Source: Candidatus Hydrogenedentota bacterium
Lineage (GTDB): Bacteria > Hydrogenedentota > Hydrogenedentia > Hydrogenedentales > SLHB01
Length of the DNA stretch: 64,000 nt
Direction: 5' to 3'
NCBI GenBank assembly: GCA_045863295.1
Contig: BTWA01000031.1
Span: 1-64,000 of the forward strand
How positions within the stretch are numbered: position 1 is the stretch's first letter; each line of letters opens with the position of its first letter. The notes under the pieces are model-generated. The model did not search any database. It was not told where the DNA came from and saw nothing but the letters and a program-made list of their open reading frames with translations. Both the position numbers and the translations under genes were made by a program. This document shows, piece after piece, positions 1 through 64,000 of this stretch.

Positions 1-54
1 CTTCCACGGAGACTGTACTTCAGTCTTCCACGGAGACTGTACTTCAGTCTTCCA
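1..54. repeat. 24-bp direct tandem repeat (2.25 copies) with a palindromic core
   Basis: CTTCCACGGAGACTGTACTTCAGT at 1-24 and 25-48, then CTTCCA at 49-54. The core AGACTG-TACTT-CAGTCT is an inverted repeat. May continue left of the window. Confidence 0.9.
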
Positions 55-85
55 TGCACGCTTTAAGCGTGGTACAAAATGCGGG

Positions 86-1834
86 CTAGGTTGCCGGAAC
101 CGGTTCGGGTTGCTGCGCGGAAGGAGGCGTTGCCGTGCCGCGAAATACGAGGATGGCTTCAAACAACAGGATCGCGGCAAGACCCACAAGGATGAGCGCA
201 ACCCACGGCACGGGATCGGCGGGCATGCCTTTGAACTGCCAATCCGGCGTGAAGAATCCGTTTCGTGCGAATCGCAGCAATGCCCATGCGCTCATCGTGT
301 ACATGAACGCGGTGGGCAAGCCCACTACCCACCACACCCACCTGGCGTGATAGGTCCGCCACAGCCACACCGTGACCCCCACCAGCGTGAGCGCGGCCAG
401 CAATTGATTGCTCGCCCCGAACAGGTTCCAAAACGTGCGCCAGGCAGGAATGGCATTGCCCTTGGCGTCGGTGGCGGATTGCATCACAAAGAGGATGGGA
501 ACCCCCGCCGTGATGGCCGTGCCAAGCCAGCGCCCGGCCGTGCCTTTCAGACCAGTCAATTCTTGGAGAATATAGCGGCCCAGCCGAGTGCACACGTCCA
601 GCGTGTCGTAGACGAAGGTAGTAAAGGCCAGTAAGCCAAACGAAATGCCAAAGGCGGCTGGCACGCCAATCACGTCGAGAAACGATCCGATACCTTGCGC
701 GTAGATGAAGTTCGGTTTTCCCTGAAGTCCTTGCGCGGCCTCGCGGGTCAGCATCATAACGCAGCAGAGCGATACCACGGCAACCATGCCCTCCAAAAGC
801 ATCGCGCCATATCCAATCACCTTCGCGTCAGTTTCCTTGCGCAACTGTTTTGAGGTGGTGCCCGAGGCAATGATTGAATGGAAGCCCGAACATGCGCCGC
901 ATGCGATGGTAATGAAAAGGATGGGCGCCAAAGGATCGCCGTTGCCCGTGGTCCAGCCAATAAAGGCGGGATAGTGCGCGGTTTCACCGCCAAAAATCAG
1001 CCCTAACATGCCGCCACCGAGCGCAACGTACAAAAAGTATCCGCCAAGATGGCCGCGGGGCTGCAGGAGCATCCATACGGGTACAATGCTGGCCACAAAG
1101 CAATACGCGAGCAGAATCACGTCCCAGGTCTTGCGGGCGTTTGCCTCCGTAGTGCCAAGGATTTGCGTCAGGTCGAGCGGGATGTATTGTCCCACCCAGA
1201 TGGAAAGGCCGACCAACGGCAGAAAGATCACCGTGGCCCAATTCAGCGAGAGCTTGGTGTAGCGCAGCAAGCACCCCATGACGATAGGCAATGCGAGATA
1301 GAGAAGCGAGGAAGTGGCCACGCCGCCGCCGGTCACGCGGAGCCCGTTTTCGAGTTCCTGCGCCCCCACGAATGATCCCGCCACGATATCCGTAAAGGCG
1401 ACAATGATATATACCAGCGCAATCCAGATAAACACTAAGAATAGGATGTACGAGCGGCGCGACATGTGCACACGCACAACCTCCGCGATGCTGCGGGCCT
1501 TGTGCCGAACCGAGGCCACGAGGGCCGTAAAGTCATGCACGCCGCCAACAAAAATGCTTCCCACCAGGATCCAGATCAGCGCCGGCAACCAACCGAACAT
1601 GACCCCGGCAAGAATGGGTCCCACGATGGGTCCAGCCGCCGCTATGGCGGAGAAATGCTGGCTCATAAGGAACTTGGGTTCGATGGGCGCGTAGTCCAAG
1701 TCGTCGCGCATCGACACAGCAGGGGTTACCGCCGTTTCATCAAGATGGACAAGGCGGGTCAACATGCCGCCGTAAATACGGTATGCCGATGCGAGGCACA
1801 CTGCGGAAAAGACGACTATTAACAGCAAATACAT
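86..1834 (-). CDS. cstA: Carbon starvation protein A family peptide/pyruvate transporter
   Basis: Motifs QHFSAIAAAGPIVGPI, GGVHDF, FITIACGACSGFH, GYGAMLLEG and WNLFGASNQLLA; many TM helices. Start moved to ATG 1834 (MYLLLIV). Confidence 0.93.
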   Translation of the reverse strand: MYLLLIVVFSAVCLASAYRIYGGMLTRLVHLDETAVTPAVSMRDDLDYAPIEPKFLMSQHFSAIAAAGPIVGPILAGVMFGWLPALIWILVGSIFVGGVHDFTALVASVRHKARSIAEVVRVHMSRRSYILFLVFIWIALVYIIVAFTDIVAGSFVGAQELENGLRVTGGGVATSSLLYLALPIVMGCLLRYTKLSLNWATVIFLPLVGLSIWVGQYIPLDLTQILGTTEANARKTWDVILLAYCFVASIVPVWMLLQPRGHLGGYFLYVALGGGMLGLIFGGETAHYPAFIGWTTGNGDPLAPILFITIACGACSGFHSIIASGTTSKQLRKETDAKVIGYGAMLLEGMVAVVSLCCVMMLTREAAQGLQGKPNFIYAQGIGSFLDVIGVPAAFGISFGLLAFTTFVYDTLDVCTRLGRYILQELTGLKGTAGRWLGTAITAGVPILFVMQSATDAKGNAIPAWRTFWNLFGASNQLLAALTLVGVTVWLWRTYHARWVWWVVGLPTAFMYTMSAWALLRFARNGFFTPDWQFKGMPADPVPWVALILVGLAAILLFEAILVFRGTATPPSAQQPEPVPAT

Positions 1835-1940
1835 GGATTTTTCCCGGCTTGGGTTGAACGAACCACTATACACCGTGATCGGCGGGAAAAAGCAAGGCGG
1901 CCGCGGATAACCCGCGACCGCCCGAACGTCATAGGTTGGT

Positions 1941-4900
1941 TCAGAAGGTGCGTAGAATTGCCCGCCGTTGATGCCAACCGGCCACGGCCAACAGAGCCAG
2001 AACTGCGGCAATCGCTGCCAGACCGCCCCAGTTCATCGCAGCGGCTTTGGCCTGTATCGCCGTGACTTGCACAGGGCCACCGTGGCGCACGGTCAAGCCG
2101 ATATACGCTTGTCCGTCTACCGAGGCGATTGTGGCCGGACTGGCGAGTAGGCCTGCTACTTCATCCACGGGGTACCAGCCCGGTGAATCACCGGTGGAAA
2201 CGTGATAATACACGCGCGCCGATTCCGCGGTGACTCCCGCGGGCACCGGCAGCCATACGGGTTGCGGTTCGTCGTAAGGCGATTGCGGCTCGATCACGAA
2301 TACCGATCCCACCGCGAGCGGGTGATCGTCCACGAGTCCTGCGCGCGCTTCCGTGAGTTGTGCCAAGGCGGCGGCACTGTCGAAAGCGGGTTGGGCCACC
2401 GGAACTGCGGGTACCGCATCGCCATCCGCGATCTGAAACGCAACCGTGGTGGGCGCAATCGGGTTGCCGTCAACATCCGAAGCCGACACGGTCAAGGTGA
2501 CCACAGTGCCATGGCCAAGCGGCGTTTCCGGTGTGTACCGAACCCATCCGTCGTTGCCGTCGGTGCTTGCCGGGATCCAGGCGGCAGGGACCGCCACGCC
2601 ATCCGCCGTAGCCGCCACCGTGAACGGATCAATGGCGGCATGGGCGCGCACGCGGATCGACAGAGAACTGCTCGCGCTGGCCGGGCCGGCCGAAGGCAAT
2701 GCCCATTCCGTCGGCGCGTCGAGCGATTTGGCCGCGGCGATTCCACGGAATCCGCTGTCAAACACGCTGGGCGCGCCTTCTCCACATACGCTCACGGCCG
2801 AAACGGCGTAGTGATAGAGAATGTTCGCGGTGCCTCCCCCGCCGCCGCATGCGGCGGCCTGTTCCGCCGTCGTCGCCAGTACGTCAAAATCATCAAACGT
2901 GGTCGTCGTGGTGACGCCGATGACCTGCGATGCTTCGGTGGTCAAGGTATCGCCCACGGCGCGGTAAATCCAATATTGGGTCGCGCCCGGCACTGCGCTG
3001 TACGTAATACGAATGCGATCCGTAAACGTTCCGTCGGTGGCTTGCAGATTCTGCGGCGCGGCAGACAGATCGCAGCCGGCCTGATTGACCGTAATGGTCT
3101 GAGGTGCATTCAGCGCGCCGGTCGCGCTGATTTGCACCGTGCCGACCCTCGGCGTCGTGCTGGCGTTGACTTCCGCCACGATGTTGGTGAGGGACGGCGC
3201 GGCCCCGCTTGCCGGCGTGGCCGTCAGCCAATCCAATCCAGAAGTCACTGCGGCTTGCCAGGTCAGCGCGCCCGCACCCGTATTCGTGATGTCGACCCCT
3301 GTCTGGCCGCCGTTTGAATCAAAGTTCAATGTCAATTGAGACACATTCAATTGCGAACGCCCCGGCTGCGTGACAGTTACGTCCACCTGACCGTTGTTTG
3401 AATTCGGAGCTGTTACGCGAATCGTGGCTTGACGTTGGGAAATGTTTGGATTGGCGGTAGCTTCTACATTAATTGTCCCGGAATTCGTACCGTTGCCCCC
3501 AGACGGAATGGACACGAAATCAGCACCGCTGATCACCTGAGCGGTCCACGGCATCGATCCGCCGCCGGTATTGGTCACGCTGAATGTAGTGGATCCCCCA
3601 GTCGAATCGACTGTGCGATTGGAGGGCGTGACGCTCAAAACCGGCGCACCCGATTGGATTACATTGACCACACGTGGCGCACCTTGAGCGCCGGGAGCGG
3701 AAATCGTGACTTCCGCTGTGCGTGTGCTCGTGGTTGTATTCGCCAAGAAGGCAACGGTAAAGCTGCCGGAATTTGTGCCGTTGTTGGATCCCTGGATACT
3801 TGCAAAAGAATTGCCCGAGGTTACTGCCGCCGACCAATTCACGGTGCCCGCACCGCCGTTGGACACATCAAACGTCGTTGTTCCGGCATCCGGACCCACG
3901 GCGCGAGATAATGGGACCACATTGAGTATGGGTTGACTTGTATCGAAGCCAATGTAGCCATAGCACTTGATAGACCAGTTGTTGAGTGTTCCGGTATCGC
4001 CGCCTACCAAGTCCGAAACGGTCAAAGTCCAATTGCCATTCGGATTCTCGCCCCAATGGGCCACAGAGGTAAACGGAATATTGATTAGGTCATCCGTCGG
4101 ATCATTGTGCGCTGTCATCAGTTGGGAAACGGTTCCCCCGGGTCCGGTCAGTTTAATTGCCAGATTGCCGGAAGAGGTATGCGATATGTTTACGGTCACA
4201 ATAACATGTTCAATTTTAAACAAGTTCGATCCTGAAACCGACACTTGTTGCGATACGCCAGTCGCGCTTGAGTCTGGAATTGCAACCGGCGTATTGAGCG
4301 ATGCTGTCAACGGCGTTGCTTCGGCTGGCACGTTTTGCCAGGCAGTAGCCGTGGTGACGGCGGCAGCGGCGTCAATACGGCCAAAGCCATAATTGTGATT
4401 GAAGTGATATCCACCATCGTTCGTCTGCCAGTCGGCGTTTGTTGGATCGTTCTTAAACGCTGTGTCGGCCAATATATGTTGCACATCTCTCCACGTTAGA
4501 TTTGGATTGGCCTCGAGTATAAGCGCAATGATGCCAGAAACTAGCGGCGTGGCGGATGATGTGCCCCCGAAGTTTTGCGTGTAATTGTTGTTCCCCGTTG
4601 GGCCGTTGTCGTAACCGTTGCCTGTACCTTGCAAGTCGGTTGTTGTGATTCCTACTTCTGACGTCGGGTTTACCTGAGGTACGCCGTAGTTCGACGGCGC
4701 ATTGATAAACATACAAGAACCTGGTTCGCTATATTGGCTGAACAGTCCGGAGCCCCCTGTGGCACCCACGGCAATCACGAAGCGCGAATTTGCGAACCCG
4801 TCTTTGTTGATGTTGTCGTTTACAAATCGTCCGTTTCCTGCTGCTTTTACGTAAATGGTGCCAAGACCTCCTCGGCCCTGCGTGATTCCCGTGTTGATTG

Positions 4901-6068
4901 CCGACGCCATCAATGCGGGTAATGGAATGGTGAGTAATAGCGAGTCAGTAAAGCCCCATGAATTGCTGCTGATATAGATGCGGCTACTTACTGGATCGGC
5001 GACCCTGTGCGATAACGCGGATCCGATTTGCGCATCAGTGAGAGATACCCCCACGATGAGCCGAATTCCGACGAGTTCGGCATCAAACCCCGCGCCTGCG
5101 ACGCCCTGCGAATTGTTGGTAACAGCGGCTGCGACACCCGATACCGATGTGCCGTGACCATGGCTGGGACTGGTTGGATTGGGATCGAGGTCATTGCCTG
5201 CAATATCGATGTCAATGTCTGTACGGACATTTGCCGCTAGGTCTTCGTGGGCGGTTTGCAGTCCATCGTCTACAACACCGATGCGAACGCCCTCGCCCGT
5301 CGCGATATCCCACGCCGATTCGATGTTCACGTCGTAACCCGCCGTTGAACCTGGATTGGTTCCCGGATTCTTAAGGTGCCATTGAAACGGATAGAAAGTG
5401 TCATTCGGCACCATCATGGTCTGGTATATCCGGCCGATCGACGGAGACGCACTGAGAACATGGCCGGAGTCGTGCATATCGTTGGCAATCTCAAGCGACT
5501 TCGTCAGTCCTGGTTCTGTGACTTCCAGGATATACGTTTCGCTCGCGTACGCCAGCTTCTCCACCACGCGGACCGGATATGCTGAAGTCAGGCCATCAAT
5601 CGTATCGCCGATCTTCAATTGCACAATGACTTGATTGGTCAGCACCATACGGCTTTCGGTTGTGTGTTCCCGCTCGGAAGGATACAACACCGCATGAACA
5701 CGATACCCTGAGGCAACCAACGAATCGGCCTGTGCTTGAAGTTCGGCCTTTGAGCTGCCGGGAGAGCCAAGGTTCACATAGAAACTGCCGGATTCGTCCG
5801 CCTCTTCTACGCGCGCGCTCGGTAGCGCCGACGAAACGCTCAAGACTGCCCCGCCAGACTCGGTAGCGGGAGTCACCTGCAGCTCTTCGTACGACAATCG
5901 CACGCGTAATCGGGTGTCCCCGTTGTAGTAAGTGAGGTTCTCGCCCGGGCCTTCGTCAACGGGTGGGCTTTTAGTAAAGCCTTGGGCGTGGGCTGTGGCG
6001 GGCGTCTCGATGGAGCCGCACAGGACAAGGATGGACGCGCATACCAAGGCAACGAACTTCAACCGCAT
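1941..6068 (-). CDS. Kexin/furin-like S8 serine protease (paralog 1): signal peptide, propeptide, S8, P-domain, 3x BACON-like, FN3-like, unknown C-terminal module, TM anchor
   Basis: Triad VVDDG / HGTSVSG / GGTSSATP, oxyanion AAGNG, LTWRDVQH, YGFGRIDA; P-domain IEHVIVTVNISH...WGENPNGNWTL. ATG 6068 has a GGGAG RBS. Confidence 0.9.
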   Translation of the reverse strand: MRLKFVALVCASILVLCGSIETPATAHAQGFTKSPPVDEGPGENLTYYNGDTRLRVRLSYEELQVTPATESGGAVLSVSSALPSARVEEADESGSFYVNLGSPGSSKAELQAQADSLVASGYRVHAVLYPSEREHTTESRMVLTNQVIVQLKIGDTIDGLTSAYPVRVVEKLAYASETYILEVTEPGLTKSLEIANDMHDSGHVLSASPSIGRIYQTMMVPNDTFYPFQWHLKNPGTNPGSTAGYDVNIESAWDIATGEGVRIGVVDDGLQTAHEDLAANVRTDIDIDIAGNDLDPNPTSPSHGHGTSVSGVAAAVTNNSQGVAGAGFDAELVGIRLIVGVSLTDAQIGSALSHRVADPVSSRIYISSNSWGFTDSLLLTIPLPALMASAINTGITQGRGGLGTIYVKAAGNGRFVNDNINKDGFANSRFVIAVGATGGSGLFSQYSEPGSCMFINAPSNYGVPQVNPTSEVGITTTDLQGTGNGYDNGPTGNNNYTQNFGGTSSATPLVSGIIALILEANPNLTWRDVQHILADTAFKNDPTNADWQTNDGGYHFNHNYGFGRIDAAAAVTTATAWQNVPAEATPLTASLNTPVAIPDSSATGVSQQVSVSGSNLFKIEHVIVTVNISHTSSGNLAIKLTGPGGTVSQLMTAHNDPTDDLINIPFTSVAHWGENPNGNWTLTVSDLVGGDTGTLNNWSIKCYGYIGFDTSQPILNVVPLSRAVGPDAGTTTFDVSNGGAGTVNWSAAVTSGNSFASIQGSNNGTNSGSFTVAFLANTTTSTRTAEVTISAPGAQGAPRVVNVIQSGAPVLSVTPSNRTVDSTGGSTTFSVTNTGGGSMPWTAQVISGADFVSIPSGGNGTNSGTINVEATANPNISQRQATIRVTAPNSNNGQVDVTVTQPGRSQLNVSQLTLNFDSNGGQTGVDITNTGAGALTWQAAVTSGLDWLTATPASGAAPSLTNIVAEVNASTTPRVGTVQISATGALNAPQTITVNQAGCDLSAAPQNLQATDGTFTDRIRITYSAVPGATQYWIYRAVGDTLTTEASQVIGVTTTTTFDDFDVLATTAEQAAACGGGGGTANILYHYAVSAVSVCGEGAPSVFDSGFRGIAAAKSLDAPTEWALPSAGPASASSSLSIRVRAHAAIDPFTVAATADGVAVPAAWIPASTDGNDGWVRYTPETPLGHGTVVTLTVSASDVDGNPIAPTTVAFQIADGDAVPAVPVAQPAFDSAAALAQLTEARAGLVDDHPLAVGSVFVIEPQSPYDEPQPVWLPVPAGVTAESARVYYHVSTGDSPGWYPVDEVAGLLASPATIASVDGQAYIGLTVRHGGPVQVTAIQAKAAAMNWGGLAAIAAVLALLAVAGWHQRRAILRTF

Positions 6069-6175
6069 GATGGTCTCCCGTTGGCCGGCCGGCACAGATG
6101 CTGCCCGGACCTCCCCAAATCGTGACCCCCGAAATAGATTTCTTGTCGCTCAGTACTACATTACAAAGACGTTGC

Positions 6176-6187
6176 GATTATGCCACA
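6176..6187 (-). promoter_or_regulatory. Putative extended -10 promoter of protease paralog 1
   Basis: Minus strand TGTGGCATAATC; the same 12-mer lies upstream of paralog 2. Confidence 0.45.
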
Positions 6188-6232
6188 TAAGAACGTCGCA
6201 TGAAAGCACCCGCCAGCCGGAAAGACGCCCTG

Positions 6233-6276
6233 ACAAAACGAATCGGGACCCCGGCCTCAAGGCCGGGGTCCCGGAT
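6233..6276 (-). terminator. Intrinsic terminator after protease paralog 2
   Basis: 13-bp perfect stem CGGGACCCCGGCC (6244-6256) / GGCCGGGGTCCCG (6261-6273) with a 4-nt loop, followed by ATTCGTTTT on the minus strand, just past the stop at 6291. Confidence 0.8.
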
Positions 6277-6290
6277 TGCTGGAACTTCAA

Positions 6291-9200
6291 TTAGATACTG
6301 CGTTTGCGATGGCGGCTGATTGGCACGGTCACGGCCAAAACTGCAATAACCAAAGCCACTACCGCGAGGCCACCTGCGCCGCCCTGAGGAGCGATGGAGG
6401 CTTGGCTGTAGTCAACGGCGGCTATCTGCAGCGGACCGCCATGGCTCACCGGAACTCGCAGGTAGACTTCGCCATCGATTTCGACCGTTTCCACGGCACC
6501 CGCCAGTAAACCGTCCACCCATTCCGCCGGGTACCATCCGGGCACGCCGCCAGTTGTAAGGTAGTAATACACGTCGAGTTGGGCCGCATCGACGCCGTCC
6601 GGTGCCGGTAGCCACACTTCATGCGGGGTATCAAACGGGGCCAGGGGACCCACGCCATAGATCGGCCCGATACCTGTGGATAGTTCCGGCAGGGCCTCCC
6701 CAGACCACACGGTCAGGGTCGCAGCGGGTGTGCCGCCGGCGGACTCCGGCTGGTCCACCGTGGCGGGTGCGTCGGATTCCGGCGCGACGACGAAGGTGGA
6801 CGTCACCGGACCCACCAACCCACCGTTCGTATCTATGGCGCCCACGGTCATGACAATGGATTCGCCCACGGTCCATTCGGCCTCGGGCAAATGCGACACC
6901 CAACCGTCGCTGTTGGTCACCGGGAGCCACGTCACGGCTTCCGATGTGCCGGCGCTTGAGACCACCTCGCCCCAGACCGAGGCGGGATCGATAGCCGCGG
7001 TGCTCTGCAGGCGAACCGATACCGAGGCTCCAGCTTGAACCAAGCCGGACGCCGGAAGCATTTGCTCGGCGAACGACGACAGCGACTTGGCGGTACCCCG
7101 GAAGCCCGATTCAAAGGCGCTGGCGGGGCCTTCGCCGCAAACGCTTACGGCCGTTATGGCGTAGAAGTAGTTTTTCACTCCGCCTGGGCTGCCGCATGCC
7201 GCCTGCGTCGACCCGGCTTCCACGTCGAAATCGTCGTACGTAGTGGTAGTGAGTACGGCAACCACTTGCGACTCATCGATTGACAATTGGTTTTCATCAA
7301 TGGCTCGATACACCCAGTATTGTGTCGCTCCGGCCACCGGATTCCAGGTGACGCGGATTCGATCCGTGAAGGTACCGTCGGAGGCTTGCACGTTGCCGGG
7401 CCCGGCCGAAATCGTACATCCCGCCTGGTTCACGGTAATCGTCTGGGGCGAATTCAATGCGCCTACACCGGTGATCTGCACGGTCCCGACGCGAGGCGAC
7501 GTGGTTCCATTGACTGCGGCCACGACATTCACGTTGCTGGGCGCGCTCCCGCTCGGCGGCGTTGCCGTCAGCCAGTCGATGCCGGACGTAACGACGGCCT
7601 GCCAGGTCATGGCGCCTGCGCCCGTATTCGAAATGGTAACGCCGATCTGTCCTCCGTTGGAGTCGAAGTTCAACGTCAACTGCTGCACATTGAGTTGGGC
7701 GCGTCCCGCCTGCGTCACCGACACGTCAATTGGACTGTTCACCGCCTCCGGCGACGTGACCCGAATCGTTCCCACGCGCGGACTGGTGGTCGAGTTTTCC
7801 GTCACATCGACATTAATCGTACCGGAGTTGGTGCCGCTGCCACCCGACGGGATGGACAGGAAGCTCCCGCCCGTCAATACGGCGGCCGACCAGTTCATGG
7901 TGCCGCCGCCCGTATTGGTCACGCTGAAGCTGGTGGAATTCGCCGTGGCGGCCACGTTCTGATTCGACGGCGATACATTCAAATTAGGCTGGCCGTCTTG
8001 GACGATGTTCACCACTTTGGGCGATCCCGCCGCGCCCGACGCAGTCACCGTGACCTGGGCGGTGCGGGTCGTGGTGCCCGGGTTCGCCGGGAAATTGACG
8101 GTGATGGTTCCCGTGTCCGTACCGCTGCCGCCGGATCCGATGGAAGCCCAATCGTTGCCCTGCGTGACGCTGGCGGTCCAATTCATCGTGCCGATGCCCG
8201 TGTTCGAGACGTCAAACGTCGTGGAACCGGCGTTGGGTCCCACGTTGCGCGTCGACGGCAAGACGCTGAGCACGGGTTGCGTCGCGGATGGATCGATGTA
8301 GCCGTGGATCTTGAGTTCCCAACTGTTCAGTGTGCCGGTGTTGTTTGTCCGCCGGTCCTTGACAGTCAACGTCCAAGTGCCGTCGGAATCTTCACCCCAG
8401 TTGGCCACTGTCATGAAGGGCCAATTGGTGATGTTGTCGGTGGTGTCATTGCACAACTCGTGCAGGAACGATTGCGTGCCGTCCGGCGAGGTCAGTACGA
8501 TATCCAAATCGCCGACATTCGCATGCGTGATGTTTACCTTCACTTCCACGTGCTCGACAATAAACGTGCCGGGCGTGGTCACGGTGGTCTGTTGTGACAC
8601 ACCGGTTGTGTTGTTGTCGGGAATGGCGATTGAATTGGCCGTGGAATTGACAATCGGCGTAGCCGAGGCCGGGACGTTGTTCCAGGTCTGCGCCAGATTG
8701 ACAGCGGCCTCCGCATCAGTCCGGCCAAACCCGTAATTGTGGTTGAAGTGGAGTCCCGCGCCGTTGTTAAACCAATCTCCGTTGGACGGATCGTTCTTCT
8801 CCGCCGATTCTACCAGCACATGTTGCACGTCGCGCCATGTCAGATTCGGATTGGCTTCCAGCATGAGTGCGACCACGCCCGCGGCAATTGGGCATGCGGC
8901 GGACGTGCCATTCATAATCGTGGTGTAGTTATTGTTGCCGCCGGGGCCGCTGTTCAGGCCGTTGGTCGAACCCGTCAAGTCGGTGGTGGTGGTGCGCAAT
9001 CCCGGCGAGGATGCACCGCCCGGGGTGTTGACCAGGAGACATGCGCCGCGTTCGCTGTAGCTCGCGAATACGCCGTTGCCCTGCGAGGATGCAACGGCAA
9101 TGGTGAAGCGGCTGTTCGCATAGCCGTCCTTGTTGGCGTTGTCTTGAGACGTCCGCCCGTTGCCCGCGGCCCACGTGAAAATGGTGCCAAGGCCGCCCCG

Positions 9201-10364
9201 GCCGTTCGTTACCGCGCTTTGAAGCCCCGACAGACTCGTGTTGTCGGGTCCTTCAAATCCAAAGCCATCGTCAATAGGGCCCCACGAATTGGTGCTGATA
9301 TGAATCCGGTTGGCCGCGTTGGCGGGGCTCATCTGGTGGGTGAACGCGTTGGCCTCGTCTGTAAAGGTGAATAACCCTGAAATGAGTCGTATTCCCACGA
9401 GTTTGGCATTAAAAGCGACGCCGGTCACGCCGAGGCTGTTATTACCCACAGCAGCGGCCAACCCGGCGCAGCACGTGCCGTGAAAGTCGGTCGAGCTTGG
9501 GCTGGGATCGGTGTCGTCGCCGTTGAAGTCAATTCCGAGATCCGCGCGCACGTTGGCCTGCAGATCTTCATGGGTTTGTTCCAGACCGTCATCCACCACC
9601 CCGATGTTGACGCCGTCGCCCTGCGCGTCATCCCATGCGGCGGGCGCATTGATGTCGTTGCCCGCCGTGGCGCCGGTGAGTTGTGCGGTGTTGTTGAGGT
9701 GCCACTGGTGCGAGGCATAAAAGGTGTCGTTGGGCGTGAACCGTTTGTCCACTTGTTTTGCAATAACGGGTTCCGCGAAGGTTACCTGGCCGCTTTGCGC
9801 GAGCGCGTTGGCTATCTCGAGCGCGGACACCACGTTTGAATCAGTCGATTCCAGCACGAACAAATCTTGCGCGAACGCGAGCTTGTCCACGACGACGACC
9901 GGGTAGGTCGCGAGGATGCCGGCCAAAGAGGTGCCGCCGCCGAGTTGCACGGCGAGCCGGTTGGTAATGACCACGCGCGTCATTTCGCTGCGGGCCAATG
10001 GTTCCGCCGGATACGCGACGGCATGCGCATGGTAGCCCGCCGCGGCGATGGAGTCCGCTTGCTGTTGCAGGTCCGCGCGCGATGCGGCTGCGATGGAGCG
10101 CAGGAACGCGCCATTGCCGGCGCCGGCGGACTCCGCGGACGCATGCGGCGCGAGTGACTTCAGCGGGGGCACGGTCGCGCCGGCCTCCGACTTGGGCTCG
10201 GTGTAGAGTTCGTTGTAATCAAGCCACAATTCGACCGTGCGATCTCCCACAAAGTAGTGCAGGGGTTCGCCGGCGGTCTGCGCGAACGCGCCCAGTGGCG
10301 CCACCGCCACCATCCATGTGAATGCAACAACGATGCGCCGGAACGTAGCCACCTGTGATCGCAT
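6291..10364 (-). CDS. Kexin/furin-like S8 serine protease (paralog 2), same architecture as paralog 1
   Basis: VVDDG / HGTCCAG / NGTSAACP, kexin-type NSWGPIDDG, WAAGNG, DGYANS; propeptide ends ...VDKR|F; P-domain, BACON-like repeats, TM tail. ATG 10364 has a GGGAG RBS. Confidence 0.92.
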   Translation of the reverse strand: MRSQVATFRRIVVAFTWMVAVAPLGAFAQTAGEPLHYFVGDRTVELWLDYNELYTEPKSEAGATVPPLKSLAPHASAESAGAGNGAFLRSIAAASRADLQQQADSIAAAGYHAHAVAYPAEPLARSEMTRVVITNRLAVQLGGGTSLAGILATYPVVVVDKLAFAQDLFVLESTDSNVVSALEIANALAQSGQVTFAEPVIAKQVDKRFTPNDTFYASHQWHLNNTAQLTGATAGNDINAPAAWDDAQGDGVNIGVVDDGLEQTHEDLQANVRADLGIDFNGDDTDPSPSSTDFHGTCCAGLAAAVGNNSLGVTGVAFNAKLVGIRLISGLFTFTDEANAFTHQMSPANAANRIHISTNSWGPIDDGFGFEGPDNTSLSGLQSAVTNGRGGLGTIFTWAAGNGRTSQDNANKDGYANSRFTIAVASSQGNGVFASYSERGACLLVNTPGGASSPGLRTTTTDLTGSTNGLNSGPGGNNNYTTIMNGTSAACPIAAGVVALMLEANPNLTWRDVQHVLVESAEKNDPSNGDWFNNGAGLHFNHNYGFGRTDAEAAVNLAQTWNNVPASATPIVNSTANSIAIPDNNTTGVSQQTTVTTPGTFIVEHVEVKVNITHANVGDLDIVLTSPDGTQSFLHELCNDTTDNITNWPFMTVANWGEDSDGTWTLTVKDRRTNNTGTLNSWELKIHGYIDPSATQPVLSVLPSTRNVGPNAGSTTFDVSNTGIGTMNWTASVTQGNDWASIGSGGSGTDTGTITVNFPANPGTTTRTAQVTVTASGAAGSPKVVNIVQDGQPNLNVSPSNQNVAATANSTSFSVTNTGGGTMNWSAAVLTGGSFLSIPSGGSGTNSGTINVDVTENSTTSPRVGTIRVTSPEAVNSPIDVSVTQAGRAQLNVQQLTLNFDSNGGQIGVTISNTGAGAMTWQAVVTSGIDWLTATPPSGSAPSNVNVVAAVNGTTSPRVGTVQITGVGALNSPQTITVNQAGCTISAGPGNVQASDGTFTDRIRVTWNPVAGATQYWVYRAIDENQLSIDESQVVAVLTTTTYDDFDVEAGSTQAACGSPGGVKNYFYAITAVSVCGEGPASAFESGFRGTAKSLSSFAEQMLPASGLVQAGASVSVRLQSTAAIDPASVWGEVVSSAGTSEAVTWLPVTNSDGWVSHLPEAEWTVGESIVMTVGAIDTNGGLVGPVTSTFVVAPESDAPATVDQPESAGGTPAATLTVWSGEALPELSTGIGPIYGVGPLAPFDTPHEVWLPAPDGVDAAQLDVYYYLTTGGVPGWYPAEWVDGLLAGAVETVEIDGEVYLRVPVSHGGPLQIAAVDYSQASIAPQGGAGGLAVVALVIAVLAVTVPISRHRKRSI

Positions 10365-10445
10365 ACATATCTCCCGAAACGTGCCTGCCGCGACGCCCCG
10401 TCGATCAGCGGCAGGCAAAATAATTCAACCCACGAGACTGCTTCT

Positions 10446-10457
10446 GATTATGCCACA
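10446..10457 (-). promoter_or_regulatory. Putative extended -10 promoter of protease paralog 2
   Basis: Minus strand TGTGGCATAATC, identical to 6176-6187. Confidence 0.45.
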
Positions 10458-10619
10458 ACGCATCCCGAATTCGAGACTTGCGATTGCGAACTCATGCGTA
10501 ATCGGCCACGTGACACGCAAACGCAATCACGCGCGTAGCGACGGCCATCGTTGGCTTCGAATCGCGGGAAACCGGTATACTGCCGGCTCCGGGCGCAATA
10601 CCCGGAAAAGGGGGAAGCA

Positions 10620-12965
10620 GTGGTACCGATTCGCGCCGCCGCGCACACCATCGCGGCATGTTTGTTATTTATCGCACTTATCGTATTTCCCGTTTCGTCC
10701 CACGCCGAGGGCACCGAATTGTTCAAGGCCGGATCGCCCCCGGGAACGGCCGAAATCCGGACTACGGAACACGTGATCGAAGAGACTGCAGACGGCATTA
10801 CGTATTTATCCATGGAACCGCAAACCGATCCGTATGAGCCCCGGGAACTGGATTTTTACATCGCTGCTCCGGTTCCGTTTCATGGCCGTATTTTGACGGT
10901 TGAGATTTCGTTTTTGGATCGCGGCGCAGGCGTAATTTCCGTTTCCGCCCGCTCCGGCGATCGCACATTGAAACAAACTCACCAAGCCTCGTATACCCGA
11001 TTGAATACGGGAACGTCCCGTAGCGCCTGGTTTGCCTTTCAGTTGCCTCCCAAAGGGAACCCCGGCGACGCCGTTACCCTATCCATTCAAGGGGTGCAGT
11101 ATTTGCAGTCAATCCACGCACACGCGCCGCTGGATCCGGCCACGTGGGACTCGATACGCGCGGCGATCCCCAAAGACGTGACACCTCTGGTTACATTACA
11201 ACGGCCAATGGAACTTGTAACGTCCGCGGGGGTGGACGTGCGGGGAGGAACCAATACACTCGAAGATTCGCTGAATAATCTGGCCGATTTGGCGCCGCTT
11301 GCGCGTCTGCTCGGGTTCACGGCGGTGGAAAGTTACGTGACGTGGAAGCGATTGGAGCCGGAAGTGGAAGGCCAATTCGATTTCGCGTTTTACGACGCCA
11401 TTGTCAACAAGCTGGCTGAGTATGATTTGAAGTGGTTTCCGTTGCTCATTGTGGGATCGGCCTATGCCCTGCCAGATTGGTTCATCGGCGGCGCGGAAGA
11501 TGTCGGATTCGTCTGTCTGGAGCACGGCATCGAAAATCCGATTCAAAGCATTTGGAGCCCTTATCACCAGCGGCATGTGACCCGCGTGTTGCAGGCGTTC
11601 GGCGCGCACTACGAACCCATGGGCGTGTTGCAGGGCGTGCGGCTCGGGCCGAGCGGCAACTACGGCGAATCGCAGTACCCCGCCGGGGGAAATTGGTCGC
11701 CCGAAGGCCAGGAGATGCACATCCATATCGGCATGTGGGCGGCGGATGCCTATGCGATACAGGATTTTCGCGCGGCGATGCGGGCGAAGTACACCACCGT
11801 GGATTCACTCAACACGGCATGGGAAACGCGCTACACAACGTTTGACGAAGTGCCCGTCATGGTGCCGCAATTCATCCGCGTGCCCCGGCAGCGGCTGGAC
11901 ACGGCACAATGGTATACCGACAGCATGTCGGAGTGGTGCGCCTGGTGGGTAAACGAATCCGCGAAGGCCTTACCCCATACGCCCATTTACCAGTCTGCCG
12001 GAGGCTGGGGATTTCTCGAAGGCGGCACGGACTATGTCGCGCAGACGGCGGCCATGGTGCCCGTGGGGGGCGGCATCCGGCTGACCAATGAAACCGATAG
12101 TTTCGAGCAGAATTTTTATGTGACGCGTCTGGCCGCGACGGCGGCGCGTTTGCTTGGCACCGGGTTAGGCTACGAACCCGCAAGCTCGCACACGGCGCGT
12201 GGTACCGTGGGCCGTGTGTTTCACACGGCCACGACCAACGGCGACCACTTCTTTACCTATTTCCACAACATCATGAACCAGCCTATGAGCATTGACAAGT
12301 GGATCGAGTATGCGAACGTACTTGATTTGAGGCAGGATCCCGTGGTCGAGGTGGCCGTCTACTATCCGGAAACCATGAACCGGCTGGACGACGGCACCTT
12401 CCGGCATTTGTACGCAGGGGGATTTTACCCGCGCGCGCGGGAAGTTCGCCGCGTGGTCGACGTGGACTATCTGGATGAAACGCTGATACGGGATGGATAT
12501 CTCGAACGATACAAGGTGCTTGTATTCTGTTGGGGAAACTACATCGAAAGCGACGTGCTTGCCGCCATTGATGCCTGGGTGCAGAAGGGGGGCGTCGTGG
12601 TCTATCCGTCGTTTCCACGCGGCGATCTACAGACCATCGAAGGAAAAACCAAAGTTTTCGCCGCTTGGACGGCTGGTAAAACCGGGCAAGGTTCGTTCCA
12701 TCGTTTTCCCGGCGATATGGAACCGCCAAGCCTTTACGGCGACTACCTCCGAAAAGTGCTACGACGCACAAGCGTCCTGAATCCGCTGACCTCCCTAGTG
12801 ATCCAATACGAAATGCCCGAACACGTGTTCGTCGTCGTTCAGGCCGACGGTCATGCATTGGCGCTCAATTACTCGGAAACGGACCAAGAGTTGGATTTAG
12901 GGGGAACGAAGACGGCGATCCCTTCCTACGGAATTGCCCGGGTTCCCTTGACTGCAGTTCCATAA
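10620..12965 (+). CDS. Secreted glycoside hydrolase, GH14/GH42-like TIM barrel with a trimerisation-like C-terminal domain
   Basis: Signal peptide; ESYVTWKRLEP..GQFDFAFYD; GVRLGPSGNYGESQYP; KYTTVDSLNTAW; LERYKVLVF...WVQKGGVVV. GTG 10620 follows an AAGGGGG RBS. Confidence 0.65.
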   Translation: MVPIRAAAHTIAACLLFIALIVFPVSSHAEGTELFKAGSPPGTAEIRTTEHVIEETADGITYLSMEPQTDPYEPRELDFYIAAPVPFHGRILTVEISFLDRGAGVISVSARSGDRTLKQTHQASYTRLNTGTSRSAWFAFQLPPKGNPGDAVTLSIQGVQYLQSIHAHAPLDPATWDSIRAAIPKDVTPLVTLQRPMELVTSAGVDVRGGTNTLEDSLNNLADLAPLARLLGFTAVESYVTWKRLEPEVEGQFDFAFYDAIVNKLAEYDLKWFPLLIVGSAYALPDWFIGGAEDVGFVCLEHGIENPIQSIWSPYHQRHVTRVLQAFGAHYEPMGVLQGVRLGPSGNYGESQYPAGGNWSPEGQEMHIHIGMWAADAYAIQDFRAAMRAKYTTVDSLNTAWETRYTTFDEVPVMVPQFIRVPRQRLDTAQWYTDSMSEWCAWWVNESAKALPHTPIYQSAGGWGFLEGGTDYVAQTAAMVPVGGGIRLTNETDSFEQNFYVTRLAATAARLLGTGLGYEPASSHTARGTVGRVFHTATTNGDHFFTYFHNIMNQPMSIDKWIEYANVLDLRQDPVVEVAVYYPETMNRLDDGTFRHLYAGGFYPRAREVRRVVDVDYLDETLIRDGYLERYKVLVFCWGNYIESDVLAAIDAWVQKGGVVVYPSFPRGDLQTIEGKTKVFAAWTAGKTGQGSFHRFPGDMEPPSLYGDYLRKVLRRTSVLNPLTSLVIQYEMPEHVFVVVQADGHALALNYSETDQELDLGGTKTAIPSYGIARVPLTAVP

Positions 12966-13203
12966 ACCATGGGTCCGGGACCACGATGAACGCTACCGGC
13001 CTTTCGATCCTGAGTGGACCCCTCGCGCGGATGCTGGCGTTCCGCCGCTGATCCCGGGACTGCCAGAATCCATGGCGGTCTCAAGCGGAACCAATTGCCG
13101 CGTGGAACTTCTTTGCGGGAAACGGGATGTATTATCGGGAAAATAATCGTGAAATCTGTCGCGGTTGGCCGCGGTTTCAGAATGGCGCGCGACGCGAGAA
13201 TAA

Positions 13204-13212
13204 TGGTATACT
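13204..13212 (+). promoter_or_regulatory. Putative extended -10 promoter
   Basis: TGG-TATACT matches the TGn-TATAAT pattern and sits upstream of the candidate structured RNA. Confidence 0.45.
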
Positions 13213-13218
13213 GTCTTC

Positions 13219-13425
13219 AAATCGACCCGGATTGCGGGATGGGTAGTCGGTGATGGGGTTGCATCTCGAAAAGGGCGGCGGATTGGTTTTGATCCGTTAC
13301 CAATAGGCGCACTCTATCTCGAACCAATTATGTTCCCTTGCGACCGGTGGGCGGTTGTACGATTTCAACTGAATGATAACTGCATACCAGGTTGAGAATG
13401 TACGCCTCCCGCCGTCGCTTTTTTT
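13219..13425 (+). ncRNA. Candidate structured RNA or attenuator-type leader (unclassified)
   Basis: Promoter at the 5' side, nested inverted repeats, a long imperfect hairpin at 13340-13418 followed by T7; no convincing ORF. Confidence 0.35.
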
Positions 13426-13515
13426 GTGCCCGGCCGTCGCCGTTGCGTGTGCGCATACCCACGGCTTCCTGTAGAATCACGCAAACCCATTTATTGGCTT
13501 ACGGAGCGATCATTC

Positions 13516-14409
13516 ATGAAAACGGCGTTTCGGTGTGGATTGCTTGCGATTGCCGCGTGTCTGCCGGCAGTGGGAGAGGGTGCTGAGGAGAAGGCCGTGG
13601 TCAAGGGCCTTGTCGTCATGTTTACCGACTACGGCGCGGACTCCATCTATGTCGGCATACTCAAGGGCGCGATGTACGCGAAGTTTCCCGATGTGCGTAT
13701 CGATTCCATTACCAATTCGGTGCCTCCTTACGATATTCAGTCTGGCGCATACCAGTTGGCGGAGGCGTGCGGATCGTATCCGCAGGGGACCATTTTCGCA
13801 TGCGTGGTAGATCCCGGTGTGGGCACCGAGCGACGGTGCATAGCGTTAAGAACAAAGAGCGGACAAACCTTTGTCGGACCGGACAACGGCCTGCTGACGC
13901 TTGTGGCCCAGATGTTTGGCGTGGAAGAAATGCGCGAATGCACCAACGAAGCAATGTGGCGCAGCGGCAGCCATACGTCGACCACGTTTCACGGCCGCGA
14001 TATTTTTGGTCCGGTTGCCGCTTCGCTTGCCGGGGGCGCTAAGTTCGAAGGCGTTGGGCCGACAATGGAATCGATGGTGACCATCGATCTACCGGTAAGC
14101 CGTATCGAGAACGGGACAGCTTTGGGCGGCGTGATGCGCACGGACTGGTACGGGAACGTGGTGACCACGGTTACGCTGAGAAACCTCACCGAGCTTGGAA
14201 TTAAGGAAGGCGATTCCATCGCCATTGAGTTGAATGGAGAGCGATTTGTGGCGCCGCTCGCACGCACCTATGGCGCCGTGCCCAAAGGCAGCCGGCTGGT
14301 GGTGGTGCAGAGTTCAGGATTCATCGAGTGCGCCATCAATCAGGGCAACCTGGCGGATGCAGCCAAAGCGGAGCCCGGTCAAAAGGTGATCATGAAGAAG
14401 GCCAAGTGA
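13516..14409 (+). CDS. DUF62 family SAM hydroxide adenosyltransferase (SAM hydrolase) with a signal-peptide-like N-terminus
   Basis: MFTDYG, VVDPGVGTERR, FVGPDNGLL, STTFHGRDIF, DWYGNV; Asp-Arg-His triad present. ATG 13516 has a GGAG RBS. Confidence 0.88.
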   Translation: MKTAFRCGLLAIAACLPAVGEGAEEKAVVKGLVVMFTDYGADSIYVGILKGAMYAKFPDVRIDSITNSVPPYDIQSGAYQLAEACGSYPQGTIFACVVDPGVGTERRCIALRTKSGQTFVGPDNGLLTLVAQMFGVEEMRECTNEAMWRSGSHTSTTFHGRDIFGPVAASLAGGAKFEGVGPTMESMVTIDLPVSRIENGTALGGVMRTDWYGNVVTTVTLRNLTELGIKEGDSIAIELNGERFVAPLARTYGAVPKGSRLVVVQSSGFIECAINQGNLADAAKAEPGQKVIMKKAK

Positions 14410-14449
14410 CGCTGCATTGCGCCAACCTGAGGTACATTGGGACGATTGC

Positions 14450-15106
14450 GTGAAACGAACACTGATGGCCTATTTCAACCGGATGAGCCGCCACTACGGT
14501 CCGACGCAATGGTGGCCGGGCGATACCCCGTTTGAAATCGCGGTGGGCGCCATTCTCACGCAAAACACGGCTTGGACCAATGTCGAAAAAGCCATTGCGA
14601 ATCTGAAGCGCGATGGGCTTCTTTCTCCCCGTGCATTGCTCGAGTGTCCAGACGAAGCCTTGCACGAATCCTTGAGGCCGTCCGGCTATTTCAGAATCAA
14701 GACAAAACGTGTGCGGAGTTTCTGCGAGTATCTCATGCACCGGTACGGCGGCAGTATGAAGCGCATGGGACGGCAACCGCTGGAACGTCTGAGGCCGGAG
14801 TTATTGGCGGTGTCTGGCATTGGTCCCGAAACGGCGGACGACATTCTGCTCTATGCATTGGGCAAGCCGGTGTTTGTCATCGATGCGTATACCCGCAGAA
14901 TTCTCTCCAGGCACGGAGTGGACGCGCATTCGCTCGACTATGAGGGTTTGCGCGCATTTTTCGAATCGAACCTCGACAACGACGTTCCGTTGTTCAAGGA
15001 GTACCACGGCCTTATCGTCTGGACCGCCAAAGACTTCTGCAAGACCCGCCCCAATTGCGAGGGATGCCCGCTGGAACCGCTGCTTCAGGGCGGTAGACCA
15101 AGCTAG
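14450..15106 (+). CDS. Endonuclease III-related HhH-GPD DNA glycosylase
   Basis: WWPGDTPFEIAVGAILTQNTAW, LLAVSGIGPETADDILLYA, VIDAYTRR and the FeS motif C-x6-C-x2-C. Confidence 0.9.
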   Translation: MKRTLMAYFNRMSRHYGPTQWWPGDTPFEIAVGAILTQNTAWTNVEKAIANLKRDGLLSPRALLECPDEALHESLRPSGYFRIKTKRVRSFCEYLMHRYGGSMKRMGRQPLERLRPELLAVSGIGPETADDILLYALGKPVFVIDAYTRRILSRHGVDAHSLDYEGLRAFFESNLDNDVPLFKEYHGLIVWTAKDFCKTRPNCEGCPLEPLLQGGRPS

Positions 15107-15116
15107 ACCGGGCAGA

Positions 15117-16394
15117 TTACCCCCGCTTTTCGACCGGGATGTATTCCCGCTTCATTGCACCTGTGTATACCTGCCGCGGGCGATGGATGCGCGTTTCCGG
15201 ATCTTCCCGCATTTCTTTCCATTGCGCGAGCCAGCCCGGCATGCGGCCGATCGCGAACATGACGGTGAACATGTTTGTGGGAATGCCCATGGCGCGATAG
15301 ATGATGCCGCTGTAGAAATCGACATTCGGATACAATTTGCGTTCAACGAAAAACTCATCCTTCAACGCAATCTCTTCGAGATTCTTCGCAAGATCAAGAA
15401 GCGGATCGCTTACACCCAATTCATCCAGTACCGCATCGCAGGATTCCTTCAGCAGCGATGCGCGCGGATCATAGTTCTTGTAGACCCGGTGGCCAAAGCC
15501 CATCAGCCGGAACCCGGAGTCCTTTTTCTTTGCCATGTCGATGTATTTCTTGTAATTGCCGCCGTCCTGCTGAATCTTCTCCAACATCTCCAGAACCGCT
15601 TGATTGGCTCCGCCGTGCAGCGGCCCCCATAACCCACTGATGCCCGACGCAATGGCGGAATACAGATTAACCCGGCTGCTGCCCACCATGCGCACCGTCG
15701 AGGTGCTGCAATTTTGTTCGTGATCCGCATGAAGTATCAGAAGAAGATCGAGCGCCTTTACCAACACGGGGCTAGGTTCAAAATCCACCTGCGGCGTCGC
15801 AAACATCATGCGCAAAAAGTTCGCCGAGTAACTCAATTCGGCCCGCGGATAAATTATCGGCTCGCCCTGCGACATCTTGTAAGAAAAGGCCGCAATGGTC
15901 TTGGCCTTGGCCAACAAGCGAACGATGTTCGTGTCAATGTGCTCGTCCTCGTCGGTATCCGGGTAGAACGTGGACATCGACGAAACCAACGACGAAAGAA
16001 TGGCCATGGGGTGTGCCGACGGGGGATAGGTATCGAAAAAGTGGCGCATGCCTTCATGCATCAGGCTGTTCATGGTCAGCTGGTTGCGCCAAGCGTTCAG
16101 CTGGGTTGCCGTCGGCAGTTCGCCATAAATTAGCAGGTAACACACTTCGGGAAACCGTGCATGCCGCGCCAACTCTTCAATGGGATACCCGCGATACCGG
16201 AGTATCCCCTTCTCCCCGTCAATAAACGTAATGCTGCTTCGGCAAGATCCGGTGTTGCCATAGCCGGGATCGTACGTAATGGCGCCCGTTTGCGAACGAA
16301 GCGAACTGATGTCTATGGCGGTCTCGCCTTCGCTTCCCACAAATACCGGGAATTCGTATTCTTTACCGTTTAGAATCAGTTTGGCTTTACTCAT
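15117..16394 (-). CDS. gltA: Citrate synthase (type II)
   Basis: GILRYRGYPIE, LHADHEQNCST, GPLHGGAN, LMGFGHRVYKNYDPRA, LYPNVDFYSG, RPRQVY. Confidence 0.97.
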   Translation of the reverse strand: MSKAKLILNGKEYEFPVFVGSEGETAIDISSLRSQTGAITYDPGYGNTGSCRSSITFIDGEKGILRYRGYPIEELARHARFPEVCYLLIYGELPTATQLNAWRNQLTMNSLMHEGMRHFFDTYPPSAHPMAILSSLVSSMSTFYPDTDEDEHIDTNIVRLLAKAKTIAAFSYKMSQGEPIIYPRAELSYSANFLRMMFATPQVDFEPSPVLVKALDLLLILHADHEQNCSTSTVRMVGSSRVNLYSAIASGISGLWGPLHGGANQAVLEMLEKIQQDGGNYKKYIDMAKKKDSGFRLMGFGHRVYKNYDPRASLLKESCDAVLDELGVSDPLLDLAKNLEEIALKDEFFVERKLYPNVDFYSGIIYRAMGIPTNMFTVMFAIGRMPGWLAQWKEMREDPETRIHRPRQVYTGAMKREYIPVEKRG

Positions 16395-16777
16395 GGCCTT
16401 CTCCGTTCCCTGAAATCCCGCACGCGCAGACCCAATGAGCGAACCGCATCGCGCCCGGGCCCTCTTTCGATTGACGCAAACCGCATGTCGCAATTGACTT
16501 ACGACATTCCCCGCGGATTGGCAAGGGCACTATACCGTTTGAACGTTGCTTGAATCAATCTTGCGTCGCCAATGTACTGTGGTCGAATCGCCGAGTTGCC
16601 TCATAAGACCGGTCCCCTTTGTTGGAAGTGGTTGATCGTGGATGTATCGAATAGGAAGCGGCCGCTTCACCACAACATGTAGAACGAGAAGTACACAAGG
16701 CCCCTATCGGTGTGCTACAGTAATGCGGCAAGGCCCGCGTAGTGATAATCCAGACCGCGTTCAAGAGAGGAGTGACC

Positions 16778-18154
16778 ATGCCCGGTAACGAGAAATTGCC
16801 GCCGCTAGAACAGAACTCTCCGCTTCTTACGTTCCTCAAGCAGGATGCCGTAGCCGCTTGCCTGTTGTTGCTATCGGCCGTTATCGCCATGGTGTGTGCC
16901 AACTCCGCCGTCCACGAGTGGTACCACAATCTCTGGCATCAATATGCCGGGTTCTCACTGGGCGATTTCGCGCTGAAGTACAGCCTACACCACTGGGTCA
17001 ATGACGGGCTGATGTCGATCTTCTTTTTTTTGGTTGGGTTGGAGATTAAGCGCGAATTGCTGGTCGGCGAACTGGCGTCGATACGCAAAGCGACGCTCCC
17101 CGCGGCCGCCGCCCTTGGCGGTATGATTTTTCCGGCATTGATTTACACGGTTTTCAATTTTGGCAAACCTACGGCCGGTGGGTGGGGCGTTCCGATGGCC
17201 ACGGACATCGCATTTGCCACCGGGTGTCTGGCCTTGTTGGGGAGGCGGATCCCTGCCTCGCTCAGCGTGTTTCTCATGGCATTGGCAATTGTGGACGATC
17301 TCGGATCGGTCACCGTCATCGCCCTGTTCTACTCGGATCAAATCGCGTTGCGGCCGTTGATCATCGGCACGGCAATGATCGTTCTCTCATACGGCCTTGC
17401 CCGCAAGGGCGTACGCGCTACGTGGGTCTATGTCGCAATCGGGGCCGTAGTGTGGTTCGAATTCCTGCAATCCGGCGTGCATGCCACTATCGCAGGCGTG
17501 TTGCTTGCCTTTACAATTCCGCCCGATGCCCAGTACGAAACGCCGAACTTCTTTGGCCGAATGTCCATTCTGCTTCGACGGTTCAATGACGCGGAAGACT
17601 TCGCCAACCCGCTGCTCGTGAATGGCCGCCAACAACAAATCATTCGCTCGATCTTGCGGGAGTGCCATCACGTGGAGGCTCCGCTCCAACGCATTGAGCA
17701 CCTGCTTCATCCATTCAGCGTGTTTCTTATCATGCCGGTGTTTGCATTCGCCAATTCAGGCGTGCATTTGGATTGGGGCGAGGTGCCGCGCATGATGGGC
17801 GAATCCGTGACGCTTGGCATCATTTTTGGGCTAATCCTTGGGAAGCAAATTGGCATCATGTCGTTCTGTTGGGTAACCGTCAAGTTGGGTTGGGCCGAAT
17901 TGCCCAAGGGCGTCAAATGGATTCAGATCTACGGCGTCAGTTGGCTTGCCGCAATCGGTTTCACCATGGCGCTCTTTGTAAATGAACTGGCGTTCAAGAA
18001 CGTTGAAGACGCAGAGATATATCTTGCGGAAGGTAAAGTGGGTACATTTACCGCGAGCATTATCGCGGGTATCGTCGGCGTCCTGATTCTTCGCGCGGTT
18101 TGTCCGCTTCCGCCGCAAGGCGCCGAGTCAGAAGCACCCCGCAAAGGCCACTGA
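16778..18154 (+). CDS. nhaA: Na+/H+ antiporter NhaA
   Basis: WVNDGLMSIFFFLVGLEIKRE, GWGVPMATDIAF, LAIVDDLG, SGVHATIAGV, IGFTMALF. AGAGGAG RBS before ATG 16778. Confidence 0.96.
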   Translation: MPGNEKLPPLEQNSPLLTFLKQDAVAACLLLLSAVIAMVCANSAVHEWYHNLWHQYAGFSLGDFALKYSLHHWVNDGLMSIFFFLVGLEIKRELLVGELASIRKATLPAAAALGGMIFPALIYTVFNFGKPTAGGWGVPMATDIAFATGCLALLGRRIPASLSVFLMALAIVDDLGSVTVIALFYSDQIALRPLIIGTAMIVLSYGLARKGVRATWVYVAIGAVVWFEFLQSGVHATIAGVLLAFTIPPDAQYETPNFFGRMSILLRRFNDAEDFANPLLVNGRQQQIIRSILRECHHVEAPLQRIEHLLHPFSVFLIMPVFAFANSGVHLDWGEVPRMMGESVTLGIIFGLILGKQIGIMSFCWVTVKLGWAELPKGVKWIQIYGVSWLAAIGFTMALFVNELAFKNVEDAEIYLAEGKVGTFTASIIAGIVGVLILRAVCPLPPQGAESEAPRKGH

Positions 18155-18192
18155 TTCATGGCGCATTGCAATGCAGGCCGCCGAGTCCGCGG

Positions 18193-18960
18193 TCAACGAG
18201 GCGGCATGCGCAATGCCCCGTCCAGACGGATAGTCTCTCCATTCAAATAGGGATTCTCCAAGACCTGCCGCACCATGTGCGCAAACTCCACCGCAGCACC
18301 CAGTCGCTTCGGAAACGGGATGGTGTCGGCCAGCGCGTCCTTCTGATCCTGCGGAAGCATGGCCATCAAGGGGGTATCGAAAAGCCCCGGCGCGATGGTG
18401 ACGACGCGGATACCCATGGTGGCGAGGTCGCGGGCCATGGCCAATGTCATGCCGACAATGCCCGCCTTGGAAGATGCATATGCCACCTGGCCAATTTGAC
18501 CGTCAAACGCCGCAATGGAGGCCGTATTCACGATTACGCCCCGTTCCCCGGTTTCCAGCGGGACATTGGCCGTGATGGCCGCGGCGGCCAGCCGGGCCAC
18601 ATTGAACGTCCCTATCAGATTAATGTTGATAACTGTTTTGAAGGCTTCAAGATCATGCGGACCTGATTTGCTCGTGGTGCGCATGGCCATGCCGACACCC
18701 GCACAATTGACGGCGCCGTGCAGAGGCCCAAATTGTGCCACCGCCTTTTGAATCGCCTCTTGGACACTTGACTCGTCCGTAACGTCGGTCCGGACAAAAA
18801 CCGCCGCATCACCCAACTCTTGCGCCAGCGCATTTCCGCCTTCGTCGTTTACGTCGGCAACAATGGCGCGCCCGCCCGCATCCGCGATCATGCGGACCGT
18901 CGCCGCGCCCAGCCCCGACGATCCACCAGTTACGAATACGGTCTTTCCTGCGATGTCCAT
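18193..18960 (-). CDS. SDR family 3-hydroxyacyl-CoA dehydrogenase (HSD10/HADH2-like)
   Basis: [55 protein letters not shown]. Confidence 0.92.
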
Positions 18961-19050
18961 TGGTATTCCCCAATACAGTCGGATGCCCCTTGATTTCGAT
19001 TGTCAGTATACCGAAACCACAGGGAGGCCGGAATAGGCAGGGTTGGGAAA

Positions 19051-21609
19051 TTAAGGGGTGGGATCCGGCGCGGCAGGCGTTTCGGGTTCGACCGGTTGAG
19101 GGAAGACCGTGCCGTCCGGCGAAACGACTTCCTGGTTCTCGGGCAATACGGGCACGAACGGACGGCTGGCTTCGAAGTCCGCGCGTAAGCCCGCTTCCAT
19201 GGCCGCCTCCGACACGTCCGTCACGAACCGTGCCGGCGCATTGGGATGCGCGCGCACAATGACGGTGGGTTTGACTTTACCGGCCGCTGCCTCGAAGAAA
19301 CGCTTGCGCAGAGCCTCCAACGTGACAAGGTGGCCTTCGGAATACAGCGTTCCCGCCTCGCCGATGGATACGCTGATTTCATTCGCGTTGCCCGTAATCT
19401 TCTGTTCCATGCGCTGCCAGACGTTCTTCTGCGAACGGCGAAGTTCGTCCGCCGCGTCTGCATCTACCTGGGCGATGGTAGTAGCCTCGGGCTGCGTGAA
19501 TTCATCCACAATAGTGGGCGTGATGAAGATAATCAGTTCCCGTTCCTGATTGTCCCGCGAGGTCGTCTTGAACAAGCGGCCCACCAGGGGTATATCGCCA
19601 AGCACCGGCACGCGATCGACGTCATTGCCAATGCTCGTGGCGCGCAGACCGCCAATTACAATGGTCTGGCCGTCGCGCACAAGAATCTGTGTTTCGGCCT
19701 TGCTCTGCGTCTTCTCCGGTACCGTGCTTTCCAGTCCGCCCGCAAGTATGATCTTGTCTTCGGCAGTGCTGTCTTCGGCTTCGATATCCATTAGCACATT
19801 TTCTTCCCCATTAATTCGGGGCAATACTTTCAAAATGGTGCCAACCGGAATGAATTGAATCTGGCCGGGCACCACGCGTCCGGATGCCACATCACTGTTG
19901 TCGTCAACAACCACGCCTTGTGTCGTGTACCCCACGGATTGAAACGCACGATCAGTGGTGTTTTCGAAGATGGCTTCCTGCCCGTCCTGAACCGTCACGC
20001 GCGGGCGGGCCAGTACAGACAACGCACCCTGCCGGTCCAGGTAATTCAGCACCACCGCCACGCGATTGCCCTTGAAATCGGGATCGAGGATGTATTCGGG
20101 ATCGTCCGGTATCGGTGCCGCTTCATTGTTGTTGGCGTCATCCAGGAATTGATACAAACGTCCCCAGCCGTCGCGGTAAAACTCCCGGTAAGGCAATCGG
20201 CCCACGCTAAAGCGTTGCCCCTGCTCAGGCGACGCAGTATAGTCGGGCGTATTCTGGCCGCTCTGAATGGCAAACGGGACTCCGGCAATCTCATCGAAAT
20301 ACGACCAATCGATCCCGAACTCGCGCGTAACGTTCTTTTGCGCCGCCACAAGATAGGCCTCAATCTGCACTTGGCGGCCCTTTACATCCCACGACTGAAT
20401 CATCTGATCGATCTGCGCAATGCGCTCCGGTATGGCCGTTACCGTCACTTGATGAGTCAATTCATTGATGGTGACCGTGCCCATTTCTTCCGGAACCATG
20501 CCCTCCAACCGTTCCAGAACGATTTCCGCGTCCGCGTAGTTCAGAGTCCACGTGCGCGTCTCAAGGGCAACATCCAGCGCTTCCACGACCTCGGCGATCT
20601 GTTCCTGGCGCGAAGGCAAGTCCGTGATTACAAGCGCGTTCACGCGAGGATCCACGTGCGCTACGCCTCGCTCAGACAGCAGGGCCGTCACCGTCTCCAG
20701 CAGCTTGCTTGCCTCCAGATGGTTCAGATTGAACACGCGCGGCGCAAGTGGCACATCCAGTGCGGTTACCGTTTGTTCCATGATTCGGATATTGTCGGCG
20801 GTATCCCAGACAAAAATCTTTCCCGTACGCGGATCCGGCACGATGCGTCCCGTGGAGGAAAGCATCGTCGTTAGAATCGACTGAATGTCCAGCACGTCCG
20901 CGTGGCGGATATCGAACTCGGATTTGACGGTTTCGCCGTATTCGCTGTCCAGGTATTCGGTATCCGTCATTACATACAGAAACCGGTTTGCCTCATCGAA
21001 ATCGTAATACACCCCGTTAAAGCGCAACACTTCCAGCAATTCCTTTGCGTGCGCGCCCTTCAACCAGAAGCGGACCTTTTTCTCTTCGACACCCGGCGAA
21101 GCGACAATGTTCCAACCGGTGGCCTGGGCGATGGCGTCGAGTACTTCGACCACGGGTTTGGGCTCCAGCGCCGCATCCAGATCGACCACGTCTCCTTCAT
21201 CCGGCACCTCGTTGGTCGGAACCGGCCGGTTCAAGATGAGATCCAACGGTCCTACAGTGACCCCAGGCGCCGTTCGGCGCGAACCCGTGACCACGTGGAC
21301 GCCAGCCGGTGGAGTGGGTGTAGCGCCCGGCCCACTTGGGACCGTGGTCGAGGATCCGGTCGATGGAGAAGTTTGCCCACCCGCTGCGTACGGCGTCGGC
21401 GCGACCGTGCCCTGGCTTACCACTTCTAAGACGTTGCTCTGCAATTGCGGTTCAGGATTGGGCTGAACCGGAGTCTGTTGCGCTCCTGCGTAGGGTAAGG
21501 TAAATAGCGCCCCAACAACGAAAAGCGTTCGGTTGAGTGCGAGCTTGCTCAGGGATGTACAACGGATTCGGGTCACGGCCGGCCTATTTCCTTCTTCTAA
21601 ACTGGTCAT
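19051..21609 (-). CDS. gspD: Type II secretion secretin with an extra C-terminal ExbD/TolR-like domain
   Basis: N0 and repeated N domains (DPRTGKIFVWD, DPRVNALVITD); QVQIEAYLV; PRVTVQDGQEA; GQTIVIGGL; VPVLGDIPLVGRLFK; ELIIFITPTIV. Exact start uncertain. Confidence 0.9.
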   Translation of the reverse strand: MTSLEEGNRPAVTRIRCTSLSKLALNRTLFVVGALFTLPYAGAQQTPVQPNPEPQLQSNVLEVVSQGTVAPTPYAAGGQTSPSTGSSTTVPSGPGATPTPPAGVHVVTGSRRTAPGVTVGPLDLILNRPVPTNEVPDEGDVVDLDAALEPKPVVEVLDAIAQATGWNIVASPGVEEKKVRFWLKGAHAKELLEVLRFNGVYYDFDEANRFLYVMTDTEYLDSEYGETVKSEFDIRHADVLDIQSILTTMLSSTGRIVPDPRTGKIFVWDTADNIRIMEQTVTALDVPLAPRVFNLNHLEASKLLETVTALLSERGVAHVDPRVNALVITDLPSRQEQIAEVVEALDVALETRTWTLNYADAEIVLERLEGMVPEEMGTVTINELTHQVTVTAIPERIAQIDQMIQSWDVKGRQVQIEAYLVAAQKNVTREFGIDWSYFDEIAGVPFAIQSGQNTPDYTASPEQGQRFSVGRLPYREFYRDGWGRLYQFLDDANNNEAAPIPDDPEYILDPDFKGNRVAVVLNYLDRQGALSVLARPRVTVQDGQEAIFENTTDRAFQSVGYTTQGVVVDDNSDVASGRVVPGQIQFIPVGTILKVLPRINGEENVLMDIEAEDSTAEDKIILAGGLESTVPEKTQSKAETQILVRDGQTIVIGGLRATSIGNDVDRVPVLGDIPLVGRLFKTTSRDNQERELIIFITPTIVDEFTQPEATTIAQVDADAADELRRSQKNVWQRMEQKITGNANEISVSIGEAGTLYSEGHLVTLEALRKRFFEAAAGKVKPTVIVRAHPNAPARFVTDVSEAAMEAGLRADFEASRPFVPVLPENQEVVSPDGTVFPQPVEPETPAAPDPTP

Positions 21610-21656
21610 TCACGGTACAGTATTTACTGCGTTCTACAATTTTGTCAAGAGTTTTC

Positions 21657-22145
21657 TTAGCGCTGCCGGGGTAATTGGATCGTGTACTCCACCCCCAAGT
21701 GTTGCTGCGAAAAAATGACCCCGTCCCCAAGTATCTCCTTGATGACACAACCGCGAACCGACTCGCCCACCCGCAGATATTCGCCACGGGGATTGTCAGG
21801 CTGTACGATCAATACCCGCAAGTCCGACCCACTTCCCATCTGCGCACGCTTGGCAATCACGTCTTTCAAGATGGCCGCAAGATCGGGCGGCGGAGCCACC
21901 GTCTGTGGAGGCGGAATCAATGAATCCCATAAACCGGGTTTGGCATTGAGCGCCGTCCGCATGGCGGCGAAATCGACATTTCGTTCGTCGCCTTCGTCCA
22001 TAGCCGGAGGCGTCACCTGATCGAGCGTCGAAAGATACACGTTGCGTTGCGCGCGAACAGGATTCCACAGGGCCACATACGCGCCCAGTACGGCGATAAG
22101 AGCCAATGTGCCAAATCCAATTCGTCCCAACAGAGCGGATCTCAT
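21657..22145 (-). CDS. GspC/PilP-like T2SS component
   Basis: N-terminal TM and a C-terminal HR-like beta domain (YLRVGESVRGCVIKEILGDGVIF); lies between gspM-like and gspD. Confidence 0.6.
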   Translation of the reverse strand: MRSALLGRIGFGTLALIAVLGAYVALWNPVRAQRNVYLSTLDQVTPPAMDEGDERNVDFAAMRTALNAKPGLWDSLIPPPQTVAPPPDLAAILKDVIAKRAQMGSGSDLRVLIVQPDNPRGEYLRVGESVRGCVIKEILGDGVIFSQQHLGVEYTIQLPRQR

Positions 22146-23206
22146 GGTTTCCCCTCGGCCAGCACATTCACCCGATCCAGGGTAACGGCCGTTCCTGCTT
22201 GTTCAATAACGATCACGGGAACCGCAAGGCTGACACCGTTTCCGGCAGGCACGTTAAAGCGCAATCGGTATCGGTAGAGTTTTCCATCGTTCTTCATGGG
22301 CATGCCGCCCTCAAACGCCTTCAGCGTGAACGCGTCCTGCAGTTCAAGGCGCGCCGTCCCGGTGACAGCCGCATCAACGTCGATCGTCAGCGACACATCG
22401 GGGGGTGCCTCCACAATTTGATAGATGGCGGCGCCTGCGCTCAGCGCCTTGAAATGCGCGGCCTGCGATCCTTCGGAGTAGGTGGACTTGTCCCGTGTCG
22501 CTTCGCAGGCTGGCGCGTTCCACGAGGGAAACTGCGCGGCCACATCATCCCAGGATTCAAACCCTCCGTTGACGGCGAGGTTCTCAACTTCGTTTACCTC
22601 GGGAGCAGTAGTCGCGTCTGATTTACTGTCGATGATGGTACGCGTCACCGTGATCTGGGCGGTTACCAGTTTTTCCAGCGGCTGGCGGGTCAATACGAGG
22701 TTGTCGATACGAAATGCCTGCGAACTTTGCATCAGCCGTTGCAGGAACTCGACGAGGTTGCGCAAATCGGTCGGCTCGGTGCGGAACGAGACTTGATACG
22801 CGCGATACCCAAGGCCGGACGTGTCCATTATGCCTCGAGGCATTTGCCGGATTTCGACCAACTGCGATCCCGGCGCCGGCTGCGTTTCCGAGGCAGTGGG
22901 AGAGAGGTCGCGCATGGCAAGGCGGGCGATTTCCCGGCGCAACCGATCGTGTATCTCTTCTTCGGTCCAAACGCTGGAGTGCTGCTCGGCCATCGCGTTG
23001 TATTGACGATCGACCACCTCGGACAGGAGCGCCTGTTCCGAGTAGAACAAGAGATCCTGCTGTTTCTGCAGAATGGTTTCGTCCAACTCGCCGATCACAG
23101 ACAGGCATCGCAACACAATCAATGCACCGGCCGCGGACACCAGGACGCCCGCCGTCACCATGGCGAGCCGCTGCTCGCGATCGGAAAGCTTATTCCACCA
23201 CGTCAT
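22142..23206 (-). CDS. gspM: GspM-like protein fused to a CBM4/9-like beta-sandwich
   Basis: Typical GspM start WWNKLSDREQRL, TM, ferredoxin-like LVEFLQRL..FRIDNLVL; then ENLAVNGGFESW...LDRVNV. Confidence 0.7.
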   Translation of the reverse strand: MTWWNKLSDREQRLAMVTAGVLVSAAGALIVLRCLSVIGELDETILQKQQDLLFYSEQALLSEVVDRQYNAMAEQHSSVWTEEEIHDRLRREIARLAMRDLSPTASETQPAPGSQLVEIRQMPRGIMDTSGLGYRAYQVSFRTEPTDLRNLVEFLQRLMQSSQAFRIDNLVLTRQPLEKLVTAQITVTRTIIDSKSDATTAPEVNEVENLAVNGGFESWDDVAAQFPSWNAPACEATRDKSTYSEGSQAAHFKALSAGAAIYQIVEAPPDVSLTIDVDAAVTGTARLELQDAFTLKAFEGGMPMKNDGKLYRYRLRFNVPAGNGVSLAVPVIVIEQAGTAVTLDRVNVLAEGKP

Positions 23207-24683
23207 CGGAGCCTTCCTCGCCCTCTTCTTGAGCAGACGCATCGTCCTTGGGAAACGGCATCACGATTTCGTAATCGAACACCTGCTGGCCGTACTCCTG
23301 ATCGGCGCGCCACGGGCCGGTGCTGGCCTGGCTCAAACGCGGCATGGATTCCAAACCGATGCGGCGTAATTCCGCCGCAAGATTGTCGGCACTGCCGGTG
23401 TAACCGGTGCGTCCCCGGAGCCGGGCTTCCTCGCCGTGCGTGTACGAGAACTCCGTGATATTCATGCCGCCTGGCATTTGATCGGAAATGACCGACAGAA
23501 TTTCGAGCGCGGACCCTTTGCGATCCAGGTGTTGTTTCAACCGCATCAGCTGTTTGCGCTTGGAAGTTACGTCGTCGGCAATAGGCTGCACAGCGTCGAT
23601 TCGGCTCTGCAACTCCGCAATGTACGCACTGCGCTGGTAGACCGCATATCCGTAAACGCACCCCAGCGCGAGCACGTTTGCCAAAACGGTCAACGCCGCT
23701 CTTGTCACGATGCGCCGGGCGGCCAACTGCCGGCGTACGCGAAGCAGCGACGCAGGCACAAGGCTGATGCGGATAGGGGATCGATCCTGTGCCGCCACGG
23801 CCGCCCCCAGGGATACCATGGGCAGCAGTCCGCCTACGGCATCCGTATGGGACATCAACGTTTGCGCAAAGCGCGCGGGGGCCACCTCCAAACCCGTAAT
23901 GCCAGCCAGGGCATCCGCGATCCCACCGACTTGCACACAGTCCGAACTGACATAGACGGTATCTACGCCCTGACCGTCTTCCGATTCGCGTCGGTATGCG
24001 GCCAGTGACGTACGCAGTTCCACCGCCAGCTCTTCGATCGCTTCGGCATTGTCCTGCGTGTGTTCCGGCCACGACTGGGCGACTGCAATACCGCGGCTGT
24101 ATTCGACACGGCCGCCATTTAGAATCAAAATCTCAAGGCCGCCTGGCGCCAAATGCACAATGGCAAACCGCTCGTCGTTGCCTTTGCGGCCCTCAATGGC
24201 CGCCGCGGCAAGACACGCGGTGCTGACCAGGATGTGTTCCGCTTCGATGCCGGCTTGGCGCAACCAATCGACTTGTTCTTCCACCGTGTCGCGATGCGCA
24301 AACACGGCGAGGACCCGCGAATGCCCATCGGCCAGGCGCTGCAAAATGGCCTGATCCACGACGATTTCGTTTGCCGGGTAGGGCACGTATTCGCCGGCGC
24401 TCAGCGTGACCATGCCCTTGATTTCATCCGGATCCTGGGAAGGCAGCACGAGCATACGAGAAGTTAGTGTATGGCGCGGAAGCACGAGACACACGTCGTC
24501 CTCCGCAATGCGGTGGGTCTTCGCAAACGCCTTGAATCCGGCCGCTGGACTTGTATCGTCGCCCAGATTTGCGACGGTAAAAGTGGCGGGATCGATACTG
24601 CGGGGCGTGCGCTTCACCCGAAGATGAACCACGCGTCCCGCATCGATCTGCACTATGCTGATTGTATTGGACTTGCGCGCCAC
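23190..24683 (-). CDS. gspL: GspL-like protein (PilM-like cytoplasmic domain, TM, PilN-like periplasmic domain)
   Basis: Actin-like N-domain (SRMLVLPSQD, YVPYPANEIVVD, GRVEYSRGIA), TM, coiled coil, ILSVISDQMPGGMNITEFSY. Confidence 0.75.
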   Translation of the reverse strand: MARKSNTISIVQIDAGRVVHLRVKRTPRSIDPATFTVANLGDDTSPAAGFKAFAKTHRIAEDDVCLVLPRHTLTSRMLVLPSQDPDEIKGMVTLSAGEYVPYPANEIVVDQAILQRLADGHSRVLAVFAHRDTVEEQVDWLRQAGIEAEHILVSTACLAAAAIEGRKGNDERFAIVHLAPGGLEILILNGGRVEYSRGIAVAQSWPEHTQDNAEAIEELAVELRTSLAAYRRESEDGQGVDTVYVSSDCVQVGGIADALAGITGLEVAPARFAQTLMSHTDAVGGLLPMVSLGAAVAAQDRSPIRISLVPASLLRVRRQLAARRIVTRAALTVLANVLALGCVYGYAVYQRSAYIAELQSRIDAVQPIADDVTSKRKQLMRLKQHLDRKGSALEILSVISDQMPGGMNITEFSYTHGEEARLRGRTGYTGSADNLAAELRRIGLESMPRLSQASTGPWRADQEYGQQVFDYEIVMPFPKDDASAQEEGEEGSDDVVE

Positions 24684-24691
24684 GACTAATC

Positions 24692-25657
24692 CTAAAACCC
24701 GCCCGGAATATCGTCCGTGCCTTCAACGCCTTCAGACCACTTGTGGATGACGGCCCCCTCGCCGGTAATTTCAACGACCGCCTTTACTTGCGCGCGTATT
24801 TTCCCTTGCCGCAAGGTGGCAAAGCCTGTCACTGTAAAGAAGCGCGATTCCAGTTTGCAATACCGGCTCAGCGGTGCCAGCCGTTCAGGACTCACCCGGG
24901 TCAGGCCCGAAATGACATCAAAAGAACGAAACCGTCGATCGTCGGCGGTATTCAAATCGCCATCGGGTCCCGATCGGTAGGCGAGAATGGCGCTTACGAT
25001 GTCCGAATCCAGATCGGGAACGGCTTCCAGCACCTCCTCTGAGGCCGTATTCACGTTGATGAGGCCGTCTCCGTACACAGTGAACCGTTCCCGCAGACCC
25101 GGAGAATCTTCCGATCCAAACCACGCGCGATCGGTCACGCCATCGAGATCGCGCACCTCTTCCACGGCGAGAAAAGGCTGGGTCGTATCGTCATCGTCGG
25201 AGAGTGGACCGCTACGCCGCCGCATGATGTCATTCACCGTGGTAAAACTGAGTTCTTCCAGTTCATCCAGTACGTCCTCCGGAGAATCATTCAGCGAGAT
25301 GCGGCTTTCCTCATCGGTAATAACAGCCCTTGCCACGTCGCCGAGATACGATCCGGGATCACCCGGGCGGTACACCTTCAATGCGTTGATTAGGTCCGGA
25401 TGCACCACCGAGACGGGAGGGGGCGTTTCCATATTGAGCGCATCGTATACTCCTTGCAACGCGGCTTGGTTACGCAACAAGGCAACCCCGTAGTTGCAGG
25501 CGCCTGCCGCCATATTGAGGCAACGTACGTGATCGCCGGCCGTGGCCGCGGCGCGATGATCCAGCAACGCGCGATGACCAAACCCCAGGGTCAACACCGT
25601 AAGTACAGCGAGTATCCAGATGACCGAGACCAACGCGAAACCTCGTTGCGCGTTCAC
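24692..25657 (-). CDS. gspK: Minor pseudopilin GspK
   Basis: QRG|FALVSVIWIL, ITDEESRISLN, LINVNTASEEVL, SRFFTV. The GTG start overlaps the gspJ stop (GTGA). Confidence 0.88.
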   Translation of the reverse strand: MNAQRGFALVSVIWILAVLTVLTLGFGHRALLDHRAAATAGDHVRCLNMAAGACNYGVALLRNQAALQGVYDALNMETPPPVSVVHPDLINALKVYRPGDPGSYLGDVARAVITDEESRISLNDSPEDVLDELEELSFTTVNDIMRRRSGPLSDDDDTTQPFLAVEEVRDLDGVTDRAWFGSEDSPGLRERFTVYGDGLINVNTASEEVLEAVPDLDSDIVSAILAYRSGPDGDLNTADDRRFRSFDVISGLTRVSPERLAPLSRYCKLESRFFTVTGFATLRQGKIRAQVKAVVEITGEGAVIHKWSEGVEGTDDIPGGF

Positions 25658-26412
25658 GGTTTCAGTACCTCCGTCTTGCCCAGCATTGGCTCTTCCAAGC
25701 GGGTGGAAGGCCCGTTGACGTTGACAAACGCGGTAAACGTCGTGTCCCCGTCGTCGGCGTTCGGGTCGTACAGCGTGAGCCGCAAGCGAATACCCTGAGG
25801 CATGCCGTCGCCTTCCCCGAGGTGATCCTGCACAATGAACGCAACAGGAACCGGAGGCTGACCCGCCTGAGTGGCATCGGCCTCTTGTTCGAGGTCCGCC
25901 GGGGGTTGCCACAAGTATTCGATACTGAAATCACGCACGCCGTTCGCAAGGTCAAAACTTCGCCGAAGCCCCAGGCGCACACGCGTCCGATCGATCTTGC
26001 CACCTTCCGGCGGGCGCGAAGGCAACGGATCTTCCACCACGCGTTCTTCGCGTACCAGCGTTCGTCCTTTCTGGGTTGCATCGTTTCGCAGCCGGTAGCG
26101 GATCCACAGCACCTGCGCGTCGGAACCTTCGGCGGGATGCATTGGCGGGGTCACCGCGTAAAAAACGAACTCCGAGTCTTCTCCCTCAAACAAATGGGCC
26201 GCGCCGGGCACGAAGTTCTGAAGTTCCCGCGTCATGATGGCCATGGAAGTGCGCGCGTCCTGGTACGTTTGCAGGTTGGCCTCCCCAAGGCGCCAAAGGC
26301 GAATACCCGAACTGAACGCCATATACGCGGCCGTCATCACCAGTGTCAGAATCGACACGGCAACAAGCAGCTCGGCCAGCGTGAAGCCGCTATGGCGTGG
26401 GAGTCGCTGCAT
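25654..26412 (-). CDS. gspJ: Minor pseudopilin GspJ
   Basis: HSG|FTLAELLVAV; C-terminal MPQGIRLRLTL; cluster position. Confidence 0.82.
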   Translation of the reverse strand: MQRLPRHSGFTLAELLVAVSILTLVMTAAYMAFSSGIRLWRLGEANLQTYQDARTSMAIMTRELQNFVPGAAHLFEGEDSEFVFYAVTPPMHPAEGSDAQVLWIRYRLRNDATQKGRTLVREERVVEDPLPSRPPEGGKIDRTRVRLGLRRSFDLANGVRDFSIEYLWQPPADLEQEADATQAGQPPVPVAFIVQDHLGEGDGMPQGIRLRLTLYDPNADDGDTTFTAFVNVNGPSTRLEEPMLGKTEVLKP

Positions 26413-26875
26413 TCGTTCCAGTCTCTCTCGTCCAGATTCGTTCAGGTTGCACCAAGGTTTCCGCGGTGAGTTCATACGGCCGGCCTTGGCGTGTCCAAGT
26501 CACCGTCACGCGCAATCGGCCCAGGAAGCGCACGGGCAAATTGATTTGACCCAAGTGGGGCGGAAGCGTTTGCATGATCGGTGGCGGGTCGAAGGGCACG
26601 CGATCAACCGACCACGTATAGTGGAATCGGCCGTCGGAATCGGAACACACCCCTTTTCCGGAGGTATCCACGGCGATTTTGGGCTCCAGACGCAGACGGC
26701 CCATCACATCCTGCAAATGAAAGGAGGCTTCGGTGTAGTCCCGGGCGAGTGCGCGGGACACCAGCGCCTGGCCCAGTGCGCGGTTCACCGCGATGATGCC
26801 AATGCTCAACACGGCCAGCGCCACAAGCGTCTCAAGCAGTATCCAGCCGCCACGCCTGTCGCGTCGCGTGTTCAT
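26390..26875 (-). CDS. gspI: Minor pseudopilin GspI-like
   Basis: RRGG|WILLETLVALAVL class III signal; FHYTWSV and LRVTVTW strands. Confidence 0.75.
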   Translation of the reverse strand: MNTRRDRRGGWILLETLVALAVLSIGIIAVNRALGQALVSRALARDYTEASFHLQDVMGRLRLEPKIAVDTSGKGVCSDSDGRFHYTWSVDRVPFDPPPIMQTLPPHLGQINLPVRFLGRLRVTVTWTRQGRPYELTAETLVQPERIWTRETGTNAATPTP

Positions 26876-27453
26876 GTGCCTTCCTTGACGGTCAAGCGGC
26901 CTAGCCGGCCTTTGGTCGCGATGGTCAGTATTTTGCGCGGAGCAGTTTCTATCTCGACGGTCGCGTAATCACACGATCCGCTGGGGTAAAATGCGATGTA
27001 GTAAGCATCTCGATCACCGTCCTTGGCGGCCTGCGGTTTTTTCATCTTGAGCGGTTCCGGCAGCGTGCGTCGCTCGCCACCCACTTCTTCCAGGCGTCCA
27101 AACGCTTTCTCGTCTTCGCCGGAGGCGATGCGGCGCATAGCCCAATACGAATTCGTTTCGTCGTCGATGTAAAAGCGATACTCGCGTGAATCGGCGACCG
27201 CGCGTTCCTGACAGTACTTCATCAACGCCACCACGTCCCGCTGATAGCGATCCTTTCGAATCCAGGTAATCGAACCCTGAAAGAGCGGTACGACTCCCGC
27301 GGTGAGGATGGAGATAATGGTCAAAACGACCAGCAGTTCCATCAAGGTGTAACCGCGAATCGCCTTCCATCCAAGTTCCCGCTTGGAAAAGCGTTTGCGA
27401 TACGCATTGCTCGGATCGTCCGCCGTCGGCGCCTGGGTGCATTGCGTGCACAT
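26872..27453 (-). CDS. gspH: Minor pseudopilin GspH-like
   Basis: IRG|YTLMELLVVL and IAFYPSGS. Start uncertain (ATG 27453 chosen). Confidence 0.78.
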   Translation of the reverse strand: MCTQCTQAPTADDPSNAYRKRFSKRELGWKAIRGYTLMELLVVLTIISILTAGVVPLFQGSITWIRKDRYQRDVVALMKYCQERAVADSREYRFYIDDETNSYWAMRRIASGEDEKAFGRLEEVGGERRTLPEPLKMKKPQAAKDGDRDAYYIAFYPSGSCDYATVEIETAPRKILTIATKGRLGRLTVKEGT

Positions 27454-27461
27454 GGCCCGAG

Positions 27462-27839
27462 TCAGTTTTCCGACCACACGGAAATGTCGTCGGGCGTGCC
27501 GGCCTGCCCGTCCATACCCGCGGTAAACAAATCGTACGGGCGGTTCTTGCCCGGAGTTTTGTAGCCATAGGGCCGGCCCCACGGATCATTTTTGATCTGA
27601 ACAACATACTGCTTCTTGCCGTTGACAAGGTCATTCAGTGCCTTCGGATACTGATCGTTGTTCTCTAGCGCATAGGCCTCGATCATGCGCTGATACGTGG
27701 ACAAGTCCGATTTCGCGCGCGTCTCGCGCGCTTCCCGGCCGCGGCCCGCCACGCCAACGGCGACCGCGCCGGCCAAAATGCCGATGATGACCATCACCAG
27801 CAACAACTCAAGTAAGGTAAACCCGCTGTTCGATTTCAT
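27462..27839 (-). CDS. gspG: Major pseudopilin GspG
   Basis: SG|FTLLELLLVMVIIGIL, YALEN..YP, DPWGRPYGY, LFTAGMDGQAGTPDDI. Confidence 0.93.
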   Translation of the reverse strand: MKSNSGFTLLELLLVMVIIGILAGAVAVGVAGRGREARETRAKSDLSTYQRMIEAYALENNDQYPKALNDLVNGKKQYVVQIKNDPWGRPYGYKTPGKNRPYDLFTAGMDGQAGTPDDISVWSEN

Positions 27840-27889
27840 GGTATCCTCCGGAATCACCCGCACGGAACGCGTCCGGGCAAGTCAGTTGC

Positions 27890-29104
27890 TCAAATCTGCA
27901 TTGAACTCATCGTCAACATGGGCAACAACATCGCGATGACCAAAAACCCCACAATAACGCCCATGACCACGATCAATATCGGCTCCATCATCGAGGTCAT
28001 GGCCTTCACGGCCCGGTCCACTTCGATGTCGTACGCGTCCGCCATGCGCTTGGTCACCGCGCCCAGACGACCACTTTCTTCGCCCACCGCAAAGGTGTTC
28101 ACGACAATTGGCGGAAAATAGCGGCATAGTTTTAGCCCCGCGCTGATACTATCGCCTTCCGCCACGCGCGCCTCCACTTTCGCAATTTCCGCCGCTACGG
28201 CTTTGTTGGTCAGCGTCTCCACCGTGATGCGCAACGACTGCAAGATCGGCACACCATTGTCCAGCAACGTGCCCAATGTGCGCGCAAACTGAGCGATCAC
28301 ATACTTGTGCGCCACATTCCCGACAACGGGGACACGCAGGATCTGCCGGTCGATTTGCAGACGTCCAGCCTCGCTCCGCCAATAGGAAACGAAGGCCGAC
28401 ACGGCGAAGCCGATTGCGATAAGTACCGCCCACCAATAGCTGCCCATGAATCCGCATAGCAACATGACCATGCGGGTTGGCAGCGGCAAGGTTTGCTGAA
28501 AGTCCTGGAATACCGTGATGAACTTGGGAAACACGAACGAAAGTAAAATGAAAATGGCAATCGATCCCATCAGCAACAGAAACGCCGGATAAATGGACGC
28601 GGTAGTGGCCTTGCCCCTCAGTTCTTCGTCCTGCTCGCCAAACGCAACGATGCGCCACATGACCTCGTCCAACATGCCTCCGGATTCGCCCGCGTTTATC
28701 AGGCTCACGACCATCGGTGAAAACACCTTCGGATGCCGTTCGAGCGCTTCGGCAAACGTGCTTCCCTTCTGCACGTCGTCACGAATCTGTGCAATAATCG
28801 TTTTCAGTTTGACATGGTCCGACTGCTCTTCCAGCGTGGACAGCGCGCGCGTCAATGGCATGCCCGATTCAAAAAGATTCGCCAATTGCCGAAAGAACAC
28901 ATTGCGGTCTTTGAGCCGGATCCGAGTCAGCTTGTTTCGCAAAACGTCTTTCTTGACCTTGCCTTCAAACTCTTCGACCGAGATGGGAAAATAGCCCAAG
29001 TCCCGCAAGCGCGCCACTGCCGACTGCTGACTGTCGGCCTCGAGAACACCGGTGGAGGGTGCTTCCGTGGGCGATCGCTTTACCTCATACTTGAACTGGG
29101 GCAT
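27890..29104 (-). CDS. gspF: T2SS inner-membrane platform protein GspF
   Basis: FFRQLANLFESGMPL, AGESGGML, YPAFLL, VGEESGRL, MEPILIV. Confidence 0.95.
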   Translation of the reverse strand: MPQFKYEVKRSPTEAPSTGVLEADSQQSAVARLRDLGYFPISVEEFEGKVKKDVLRNKLTRIRLKDRNVFFRQLANLFESGMPLTRALSTLEEQSDHVKLKTIIAQIRDDVQKGSTFAEALERHPKVFSPMVVSLINAGESGGMLDEVMWRIVAFGEQDEELRGKATTASIYPAFLLLMGSIAIFILLSFVFPKFITVFQDFQQTLPLPTRMVMLLCGFMGSYWWAVLIAIGFAVSAFVSYWRSEAGRLQIDRQILRVPVVGNVAHKYVIAQFARTLGTLLDNGVPILQSLRITVETLTNKAVAAEIAKVEARVAEGDSISAGLKLCRYFPPIVVNTFAVGEESGRLGAVTKRMADAYDIEVDRAVKAMTSMMEPILIVVMGVIVGFLVIAMLLPMLTMSSMQI

Positions 29105-30842
29105 GTGCCGCTTCCGGGAAATCCAGCGCGTCCGACTCCGCGGTCACGCGCATGACTTCCTCAAATGTCGTTATTCCGGCGCAAATTCGCGCCCATCCCG
29201 CCTGGCGCAGCGTCCGCATTCCTTCCTGCACGGCCTTTCGCTTGATGATTGTCGAAGCAGCCCGCTCGATGGTCAGTTCCTTGATAGTGCCGGAAAACGG
29301 CAGGATCTCATAGATCGCTACGCGGCCCTTGTAGCCGGTATTGCGGCAAGCGTCACACCCACGGCCCCGGCGGAACGTAATACCTGAAACCGAGGCGCGC
29401 GTCGCCCCGAAATCGCGCAGTAACGTCTCGTCCGGCTCGTAGGCTTCCGAACACTGCTTGCAGATGGTCCGCACCAACCGCTGAGCAACCGACGCTATCA
29501 TGGTGCTTGCGATTAAGAAAGGTTCCACGCCCATATCCGTGAGTCGCGTCACCGCCCCGGCGGCATCGTTGGTATGCAGCGTGCTGAATACCAAGTGGCC
29601 GGTCAGACTCGATCGAATTGCCATTTCCGCCGTTTCAAAGTCCCGGATTTCGCCCACCAGCATGATGTCGGGATCGTGCCGCAGCATGGACCGCAGCGCT
29701 GTGGCGAAGTCGAATCCAATCTGGGGCACGATCTGCATCTGCGAGATGCCCTTCAATTGGTATTCAATGGGATCTTCGACAGTGATGATCTTGTGTTCCA
29801 TGCGGTTGAGTTTGTTCAACGCCGCATACAAGGTGGTGGTTTTACCGCTCCCCGTCGGCCCCGTAACGAGTATCATGCCGTGCGGCCGCGTAATGAACGT
29901 GTTGAAAATCGCAAGGTCGCTCTCGGCAAATCCCAACTGCTCCATCGTCAGAAACATGGAGGAACGATTCAATATGCGTAGATTGACCGTTTCGCCGTGC
30001 GGCGTAGGCAACACCGAAACGCGCAAGTCAAATTGACTGGCGCCCAGTGACGCACGGATCTTGCCGTCCTGCGGAAGGCGCTTTTCCGCGATGTTCAGAT
30101 TCGCCATAACTTTGATGCGCGACACGATGGCGGCATGAAATCCCCTAATCGATGCCGGCGTCGGCACATTGTGGAGAATGCCGTCGATGCGGTACCGGAC
30201 GCGGAGCTCGTCTTCAAACGGCTCCATGTGAATATCGGTCGCACCGGACTGAATCGCTTCCGATAACAGTTCGTTAACGAACTTGATGATGGACGCGTCG
30301 ATGCTGTCGTCGCCCAGGTCGGATCCCGCCGCCGAACCATCGAGTGTCAACACCGTTGCGACGCTGTCGCTGTCGCTGAGAATGCGCTCCACGGTGTCCG
30401 CGCCGACGCCATACAAGGCTTTAATGGCACGCTTGATCTCGTCCGGGGCGGCCACCACCGCCTCCACACGCGTCTTCAACACCATGCGAAGGTCGTCAAG
30501 GAGGTGGTGGTTCAGCGGATCACTGACGGCTACGACGAGCGTTCCGTTCCTTTCCTGCACCGGCACGCAGTTGTAGTGCGTGGCGTAACGCGCGGGCATT
30601 TTCTTTACCAGCGCCGGATCCAACTCTTCCTTGGACGGAGCGACAAACCGCATTTCACAAAAAGCGGCGAGGGCTTTGTACACAGATTCCGCTGTGGCAA
30701 CCCCTGCGGATACCAGCGCACTGGGCAGGTCGCGGCCGGTGGCTGTGCATTCCTGCCGGATGCGGCCCAGCGTTGCCTCATCTACAAGGCCTTCCCGGAC
30801 CAGATGTTTTTCCAAACCTCTCTCGACAGCCAAAAGTGCCAC
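29085..30842 (-). CDS. gspE: T2SS secretion ATPase GspE/PilB family
   Basis: ATDIHMEP, RYRIDG, AEKRLPQDG, Walker A GPTGSGKTT, TVEDPIEY, LRHDPDIMLVGEIRD, TGHLVFSTLHTN, CxxC...CxxC. Confidence 0.96.
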   Translation of the reverse strand: MALLAVERGLEKHLVREGLVDEATLGRIRQECTATGRDLPSALVSAGVATAESVYKALAAFCEMRFVAPSKEELDPALVKKMPARYATHYNCVPVQERNGTLVVAVSDPLNHHLLDDLRMVLKTRVEAVVAAPDEIKRAIKALYGVGADTVERILSDSDSVATVLTLDGSAAGSDLGDDSIDASIIKFVNELLSEAIQSGATDIHMEPFEDELRVRYRIDGILHNVPTPASIRGFHAAIVSRIKVMANLNIAEKRLPQDGKIRASLGASQFDLRVSVLPTPHGETVNLRILNRSSMFLTMEQLGFAESDLAIFNTFITRPHGMILVTGPTGSGKTTTLYAALNKLNRMEHKIITVEDPIEYQLKGISQMQIVPQIGFDFATALRSMLRHDPDIMLVGEIRDFETAEMAIRSSLTGHLVFSTLHTNDAAGAVTRLTDMGVEPFLIASTMIASVAQRLVRTICKQCSEAYEPDETLLRDFGATRASVSGITFRRGRGCDACRNTGYKGRVAIYEILPFSGTIKELTIERAASTIIKRKAVQEGMRTLRQAGWARICAGITTFEEVMRVTAESDALDFPEAAHAPVQV

Positions 30843-30968
30843 TCCAAAATCACGTACCCGATCTAAGTGCCTGATAAATCAACATGTTACCAGATCGTGG
30901 CCGGTTTCCGCCAATCGGACATATGGATCGTGCGGCTGGTTCGGAGATGTGAAATCGGCCGGTTCAGT

Positions 30969-32015
30969 TCACCGGGCCGTGGATTGCAGCCGCGCCATGG
31001 CGCTTTGCACACGTTGCACCAGCATCGGATTCTCCGATGCGGTCGTTATATGGGCCTTGGCCGCGGTCGCATCCTGAAAGTCGTTGATATACGCCAAGCC
31101 AATTTCCAATTCCAGCGACGCTACAGCAACAGGGTTGGTGCATCGATCCCGCGCGGACTTCATGGCCAGCACACGATCTTCCGGCTTGTTGGGATCGAGC
31201 CCTTGCTCCTCCAAAATGGCTAACCCGATTGACTCGGTCGCAAGCGAAGCGACCAGCGTGTCCGGATACTTCGCTATCACCTCTTCGAATCCGCCTATGG
31301 GATTCGATCGGTTGCGCTTCGCGAGTTCAAACGCATACAGCGAGTCGTAGCTCGTTTTCTTGGCCTCGGCAAGCACGTCTCGCCGGTTGGCTACGCGCTT
31401 TTCCCAGTCTGGATGGGCATCCAAAACAGGCGTGTAGTCGGCGCGGACCTTCGTATAAATGGCATACGCATCGTCATACCGTTGCATATCGAATGCGAGA
31501 TCCGCAGCAATCATCGCCGCCTCGCCGGACCGCGGATCGGTGGGATGATCGTTGACCACCGCCATGGCCCGTTCGTAGGCAGGGCCCATTTCCCGCCGCT
31601 CCAGCAGCGACCGCACGTCCGCAAGCGCCAACTCCACCGGTGTCTGTCCGGCGGTTTCCATGGTCGCCACGGCACCACCCATGGGTGCGGCAGGCTTGAG
31701 TGACAATCCAAGTACAACCGCAAGAGCGGCCGCACACAGGGCGCCCACCGGCGCCCATTTCAACATAGGCCGCCACGCGCGAACGGGTTGGGATACAGAT
31801 TCCGCTGCCAGCCGGGCTTTCACAAGGGGAAGCAGATCAATCTCCAGCACCGGTTGTGTTTTGGGTATGGCGCGCAACAGCCGGGCCAGGTCTTCGGCTT
31901 CGGTTTGCAGGTCGGGGTCCGACGTCAGGGCGCGCTCCAAAGCGGCAGGATTCGCCGCGTCCGTAACGTGGGCCGCGAGATCAATCCGCTTTTTGTTGCG
32001 GCGGCTCCAAAACAT
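30969..32015 (-). CDS. Putative anti-sigma factor with a TM helix and a periplasmic TPR-like domain
   Basis: Starts 5 bp after the ECF sigma gene; N-terminal helical ASD-like region without HxxxCxxC; TM; TPR-like helices (VVNDHPTDP, VIAKYPDT). Confidence 0.65.
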   Translation of the reverse strand: MFWSRRNKKRIDLAAHVTDAANPAALERALTSDPDLQTEAEDLARLLRAIPKTQPVLEIDLLPLVKARLAAESVSQPVRAWRPMLKWAPVGALCAAALAVVLGLSLKPAAPMGGAVATMETAGQTPVELALADVRSLLERREMGPAYERAMAVVNDHPTDPRSGEAAMIAADLAFDMQRYDDAYAIYTKVRADYTPVLDAHPDWEKRVANRRDVLAEAKKTSYDSLYAFELAKRNRSNPIGGFEEVIAKYPDTLVASLATESIGLAILEEQGLDPNKPEDRVLAMKSARDRCTNPVAVASLELEIGLAYINDFQDATAAKAHITTASENPMLVQRVQSAMARLQSTAR

Positions 32016-32020
32016 GGCGT

Positions 32021-32593
32021 TCAGTCCTCGTATAGGTCCCGCAATTCCACTTGCATCTTCTTCAACGCGCGGAACAAATGCACTTTGACGCTGCCAACGG
32101 TACAGCCGATGACTTCGGCAATTTCGTTTAGTTGCAACCCCTCGTAATGGCGCATCGCAAACACCGCCCGTTGCGTCACGGACAACACCGATAACGCCCG
32201 GTTGACGCGTTGGTCAATTTCCTCCGCACGCACCTGCTGCTCGGTGTCGCGCGATGCATGCGTGTCGTGCGCGGTCCGCCCGGAGGTTTGTGCCTCGTCG
32301 TCCAGACTTTCGTGGCGGCGCCGGTTACGTTTGCGCACCAGATCGATCGCATGATTGGTGGTCAGGCGCATCAACCACGGTACAAACCCGCTCGTCGGCT
32401 GCCACGCGTGGATTTTCTGAAACGCCTTGACCAACGATTCTTGGGCGGCGTCCAGAGCATCCTCGCGATTCAACGTAATCCGGTAGGCCACGGCATAGAC
32501 GCGGCCCTGATGGCGGCGCACCAGTTCCTCGAACGCGCGCGCATTCCCCTCCTGGAGGGCAAGCGCCAGTTCTTCGTCGGTTCTTGCCGCCAT
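32021..32593 (-). CDS. ECF sigma-70 family RNA polymerase sigma factor
   Basis: AFEELVRRH, DALDAAQESLVKA, WLMRLTTNHAID, EGLQLNEIAEVIGCTVGSVKVHLFRA. ATG 32593 has a GAGG RBS. Confidence 0.93.
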   Translation of the reverse strand: MAARTDEELALALQEGNARAFEELVRRHQGRVYAVAYRITLNREDALDAAQESLVKAFQKIHAWQPTSGFVPWLMRLTTNHAIDLVRKRNRRRHESLDDEAQTSGRTAHDTHASRDTEQQVRAEEIDQRVNRALSVLSVTQRAVFAMRHYEGLQLNEIAEVIGCTVGSVKVHLFRALKKMQVELRDLYED

Positions 32594-32624
32594 GTCCTCG
32601 GCAACTTGTGTTCTCGAAAGAGTC

Positions 32625-32652
32625 AACGCGTATGTCCGGCAAAAGGTTTACA
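32625..32652 (-). promoter_or_regulatory. Putative autoregulatory ECF promoter
   Basis: Minus strand TGTAAAC-N17-CGTT, matching the common ECF AAC/CGT pattern, ~30 nt upstream of ATG 32593. Confidence 0.5.
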
Positions 32653-32759
32653 CCAGGTCGAAAATGACCGGTCCGCGAATTGCTCCCCGGTATACTACCC
32701 GATTTCGGCAAATCTTTGTATGTCTATGAAATGGCATGTGTTGCACGCGAAAAAACTCT

Positions 32760-33773
32760 TTACGCAACAAAAACATAGTGCCGTCGTTCCATGTAGCCCC
32801 TAAGAGACAGCCACGACCGAATCTCGTCCCGCGCCCCCGGCGCGCCCACGGCCACCACCACGAACGGACCCCCGGGAGGCGGCAGTTCGTCCGGAGCAAT
32901 TACCGGCGCGCCATGGATCACGCGGCCAATCTTCCGGGGATTGATATCTACAACGGTCAATGGCCTCTGCGGCCACTCTTTCAACCATTCCTTGCCTACC
33001 ACCCCGGCGCCCCACTGAATGAAAGGGTCGCCCGCGCTCAAATGGCACTGCTGAAGGTAGTGCCGTTTGGCTGCGCGAAAGGCGGCCGGCGCATACCGGG
33101 GGTGGTTCATGGAATGCCGGTTGGAGTGGTTTGTCCATCGCAGCAACGGCTTGGCCACGTTGGAAAGTGCGTAGCCCGCGGCATGTAACCGCAATACCAC
33201 GTCGTAATCCTCGGCCCACCCGATATCCTCGTAACCCCCGACCGCTTCAAAGGGTTCCCGCCGCAGGAAGAATGTGGGATGTGCGACCGGGCACTCCACA
33301 AACATCTCCCGCGCTACGGATTCCGGTGTGGTCAGAGTGTTGATCCACTGTTGGTATCGCTCCCTACCGGAGCCAATGGTTCCAGGCAGCGACTCCACCT
33401 GAGTGCCGCAAAGGGCAATATCCGGATAAAAGGTCATGTAGTTCAGTTGCTGCGCAATTCGGTCAGGATGCGTCCAGTCGTCCGCGTCCATTCGTGCAAG
33501 AAACTGGCCCTGGGCGACACTGTGTGCATGGCGTAGCGCCGCGACAATGCCCTCATGCGGTTGGTGAATCACCCGGATGCGGGAATCACGCTTCGAGGCC
33601 GCGTGTAACAATGCGTTCGTGTCGTCGGTGGAACCGTCGTCCACCGCAATCAGTTCCCAATGGGCGTACGTCTGGTCCAGTATCGATTTAATGGCCGTTT
33701 CCAACGAAGACTCGCTGTTCCAAACAGGCATCAGTATCGAAACGAGCAGGTTCGTCATGCGACGAGACGTCAA
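32760..33773 (-). CDS. Glycosyltransferase family 2
   Basis: VSILMPVWN, VDDGSTD, ARMDADD, AEDYD; C-terminal Rossmann-like WGAGVVGK. Start may be ATG 33758. Confidence 0.9.
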   Translation of the reverse strand: MTSRRMTNLLVSILMPVWNSESSLETAIKSILDQTYAHWELIAVDDGSTDDTNALLHAASKRDSRIRVIHQPHEGIVAALRHAHSVAQGQFLARMDADDWTHPDRIAQQLNYMTFYPDIALCGTQVESLPGTIGSGRERYQQWINTLTTPESVAREMFVECPVAHPTFFLRREPFEAVGGYEDIGWAEDYDVVLRLHAAGYALSNVAKPLLRWTNHSNRHSMNHPRYAPAAFRAAKRHYLQQCHLSAGDPFIQWGAGVVGKEWLKEWPQRPLTVVDINPRKIGRVIHGAPVIAPDELPPPGGPFVVVAVGAPGARDEIRSWLSLRGYMERRHYVFVA

Positions 33774-34465
33774 ACGACGCCGGATTGGTCGAATTGATTC
33801 AGATAGGGGTAGATGTGACTGCTGATAAAGCTGCGAACGCGCTGCACGTGATCACGCGGCTTCATCTCGGACTGGGCGCTGATTACCGTATTGGGAAAGA
33901 TGCCCTTCACTTCTATATACACTTCGTTTAATCCGTGCCGGTACGACTCGATAATGATGTGCAAGGTACCGGGATGATCCGGAGTCTCGGGAAGCACAAA
34001 CCGGAGGCCTCCCACGGCAATGGGCCGTTGAAAATGGGGCCCAATGCGGCCCGCCTGCCGGCAGGCGTTGTCGATGAGAAACACGCGGGCGTCCTGAAAG
34101 TGAGTGAGTGCGAATGTCGTGCGTATTGTAACGGTCTGGGCCACGTAGGCCGGAATCTCCAGCACATCCAGGGCCACCGCCGAGGCCTTGTCCACCTTGT
34201 CGAGGAATTGAGCCATCGGAAGATCTACCCATTCCTCCGCGAACAGAATACGGTCCGGCAGAAACACGGCGGCGGAATGCGTCTTCTCGCCGCGCCTGGA
34301 ATAGAACTTCGGCGGCCCGGGCGGCGTAAGTTCAATGTTGTCGAATGACGTCACCCGGCTTTGCGACCAGTCGAAATACAACCGTTGCAACACGGGCACC
34401 GCATGCGACTTCGGAATGTGCATGAGTTCCGTCGAAAAATGAATGGGTCGATCTTCCGCCTGCAT
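33770..34465 (-). CDS. Hypothetical cytoplasmic protein
   Basis: Co-oriented and tightly packed between two GT genes; GGAGG RBS before ATG 34465; no motif I can name confidently. Confidence 0.7.
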   Translation of the reverse strand: MQAEDRPIHFSTELMHIPKSHAVPVLQRLYFDWSQSRVTSFDNIELTPPGPPKFYSRRGEKTHSAAVFLPDRILFAEEWVDLPMAQFLDKVDKASAVALDVLEIPAYVAQTVTIRTTFALTHFQDARVFLIDNACRQAGRIGPHFQRPIAVGGLRFVLPETPDHPGTLHIIIESYRHGLNEVYIEVKGIFPNTVISAQSEMKPRDHVQRVRSFISSHIYPYLNQFDQSGVV

Positions 34466-34500
34466 GAATCCTCCGGAAATAGTCCGCACACAAGCCGCCC

Positions 34501-36174
34501 TCAGGGCGCTTCCGAAGTCGGATTGTAGTCCGGCGACCGGTTGATGGGGGACGCGCTCAAGTCCGTAATTTTGCCCAACGTTTCCAGAAAGTAATCGCGA
34601 TCTTCGTTAATCTTGAATACGGCTACTTCCCGGCGGCCCTTCCGCACATGAAATTCATACGGCAAATTGTGGGCGTCCAGCTGCAGTGAAAACATCTTGG
34701 GAGAAAGGGCGTTGGCTTGGACCACCAGCGGTACCCACACCGTATTGCCCAGACAGGCGAGACGCATAACTTCATTCGCAAAATTTGGAGCCACTCCCTT
34801 GATGGGAAGGTCGTCGTTATGCGTGCGCATGGGTAGCCCGTTCTCGTTACGAAAGGTTTCCGGGATGCGGATCACGTCGCCCGTCTTAAACTCCGCCGCG
34901 ATGAGTTCCGCTGCGCCGTTCCAGTCGGGCCGCATGGGCCTTTTCAGATCCTCAAGCACATAAGCACAGGTGAATGCGACGGCACCCACGGCCACGAACC
35001 GGACAAAACCGCTTCGGAACGTGGTAATGGCGGCGGCTCCCAGCAGAAACATCGCATACGACGAATGCAACACATACCGCTCCACGTAGCATTCCTTCAC
35101 GGTATGAGAAAGCACGAACAACACAATCATGGGAATAAAAAGCCACGCCAGCAGGTAATAAATTACCGAAACGCTGAATCCACTTCCCTGCGTGAGCGCC
35201 ACCCAACTGCAGCGGTCCAAATCAATAATCAACCGGTGATGACTGTCGGAATCCGCCTGCAATTGCCATTGCTTGATCTTGCCCATGCAGAATTTCAGCA
35301 TCCGAAGCAACAGAAACGCAAACACAAGCCCCACAAATAACCCACCCGGATAAATAAGGTGATACAGCTCTTCATTGCCGAACAGCATGGCACCGGTGAA
35401 TACATAAAGATAGGAATCAAAAAGTACTTGAAGCGAGGGCTTCGGTATCCAGCCGATCATGCTCTCAATCTTGGTCTGAGAAAATCCGGACACCCACCAG
35501 AAGAACGGAATGAGGATGGGAACGTGGGCTGCCGCGAAAACATACGCATGCGGACGTTTCCATCCCCTGCCGAACAACAGTATCAACCCTTGAACAAAAA
35601 CCAGGGTGCAGCCGAAAAAGTGCGTCCCCAGCATGGCCGCGTTGGCAAGAATGCAGATCGGCCATACCCAACGCTTCCCCCGGTGATAGGCCAGGTAAAA
35701 CCCGTATGCCGAAACGATTGCGAGCGCATAGTACAGCGAATACATCCGGATGTCCTGGCTATGCCAGATGTGATTCTTGGAAACCGCCAACATGAACATG
35801 GCCGTCAAGCCGCAAAAATGACCCAACAGCGATCGCCCGAAGGCATAAAGCAGGATCATGGCAATGACGCTTGTTGAGACGGAAAATAGCCGCAATGCAT
35901 AAATCGAATAACCGGTAGCGCGGCCAATGTAGTACTCAAACACAAAGTAAAGCGGCATCATGGCGGGGTCTTGCGCGCGTTCCGCATCGATGAATTCCAT
36001 CAGTGTGGGCTCGTCAAGCACGGCCACACTGACGGCCTCGTCGAACCAAAGGGACTCGGCATCCAACTTGTACACTCGGAGGCCAATTCCCAAAGCAAGA
36101 ATAGCGGCAAAGGTGATTATCTGCAGTGGGCTTTTCCAAAAAACACTGCTGCCGGCATTAGCTGCATGATCCAT
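34501..36174 (-). CDS. GT-C fold glycosyltransferase (PMT_2/ArnT-like)
   Basis: SLWFDEA loop motif, PLYF, ALRLFSV, HSQDIRMYSL, THFFG, ERY; multiple TM helices. Confidence 0.82.
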   Translation of the reverse strand: MDHAANAGSSVFWKSPLQIITFAAILALGIGLRVYKLDAESLWFDEAVSVAVLDEPTLMEFIDAERAQDPAMMPLYFVFEYYIGRATGYSIYALRLFSVSTSVIAMILLYAFGRSLLGHFCGLTAMFMLAVSKNHIWHSQDIRMYSLYYALAIVSAYGFYLAYHRGKRWVWPICILANAAMLGTHFFGCTLVFVQGLILLFGRGWKRPHAYVFAAAHVPILIPFFWWVSGFSQTKIESMIGWIPKPSLQVLFDSYLYVFTGAMLFGNEELYHLIYPGGLFVGLVFAFLLLRMLKFCMGKIKQWQLQADSDSHHRLIIDLDRCSWVALTQGSGFSVSVIYYLLAWLFIPMIVLFVLSHTVKECYVERYVLHSSYAMFLLGAAAITTFRSGFVRFVAVGAVAFTCAYVLEDLKRPMRPDWNGAAELIAAEFKTGDVIRIPETFRNENGLPMRTHNDDLPIKGVAPNFANEVMRLACLGNTVWVPLVVQANALSPKMFSLQLDAHNLPYEFHVRKGRREVAVFKINEDRDYFLETLGKITDLSASPINRSPDYNPTSEAP

Positions 36175-36276
36175 TACTGCTCCCCATGTGCAAAACGTGA
36201 TATAACAGCCGCGGCTGCCCCCAAGACATGCATGACTTTACAAAATGCGGGCGCGGCATACAAGCTGTAGCCGCCT

Positions 36277-36630
36277 TCAACGAAAGTGCTCTTTCCAGTC
36301 GTTCTCGTCAAAGCCGGTCAATCCAAACCCATCGGCCACGACGAATGGCCGTTTCACCAGATTCCCGTTGGTGGAAAGCAGTTCAAATGCCTCCGCTTGT
36401 GACATACGAGCCATACGATCCTTCAGGCCCAGTGCCTTGTAATCTCCCCCCGACGTATTGAAAAGCAATCGAAGATTGCCGCCCACATAATCCAGCATTT
36501 TCTTCAATTCTGCTTTGCTGGGAGGCTGATCGCGAATCGGGATGACTCTGTGCTCAATTTCGCGGGATTCCAGGAATTTCAAGGCCTTTCGGCATGTGTC
36601 GCACTTCGCGTAGGCATACACCTTCAACAT
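36277..36630 (-). CDS. ArsC/Spx/YffB family protein
   Basis: CDTCRKALKFL, LFNTSGGDYK, LVKRPF, GFDENDW. Confidence 0.9.
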   Translation of the reverse strand: MLKVYAYAKCDTCRKALKFLESREIEHRVIPIRDQPPSKAELKKMLDYVGGNLRLLFNTSGGDYKALGLKDRMARMSQAEAFELLSTNGNLVKRPFVVADGFGLTGFDENDWKEHFR

Positions 36631-36791
36631 CTCAGCCGCTCCACGTCGATTCCTGCCAAGTGAAAACTCCATCGTAACACGAACCGGAGTCCGCTTGCAG
36701 ATCGTCAGTGAAAGGGCGCATCACGTGGAAATCTGGACCGAACCGGATTTTCTACGCTACCCTTGTGCGAGAGAAACGGGAGAGTTATCCA

Positions 36792-38003
36792 ATGAAACCA
36801 AAGCGGCTCGTCTCAATCGCCGTCCTTATGATTGCACTGGCCGGTTCCTGCGCTACCCAGAGCACACTCTCCGGCCTTCGCGCTGCATGTGTGGGACCGC
36901 TGGACCAAAAGAATCCAGACACTCATCAGGCAGTCCTGCAACATGCGCTCGACAAGGCGGGACCCGGCTCTGTTATCACTGTGGCCCCAGGTACGTATGC
37001 CATGTCTGATCCCAAAGGCCTGCGCGTGTACCAGGGCATGACCCTAATACTTACCGGAGCGACGTTTATTTGGTCCAGCGATGTTTCAGAGGACGGACAG
37101 ACCTTCCTCGTGGAAGACGCCTCCAACGTGAGCATTGAAGGAGGTCGTATCATTGGAATGCGATCCCAATGGGATCCCGGGGTCAACATCGCCGGAGTGC
37201 GAGCAATGGGGGAGTCCCACGACCTCACCATTCGCGGTCTGCATTGCGAAGATCTCAGCAGCAACGCCGTGGGGGTTTTCGGTGCCAGCGACGAAAATCC
37301 CATTCGATCCGTGCGTATCCAAGAGGTTACCGCGCGCAATTGCTGCAATTTTTACGGCGACTACCTGTCCACTGATCGCGGACCCGCGAAAGGAAGTGTG
37401 CGCGAAGATCAAGGCGGAGTTGCCTTCTATTTCGTGTCCAATTGGCAGGTGGACGGTTGCCGGTTCGAAAGGTCCCAATCCGACGGCACGCACTTTTATC
37501 ACGCACACAACGGCCAGTTCGTGAATTCCACGGTGACTCTCAGCCAGATGGGCGGCTACTTTTTGGAAGGGTGCGAAGATGTAGTCGCCATTGGCAACCG
37601 GTTCCATTCAAACGGGTCGCGCGGCGTCACCATTGAACGGGACAGCCGTAGATGCATTCTTGCCAACAATCTCATCGCGGAAAGCGGTCGAGAAGGACTT
37701 TGGGCACCCGATGCCGAACAACTCGTCGTTTCCCAAAACGTGTTCAAGGAAAACGGAATCAAGGACGACGCCGAAAAGGATTGCCATATCAGAATCGAAG
37801 ACACAAACGAATACGCCACCGTTCCGACGGGAGTCCGAATCGACGGCAACTTGTTTATAACCGCCGAACACCAGACCGCCGCCATTTGGGCGGGGTCCGG
37901 CGTTCGTGAGGTCAAAGTAAACGCCAACTCCTTTATTGGAGAAGGACTGCCGCTAAAACTGGCCGACAACGCCCGTGTCGACGTCAGCCCAAGCAACGGC
38001 TAA
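36792..38003 (+). CDS. Right-handed parallel beta-helix lipoprotein (pectin-lyase-like)
   Basis: Lipobox-like LAGSC; LQHALD..GPGSVITVAPGTY; repeated PbH1-like units. Confidence 0.75.
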   Translation: MKPKRLVSIAVLMIALAGSCATQSTLSGLRAACVGPLDQKNPDTHQAVLQHALDKAGPGSVITVAPGTYAMSDPKGLRVYQGMTLILTGATFIWSSDVSEDGQTFLVEDASNVSIEGGRIIGMRSQWDPGVNIAGVRAMGESHDLTIRGLHCEDLSSNAVGVFGASDENPIRSVRIQEVTARNCCNFYGDYLSTDRGPAKGSVREDQGGVAFYFVSNWQVDGCRFERSQSDGTHFYHAHNGQFVNSTVTLSQMGGYFLEGCEDVVAIGNRFHSNGSRGVTIERDSRRCILANNLIAESGREGLWAPDAEQLVVSQNVFKENGIKDDAEKDCHIRIEDTNEYATVPTGVRIDGNLFITAEHQTAAIWAGSGVREVKVNANSFIGEGLPLKLADNARVDVSPSNG

Positions 38004-38021
38004 TCGCGCTTGGCCAATGCC

Positions 38022-41000
38022 TTACGGCTTGTCCACCGTCTCAGCAGGCGCAGCTATCAAGTCGTGGTAGCGCGCAATCCAGTAAGCCAGCAGCCACGAT
38101 CCGCCGTCCACCTCCGTTCGTCCCTCGCCGCTGAGGTCAGGACCAAAGGTGCGCTGGTTGTGCGGAGCCGCGGGAATGCCGGCAACCCGCTGGCGAACAC
38201 CGTCACCACCGTTGGGCATGAACGGATCCGTATTCCATCGTGTGAAGTTTCGTTCGTCGCCGGGAAGAACGCGCGTCAATACCGGGTCGTCATGCCGGTT
38301 CAGGCGATCTTGAAAGGCCACGTCGGCACGATGACTGTTCATCATGGCCCACTGCCGCCGATCGGTCGGAATGTCCCGCAGAGTTTGCGCCGCGCTTTCG
38401 ATGTCCACGTATTGGCGATCGATCGTTGCAGTGGCAAAATCAAAAAAGCTGGAATGCTCCGTTTCCACGATTTGATAGTGCCGGCGGACTGCCCGGTGCA
38501 GAACATCCCGCGCCGCTGGGTCGTATTCCAGTTGTAGAATCGGGTACCACGCAACATAGCCGAGTTGGTTGTCGGAATGGTTGTTCGTATCCGGGAATAT
38601 CTTTTTCTGCAACTGAACGTTGCTCAAGTAATCATGCTCACCAATCAACTTCTCGTATTGCACCTTGTATTTGGGATCGCCTGTGATGTAATGCGCCGTC
38701 TTGATGAATGACAGAATCTCCAGCGAGTTCAAACCGTTCGCGCCCCACTCAAGCGGAGTATCGTTCAAGCGTTCAGGGTTCCAGTACCCCCAGAGCGTAA
38801 CTTCTCCATCCCAATCGATGAGTTGGTAGTTGTTGTCGAGTATGTAGTCGGTCACGTCGCGCACCTGCTTCTCGATAAGGGCGCGTTCCTCCGGAATGAA
38901 TTGCGCCACATGGCGCCAATACGCATAGAACGCAAAATAGTGTCCGTCAATCTCGTCGCTGGACGTGTCGCTCTTCCAATACATCGTCCCGTCCGGAGTA
39001 GGACGCCATTGTTCGCGGCCCGTCTTCGAACGGGACCGCAAAGACTGTTCGCGTTTCTTGATGCCTTCTTCCACGGGCAACACGCTTCGCGCCACCAATC
39101 CCGGTATACCGGAGGCATTCTGCAACATGACCATGGCGTGCATGCCTGTTTTCGCGGACTCCAGGTATTTCTCATTACCCGTTTCTGCATAGGCAAGAGA
39201 GGTTGCGACTACGTGATACGAAGTCCAGAGACCGTCATTGTCATCGTCAATAATAATGGAAGACGTGGGATTGTCGGCGCTGTCGAGCGTACAGGCGGAT
39301 ACCAGACCCAGCCGCCGGTTAAAGCGATTCAGACGAGCCTCCATGATCTCGGCCTTTTGCTCCAGCGTGCGCGGAATCTCGTCCAGCCGTGTCACGCCAG
39401 CTTCAGTCTTGAAATAGACCGGCATAGGGGAATCCTTAAACGCGATGGCCTGTACGCGATCGCCATTGAGGTACCGCTTGCCCGCCCGGTAGAACCATTG
39501 GCGGCCCTCCGCGTACGGCTTGTGCAGCGCCGCGCCGTGGGAAGTCCCAATCCACACGTTGTCTAACGAATCAATCGCCAATGCCGTCACGTCCTCCACC
39601 GGCAAACCTTGCTTTCCGCGAATTGCGGTCCAGGTTCCATCCGGGTTGAAGCAGGAAATACCCGCCGCGGTGCCGATCCACAGCACCCCCTTGGAATCCG
39701 CCGCCAATCCCGTAATACGCGACGACAACGGACCGTCCACGCCGTAATCATCATGGCGTGCCGCGCTGTTGCCCGTGCCCGCATAGAGCCCTTTCAGCGT
39801 ACCCACCCAAACCTTGTCGCCGATGCGAGCAATTGAGGTGATCGCCTCCGCGGCCACCGGCGGGTCAAGCGTCACGCCGCCCGCGTCGGGCGCCTTGAAC
39901 AGGCTCTCTGCTTCGATTGCTTCCGCTTCCGTCAAGACAGCCTTGACGTGCTCGCCAAATGGAACATCTTCAACAGGGGGCACTTCCCGATCCGGCTCCA
40001 TCGCGCGCGGATCATCGGTATTGCGAATCGGCGGAATAGTGTTCGCCAGCTCGTACGGCGTGTGGATCAGGGCGTCGTCCCAAATCCAACGTTCGTTGAA
40101 AGCCTGATGCTTCACACCGCCGTCCGGTCGTGCGTACACGACGTGAACTTCGCCTTGCGGCGTCACCGCAAGATTCGGATCGGCATTCGAGGTATCCCCG
40201 CGCTCGATGTCGCGAAACACATGCCATCCATCGCCCGCGTTTGTCGAAAGCCAAAGCGCCAGCCTGCGGCCTTCGCCTTCCGGAGCCGGATCCAAAGCAA
40301 GCAGAATATTTCCGGAAGGCAACGCCGCCGCCGCGATGGGCGAATTCGAGTTCGGCACCTCGATTTCCACCGGGGCAGACCACGTTTTGCCGTCGTCTCC
40401 GGATTCGCTGCGCCAAGCCTTGTACCGCTTCGAATGCGTTTGCATAAAGCACACAATCGATCCGTCGGCACGTTGCGCAAGGACCGGGCCGCCGTTGCCT
40501 CCTTCGCACGACAAAGGCTCCGACAACGCGAAAGTAGTTCCGTCATCCGTGGAATAGGCTACGCGCGACGATCGGCCACGAGTGTCCTCGATCGGCAGCA
40601 GCACCGCGCCTGAGGTCGTTCGCAAGGGCATGCCGCGCGTTTTCAGTCCGGATTCGCCAATGGCATTGGCCGGTTCGCCCCAAGTCTTGCCGCCATCCGT
40701 ACTGACCACGGAAGTCACCTTGCCGCCTGAGGTCATGTACACCACAATGCTGCCATCCGCGCGAACCAGCGGTGCCGGACCAGAACCGCCTTGCGCCACC
40801 AGCACCGCCGGCGTCCACGACGCGTTCTTGTTGGCAAGCGTGCTGGCAACAATGGTGCCTCGGCCGCCTTCACCGGTACTCCACACGCATAAATACGAGG
40901 CATCCGGCAGGGTCACCAACGCCGGGTTGGACGAATGCCTGTACGCGCCGTTCGGCACGGTCACTTCGTCGGCCCACGCGATGGCGGGCTGTTTCAGGTA

Positions 41001-41063
41001 GTCTGGCCGTTCCTGGGCCTGCGCGGTTGCACACAACATGATGAAGGCGAAAAATGGACGCAT
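38022..41063 (-). CDS. Secreted multidomain protein: Asp-box (sialidase-like) propeller, Reg_prop-like propeller, putative alpha/alpha barrel
   Basis: Signal peptide; Asp boxes STDGGKTW, STDDGTTF, SGDDGKTW; DSKGVLWIGT and DSLDNVWIGT repeats; acidic motifs DNDGLWT and DTSSDE. Confidence 0.75.
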   Translation of the reverse strand: MRPFFAFIMLCATAQAQERPDYLKQPAIAWADEVTVPNGAYRHSSNPALVTLPDASYLCVWSTGEGGRGTIVASTLANKNASWTPAVLVAQGGSGPAPLVRADGSIVVYMTSGGKVTSVVSTDGGKTWGEPANAIGESGLKTRGMPLRTTSGAVLLPIEDTRGRSSRVAYSTDDGTTFALSEPLSCEGGNGGPVLAQRADGSIVCFMQTHSKRYKAWRSESGDDGKTWSAPVEIEVPNSNSPIAAAALPSGNILLALDPAPEGEGRRLALWLSTNAGDGWHVFRDIERGDTSNADPNLAVTPQGEVHVVYARPDGGVKHQAFNERWIWDDALIHTPYELANTIPPIRNTDDPRAMEPDREVPPVEDVPFGEHVKAVLTEAEAIEAESLFKAPDAGGVTLDPPVAAEAITSIARIGDKVWVGTLKGLYAGTGNSAARHDDYGVDGPLSSRITGLAADSKGVLWIGTAAGISCFNPDGTWTAIRGKQGLPVEDVTALAIDSLDNVWIGTSHGAALHKPYAEGRQWFYRAGKRYLNGDRVQAIAFKDSPMPVYFKTEAGVTRLDEIPRTLEQKAEIMEARLNRFNRRLGLVSACTLDSADNPTSSIIIDDDNDGLWTSYHVVATSLAYAETGNEKYLESAKTGMHAMVMLQNASGIPGLVARSVLPVEEGIKKREQSLRSRSKTGREQWRPTPDGTMYWKSDTSSDEIDGHYFAFYAYWRHVAQFIPEERALIEKQVRDVTDYILDNNYQLIDWDGEVTLWGYWNPERLNDTPLEWGANGLNSLEILSFIKTAHYITGDPKYKVQYEKLIGEHDYLSNVQLQKKIFPDTNNHSDNQLGYVAWYPILQLEYDPAARDVLHRAVRRHYQIVETEHSSFFDFATATIDRQYVDIESAAQTLRDIPTDRRQWAMMNSHRADVAFQDRLNRHDDPVLTRVLPGDERNFTRWNTDPFMPNGGDGVRQRVAGIPAAPHNQRTFGPDLSGEGRTEVDGGSWLLAYWIARYHDLIAAPAETVDKP

Positions 41064-41246
41064 ACGAATACCCCGCGACTTGATTTGTAGATTAATGACA
41101 TTACAAGGGCGCTCACCGCAAACGGTATCACAATGCGGCGCATCCGTCCAGTTAGCCAATCGCGCGAATTGTGACAGAACGTTGCCAATGGCATCATGGT
41201 ATGGTTTACGTGTCTGAACGACGCCCAGCTAGTATGAGGTACGTCC

Positions 41247-43736
41247 ATGACCAGTCTGTTCGCAGTCACGTGTTATTTCTTTGTCGCCTTGCAGAGTTCC
41301 GTGCCAGAGGCCGATCCCCGAACCGCTCCGCAAGGAATGGCATTTGATATCGAAGTGGCCTACGGAAACGAATCCGCCCGTCAGGTGCTCGATATCCTCT
41401 ATTTCAAGGAGATTCGCATCGTACGCCCCGCGGTGATTCACATTCACGGCGGCGGGTGGTACACCGGCGACAAGGGCGGGGAAAGCACGTTCGCCCTCAT
41501 GAAGCGATTCGCCGAGGCCGGGTTTGTTGCCGTATCCATGAACTACCGGTTCTCCGATGAGGCGCCTTTCCCCGCCGCTGTGCAGGATGCAAAACGGGCC
41601 GTGCGCTGGCTCAAGGCGAACGCGGAAAAATACGGTGTAGACCCCAATCGCGTGGCGGCCATCGGCGCCTCTGCGGGCGGTCACCTCGCGGCCATGCTTG
41701 CGCTCACACAGCCCAAAGACGGCTTGGAAGGCGAAGGCATTCTTGAATACCCCAGCTCGGTCCGCGCCGCCGTGCCGGTATGCGCACCGTTTGATCTGGC
41801 CGAGGAGATCTTCTTCAAAGTTGCGACAGAAAAGGACCCGAACATCGGCAAGTTTCTGCCGGGCACGCTGGAGGAGAAGAGATCGCTTGCGCCAAAGGCC
41901 TCGCCATTGACGTATGTTCATCCCGAAGGGCCTCCCATGCTCATCGTACATGGAACAGACGACAAGGCAGTGCCTGTCGATCAGGCTCAACACATGGAAA
42001 CGGCCCTGCACGAAGTGAACGCCCCCTGCGAATCCATCATCGTCGAAGGCGGCAAACACGGCATGGGCATCGCCCGCGAAGAACCGGTGCTTACGCGAAT
42101 CGTCGAATTCCTTAAGCAACACCTGCACGCCACACCGGGCGCGCCAACCCAAACCATAGCCGCCTGGCAACAGAAGAAGTTCGGCATGTTTGTCCATTGG
42201 AACCCGTCCAGCCTGCGCGGCGAAGAAATCAGCTGGTCGCGCGGCGGCACTCGGCCGGGACTGCCAGACCTGCCACCCGGCGCAATCCCGGTCGAGGAGT
42301 ACGACGCACTGTACAAGGAGTTCAACCCAACGAAGTTCAACGCGGACGAGTGGGTGGCGATTGCGAAGTCCGCGGGCATGAAGTACCTGGTAATTACGAC
42401 GAAACACCACGATGGTTTCTGCATGTTCGATTCCAAACTCACGGAATTCTCCATCATGCATTCCCCATTCGGCCGCGATATCGTGGCCGAACTCGCCGAA
42501 GCATGCCGCAAGGGCGGAATCGGCTTCGGCGTGTACTACTCGCTCCCTGACTGGCATCACCCGGACTTTTTGACCGATCGACATGCAGAGTACATCGAGT
42601 ATCTGCACGGCCAGATCCGCGAATTATGCACCAACTACGGTCCACTCGAATGCGTCTGGTTCGACGGCGGCAAATCAGGCACCGTGGAAACCTGGGATTC
42701 CGAACGGCTCCTGCAACTCGTTCGTGAGTTGCAGCCCGCCGCGCTTGTCAATAACAGGACGCTCCTGCCCGGGGATTTTGATACGCCCGAACAAGTCGTG
42801 GGCCGGTACGACTACATCCGGCCATGGGAATCCTGCATCACCATTGGCCAACAGTGGGGATGGAAGCCAAACGACGACCTGAAGTCAGTCGACGAATGCA
42901 TTATGCTGCTCGCGCGGTGCGTCGGTGGCGGCGGCAATCTTGCGCTGAATGTCGGCCCCATGCCCACTGGTGAAATCGATCCCAGTCAGGTGCATCGATT
43001 GAAACAAGTGGGGGAGTGGATAGCCAAAAACGGTCATACCCTCGTCGATGCGCAAGGGGGACCGTATCCTCCAAGCTACTGGGGGGCCAGTACGCACCAG
43101 GGCAACTCGGTCTTTCTGCACCTGTTCGAGGGGTGGGAGTCTGGCCTCATACTCCCGCCGATGGAACTGTCCATCACGGGCGCGCGCACGGCCGACGGCT
43201 CCTTTATCGACATTACACAGGACAGCCAAGGCCTGCACGTCAACGTGCTGGAACCACTTCGCCGCCAACCACTCACGACGGTCGCTCTGGATCTGGAGGG
43301 GTCCGCTGCGACTATTGCCATCAAACCCACCGGCGTAGGCATCCCCGAGGGCACAACCGCCAGCGCCTCCAACGTCCGCCGCAACGAACCCAATTACGGC
43401 GCGGCCATGGCCGTGGATGATGATCCGCTGTCGCGCTGGGCCACCGACGACGGCGTGACGGCCACTTGGATAGAAATTGCCTTGCCGCATCCGATTGCAT
43501 TTGATGTCATACTGATCGACGAGGCATTTGGCAGTCGCGTGCAGGCTTTTCATCTGCAGGCGAACGAGAACGGAGAATGGAAGACATTCTACACGGGAAC
43601 CACCATGGGCCGGAACTGGGCGGCGAAATTCGCTCCGGTGAGGACGCAACAGATCCGGATCGATATTCCCAAGGCTACGGACGGGCCAACAATTCGCGAT
43701 GTGCAGTTTCATTACGTGTCGAACGAGGGGGAATGA
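41247..43736 (+). CDS. Fusion of an alpha/beta-hydrolase esterase, GH29 alpha-L-fucosidase and a F5/8 (CBM32-like) domain
   Basis: HGGGW, GASAGGHL, HGTDDKAVP, GGKHG; then KFGMFVHW, TTKHHDGF, WFDGG, LNVGP; C-terminal AVDDDPLSRW. Confidence 0.88.
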   Translation: MTSLFAVTCYFFVALQSSVPEADPRTAPQGMAFDIEVAYGNESARQVLDILYFKEIRIVRPAVIHIHGGGWYTGDKGGESTFALMKRFAEAGFVAVSMNYRFSDEAPFPAAVQDAKRAVRWLKANAEKYGVDPNRVAAIGASAGGHLAAMLALTQPKDGLEGEGILEYPSSVRAAVPVCAPFDLAEEIFFKVATEKDPNIGKFLPGTLEEKRSLAPKASPLTYVHPEGPPMLIVHGTDDKAVPVDQAQHMETALHEVNAPCESIIVEGGKHGMGIAREEPVLTRIVEFLKQHLHATPGAPTQTIAAWQQKKFGMFVHWNPSSLRGEEISWSRGGTRPGLPDLPPGAIPVEEYDALYKEFNPTKFNADEWVAIAKSAGMKYLVITTKHHDGFCMFDSKLTEFSIMHSPFGRDIVAELAEACRKGGIGFGVYYSLPDWHHPDFLTDRHAEYIEYLHGQIRELCTNYGPLECVWFDGGKSGTVETWDSERLLQLVRELQPAALVNNRTLLPGDFDTPEQVVGRYDYIRPWESCITIGQQWGWKPNDDLKSVDECIMLLARCVGGGGNLALNVGPMPTGEIDPSQVHRLKQVGEWIAKNGHTLVDAQGGPYPPSYWGASTHQGNSVFLHLFEGWESGLILPPMELSITGARTADGSFIDITQDSQGLHVNVLEPLRRQPLTTVALDLEGSAATIAIKPTGVGIPEGTTASASNVRRNEPNYGAAMAVDDDPLSRWATDDGVTATWIEIALPHPIAFDVILIDEAFGSRVQAFHLQANENGEWKTFYTGTTMGRNWAAKFAPVRTQQIRIDIPKATDGPTIRDVQFHYVSNEGE

Positions 43737-43777
43737 GGGAGCATGCTCGCCACCGGGTGGGGAAGTGAGATCGGGCC

Positions 43778-46700
43778 ATGAATAGAAGTACCACCGTGAA
43801 CCTGATGATTGGATTGGCCTTCCTGGTTGGCGCAGCGGCGGCGCAACAACCAATCGACCTGTTCCAACAAAACATCGTATCGCACACCCAGGGGTGGGGC
43901 GTGCCCGGTACCGGTGTTGCCGCGCACGCGCCAGACAAGGAACCCATGCGCATGCGCATTGATGCCACGGAATACACGTCGGGACTGGGCACGCACGCGC
44001 CATCCGTAACCGTAGTGATGTTGGAGGGTCAATACAGATCTTTCTCGGCGGACGCAGGCGTGCAATGGCAGGAAACTGGACCCGGCAGCGTCGTCATGCG
44101 GGTCGAACTGGACGGCAAGGAAGTCTTCAACAGCGGCACCATGAAGGGTACCGATTCAGCCAAACATGTCGACCTTCCCGTCACAGGGGCCGGCGAGCTG
44201 CGGCTCTACGTGGATAACGCCAACGACGGGATCGAAAATGATCTCGCGAATTGGGCCAATGCCACGCTGACACCCGATCCCGATGCAACCAAAGTAAGTC
44301 TTGCCGACGCCGTCGACATGGCGCTGTTCGCGACCGTGATGACGTGGGATCCCGCTCAGATAGAAGGCACCAAAGCGACTCGTCTCGAGACTATGCCCGA
44401 AGAAGATCTGTTTCCGGGGACCGCGTTACGGCCGGATGTGGACGGGGTTTATTCACTGCCGCCCTATGCGGATGGGCGTGGTAGCATCGGCCTGGAATGG
44501 ATCGAGCGGCGGCGCGTATCGCAAGTATCGGTCGAGTTCGCCGAGGCCCGCGACAACGTGCCCGGCGCGGAATGGCAGTACTGGAAGCGCACGGATCGAG
44601 CAGGATCGCGCTGGCAGGGATCGTGGGCGCCCATCAAGGGCGAGGAAACGCGCGAAGGAGCGACGTGGACGGTCAAGCCCACATGGGAAAACGCAAGCGA
44701 ATCGCGTGGCGGAGTGTTGAAAATTCGATGCGTGTTTCCAGCGTCTTCAATGCCAGTGCGTGTGAATGCCTTGCATGCATACACCTTGACCCGATGGAGA
44801 GAAGCGGACCTCCTGATCCAGTCGGATCAGTCCGGCGATGGGGCGTTCACTGTGTACAACGGCGCTCAGGTGGGATCCAGCAACTCGCGGGTGGAATGGA
44901 ATCTGCAAGACCCCCTGCGTGTGCGTGTTCGCTATTGCCCAGGGCGCCTCTGGGAGTTGACCGACCGGACAATCATTCGCTTTGCGCTTCCGAAAGGCGC
45001 GTTTGGCGTCGCGGTGGACGACGTCGTGAACAATGGCAGCGTCTATGTCGAGCATGCGGGGCTGCTGGTCAGTCTGGCGGACAAAGCGTCCACATTGGAA
45101 GAATACAGGCAATCCACGCTATCCAAGTCAACACTACTCGACAAGGTACGCGCCATGCCCGACCAAACAGCCGCGCAGGCCATGCGCCACGTGCATCGTG
45201 CCGACGGCGACCTTGGGCCCACCCTGTTGTCACTGGCGGCGGACAACCGGAAGTTTCTTGTGCAACGCGAAGGTGAGATCAGTTTCGATCGACGGCGTGA
45301 ACGGTACGACGTGTTCGAGAAACCTGTCTATGAACCGTTTGCCTGTCTCGTGAAGCCGGCATTTGGAAGCGGCCCGCACGATTTCGTAACCCGCTCGTTT
45401 CAATCCGATTGGTTGCCGGTGCAGGTGTTGACCGTGTCCAACGGCGGTGTTGAATACAAGCAGCGCACCTTTGTCGCACCCTATGGCGAGGAAGCGTCGC
45501 AAGGTACGCTGGCCTGGGTGCAGCATCGCGTGTTGGGTGTGGCGGAATTCTCGATGCTGAATCGTGGCAACGAACCCGCTGACGCGATGCTCTCGATTCA
45601 GTTCATGGCAAATGCCCCCGCGGGCGTCGCGGCCGATGTAGCGGAACACGATGGACAATTCATAGTCAGTAAAGACGGCGTGACAATCGCCGTGGTGACG
45701 TCGCCCGATTGGAAGGGGCTTTCCGTGACAACAGAGAGCGGATCTGTGCACATTGCGGGTTCCCTCGCGGCCAAGTCGGAAGCGCGGTGTGTCGTATTTA
45801 TGCCGCACTGGGAAGCCGCATCCTCGGCCGATCTCGTGGGTGTGCCGGATCCAGATTTGCTCGCGAGCCAGACCGAAGCGTACTGGCGCCGCATCATGGA
45901 ACCCGCGATGCACGTTGAGGTGCCGGATGCGCTCTTCAACAAGCTGATTCCAGCATCGCAGATGCACTGCCTGATGGCGGCGCGCAACGAAGATGCCGAT
46001 CGGGTCGCGCCTTGGATAGCCTCGTGGCATTATGGCCCCTTGGAAAGCGAGGGGCATTCCATCCTGCGCGGCATGGCCTACTGCGGTCACCCGGACTTCA
46101 CGCGTCGGGGTCTCGAATATTACATCGCAAGGTATAACGATCAGGGCTTCCTCACCACTGGCTACACCGTCATGGGCACCGGCTGGCATCTGTGGATGCT
46201 CGGCGAATTCTACACTCTCACACGAGACAAGACATGGCTGCGACAACACGCTCCGGCGATCGAAAAAGTCTGCCAATGGATCATAAACGAGCGCCGAAAG
46301 ACAATGCGCACCGACGATAAGGGCAACCGCGTGCCGGAGTATGGCCTCATGCCTCCCGGCGTCGGCGCGGATTGGGAAGTCTATTCCTACTATTTCTATT
46401 TGAACGGATACTACTGTGCGGGTTTGAGCGCCGCGGCGGGCGCCCTCGCGGATATCGAATGGGAGGGCGCACAAGCCATGGTCAGCGACGCCGCCGCGTT
46501 TCGCGATGACATTGTGCGCGCATATCACTTCGTGCAAAGCCAGGCGCCCGTGTTTCCATTGCGAGACGGCACGTGGGTGCCCGAGTATCCCACGCATGCG
46601 CTGTCGCCCATGCCCATCGAGTTCCTGTACCCGGGCGAGGATGTCGGGCGAAGTTGGTGCTATGACGTGGAGCTCGGCGCGCATCACCTCATCCCCATGG

Positions 46701-47386
46701 GTATTCTGCCAGCCGATGGCCCCGATTCCACCTGGATAATGGACCACATGGAAGACGTTCAGTTCCTGCGGCCCGGTTGGTTCTACTACGAAGATGCGAA
46801 GAAAAACGAAGCCGATTGGTTTAACCTCGGCGGATTCGCCAAAGTGCAGCCCTATTACGCACGCACGGGTGAAGTGTACGCCCTGCGTGACGAGGTTAAG
46901 CCGTTTTTGCGAACGTATTTCAACAGCGTCATGTCGCTGTTGAACCGAGAGGACCTCTCCCTATGGGAACACTTCATGAACGGGGCCTACAATAAGACCC
47001 ACGAAACCGGCTACTTCCTGCATCAGACCCGCCTCATGCTCGTTCACGAACGTGGAAACGAACTGTGGCTCGCGCCGTTCGTAACGAACAATTGGATGCG
47101 CGAAGGCATGCGTGTGGCCATGCGAAATGCTCCGACGGCCTTTGGCCAGGTTGATTACACAATCACCTCGCACGTGGACCAAGACTACATGGAAGCGACC
47201 ATTGTCCCGCCCACAAGGCAGGCCCCAGAGGCCATCGTCATTCGTCTGCGGCACCCGGAGGGCCGGCGAATGGCGTATGTCAGCGCCACCGGCGGGGAGA
47301 GTCACACGTTTGACACGGAAGAGGAGACCGTGCGGCTGATTCCCAAGGGGGAGGAAATTAGAATTCGGGCTCATTTCTCGCCATGA
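43778..47386 (+). CDS. Secreted protein with an N-terminal NPCBM/NEW2 domain and a C-terminal six-hairpin glycosidase-like domain
   Basis: GLGTHAPS, SFSADAGV, ANWANATL (NPCBM); aromatic helical C-terminal half (GTGWHLW, YGLMPPG); terminal NAPTAFGQVDY beta domain. Confidence 0.65.
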   Translation: MNRSTTVNLMIGLAFLVGAAAAQQPIDLFQQNIVSHTQGWGVPGTGVAAHAPDKEPMRMRIDATEYTSGLGTHAPSVTVVMLEGQYRSFSADAGVQWQETGPGSVVMRVELDGKEVFNSGTMKGTDSAKHVDLPVTGAGELRLYVDNANDGIENDLANWANATLTPDPDATKVSLADAVDMALFATVMTWDPAQIEGTKATRLETMPEEDLFPGTALRPDVDGVYSLPPYADGRGSIGLEWIERRRVSQVSVEFAEARDNVPGAEWQYWKRTDRAGSRWQGSWAPIKGEETREGATWTVKPTWENASESRGGVLKIRCVFPASSMPVRVNALHAYTLTRWREADLLIQSDQSGDGAFTVYNGAQVGSSNSRVEWNLQDPLRVRVRYCPGRLWELTDRTIIRFALPKGAFGVAVDDVVNNGSVYVEHAGLLVSLADKASTLEEYRQSTLSKSTLLDKVRAMPDQTAAQAMRHVHRADGDLGPTLLSLAADNRKFLVQREGEISFDRRRERYDVFEKPVYEPFACLVKPAFGSGPHDFVTRSFQSDWLPVQVLTVSNGGVEYKQRTFVAPYGEEASQGTLAWVQHRVLGVAEFSMLNRGNEPADAMLSIQFMANAPAGVAADVAEHDGQFIVSKDGVTIAVVTSPDWKGLSVTTESGSVHIAGSLAAKSEARCVVFMPHWEAASSADLVGVPDPDLLASQTEAYWRRIMEPAMHVEVPDALFNKLIPASQMHCLMAARNEDADRVAPWIASWHYGPLESEGHSILRGMAYCGHPDFTRRGLEYYIARYNDQGFLTTGYTVMGTGWHLWMLGEFYTLTRDKTWLRQHAPAIEKVCQWIINERRKTMRTDDKGNRVPEYGLMPPGVGADWEVYSYYFYLNGYYCAGLSAAAGALADIEWEGAQAMVSDAAAFRDDIVRAYHFVQSQAPVFPLRDGTWVPEYPTHALSPMPIEFLYPGEDVGRSWCYDVELGAHHLIPMGILPADGPDSTWIMDHMEDVQFLRPGWFYYEDAKKNEADWFNLGGFAKVQPYYARTGEVYALRDEVKPFLRTYFNSVMSLLNREDLSLWEHFMNGAYNKTHETGYFLHQTRLMLVHERGNELWLAPFVTNNWMREGMRVAMRNAPTAFGQVDYTITSHVDQDYMEATIVPPTRQAPEAIVIRLRHPEGRRMAYVSATGGESHTFDTEEETVRLIPKGEEIRIRAHFSP

Positions 47387-47395
47387 GGACATGAC

Positions 47396-48838
47396 GTGAA
47401 TCAGAATGCCATCTACTTCATCAACACCGCAGTCAGTCGGCGAGCCTTTCTTCAAATGGCGTCGGCATGCGTGGGTGCGTCGCTTGTGCGATCCGCATTC
47501 GCGGATCAGCAAGCCAAACCCAACATCGTCCTCATTCTCATCGACGATCTCGGGTGGATGGATTTCGGGTGTTATGGAAACACCGTCATCGACACGCCTA
47601 ACTTCGACCGCCTTGCGCGAGAGGGCATGCGATTCACAAACGCCTATGCGAACTGCCCCGTCTGTTCCCCCAGCCGCGCTGCCATTCTAACGGGCAAGTA
47701 TCCGGCACGATTACGCTTCACGGGACACATCACCGCAACGGGAAAACACCGCCATCCAGAAAACAGCGCCATTCTTCCGCCGGACGATCGCATGCATGTG
47801 CCATTGGAAGAAACGTCGCTGGCCGAAGCGCTGAATCACGCAGGATACGTATCCGCGCACGTCGGCAAGTGGCACGTGGGGGAGGAGGGCTATTGGCCCG
47901 AGCAGCAGGGTTTCGACGTGAACATCGGCGGATGGACCGCCGGGAGTCCTCCGAGTTATTGGTATCCGTATACCCGGCCTGGAGTGGAATGGAATCCGGC
48001 AATACCCACCCTGCAGGGAGGCAAAGAAGGGGAATACCTCACCGATCGCTTGACCGACGAGTCTATCGCGTTCATCGAGGCCAATCGAGACAAACCCTTC
48101 TTCCTGAACCTCTGGCATTATGCCGTTCACACGCCGCTGCAGGCACTACCGGATCTCGTCAAAAAGTATAAGGCAAAAGTGAAACTGTCCGATCGCAAGA
48201 TCGATCCCGTTTATGCCGCTATGGTGGAACGCACGGATGCACAAGTAGGCCGAATCCTCGATGCACTCGACCGCCTCGGCCTTACAGACAATACCGCCAT
48301 CATCGTGACGTCGGATAACGGCGGCCTCAGTACCGCCACGGACAACCGGCCACTGCGAGAAGGCAAAGGCTTCCTCTACGAAGGCGGCATCCGCGTGCCG
48401 CTCGTCGTGAAATGGCCGGGACACACGCCCCCCGGCGCCGAGTGCGAGACCCCCGTCATCGGCGCGGATTTGTATCCCACCATTGCGCACATGGCGAGTG
48501 CCGGGGAAAGCACCGTGGATGGAGTCGACCTCACATCGCTTCTGCACGGCGAACAGTACTTCCCTGAACGTCCCCTCTTCTGGTACTACCCCCACTACAG
48601 TCCGCAGGCCAACCAACCCGGCGCCGCCGTGCGCCTCGGGCAGTTCAAACTGATCGAACACTACGATCCACCAGGAATTGAACTGTACGATTTGCATGCT
48701 GACCCCAGTGAGAAATTGGATTTGGCCGCCGCATCAAAGGAAAGGGCCGCCGCGATGTCGGGAATGCTGAAGCAGTGGCTGGTCGATGTCAACGCGCAAA
48801 TGCATACCGCGAACAATTCCATTCCATTGACCCCTTGA
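47396..48838 (+). CDS. Sulfatase (Cys-type, FGly-dependent) with a Tat-like signal
   Basis: SRRAFL; PNIVLILIDDLG; CSPSRAAILTG; GKWH; TSDNGG; EGGIRVP. Confidence 0.95.
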   Translation: MNQNAIYFINTAVSRRAFLQMASACVGASLVRSAFADQQAKPNIVLILIDDLGWMDFGCYGNTVIDTPNFDRLAREGMRFTNAYANCPVCSPSRAAILTGKYPARLRFTGHITATGKHRHPENSAILPPDDRMHVPLEETSLAEALNHAGYVSAHVGKWHVGEEGYWPEQQGFDVNIGGWTAGSPPSYWYPYTRPGVEWNPAIPTLQGGKEGEYLTDRLTDESIAFIEANRDKPFFLNLWHYAVHTPLQALPDLVKKYKAKVKLSDRKIDPVYAAMVERTDAQVGRILDALDRLGLTDNTAIIVTSDNGGLSTATDNRPLREGKGFLYEGGIRVPLVVKWPGHTPPGAECETPVIGADLYPTIAHMASAGESTVDGVDLTSLLHGEQYFPERPLFWYYPHYSPQANQPGAAVRLGQFKLIEHYDPPGIELYDLHADPSEKLDLAAASKERAAAMSGMLKQWLVDVNAQMHTANNSIPLTP

Positions 48839-48941
48839 CTGCGGCTGCAGGATAACCAAGCCCGTCCAAGCGGAGAAACCCGCCTGAGCCTCACACTCAG
48901 TTGTTAGGCAGTTGACGAAGAAACCGCCAGTTCGTTACCCA

Positions 48942-50543
48942 TTATGAGGTCGGTACAAGAGGCGAAGCTTGCGAACCACCGTTTTCATTACGGTCAGAAG
49001 GCAATGTATTTAACACATCGCGCGCCCACAATACTGCAATCGGCGCCCACATGGGATAGAGCGTAGCCCACTGCGTCGCAAGACCACCCATGGAGATACC
49101 GGTCGCACCCGCCGCGGCCATACCGACGCTGGGTACGCCCCAAAGCATCGCAATTCCGATAAACGCCACAACCTCGGTAACCAAGACCCCTATGAACACG
49201 CGAATCATACGTGTCTTCAACCGCACAAATTGTACGCCGCATACAAGCAGGATCAAATAACAGACCGACATGAGCATGCTAAAGAAAAGATAGATAGGAA
49301 AGAAAAAAGGTGTGGACTCCATATCGGAATGGTCTATCAAGACACTTATGACGATAGGCAAGGTGTACATAATGCCAAGCGCGCCAAATACCAGAGTAAG
49401 CAGGCCCAACGCAACCATGACACCCTTCGCCATGCGAAGCCGGCCCAGATATATATTCGCTGTCGGTGGAAATAGTATGTAGCCGACCCGGTCGTGTCTT
49501 CTGGAGATCCATCTAAACGCCGCTCCCAGTACAAAAAGGTAGTACGTGCTTCTCCAGAAACGAGGTGGCACTTCAGCAAGTGGAGAGTGACGGTTCACAG
49601 GAATGTTCTCTGCGCCGTTCAACGCAAATAAAAACTCGGTAATGAGTACCATGCCAGGTCCAATCAGCATCATGATGCCGAATCCCAGGAACAGTCCGCC
49701 CAATGCGCTGGCCACTTTCGGGAAGGCCGGTGCCGAGCACTGCCTGTTTGATTCGAGAATCGACGGACCGTGCATAATCGATTCGCTGCGGGAGACCAAT
49801 ACCATGCCCGGCAGCAACAGGGTTAAACCAGCGAATCGAAGCCAATCATCCATTCGCTGTGCCACGTCGTCCGTTAGTGCCAGACTGTCCCGTAAAATAT
49901 CGATAAGGAATCCCGCCGGCAACAAAACGAACGGCGACAGAACAAACATTACTCCGGTTGTCCAGCATACCTTGCCAAGCCAACGGCGTTCGATCGGATT
50001 GAAAAAGTCGCGCGGCACAAACACATACCCCGCGGTCTCCCGGCGGCGGATAATCCAGTACCAACACAACCCCAACCCCACAGCCAGGGCTCCGTAACGC
50101 AACTGCCCTGATTGAGCAGCCTCTAAAATGCCCGATATGTCCAGTTGCAGTATCGATCGGCCGTCGGTTGACTTCACCAGCATACCCAATCCAATCGTAT
50201 TCGCCAGCGGCAAGCCGATCAGGACAATTCCGATCGCTGTCAGCAAATAGGGCCCCAGAAGCGAAGTGCGCTCCGCATCATCCGGAGGCCAAGCGTAGGG
50301 CTCGATCCGTGATCGCCAATACGATCCCGTTGAATACAACAGAAGCCCCAAAACCAGCGGAACCGCTCCCGCGAGGGTAAGCACAATGGCCGCGTTCGCA
50401 ATTGGAAGTTCATCCAACCCCAGCCACCGGCGAACCGGCGGTTCGCCGGCTAAGTAACCGGCGGCCGACAGGAAGATCACAGGCGCGAACAAAAGGATTC
50501 GTCCCAGCACCATCAGTATTTTGGAGGCGAACAAGGCTTTCAT
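48942..50543 (-). CDS. Hypothetical polytopic membrane protein with an internal duplication
   Basis: About 12 hydrophobic segments; C-terminal domain paralogous to the neighbouring gene. Confidence 0.75.
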   Translation of the reverse strand: MKALFASKILMVLGRILLFAPVIFLSAAGYLAGEPPVRRWLGLDELPIANAAIVLTLAGAVPLVLGLLLYSTGSYWRSRIEPYAWPPDDAERTSLLGPYLLTAIGIVLIGLPLANTIGLGMLVKSTDGRSILQLDISGILEAAQSGQLRYGALAVGLGLCWYWIIRRRETAGYVFVPRDFFNPIERRWLGKVCWTTGVMFVLSPFVLLPAGFLIDILRDSLALTDDVAQRMDDWLRFAGLTLLLPGMVLVSRSESIMHGPSILESNRQCSAPAFPKVASALGGLFLGFGIMMLIGPGMVLITEFLFALNGAENIPVNRHSPLAEVPPRFWRSTYYLFVLGAAFRWISRRHDRVGYILFPPTANIYLGRLRMAKGVMVALGLLTLVFGALGIMYTLPIVISVLIDHSDMESTPFFFPIYLFFSMLMSVCYLILLVCGVQFVRLKTRMIRVFIGVLVTEVVAFIGIAMLWGVPSVGMAAAGATGISMGGLATQWATLYPMWAPIAVLWARDVLNTLPSDRNENGGSQASPLVPTS

Positions 50544-50555
50544 TGCGAGTCTCGA

Positions 50556-51365
50556 TCACATGGTCGCGTGCGGTATGACCTCGTCGATATTGTCCATGTC
50601 CCTATCGTTTTCCGGATTGCCTTCACCCACATTTAGCCGATCGGATGCCCACGTAGCCAACAAGGGCGCCCACACAGGAAAGAGTAAAAGGCCCTGAAAG
50701 ACCAATCCCCCACTGGCAACGCCCGCGGCGGCGGATATGTTCGATCCAAATCCGGGAATCACGGAGATCGCAATCATCGTGAAAAAGTAGACGATCTCGC
50801 AAAGCAGGATTCCGATGAACAAGGACAAGATCCCGTTTCGCGCTCGAATGAAGTGCCAACCGCAATACGCAAGGCCAAGGAAAGAAGCGACGCATATACC
50901 CGACATGACACAGTACACGGGGTAAAAATAGTGAAGCTCGTGTTCAACTGTCAGCTCTTGCAGGTACGAAACTCGGGATAAGGAGACCGTATTATACAAA
51001 AGCCCCGCCACGGCTACGAACAACGTCACGGCTCCGACGGCCACAAGGACGATTCGCGCGTCTCGCACTTGTCCAGAGGCCAACTTCTGGCCGTAATACG
51101 CTCTCATCCACGCAGGATCTTGCCGGCTACGTACGCGCTTTCGCCAGATCAGCCCTGCCGCGATCAGGAATGCGCCTGGAACGACAAAATTCATCCCGAA
51201 TACGGTCATCAAGAACCCGGATTGAATGCCCGAATGCGCTTGATCGCTGCGGCTTTCGAAGTTCGCGGCCATTGTGGAGGTAGTTATCACAAGGCCCCAC
51301 AGTGGTCCGGTGAGAAAAACGACTCCCAAAGCCAACAGCATTTTCGGTCCACGTATGGCCTTCAT
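50556..51365 (-). CDS. Hypothetical membrane protein; N-terminal hairpin resembles MotA/TolQ/ExbB
   Basis: AGGAGG RBS; about 6 TM segments; shares its C-terminal domain with 48942-50543. Confidence 0.75.
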   Translation of the reverse strand: MKAIRGPKMLLALGVVFLTGPLWGLVITTSTMAANFESRSDQAHSGIQSGFLMTVFGMNFVVPGAFLIAAGLIWRKRVRSRQDPAWMRAYYGQKLASGQVRDARIVLVAVGAVTLFVAVAGLLYNTVSLSRVSYLQELTVEHELHYFYPVYCVMSGICVASFLGLAYCGWHFIRARNGILSLFIGILLCEIVYFFTMIAISVIPGFGSNISAAAGVASGGLVFQGLLLFPVWAPLLATWASDRLNVGEGNPENDRDMDNIDEVIPHATM

Positions 51366-51475
51366 GCCTGCCTCCTAACCCGCGTCCTACAATACTATAG
51401 TCTGTGTTTTCAGGCAACCGCCCCTAAGACGGAGGATTGGTTTGTCGAGTCTCCGCGCTTGCCACGCGGTGCGAT

Positions 51476-53032
51476 CTAACCGTGCCGGCTGTTTCCTCGA
51501 CTTCGATACGCATCCAACAATTCCTGCAATTCCTTCACCAACTCCGGCTCATCGCTAAACAGATTTTTCGTCTCGCCGGGGTCCGATGCCATGTCGTAGA
51601 GTTGCCCCGGCGGGTCGCCTTCCTGTCCGGGGCCTGACCAACCGCCGGACCCTTTGCCTTCGATGTATTTCCATGGCCCCTTGCGAATTGCGAACATGCC
51701 TTGCACCGAATGATGGACCAGGGCCTCGCGAATAGGGGCCGTATTCGTTCCTTCAAACGCGGCCAGCATATTGCAGCTGTCTCCAGCCGCGCCTTCCGGA
51801 ATTACATATCCCGTGATCGCCGCGAGCGTGGCCGCAAGATCCATCGAGCAAATCAGCTCGTCCGACACCTCACCCTCGGGCACGTGCCCCGGCCAGCGCA
51901 CGACAAACGGCACACGATGTCCGCCTTCCCAGATATCCGCCTTGATGCCGCGAAAGATGTGACTGGGATTGTGGCCGAAGCGCCGCAGCGATCCCACTTC
52001 GCCGTTCATGTTCTCACCGTCCCGCGCGGGCGATCCATTGTCGCTCGTAAAAATGAGAATTGTATTCTCCACCTGCCCCGTTTCCTCCAAAGCCTGCATA
52101 ACGCGTCCGACGGTATCGTCTACCTGGCAGACATAATCCCCATACCGATGCGCCATGCTCTTGCCGATGAATTCCGCAGCGGGTGCGACGGGCGTATGCG
52201 GCGCGGTCAGCGGGAAGTACAGAAAGAACGGACCTTCAATTTTGTTGAAGGGATCATCGCCCGGTTTCGCCTTGATGAAATCGACGGCCTTCTGCGTGAT
52301 CGCGGGCATGACGGCATCCAGCTTCCAGCCTTCCACCATCGGCCCCGGCGTGCCAAACATCGCGTCGGGCTTCGGCACCGTGGGTATCGCCGTTACGCGG
52401 TCGTTCTCAATAAAGCAATACGGCGCGAAGTTCGGCACGTCATCGCCAAAATAATAATGAAAACCCCGCGTGGTGGGTCCTTCGCCGATCGGCTGCGCGA
52501 AATCCACCTTCCACCCGAACGGATCGCGCACCGCCGGATCGCTTTTGCCGATGGCTACCATGTCATTCACGCGAGAACCGTCCGCCGTCGGCCAATGCCA
52601 CCCCAGGTGCCACTTGCCAATACAGGCCGTTGTATACCCCTGGTCCCGCAACATGTGGCCAATCGTCCAACGGTCTCTGTCAATCAACGGCTCATCCCAC
52701 GTCCAGAGCACGTGCTCCTTGAGCCGCGACCGCCATGCGTACTCCCCGGTCAGGATGCTGTAGCGGGTCGGGGAGCACACCGCACTTGACGAGTGCGCAT
52801 CCGTAAAACGCATGCCTTGTGTTGCCAGGCGGTCCAGATTCGGCGTGGGTATCTTCGATTCCGGGTTTTGGCATGCCATGTCGCCAAAGCCCATGTCGTC
52901 CGCAAGGATGAAGACGATGTTGGGCCGAAGCGACGATGCTTCGGGCGCCGCGGAACGCATGGTTGATGCCGCAAGTGTTGCGGCTACGGCCGACTTCAAA
53001 AAATCCCTGCGCGACCTCATGACGGTGTGCAT
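51476..53032 (-). CDS. Arylsulfatase-like sulfatase with a Tat signal
   Basis: SRRDFLK; PNIVFILADDMG; CSPTRYSILTG; GKWHLG; TSDNG; EGGHRVP. Confidence 0.95.
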   Translation of the reverse strand: MHTVMRSRRDFLKSAVAATLAASTMRSAAPEASSLRPNIVFILADDMGFGDMACQNPESKIPTPNLDRLATQGMRFTDAHSSSAVCSPTRYSILTGEYAWRSRLKEHVLWTWDEPLIDRDRWTIGHMLRDQGYTTACIGKWHLGWHWPTADGSRVNDMVAIGKSDPAVRDPFGWKVDFAQPIGEGPTTRGFHYYFGDDVPNFAPYCFIENDRVTAIPTVPKPDAMFGTPGPMVEGWKLDAVMPAITQKAVDFIKAKPGDDPFNKIEGPFFLYFPLTAPHTPVAPAAEFIGKSMAHRYGDYVCQVDDTVGRVMQALEETGQVENTILIFTSDNGSPARDGENMNGEVGSLRRFGHNPSHIFRGIKADIWEGGHRVPFVVRWPGHVPEGEVSDELICSMDLAATLAAITGYVIPEGAAGDSCNMLAAFEGTNTAPIREALVHHSVQGMFAIRKGPWKYIEGKGSGGWSGPGQEGDPPGQLYDMASDPGETKNLFSDEPELVKELQELLDAYRSRGNSRHG

Positions 53033-53395
53033 GCGATATCCGCCCTGTGTGTGTTGTGCCGATGCTTGAGTATAAAACATGGCAAGTCGATGACAACGCT
53101 TTTTCTCTTGATGGTTGCTCGTTCCTTGCGTTTCTTGCCGGTCTGCCCGTGCGGCGTATTTCGAGGTGCGCGTCATACACCCAAGGCTCTGAGGTGAGGC
53201 CAATGCCCCCTATAGTCTTGCCTTTTCCGTTGCATTTCCTTAGCGGATTGAAACAAGGGTAAATGATGGAATTGCGCGATTTTCGCATCTATGGTTTGGC
53301 GCGGAATGCGTAGTTGCGGTGCAGGGGACCGTCCACGTTTTAATTCGTAGTCCCTGAATTTTTCTAAATTTACTGTGGATTTAAACCCGTACCGC

Positions 53396-55225
53396 TCAGT
53401 CTGCTCGACCGATTACCACGTAATTCCACACCAGATTCCGGCCCTCGGCAGCGATCCCGATATCCGCCGGCGTGGATACGGGATCGCCGTTGGGATCGTA
53501 GACCGTTACGACGTACTGTTGATTGGCTTCGACCTGTTCGATGGAATACTCGCCTTCCGACCCGATCACCGCTGAATAAGGGGGGATTTCCTCGTCGGTT
53601 GGGCCATCTTCATGGCTCAATGCATCTATTTCCACGGTATATCCGTGCGCGGGTTGGCCATTGGCAAGCGAGACTCGCCCCAATACGCGGGTTGTGCCGG
53701 CCATCTGCAATTCGAGTAATTGACCGGCGCTTACTTCAATATCGCCAAACACAGTCCGGCCGTAATCGCCGTGGAATATGTAGAAAGTGAGCTTGCCCTG
53801 ATCCGGAGGCAGGCTTAAGTAGAATGTCCCATCCTGTTGAGTCTGAATTGAAAAGGCCGTATCCGCACAAAACACAGTCGCGTCAGCCAATCGAGTTCTC
53901 GAAGGCGAGAACACGATCCCTTCGATGCTCCCTCCCGGCAAAAGCGTGAAGTTGACGTTGTCAATCACTGCGCCCGGCGAAATAGTCACTTCACCCTCCG
54001 TCCGGTTCTCAACCACGTAGTCGCGCGCATTCACCGATACCAACGCGGCCCCGTCGAACCGTATACCCGTAAGTTCATACCATCCGTCCGCGCCAGTGAC
54101 CCCGTACGATATGTGTCGCCCATTGCCGAGTATCCGGCTTAGCGTGGAAGCATTGTCGAAGCCCGGCTTCGTAATCGGAATTCCCGGCGCCACGAGCGCC
54201 ACCTGAGCCCCGGCGACCGGGTGTCCTTCGTGATTCGTGACCGATCCGCGGACCCGGGCATATAGAGAAGGATCGGCAATTTCACCGGGTTCAAGCGCCG
54301 GCCTTATTGACGCACGCAATGCGCTAACTAGATCCGCAGCCGGTTTTGGACCGGCAGGGGACTCCAAGGGTGCGGCCAATTCACCCGCCGCCCGATCCAT
54401 TTCCACGCGCGGCAGGGTGTTCTTCGGAATCGTTGCGATCGGTGTTTGTTCCGGTATCAGCATGTATACAGCGGCAACAACGACAGTGGCCACGGCAATA
54501 CCCGCGACGGCTTTTTTCACGGCCAATCCTCCCAACATCCAATAGGCGCTTTGCGTAGAGGCCAACGCGGATCCGGCGGGTGCGGCAATGTGTCCCGTGC
54601 CGGCCAAGGCCAGTTTGGCTAAAGACAACGACAATCGTGCAGGAACTTCCGCGGATACCGCGCCCTCCAAAAGAGAAACCACCGCGATTGCCGGCAAAGG
54701 TACGCCGGACTTTGTTAATACAGCCCGCAACGCGTCTATTGCCCTTTTTAGCCGGTGCGACACGGCTTGCTGGGTAATTCCTTGCTCCTCCGCAATTTCT
54801 TGTTGTGTGCGGCCTTGCAGAAAATGGGCAACGATAAGGTTTCGCTCGTTTTCGGCAAGCGCTGCAATGGCGGCGTCAACGTGCTGCACTAGATCGTCCA
54901 AGGGAATTCTCGAATGTGCATTTCCGGCCTGAACACCGCTCCGTTCCGCGCGTTTCCGGCGTCGCGAGTCCATCTTCCGGCGATCGAGCGAACGGGTCGT
55001 GGCCACCCGGTGAAGCCATGGACCAATGAATTCCGCGATATGGGCAGGAGCCTGCGCAAGCAACACAAAGCAGTCTTGCGTAATCTCTTCGGCATCGTGG
55101 CTGTTCCGGAGAATCCGCAAGCACGTCCCATACACCATGCGCGAATGCCGTTGAATCAGGGCATGGAACGCTTCGCCATCCCGGCGAGTCTGCCATTGCT
55201 TTAATAGTTCGGCCTCGTGGGTCAT
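53396..55225 (-). CDS. ECF sigma factor fused to a TM helix and extracytoplasmic carboxypeptidase-regulatory-like domains
   Basis: DAEEITQDCF, WLHRVA, TQQEIAEEQGITQQAVSHRL; TM KKAVAGIAVATVVVAAVYML; repeats VRGSVTNHEGHPVAGAQV and VLGRVSLANGQPAHG. Start ATG 55225 or 55234. Confidence 0.85.
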   Translation of the reverse strand: MTHEAELLKQWQTRRDGEAFHALIQRHSRMVYGTCLRILRNSHDAEEITQDCFVLLAQAPAHIAEFIGPWLHRVATTRSLDRRKMDSRRRKRAERSGVQAGNAHSRIPLDDLVQHVDAAIAALAENERNLIVAHFLQGRTQQEIAEEQGITQQAVSHRLKRAIDALRAVLTKSGVPLPAIAVVSLLEGAVSAEVPARLSLSLAKLALAGTGHIAAPAGSALASTQSAYWMLGGLAVKKAVAGIAVATVVVAAVYMLIPEQTPIATIPKNTLPRVEMDRAAGELAAPLESPAGPKPAADLVSALRASIRPALEPGEIADPSLYARVRGSVTNHEGHPVAGAQVALVAPGIPITKPGFDNASTLSRILGNGRHISYGVTGADGWYELTGIRFDGAALVSVNARDYVVENRTEGEVTISPGAVIDNVNFTLLPGGSIEGIVFSPSRTRLADATVFCADTAFSIQTQQDGTFYLSLPPDQGKLTFYIFHGDYGRTVFGDIEVSAGQLLELQMAGTTRVLGRVSLANGQPAHGYTVEIDALSHEDGPTDEEIPPYSAVIGSEGEYSIEQVEANQQYVVTVYDPNGDPVSTPADIGIAAEGRNLVWNYVVIGRAD

Positions 55226-55337
55226 ATCGATCATCCAGCTTCCGCCAGCGTGGGCTCTGACTGCTATAACGACGCCGGAGGCACAGATACAAATAATCCA
55301 TCGCAAATAGAAGGCCGTTGGCGCTGAGCGTGGCTAT

Positions 55338-56549
55338 TCACACGTCAAAATGGTCAAGAAGCCAATTCGCCACGTGCTCGCCTAGGCCAATGCACTGAGT
55401 GATACCCCGGCCGTTTGACGGCTGCACATAGAGTGTCATAATCGGCGCGTTCAGCATCTGGACGGTCGGATTGCCCATCGGTTGCACGCATCGTGCGTAA
55501 CTGGCGATTGACGTAGCGGTTAGAGGCATGTGGCCGGCCGGGTCACCGGGCAATACGGATCGATGCACCAGGCGTCCCAACTGATCCCGAATTCTTGCCG
55601 CGCATTCGGGGGTGTTGGCGGCGGCCTGTTCCCAGTTCGTAAAGTGCGTGTCCAGCATGCGGCGCAACCCAGGCACATCGGTCAGCAACGGATGGATGTC
55701 GAACTCCCGTACGGCCTCCTGCAAATGCGGCTTGATTCGTTGACGCGCTGCACCAAAAATCTCGTAGCGCGCAATGGTCGCTTCGCCGGCCACCGAGTAG
55801 TCGAGCGAAGGCATGTGAGCGGGGGACCGGTAATCGAACACATGCAAAAATGTTGTCTCCGATTCGGGTAAGGCGCTTGGAAACAACAACCGGTGCACTC
55901 CCGTGCATAGAATGGCAGCCCGCGCGGCAAGCCGGACGGTTTCCGATGCGGATGCCGCGATGAAATGCGTTCCGTCGAATTCCGTCACGGTATAGCCAAA
56001 ATAGGGCCGGACGGATTCATGCGACGCGGCCCATTGGGCAAGTTCCACAACCAGCCGCCGTGGATCAACCGCGAGCGCGGACTCATCGCACACTGCGAAT
56101 GCGATGTCACCGGCCTTTAAGAATGGAAAGCGGGCGAGATCCTGTCCATAGATATGTTTGAACGATCTCAGGCGTCCCTCGCACCATGCGGCATCGAGGG
56201 CATCGCGCGCGGCGATATCCACAGCTTCATTGCCATTGCGCGCACACACCAACCACGGCCGATGTGAAACCGAAATGATATTGGCACGCGCCATATCATT
56301 CATAGCGGCCAGTGTCCGCCGCGCGAGATGGCTTGCCAACGTATCCGGATCGAACGAGTTCGCCAGTATCTGACCCGCTGCGTACGGGCCGCTCGCACTC
56401 AGGCCATCAAAGGAGCCTTCCAACGGCCGGTTCGAGTCAAACCAGAGTATCCGGCCCCGGCGCTTTGGATGCGCCGCCAGCGCAGCCACCGTGGCCGCGC
56501 CCACCGGCCCTCCGCCCACGACCGCAATGTCGTCCGTCACCTCACGCAC
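55338..56549 (-). CDS. FAD-dependent oxidoreductase (DAO/glycine oxidase-like, divergent)
   Basis: DIAVVGGGPVG, AVDPRRL, AILCTG, C-terminal NGRGITQCIGLGEHVA. Confidence 0.7.
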   Translation of the reverse strand: MREVTDDIAVVGGGPVGAATVAALAAHPKRRGRILWFDSNRPLEGSFDGLSASGPYAAGQILANSFDPDTLASHLARRTLAAMNDMARANIISVSHRPWLVCARNGNEAVDIAARDALDAAWCEGRLRSFKHIYGQDLARFPFLKAGDIAFAVCDESALAVDPRRLVVELAQWAASHESVRPYFGYTVTEFDGTHFIAASASETVRLAARAAILCTGVHRLLFPSALPESETTFLHVFDYRSPAHMPSLDYSVAGEATIARYEIFGAARQRIKPHLQEAVREFDIHPLLTDVPGLRRMLDTHFTNWEQAAANTPECAARIRDQLGRLVHRSVLPGDPAGHMPLTATSIASYARCVQPMGNPTVQMLNAPIMTLYVQPSNGRGITQCIGLGEHVANWLLDHFDV

Positions 56550-56694
56550 AGCAGTGCCCTCCCGCGATCAATGTACCGGAAGTGGCCATTGCCAGCGAAG
56601 TTGCGCGGACGTATTGCACCAACCCGGATTCGGGTATACAGTATCGGCCCATGCGCTCTGCCAGGAGACATGGCTGCGCGGGGGGAATGCGGGA

Positions 56695-57912
56695 ATGACA
56701 CAAAATGTATCGACTACGGCGGAAACAACCCAGTCATCGGGTATGCCTGTCCGGTTAACCTCGCTTGACGGTTACCGCGGTTTTGTCATGCTGTTGATGA
56801 TGGCCGAAGTGCTGCGCCTGGGTGCCGTGGCCGCGGCGAATCCTGAAAGCGGATTCTGGAAGTTCCTGGCCCACCATCAGAGCCACGTTGAGTGGGTGGG
56901 CTGTTCGCTCCACGATCTGATTCAACCTTCCTTCTCTTTTATTGTCGGCGTCGCATTACCGTTTTCCATCGCGGCTCGCACTGCAAAAGGACAATCCAAA
57001 CTCCGCATGTCGCTTCACGCATTCTGGCGCTCCTTGCTACTCATTCTTCTTGGCGTCTTTTTGCGTTCCACCCACGCGGGCCAGACAAACTGGACTTTTG
57101 AAGATACGTTGTCTCAGATAGGCCTTGGCTACGGGTTTCTTTTTCTGCTCGGGTTTCGAGCGGCTATCTGGCAATGGTCTGCATTCGCCTTTATCCTCCT
57201 TGGCTATTGGATCGCCTTCGCGCTCTACCCGCTGCCGGGTCCCGAATTTGACTGGGCCGCCATCGGCCTCGCGCCCGATTGGCCCGGCAATGCGGCGGGG
57301 CTCGCCGCGCACTGGAATAAGAACACTAATTTTGCCTGGGCATTCGACACCTGGTTTATGAACCTGTTCCCGCGCGAGAACCCGTTCGTGCGAAACGGCG
57401 GCGGATACTCGACGCTCAGTTTCATTCCCACACTCGCCACGATGATTCTCGGACTGATTGCCGGTGAAGTGTTGAAAAGCGATCGAAGCCCGGTGAAGAA
57501 GATGCAGTGGATGCTTGCGGCGGGGCTCGCCTGTCTTCTGGCCGGTTGGCTGCTGGGCGCGCTCGGTATCTGTCCGGTCGTCAAACGCATCTGGACCCCA
57601 AGCTGGGTCCTGTTCAGCGGCGGGTGGTGCTTGCTGCTGCTGGCCGCGTTCTACGGCATCGTGGATTGGGCCGCATACAAGGCGTGGTCATTCCCATTGA
57701 TTGTGATAGGCATGAATTCCATCGCCGCTTACTGCATTGCCCACTTGTTTGACGGTTTTATCGCTTCCAATCTGAAAACCCATCTGGGACAGGATTTCTT
57801 CAAGCTGTTCGGCGACAATTACGAAGTGTTCTTCCACGGCGCGGCCATATTGCTGGCCTATTGGCTGATACTTTACTGGATGTATCGCAGAAGGTTGTTC
57901 TTGCGGATTTGA
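56695..57912 (+). CDS. DUF5009 / heparan-alpha-glucosaminide N-acetyltransferase-like membrane protein
   Basis: RLTSLDGYRG, HVEWVGCSLHDLIQPSF, PVVKRIWTPSWVL, GMNSIAAY. Confidence 0.85.
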   Translation: MTQNVSTTAETTQSSGMPVRLTSLDGYRGFVMLLMMAEVLRLGAVAAANPESGFWKFLAHHQSHVEWVGCSLHDLIQPSFSFIVGVALPFSIAARTAKGQSKLRMSLHAFWRSLLLILLGVFLRSTHAGQTNWTFEDTLSQIGLGYGFLFLLGFRAAIWQWSAFAFILLGYWIAFALYPLPGPEFDWAAIGLAPDWPGNAAGLAAHWNKNTNFAWAFDTWFMNLFPRENPFVRNGGGYSTLSFIPTLATMILGLIAGEVLKSDRSPVKKMQWMLAAGLACLLAGWLLGALGICPVVKRIWTPSWVLFSGGWCLLLLAAFYGIVDWAAYKAWSFPLIVIGMNSIAAYCIAHLFDGFIASNLKTHLGQDFFKLFGDNYEVFFHGAAILLAYWLILYWMYRRRLFLRI

Positions 57913-57943
57913 GCGATGAATCCGTTGCGTGCATCCTGCTGAA

Positions 57944-58621
57944 TCACCGATCGGCCTTGTGGGCAAGCATGATCAGACCCGGCGTGCCGGGGATGCGATG
58001 CGCGTCTGAATTGTCGACGTCCAAACCCGCGAACAAGGCCATGGCATCCACCAGATCCAGCGATTGGCCTGCCACAAACGTGCGAAATACAGGCAAAAAG
58101 ACTGGCTTCAAAATGCCGGGAATTCGCCAATGCTTGACAAAACTCCGGGCATCCTCCAGCCTGCATCCGCGATCGGCTTCCACAATGGCCAGACGCCCGC
58201 CCGGTTTCAACACGCGTATACACTCGGATACGCCTTTTGCCTGATCGGGCCAATGCTTGATGGACGCGATCGAAACCACCGCGTCGAAGCGTTCATCCTC
58301 AAAAGGAATTTCCAGCGCGGAGCCCTGCACGAACTGAACCCGGTCGCCGTAGGGTGCCGCGCGCCTGGTCGCCCTCGCCACCTGGTCCGGCGACAAATCA
58401 AGCCCCGTTATCTTTACACCGTTCAGTGCGTCCGCAAAATGAATGGCCATGTGACCGCCGCCGCAACCCACATCCAGCAATTCCGCGTCCGACGGGATAT
58501 GTCGAACCAAATGCTCGTCAATGGCGCTCCCCAATTCCATAATGGCGGGAGCAATGACGCGGTCGTAGATCCAACCTTCAACCTTGCTGTATGGAGACGT
58601 TACACGATTCAAAACGGGCAT
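57944..58621 (-). CDS. Class I SAM-dependent methyltransferase
   Basis: LLDVGCGGG, TGLDLS, GSALEIPFEDERFD, RVLKPGG. Confidence 0.92.
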   Translation of the reverse strand: MPVLNRVTSPYSKVEGWIYDRVIAPAIMELGSAIDEHLVRHIPSDAELLDVGCGGGHMAIHFADALNGVKITGLDLSPDQVARATRRAAPYGDRVQFVQGSALEIPFEDERFDAVVSIASIKHWPDQAKGVSECIRVLKPGGRLAIVEADRGCRLEDARSFVKHWRIPGILKPVFLPVFRTFVAGQSLDLVDAMALFAGLDVDNSDAHRIPGTPGLIMLAHKADR

Positions 58622-58792
58622 GCTTGCACGAACCTTTCAATCAAGACACCAACTGCGGGATACCCGGCTACGAACGCCTGAAGTACTCAGTGTACGTGAA
58701 TTGGGATTCGAAAGAAATGAAAACCCCATGGTGGGTCTTGAACACGCGTTGCCGTCGCCGCGCGCCCCAGTGTTCGATGGAATTTGGCGAGA

Positions 58793-61572
58793 TTACCAGC
58801 GCGTATTCGAGCTTAACAAGTCGGTTGCCGATGCCGCATCGATTGGTTTCGAGAACAAATATCCTTGACCCTGATCGCAACGCATTCCCCGCAGCAATTC
58901 AAGATGTTCCGGCCGCTCCACCCCTTCGGCAATCGTCGACATCTCCAAGGCATTGGCCAGCAACACGATTGTCTTTACGATTTGAAGGCTTTCCGGCGTC
59001 ACCGTCATGTCGCGAACAAAGGCCTGGTCAATCTTGAGATTGTTCATGGGAAACCGGTGCAAATAGCTCAGGGACGAATAACCGGTTCCAAATCGTCAAT
59101 CGACAATTGGATATTCCGTTCCCGAAGACGCTTTAACGTCGTGGTCACAAAATCGATGCTGTCGATAAAGGCGCTCTCGGTAATCTCCAGTTTCAAATAC
59201 TGCGGTTCCAGACCCGCATACAACAAGGTCGATTCGATCGATGGAATCAGATCGCGCTTGGTAAACTCTTTCACTGAAAGATTTACGCTGATGCCAAGAT
59301 GCCGGGCGTGGGGTATCTGGATTTGCCATGTGCGAAGTTGACGGCAGGCGCCACGAAGCACGAATTCTCCCAGGGGCACGATCAGTCCCGTCTCTTCCGC
59401 GATTGGAATAAACTCGCCCGGGGAGACGATGCCGCGCTCGGGATGTATCCACCGGACAAGCGCTTCAAACGCGCTGATTTCGCCGGAGCGAAGATCCACG
59501 ATGGGCTGATAATAGACGCTCAGCTCGTCGCGCTCGAGCGCGCGGCGCAAATCGTTCTCCACCTGCAGTCTTGCCAGCGCCCGCGAATGCATGTCTGAAT
59601 CGAACAGGGCGAATTGGTCGCCGCTCTGTGCCTTCGCCCGGTACATGGCCGTGTCTGCATTGCGCACCAACTCTTCCGGCTGAGTGTAGCTCGTGTCCCC
59701 AACAGCAATCCCGATGCTTGCCGTCGTGAAAATCTCCTGACCCTTGATCGTAAATGGCTCTTTCAAAACTTGCCTGATCCGCTCCGCCACATTGGTCGCA
59801 TCCGAAACATCGTGGATGCTCTCCAGCAACACGGCAAATTCATCCCCGCCAAGCCGTGCGACCGTGCCACCGAATTGAGCGACGCTATCCGTAGATCGCA
59901 ACGACTTGGTCAACCGCTCGGCAAAGGACGAAAGCAGCGTATCGCCCACCACATGGCCCAGGCCGTCGTTAATGATCTTGAAGCGATCGAGATCCAGGAA
60001 CAGCACCGCGTAATCATGCTTCTTGGAGCGCTCTCCGCGCCGCATTGCCTGCTCGATGCGATCGAACAGCAGTGTGCGGTTGGGCAAAGACGTCAGCGAA
60101 TCGTGCAACGCCTGATGGCTTAACTGTTCTTCAAACAATTTCCGGACCGTGATGTCCGTCTGCGATCCCGCCATGCGCGAGGGCTTGCCGCTCTTGTCGA
60201 TCACGGCCGAGCCCCGGCACAGCACCCAGATGTAATTGCCCCCCTTGTGTCTCATCCGATGCTCGGATTCGAGGTGGCCCCGTTCCTCCGCCAAGTGGGC
60301 ATCGATAGCCGCGCGAAGATTCTCCAAATCGTCCGGATGCACCCTGCTGAACCACTCCTCGGGCGATGTGCCAATCTCTTTTTCTTCGTACCCCAGCATG
60401 CCTTTCCATCGAGCCGAGAAATGGATTTCTTTTCGCGCAAGATGCCAGTCCCAAAGGCCGTCATTTGCGCCCTTGACCGCAAGCGCGTAGCGTTCTTCGC
60501 TCAATCGCAACGCCTCTTCCGTCTCCTTGCGCCGCTTCAAATCCGATTCCAACCGACCAACCATGCTGTCGAAATGGCGCCCCAACGCACCTATCTCGTC
60601 CGAACGTACGAGATTGATCCGGCGGGAGAGATCGTGTCCCGTTTCAATTTCCGTCGCGTGATTCGTTAGCCGTGTGATAGGTTCCGTGACAACGCGCCGG
60701 AACAGGATGACCAGAACCGCAAATGCCGCCACGACAATGCCCACTTGAACCAGCAGCCCGTTCTGAACTGCTTGCTGCGCGATCGCCAGCGTCTCCCGCT
60801 GAATATCCGCTTGGAGCGCGAGGGCCGGCTGCGCGTCCAGACCCGCGATGGTCGTGAACACGCGAAACGTCTTCCGGTCCGTGGCCACGGATTGAACGCC
60901 CCCAACGCCCTTGGCCAGCGCGTCTTGAATCTCGCGCGGCATGTCTGGATCGCCGGGAACCCACATCTGAAACGCGACGCCCGTCTGCCGGAAAATCTGA
61001 AGCAATACCGTCTGATCCAGAATTCGCCCAATCACGACCGACCCCAAGGCCCGCCCATCCGACTCCAGTACGGGGTGAGCCGCGACCATCACCGGCCCCA
61101 TATCCGTGTTTAATATTCCCTTGATTGGAGTCCCGGATGGACCATGCTGCAACAACGGGGAGGTCTCAGACCATTGCCTGCTATCAAATGCGTCGATGAC
61201 GAGTTCGGTCTGCGTCTTGAGATCCAGAGCGCCGCCCCACGCTACGGTCCCGTCCGTGCGAACCAGGTAGAGAAGGCTTATTTTGTCCCCCACAAGCGCC
61301 TCATTCACCTGTTGACGGTTGGGGATTCCGCCGTGTCCAGTGAGCGAATGTGCGGCTTCCGGACGCGCGGCCAGATCCCGCGCCGTGCGCGCGATCCGGG
61401 TAATGGCCTCGACCAGAGCGTCCTCACAGCGCTGTAAATCGCGCGCCGCCACTTCCTCTTCCACGGGATCGAGTTGCGGCAACACAACGTACCGCTGGAG
61501 TCCGTACCCCAGTCCCATCACGAGGCCGAAGGCAATCAGGAGCGCCAATTCGACCTTTGTGCGCAATGACAT
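58793..61572 (-). pseudogene. CHASE4-like/HAMP/PAS/GGDEF/EAL c-di-GMP protein with a 1-bp frameshift in the EAL domain (true lesion or sequencing error)
   Basis: RSDEIGAL (HAMP), GANDGLWDW (PAS), RLGGDEF, FEALVRW. The frame breaks at IDD; adding one base near 59090 restores DDFGTGYSSLSYLHRFP and joins ORF 58793-59062. Confidence 0.85.
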
Positions 61573-61786
61573 TCTCAAATTCCTCAAAAGTGAGCGAGAA
61601 AGCGCACCACGATGCAATACACCACTTCCCCAACATACCCATAGACGCCAACCTATACTATCGTATCAAGACCACTTTCGGATAATCATCCGCACCAGAG
61701 CAAGGCCGGTTGACCCTGGCGGTCCGGGATTGGATAATCGAATTCGCGCCTTGCGGGGCGCCAAGGAACAATTGGGGGACTAAGGT

Positions 61787-63115
61787 ATGCGAGGGAACAT
61801 CAGCAGACGCGTCTTTCTATCCAGCGCGGCGGCAGCAGGCCTGGGGGCCGCTGCACCGGCCTTCGCGGGTACGCCCGGAGATAAGCTCAACATAGCCGTC
61901 ATAGGTGTCGGATCCATGGGCAGCGGAAACCTGCGCAACGTGGCCAGTGAAAACATCGTTGCCCTGTGCGACGTGGACCACGAGTACGCCGGCAAGACCT
62001 TCAGCCAGTTTCCAGACGCCCGCAAATACACGGATTACCGCGAAATGCTGGAACAACAGGCGGATATCGACGCTGTTGTGATTGCCACACCCGATCACAC
62101 CCACGCCGTTATCGCCATGGCGTGCATCCGGAAAGGAAAGCACGTTTATTGCCAGAAACCGTTGACGCACACCGTGTACGAATCGCGGATGCTGGCCCAG
62201 GCCGCGAAAGAGACCGGGGTCGTCACGCAGATGGGCATCCAGGGACATTCGACTTCGGACATTCGACTTATTCGCGAATGGATACAAGCCGGCGTGATTG
62301 GCGAAGTGCGGGAGGTTGATGCCTGGTGCAGCCTGACGTATTACCCGTGGGGCCATGCCAACTGGAGTTCCCCCGTCGGCGCGCGCCCGGCGGAGATGCC
62401 GCCCGTGCCGGCGGCGTTGGATTGGGATCTGTGGATCGGACCCGCGCCCGAACGGCCCTACCACCCTTGTTATCACCCGCGCACGTGGCGAAGCTGGTGG
62501 GATTTCGGCTGCGGCATGATGGGAGACCGGGGAGCACACACATTCGATCCCATCGTATGGGCACTCGACCTCGGCGCGCCCACTTCCATCGACGGTAACG
62601 CCACCGATCTCAATGAGGAAACGCACCCCATTGCCTGTCTTGTGCGCTATGAATTTCCCGCCCGCGGCAGCATGCCGCCCGTGACGCTGACGTGGTATGA
62701 CGGACTGCGCCCGCCGCGCCCCAAGGAACTCGCCGCCGACGATGTATTGGGCAATCCCCAGGAAGGCGGTGTGCTTTTTAAAGGTTCAGAAGGCATGTTG
62801 ACCTGCGGGGTCTACGGTGACAAACCACGACTGCTTCCCGCATCGCGCATGGCGTCCTTCGCACCTCCGGCACCCACAATCCCCCGAGTGGAAGGCACGC
62901 ACGAAGACGATTGGATTCGCGCGATCAAATCCGGTGGCAAAGCCTGCGCCGACTTCGCCTACGCCGGCCCGCTCACCGAAACCTGCCTGCTCGGCAACGT
63001 CGCCAAACGCATGAACACAAAGCTTGAATGGGACGCCCAAAACATGAAGTTTACCAACAAACCTGAAGCCGACCCGTTCGTACATAAAGTCTACAGGGAG
63101 GGGTGGACACTATGA
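61787..63115 (+). CDS. Gfo/Idh/MocA family oxidoreductase with a Tat signal
   Basis: SRRVFL; IAVIGVGSMG; IATPDHTH; HVYCQKPL; LDWDLWIGPAP; GDRGAHTFD. Confidence 0.93.
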   Translation: MRGNISRRVFLSSAAAAGLGAAAPAFAGTPGDKLNIAVIGVGSMGSGNLRNVASENIVALCDVDHEYAGKTFSQFPDARKYTDYREMLEQQADIDAVVIATPDHTHAVIAMACIRKGKHVYCQKPLTHTVYESRMLAQAAKETGVVTQMGIQGHSTSDIRLIREWIQAGVIGEVREVDAWCSLTYYPWGHANWSSPVGARPAEMPPVPAALDWDLWIGPAPERPYHPCYHPRTWRSWWDFGCGMMGDRGAHTFDPIVWALDLGAPTSIDGNATDLNEETHPIACLVRYEFPARGSMPPVTLTWYDGLRPPRPKELAADDVLGNPQEGGVLFKGSEGMLTCGVYGDKPRLLPASRMASFAPPAPTIPRVEGTHEDDWIRAIKSGGKACADFAYAGPLTETCLLGNVAKRMNTKLEWDAQNMKFTNKPEADPFVHKVYREGWTL

Positions 63116-63244
63116 TCAGGAACCGCGCCGCATAATAAACGTGATCGCGTCAAGCAATTCGTAACGAGGCAGACGGACCGTGGAATCCGTTTGCCTCCTT
63201 TCTCGAATCCGCCAGGCCACATACCCTGTTTTGGACGCAAATTT

Positions 63245-64000
63245 TCAACTGTCCACCAGGTTCGGATAAGCACCGCGCAGGCAGCCGGAATGAAATCGAA
63301 CGTCTCCGGACGCCAACGCGGACTCAAGCATCGTGTGGTCACCGTTGAATAGCTCACCCTGCTCGCCAAGCACGCATAATCCGACATGCTCGGAAGGAAG
63401 TAGGCGCACGAGGTCCACAGCGTCCTCTAAGATGTCATGCCACTGTTCCGAAAGGACCCTCGCATCCGGCGATGGACCTTCAAGATCCAATGTATCCAAC
63501 TCAAGCTTTGAATACCGCGCGGAACGACCCGCCTGTTCCAGAATTTTTACAGGACTGATGGCCGGATCTTTACTGGAGGCCGCCCAAGCCAGATAGCCCA
63601 GACGCTGAATTCGTTGATGGCAATAGATAACGTCAACCCAGTCCCTCGCCTCCAGCCGCCCAACCAATGCAAGTACCTTATTGGTCGCCAAATCAAACGG
63701 ATGTAAAACGAGCCCGAATTCAGCATGCTCCACCAACGGAAAGAAACGAATCGCACTGTCGGCCGTCCACTGCATAAGTACTTCGCCGGACTCCACACGC
63801 ACCACCGCCTCCACATAACCGGCACGTTCCCGGATAACGTCGGTCTCGTATCCGTGTTGCTCCAACAATGCACGGTCCGCCTGCCAACTTGCATCGACGG
63901 CTTCTACCCTGTCATGAAACAAACCGATGTCGCGCGATAAGCGGGCGGAGCGAGTGGCCTCGCCCAACGCGGTGCCGCCTGCCACGTAACTTTCTCCGCT
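63245..64000 (-). CDS. AbiEii/AbiGii-like nucleotidyltransferase-fold protein (5'-partial)
   Basis: Frame is open to the window edge (SGESYVAGGTAL...RLSRDIGLF); DLATNKVLAL and REARDWVD-type motif (RLEARDWVD). Confidence 0.6.
   Translation of the reverse strand, partial: SGESYVAGGTALGEATRSARLSRDIGLFHDRVEAVDASWQADRALLEQHGYETDVIRERAGYVEAVVRVESGEVLMQWTADSAIRFFPLVEHAEFGLVLHPFDLATNKVLALVGRLEARDWVDVIYCHQRIQRLGYLAWAASSKDPAISPVKILEQAGRSARYSKLELDTLDLEGPSPDARVLSEQWHDILEDAVDLVRLLPSEHVGLCVLGEQGELFNGDHTMLESALASGDVRFHSGCLRGAYPNLVDS

Follow-up and report, generated by a model that had tools for sequence, protein, structure and literature searches.

The window, a 64,000-nucleotide stretch of Hydrogenedentota DNA, contains a complete type II secretion system (T2SS) operon whose last gene encodes a secretin that continues beyond its channel domain. 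This raises the question of what the additional C-terminal segment is and what it may do on an outer-membrane channel. The gene is a minus-strand open reading frame at 19051-21609, and its listed translation comprises 852 amino acids followed by a stop codon. An earlier note on this DNA described the motif ELIIFITPTIV, then NEISVSIGEAGTLYSEGHLVTLEALRKRF and PTVIVRAHPNAPARFVTDVSEAAMEAGL, then a Pro-rich end, all of which are present in the 852-residue translation. It placed an ExbD/TolR-like domain at about 19180-19385; the analyses presented here locate a folded core at 19171-19386.

The protein is an outer-membrane secretin of a type II secretion system. Its Secretin domain (β-barrel and gate; residues 524-702, 19504-20040) matches Pfam PF00263 with 144 bits (E = 4.5e-42), and its coordinates are identical in the genome scan. 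A periplasmic N-domain region precedes it (residues ~144-523, 20041-21180, with estimated outer boundaries), where Secretin_N (PF03958) scores 122.9 bits over three stretches, the best at residues 232-287. The nearest NCBIfam models are the GspD equivalog TIGR02517 (209 bits, below its cut-off of 351.35) and the PilQ subfamily model (200.8 bits, below its cut-off of 284.35). By sequence, the protein belongs among the T2SS/T4P secretins, as a divergent member. AMIN, SPOR, LysM and OmpA-like modules gave no Pfam match in this secretin at E ≤ 1.

The remainder of the operon lies upstream on the same minus strand. Immediately before the secretin is orf162 (21657-22145), a 162-residue protein with an N-terminal hydrophobic helix and no Pfam or NCBIfam match. 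It occupies the GspC/PilP place, is directly upstream of the secretin in all five relatives with flanking sequence, and is by its position a candidate for a GspC/PilP-like role; no Pfam T2SSC gene was found in this operon. Next are a GspM-like protein of 366 residues with a long C-terminal extension (22142-23242; T2SSM, 32.6 bits over residues 13-70) and a GspL/PilM-like protein of 497 residues (23190-24683; PilM_2, 33.9 bits), both syntenic in 5/5 relatives. A GspK-like minor pseudopilin (24692-25912; T2SSK, 25 bits, cut-off 24.2) is followed by three pseudopilin-like genes with N-terminal methylation motifs (25654-27582; two over the N_methyl cut-off and one under it, at 16.7 bits). The GspG major pseudopilin (27462-27863; T2SSG 57.2 bits, N_methyl 34.9 bits), the GspF platform protein (27890-29104; T2SSF, 206 bits) and the GspE secretion ATPase (29085-30842; T2SSE 440 bits, MshEN 80.6 bits) complete the set. 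All five relatives with flank have these genes in the order K, L-like, M-like, orf162, secretin.

The protein resembles GspD-type T2SS secretins in having Secretin and Secretin_N domains and in being encoded at the end of an operon that also includes GspE, F, G, K, L-like and M-like genes. Proteobacterial GspD has a C-terminal S-domain that binds the pilotin. The secretin of the window, in contrast, ends in a helix and an ExbD-type module, its genome has no match to the PulS/OutS pilotin (PF09691), and orf162 stands where T2SSC would be expected.

The tail that follows the Secretin domain has four parts: a conserved helix, then a folded module (about 72 residues), then the PFVP motif and finally a Pro-rich end. 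The junction motif DEFTQPEA (residues 702-709) and the linker helix (708-739) together span 19393-19506; the AlphaFold2 (AF2) helix covers tail residues 7-38 with low pLDDT (51-59). Alignment of 31 tails shows tail positions D1, T4, P6, E7, R23, K27 and R32 to be conserved in at least 90%, and the basic helix residues R724, K728 and R733 to be near-invariant. The core module (residues 742-813, 19171-19386) has a β-β-β-α-β-α-β topology in the AF2 model. Its conserved R-x-H-P-x-A-P loop (residues 786-792) is invariant in secretin tails, whereas aligned ExbD proteins carry R-A-D-K-like residues. The PFVP motif follows directly (residues 817-820, 19150-19161), with P116 and V118 of the tail conserved in at least 90% of the 31 tails. 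The Pro-rich end (residues 821-852, 19054-19149) is predicted to be disordered, with pLDDT of 50-64 and no secondary structure, and differs in length and sequence among relatives.

The tail module is homologous to the ExbD/TolR periplasmic domain, and the resemblance is well beyond chance. The Pfam ExbD model (PF02472) matches residues 738-809 (19183-19398) at a borderline level: 24.0 bits for the whole protein, 26.4 for the tail alone and 26.7 in a six-frame genome scan, against a gathering score of 25.4 bits. Among 21 related secretin representatives, the model gave one match at E ≤ 1e-3, with 21.9 bits, under the cut-off. Profile-profile comparison by hhalign of six tails with eight genuine ExbD proteins gave a probability of 98.6% and an E-value of 7.4e-16 over 68 columns. 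In a search of 1.84 billion proteins, a profile of the tail alone matched genuine ExbD proteins of 132-145 residues at E-values of 1e-4 to 9e-4. When the PDB was searched by sequence profile with 6 and later 31 members of the tail family, no ExbD or TolR chain was recovered; the matches were noise (ribosomal L16, E = 0.27; a solute-binding protein, E = 1.1).

Structural comparison leads to the same domain, whose fold is a mixed sheet carrying two helices on one face. The AF2 model of the tail, built on a six-sequence alignment, is predicted to be ordered across core residues 742-813 (pLDDT 84-91). The earlier note had proposed a fold comparison; in Foldseek, each of the five best matches to this core is ExbD from E. 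coli, the first of them with E = 8.2e-5, a target TM of 0.78 and an rmsd of 2.3 Å over 71 columns. VIA-align with the tail model ranks TolR first (5by4, Z 9.9, 79 aligned, rmsd 3.2) and second (2jwk, Z 7.5), with the best unrelated chain at Z 6.6 and ExbD 2pfu at Z 5.3. By profile-profile comparison and fold, alongside the borderline Pfam match, the module is a true ExbD/TolR-type periplasmic domain, and the pattern that the note had recognized in the secretin C-terminus is borne out.

The spread of the tail was measured genome by genome within this phylum (135 genomes). It is present in 118/135 Hydrogenedentota genomes, which represent 57 of 66 genera and 13 of 15 families. Carriers almost always have a single copy, and all of them belong to one order. 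The reading frames are mostly intact across the carriers. The earlier note had held that its reading would fail if profile or fold matches were lacking, if the segment were disordered, or if it were absent from orthologous secretins; none of these outcomes emerged. Orthologs from two other orders (G001 and G002) are without the module, keep a helix-like linker and, in G002, end with the PFVP motif. This suggests an older C-terminal function for the linker and PFVP, to which the module was added later. In some relatives, although not in the secretin of the window, a SPOR domain follows the module via a Pro-rich linker (27.4-36.3 bits, cut-off 21): the two secretins examined from genus g17 have it, as do P0009 and P0090.

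The module shares its periplasmic location with the ExbD/TolR domain (PF02472; PDB 8P9R, 8VGC, 8PEK, 2PFU, 5BY4, 2JWK), yet it comprises the core alone and sits on the C-terminus of an outer-membrane secretin. Matches span positions 48-119 of 128 in the Pfam profile and residues 57-124 of 134 in ExbD. The N-terminal transmembrane helix with its proton-binding aspartate, described as essential in PMC12204202, is absent; the module instead follows on from the secretin barrel and a soluble helix. Also absent is the N-terminal intermolecular swap strand (ExbD residues 44-49; TolR β1), and the I-x-V-x-L-P consensus of the ExbD alignment falls upstream of the hhalign-aligned region, where the tail has a helix. 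The last β-strand is present in the AF2 model (tail residues 108-112). A homodimer prediction for the module (two copies, tail-alignment residues 36-125, run without controls) scored 0.22 against a mark of 0.42 and weighs neither for nor against a dimer. Pfam searches of the operon reading frames found no ExbB/TolQ/MotA-type channel gene. As it lacks the ExbD membrane helix, the module alone cannot be a proton-driven stator; with neither membrane helix and aspartate nor an ExbB partner gene, it does not itself turn the proton motive force into work.

Elsewhere in the genome, four MotA/ExbB-type channels (PF01618) are encoded on contigs C8, C28, C4 and C35, with none on C31, together with four ExbD/TolR-type genes on contigs C8, C28 and C35. 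Neither TonB_C nor a TonB-dependent receptor barrel was found in this 96%-complete genome, and TonB_C passes its cut-off in no more than 9 of the 135 genomes of the phylum. Pairing of the secretin with TonB, as the earlier note had envisaged, is therefore disfavoured, and a TonB link is rejected as a general explanation. A joint secretin/ExbBD gene block was also sought and rejected: on contig C28, a kinase gene divides the ExbB-ExbD-TPR-VWA genes from the PilMNOPQ cluster, which form distinct units. The type IV pilus secretin of the genome (PilQ) bears an AMIN domain, so this organism does equip secretins with wall-binding modules in cis.

We tentatively favour, at somewhat less than an even chance, a role for the module as a built-in peptidoglycan-contacting anchor or scaffold for the secretin. 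The secretin ring would carry one module on each of its subunits, outside the channel and level with the cell wall, a placement of the C-terminus that we take from GspD structures. There it would touch peptidoglycan glycan strands, like the truncated TolR core and open-state ExbD, and this contact would serve, in cis, to anchor or position the channel or to act as its scaffold. In the account given in PMC4646322, truncated TolR(60-133) pulled down sacculi and TolR(36-142) did not. PMC10771500 describes transient binding of ExbD to peptidoglycan glycan chains after its N-terminal strand unfolds, and PMC9239104 presents GspB/OutB as a scaffold of the T2SS secretin in the cell wall. The SPOR domain that follows the module in relatives points to the cell-wall zone as the place where the secretin C-terminus works. 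The lineage-wide conservation of the tail and the AMIN domain of PilQ are counted in favour, and the absence of matches to the PulS/OutS pilotin and of matches over cut-off to GspB in the genome is also counted in favour. The peptidoglycan contact proposed in the earlier note is plausible in view of what has been published on truncated TolR and open-state ExbD and of the SPOR domain found in one genus.

Several points weigh against such an anchor. To our knowledge, no peptidoglycan-binding residues have been defined in ExbD/TolR. The interaction of ExbD with peptidoglycan is weak and transient in the description of PMC10771500. By its position after helix 2, the last strand of the module looks like the strand deleted in the peptidoglycan-binding TolR construct; since it is kept, the module is not an exact copy of 'truncated TolR'. 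The SPOR add-on can also be viewed the opposite way, in that wall binding may need more than the module. The single sub-threshold Pfam match among the 21 related representatives, the borderline Pfam score and the lack of a PDB sequence match are counted here as well. Those last two observations would equally suit a chance resemblance or a decaying remnant without function. The hhalign E-value, the agreement of two fold searches, the retention of the tail in most genomes of the phylum, its position-specific invariants and its mostly intact frames make this extremely improbable, and the conservation and profile-profile result effectively refute it.

A different, unlikely though credible, role is that of an adaptor whose free edge β-strand recruits an extended, proline-flanked strand of another periplasmic protein, tying the secretin to this partner, for which candidates are a T2SS protein of the inner membrane (orf162, for example) and the periplasmic portion of a TolQR/ExbBD-type motor. 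According to PMC10907165, ExbD takes the TonB D-box by β-strand recruitment onto residues 130-134, its last strand. The tail model has a last strand and is without the N-terminal swap strand that pairs there in the ExbD/TolR dimers described in PMC10771500 and PMC4646322; the hhalign match likewise starts past the swap strand, and the genome encodes motors of this type without a TonB. However, the partner strand is hypothetical, D-box clamping by ExbD requires a dimer, and the operon is without a motor gene. Moreover, the ExbD/TolR periplasmic domains lie near the inner membrane on short linkers, in the description of PMC10907165, distant from the secretin C-terminus. Less probable still is an assembly aid that replaces the S-domain and pilotin, with helix and module packing on neighbouring subunits to steady the multimer or serve outer-membrane targeting, making no contact with wall or motor. 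The module takes the place of the S-domain of GspD, the PulS/OutS pilotin was not detected in the genome, the junction motif hardly varies, nor do three basic residues of the helix, and the module-less orthologs of two other orders keep a helix-like linker, one of them with PFVP. Against this role, these same orthologs exist without the module, so that basic assembly does not require it, the added SPOR domain directs attention to the wall, and we know of nothing on ExbD/TolR domains that concerns outer-membrane targeting.

The boldest proposal, which we regard as improbable, is that a TonB-less motor of the ExbBD/TolQR type has the secretin as its direct client in the outer membrane. The module would act at the cell-wall layer as one protomer of the ExbD/TolR dimer that the motor has in the periplasm, or as captor of that dimer's unfolded N-terminal strand, mechanically coupling the proton motive force to assembly or gating of the T2SS channel. 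Type II secretion has been reported to depend on the proton motive force. If true, this proposal would provide a mechanism for that dependence, establish a mechanical connection between type II secretion and a proton-driven motor, and give ExbBD motors a function in lineages without TonB.

Other ExbD modules reached by the tail profile likewise lack the membrane helix. They occur as FecR with 3-8 tandem ExbD domains, M56 peptidase with ExbD and Secretin, and M56 with TonB_C and ExbD; the present genome itself encodes a protein combining M56, ExbD and Ig-like domains. These differ in partners and domain order and score 35-278 bits with PF02472, whereas the secretin tails mostly escape this model. 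The architecture is consequently largely invisible in routine annotation. The earlier note knew of no described secretin with such a fusion, and no description of one was found in the literature searched.

Secretins cross the cell wall and are held in it, and the known solutions are separate helper proteins, such as the anchors TsaP and ExeA, or N-terminal AMIN domains. GspB/OutB, GspA/ExeA and TsaP share the job proposed here, scaffolding a secretin in the cell wall (for GspB/OutB, as described in PMC9239104), but act in trans via HR domain, LysM and PG_binding modules, whereas the candidate anchor described here is part of the secretin polypeptide. In this it is like PilQ with AMIN, a secretin bearing its own cell-wall-directed module (wall binding being our proposal for the present case), although AMIN is N-terminal and of unrelated fold and the module is C-terminal. 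A third way of holding the channel in the wall would be a secretin with the periplasmic core of a motor protein built into it, a fusion retained throughout almost all of one order in an uncultured phylum. As a natural 'truncated' ExbD/TolR domain, it would also allow the core to be studied without its motor, whether in wall binding or in strand capture.

The type II secretion system (T2SS) operon, on the minus strand in the order GspE, GspF, GspG, three pseudopilin-like proteins, GspK, a PilM/GspL-like protein, a GspM-like protein, orf162 and the secretin, closes with a secretin that carries an ExbD/TolR domain at its C terminus. The secretin frame (19051-21609, minus strand) translates to 852 aa, with a Pfam Secretin domain at residues 524-702 (144 bits) and three stretches of Secretin_N; its closest NCBIfam models, GspD (209 bits) and PilQ (200.8 bits), each score below their own cut-off. 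Directly upstream lies orf162 (21657-22145, minus strand), a 162-aa protein without an assigned family, and downstream an unrelated short-chain dehydrogenase gene. All five related loci with upstream flank share the gene order K, L-like, M-like, orf162, secretin. The GspM-like protein (366 aa; 22142-23242, minus strand) matches T2SSM at residues 13-70 only, and its long C-terminal part gives just a weak NTTRR-F1 match (18.6 bits, cut-off 70). Within secretin residues 1-60 (21481-21609 and downstream), a hydrophobic, signal-peptide-like stretch is directly followed by the motif A-Q-Q-x-P-x-x-P-x-P-x-P, in which the A, both Qs and the four Ps are invariant across 6/6 aligned secretins, and then by a variable low-complexity region.

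Four lines of evidence (Pfam, hhalign, tail-profile search and fold) agree that the tail, numbered from the D of DEFTQPEA (protein residue 702), is a real ExbD/TolR domain. This bears out the earlier note, whose quoted strings all occur in the translation at the place it gave. Pfam places ExbD (PF02472) at residues 738-809 (profile positions 48-119 of 128), with borderline scores of 24.0 bits for the whole protein, 26.4 for its last 149 residues and 26.7 in a six-frame genome scan (cut-off 25.4). Alignment by hhalign of six tails with eight genuine ExbD proteins, four from the genome and four library representatives, pairs tail residues 41-108 with ExbD residues 57-124 of 134 (probability 98.6%, E 7.4e-16, 68 columns). 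A tail-only profile matched 80 of 1.84 billion representatives at E <= 1e-3, 51 of them at E <= 1e-10; the 41 of these 80 covered by a Pfam scan include four genuine ExbD proteins of 132-145 aa (tail-profile E 1e-4 to 9e-4). The AlphaFold2 tail model, built on a shallow six-sequence alignment, has a mean pLDDT of 70 and an ordered core at tail residues 41-112 (protein 742-813; pLDDT 84-91) with β-β-β-α-β-α-β topology. The Foldseek comparison suggested by the earlier note returned the E. coli ExbD periplasmic domain as all top five PDB matches (best: E 8.2e-5, target TM 0.78, rmsd 2.3 Å, 71 columns), followed by unrelated, hundredfold weaker ones. With an independent all-against-all aligner, the two top-ranked chains were TolR 5by4 (Z 9.9; rmsd 3.2 over 79 residues) and then TolR 2jwk (Z 7.5); the best unrelated chain reached 6.6 and ExbD 2pfu 5.3. 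As evidence to the contrary, sequence profiles built from 6 or 31 tails retrieved neither ExbD nor TolR chains from the PDB.

Only the periplasmic core of ExbD/TolR is present. The tail lacks the ExbD transmembrane helix, described as bearing the proton-binding aspartate (PMC12204202), and the N-terminal strand reported to swap between protomers in closed ExbD and TolR dimers (PMC10771500, PMC4646322). Before the module come the barrel end, the DEFTQPEA junction, which is near-invariant, and a ~32-residue helix modeled at low confidence; the model puts the final strand of the fold at tail residues 108-112. The operon contains no ExbB/TolQ gene, the genome's four all lying on other contigs. Because transmembrane helix, swap strand and operon ExbB/TolQ are all missing, the protein is neither ExbD nor TolR but a secretin containing their periplasmic domain.

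Five further secretins (803-839 aa, tail identity 43-47%) were recovered when the tail was the query of a word-indexed search; the named ones are Hydrogenedentes MAGs, and one of the five has a precomputed PF02472 match. Absence from orthologous secretins, which the earlier note regarded as evidence against the domain, is contradicted by the phylum scan (tail profile, E <= 1e-8): 118 of 135 genomes are positive, with the tail in 80/86 high-quality genomes, 57/66 genera and 13/15 families. Copy number is nearly always one per genome, in open frames of ~775-1180 aa. One genome (G125, contig C27) has two tail-bearing frames of 845 and 839 aa (tails at 8360-8740 and 10988-11371), ~2.6 kb apart on one strand, apparently a tandem duplication. 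Conserved positions, in at least 90% of 31 tails drawn from across families, form four clusters: the junction; the basic helix residues R23, K27 and R32; E43, G49, G52 and G58 of the hairpin; and the R-x-H-P-x-A-P loop that links strand 4 to helix 2, with P116 and V118.

All 13 tail-positive families are labelled as the order of the window's genome. Genus g30 has the tail in 0/8 genomes; it seems to lack the ortholog itself rather than to have a tail-less one, since its best secretin match is just 26-28% identical in the three genomes checked. In two genomes of other orders, the probable orthologs (37-42% identity) stop ~60 residues past the secretin domain and lack the module. One of these (L057, G002:C86) has a short tail ending with PFVP, then arginines, so the PFVP motif is older than the module and could have a function of its own. 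The simplest history is insertion of the module between an older linker and PFVP at the base of one order.

Of the seven secretin-domain matches above cut-off in the window's genome (96% complete, 88 contigs), the tail profile matches the window's secretin only (198.5 bits); the next-best matches in the genome are two ordinary ExbD genes (E 4e-4 and 8e-3). Contig C1 seems to hold a further T2SS locus of more canonical type, judging by a Pfam match to GspC located ~2.5 kb upstream of one of the other secretin-domain matches. At a further locus (L035, G000:C28:64000-83900), ExbB, ExbD, TPR and VWA genes form a row that lacks TonB and is reminiscent of the motor-linked vWA 'force transducers' described in PMC12204202; after it come a GHMP-kinase gene and a PilM...PilO...PilQ cluster with an AMIN domain on its secretin.

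Three activities are described for the ExbD/TolR periplasmic domain, the first being dimerisation. Its last strand is also reported to capture a proline-flanked β-strand, the TonB D-box (PMC10907165), and capture of a partner's strand by the secretin module is possible, if rather doubtful. With respect to the cell wall, sacculi were reportedly pulled down by truncated TolR(60-133) but not by TolR(36-142) (PMC4646322), and ExbD is described as binding glycan chains transiently after its N-terminal strand unfolds (PMC10771500). We tentatively favor a module that would act as an in-cis anchor or scaffold of the secretin, contacting the cell wall. Three observations argue for the wall: a SPOR domain follows the module and Pro-rich linker in both genus-g17 secretins checked and in library proteins P0009 and P0090 (27.4-36.3 bits, cut-off 21), the genome's PilQ has an AMIN domain, and the genome has no match to a PulS/OutS pilotin and none above cut-off to GspB, although the GspB search is weak because its control matched 0/14 reference genomes. 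On the other hand, the SPOR add-on may mean that the module alone binds the wall poorly. An S-domain-like assembly role is improbable.

Of the earlier proposal of peptidoglycan binding or motor pairing, wall contact is the favored reading, whereas TonB pairing is disfavored. The genome has four ExbD genes, four MotA/ExbB-type channels and TolB; neither TonB_C nor a TonB-dependent receptor barrel was detected in it. Across the phylum, TonB_C is above cut-off in 9/135 genomes (16/135 at E <= 1e-3, counts that a divergent TonB could slip past) compared with 118/135 for the tail, and a general dependence on canonical TonB is unlikely. Coupling of the secretin to a TolQR- or ExbBD-type motor appears very unlikely.

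Other anchor-less ExbD modules occur. In the same genome, an open frame of >800 aa (L005, G000:C11:86806-90072, locus positions 28-2430) has an M56/BlaR1-type region with a HELSH motif, together with an anchor-less ExbD domain (42.7 bits) and, by eye, Ig-like repeats; this second use of the module is unrelated to that in the secretin. Library proteins P0080 (1047 aa) and P0085 (1551 aa, additionally with Secretin_N) join M56 peptidase, ExbD and Secretin in one polypeptide, placing ExbD modules between an inner-membrane domain and an outer-membrane secretin. Nine others (P0056, P0057, P0058, P0059, P0061, P0062, P0067, P0069, P0071) carry 3-8 tandem anchor-less ExbD domains; four have a FecR domain above cut-off, and one is from Candidatus Methylacidiphilales.

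In the openly accessible literature we found no description of a secretin-ExbD/TolR fusion and no relevant one of Hydrogenedentes type II secretion; PMC12204202, which deals with how force transducers evolved, does not contain the word 'secretin'. Among 21 secretin-type representatives, Pfam finds Secretin in all and Secretin_N in 20, the exception being a 454-aa fragment. PF02472 appears at E <= 1e-3 in just one, below cut-off (21.9 bits), and routine annotation therefore overlooks the fusion. What is new here is a C-terminal module on a secretin, which also gives the ExbD/TolR core a new context.
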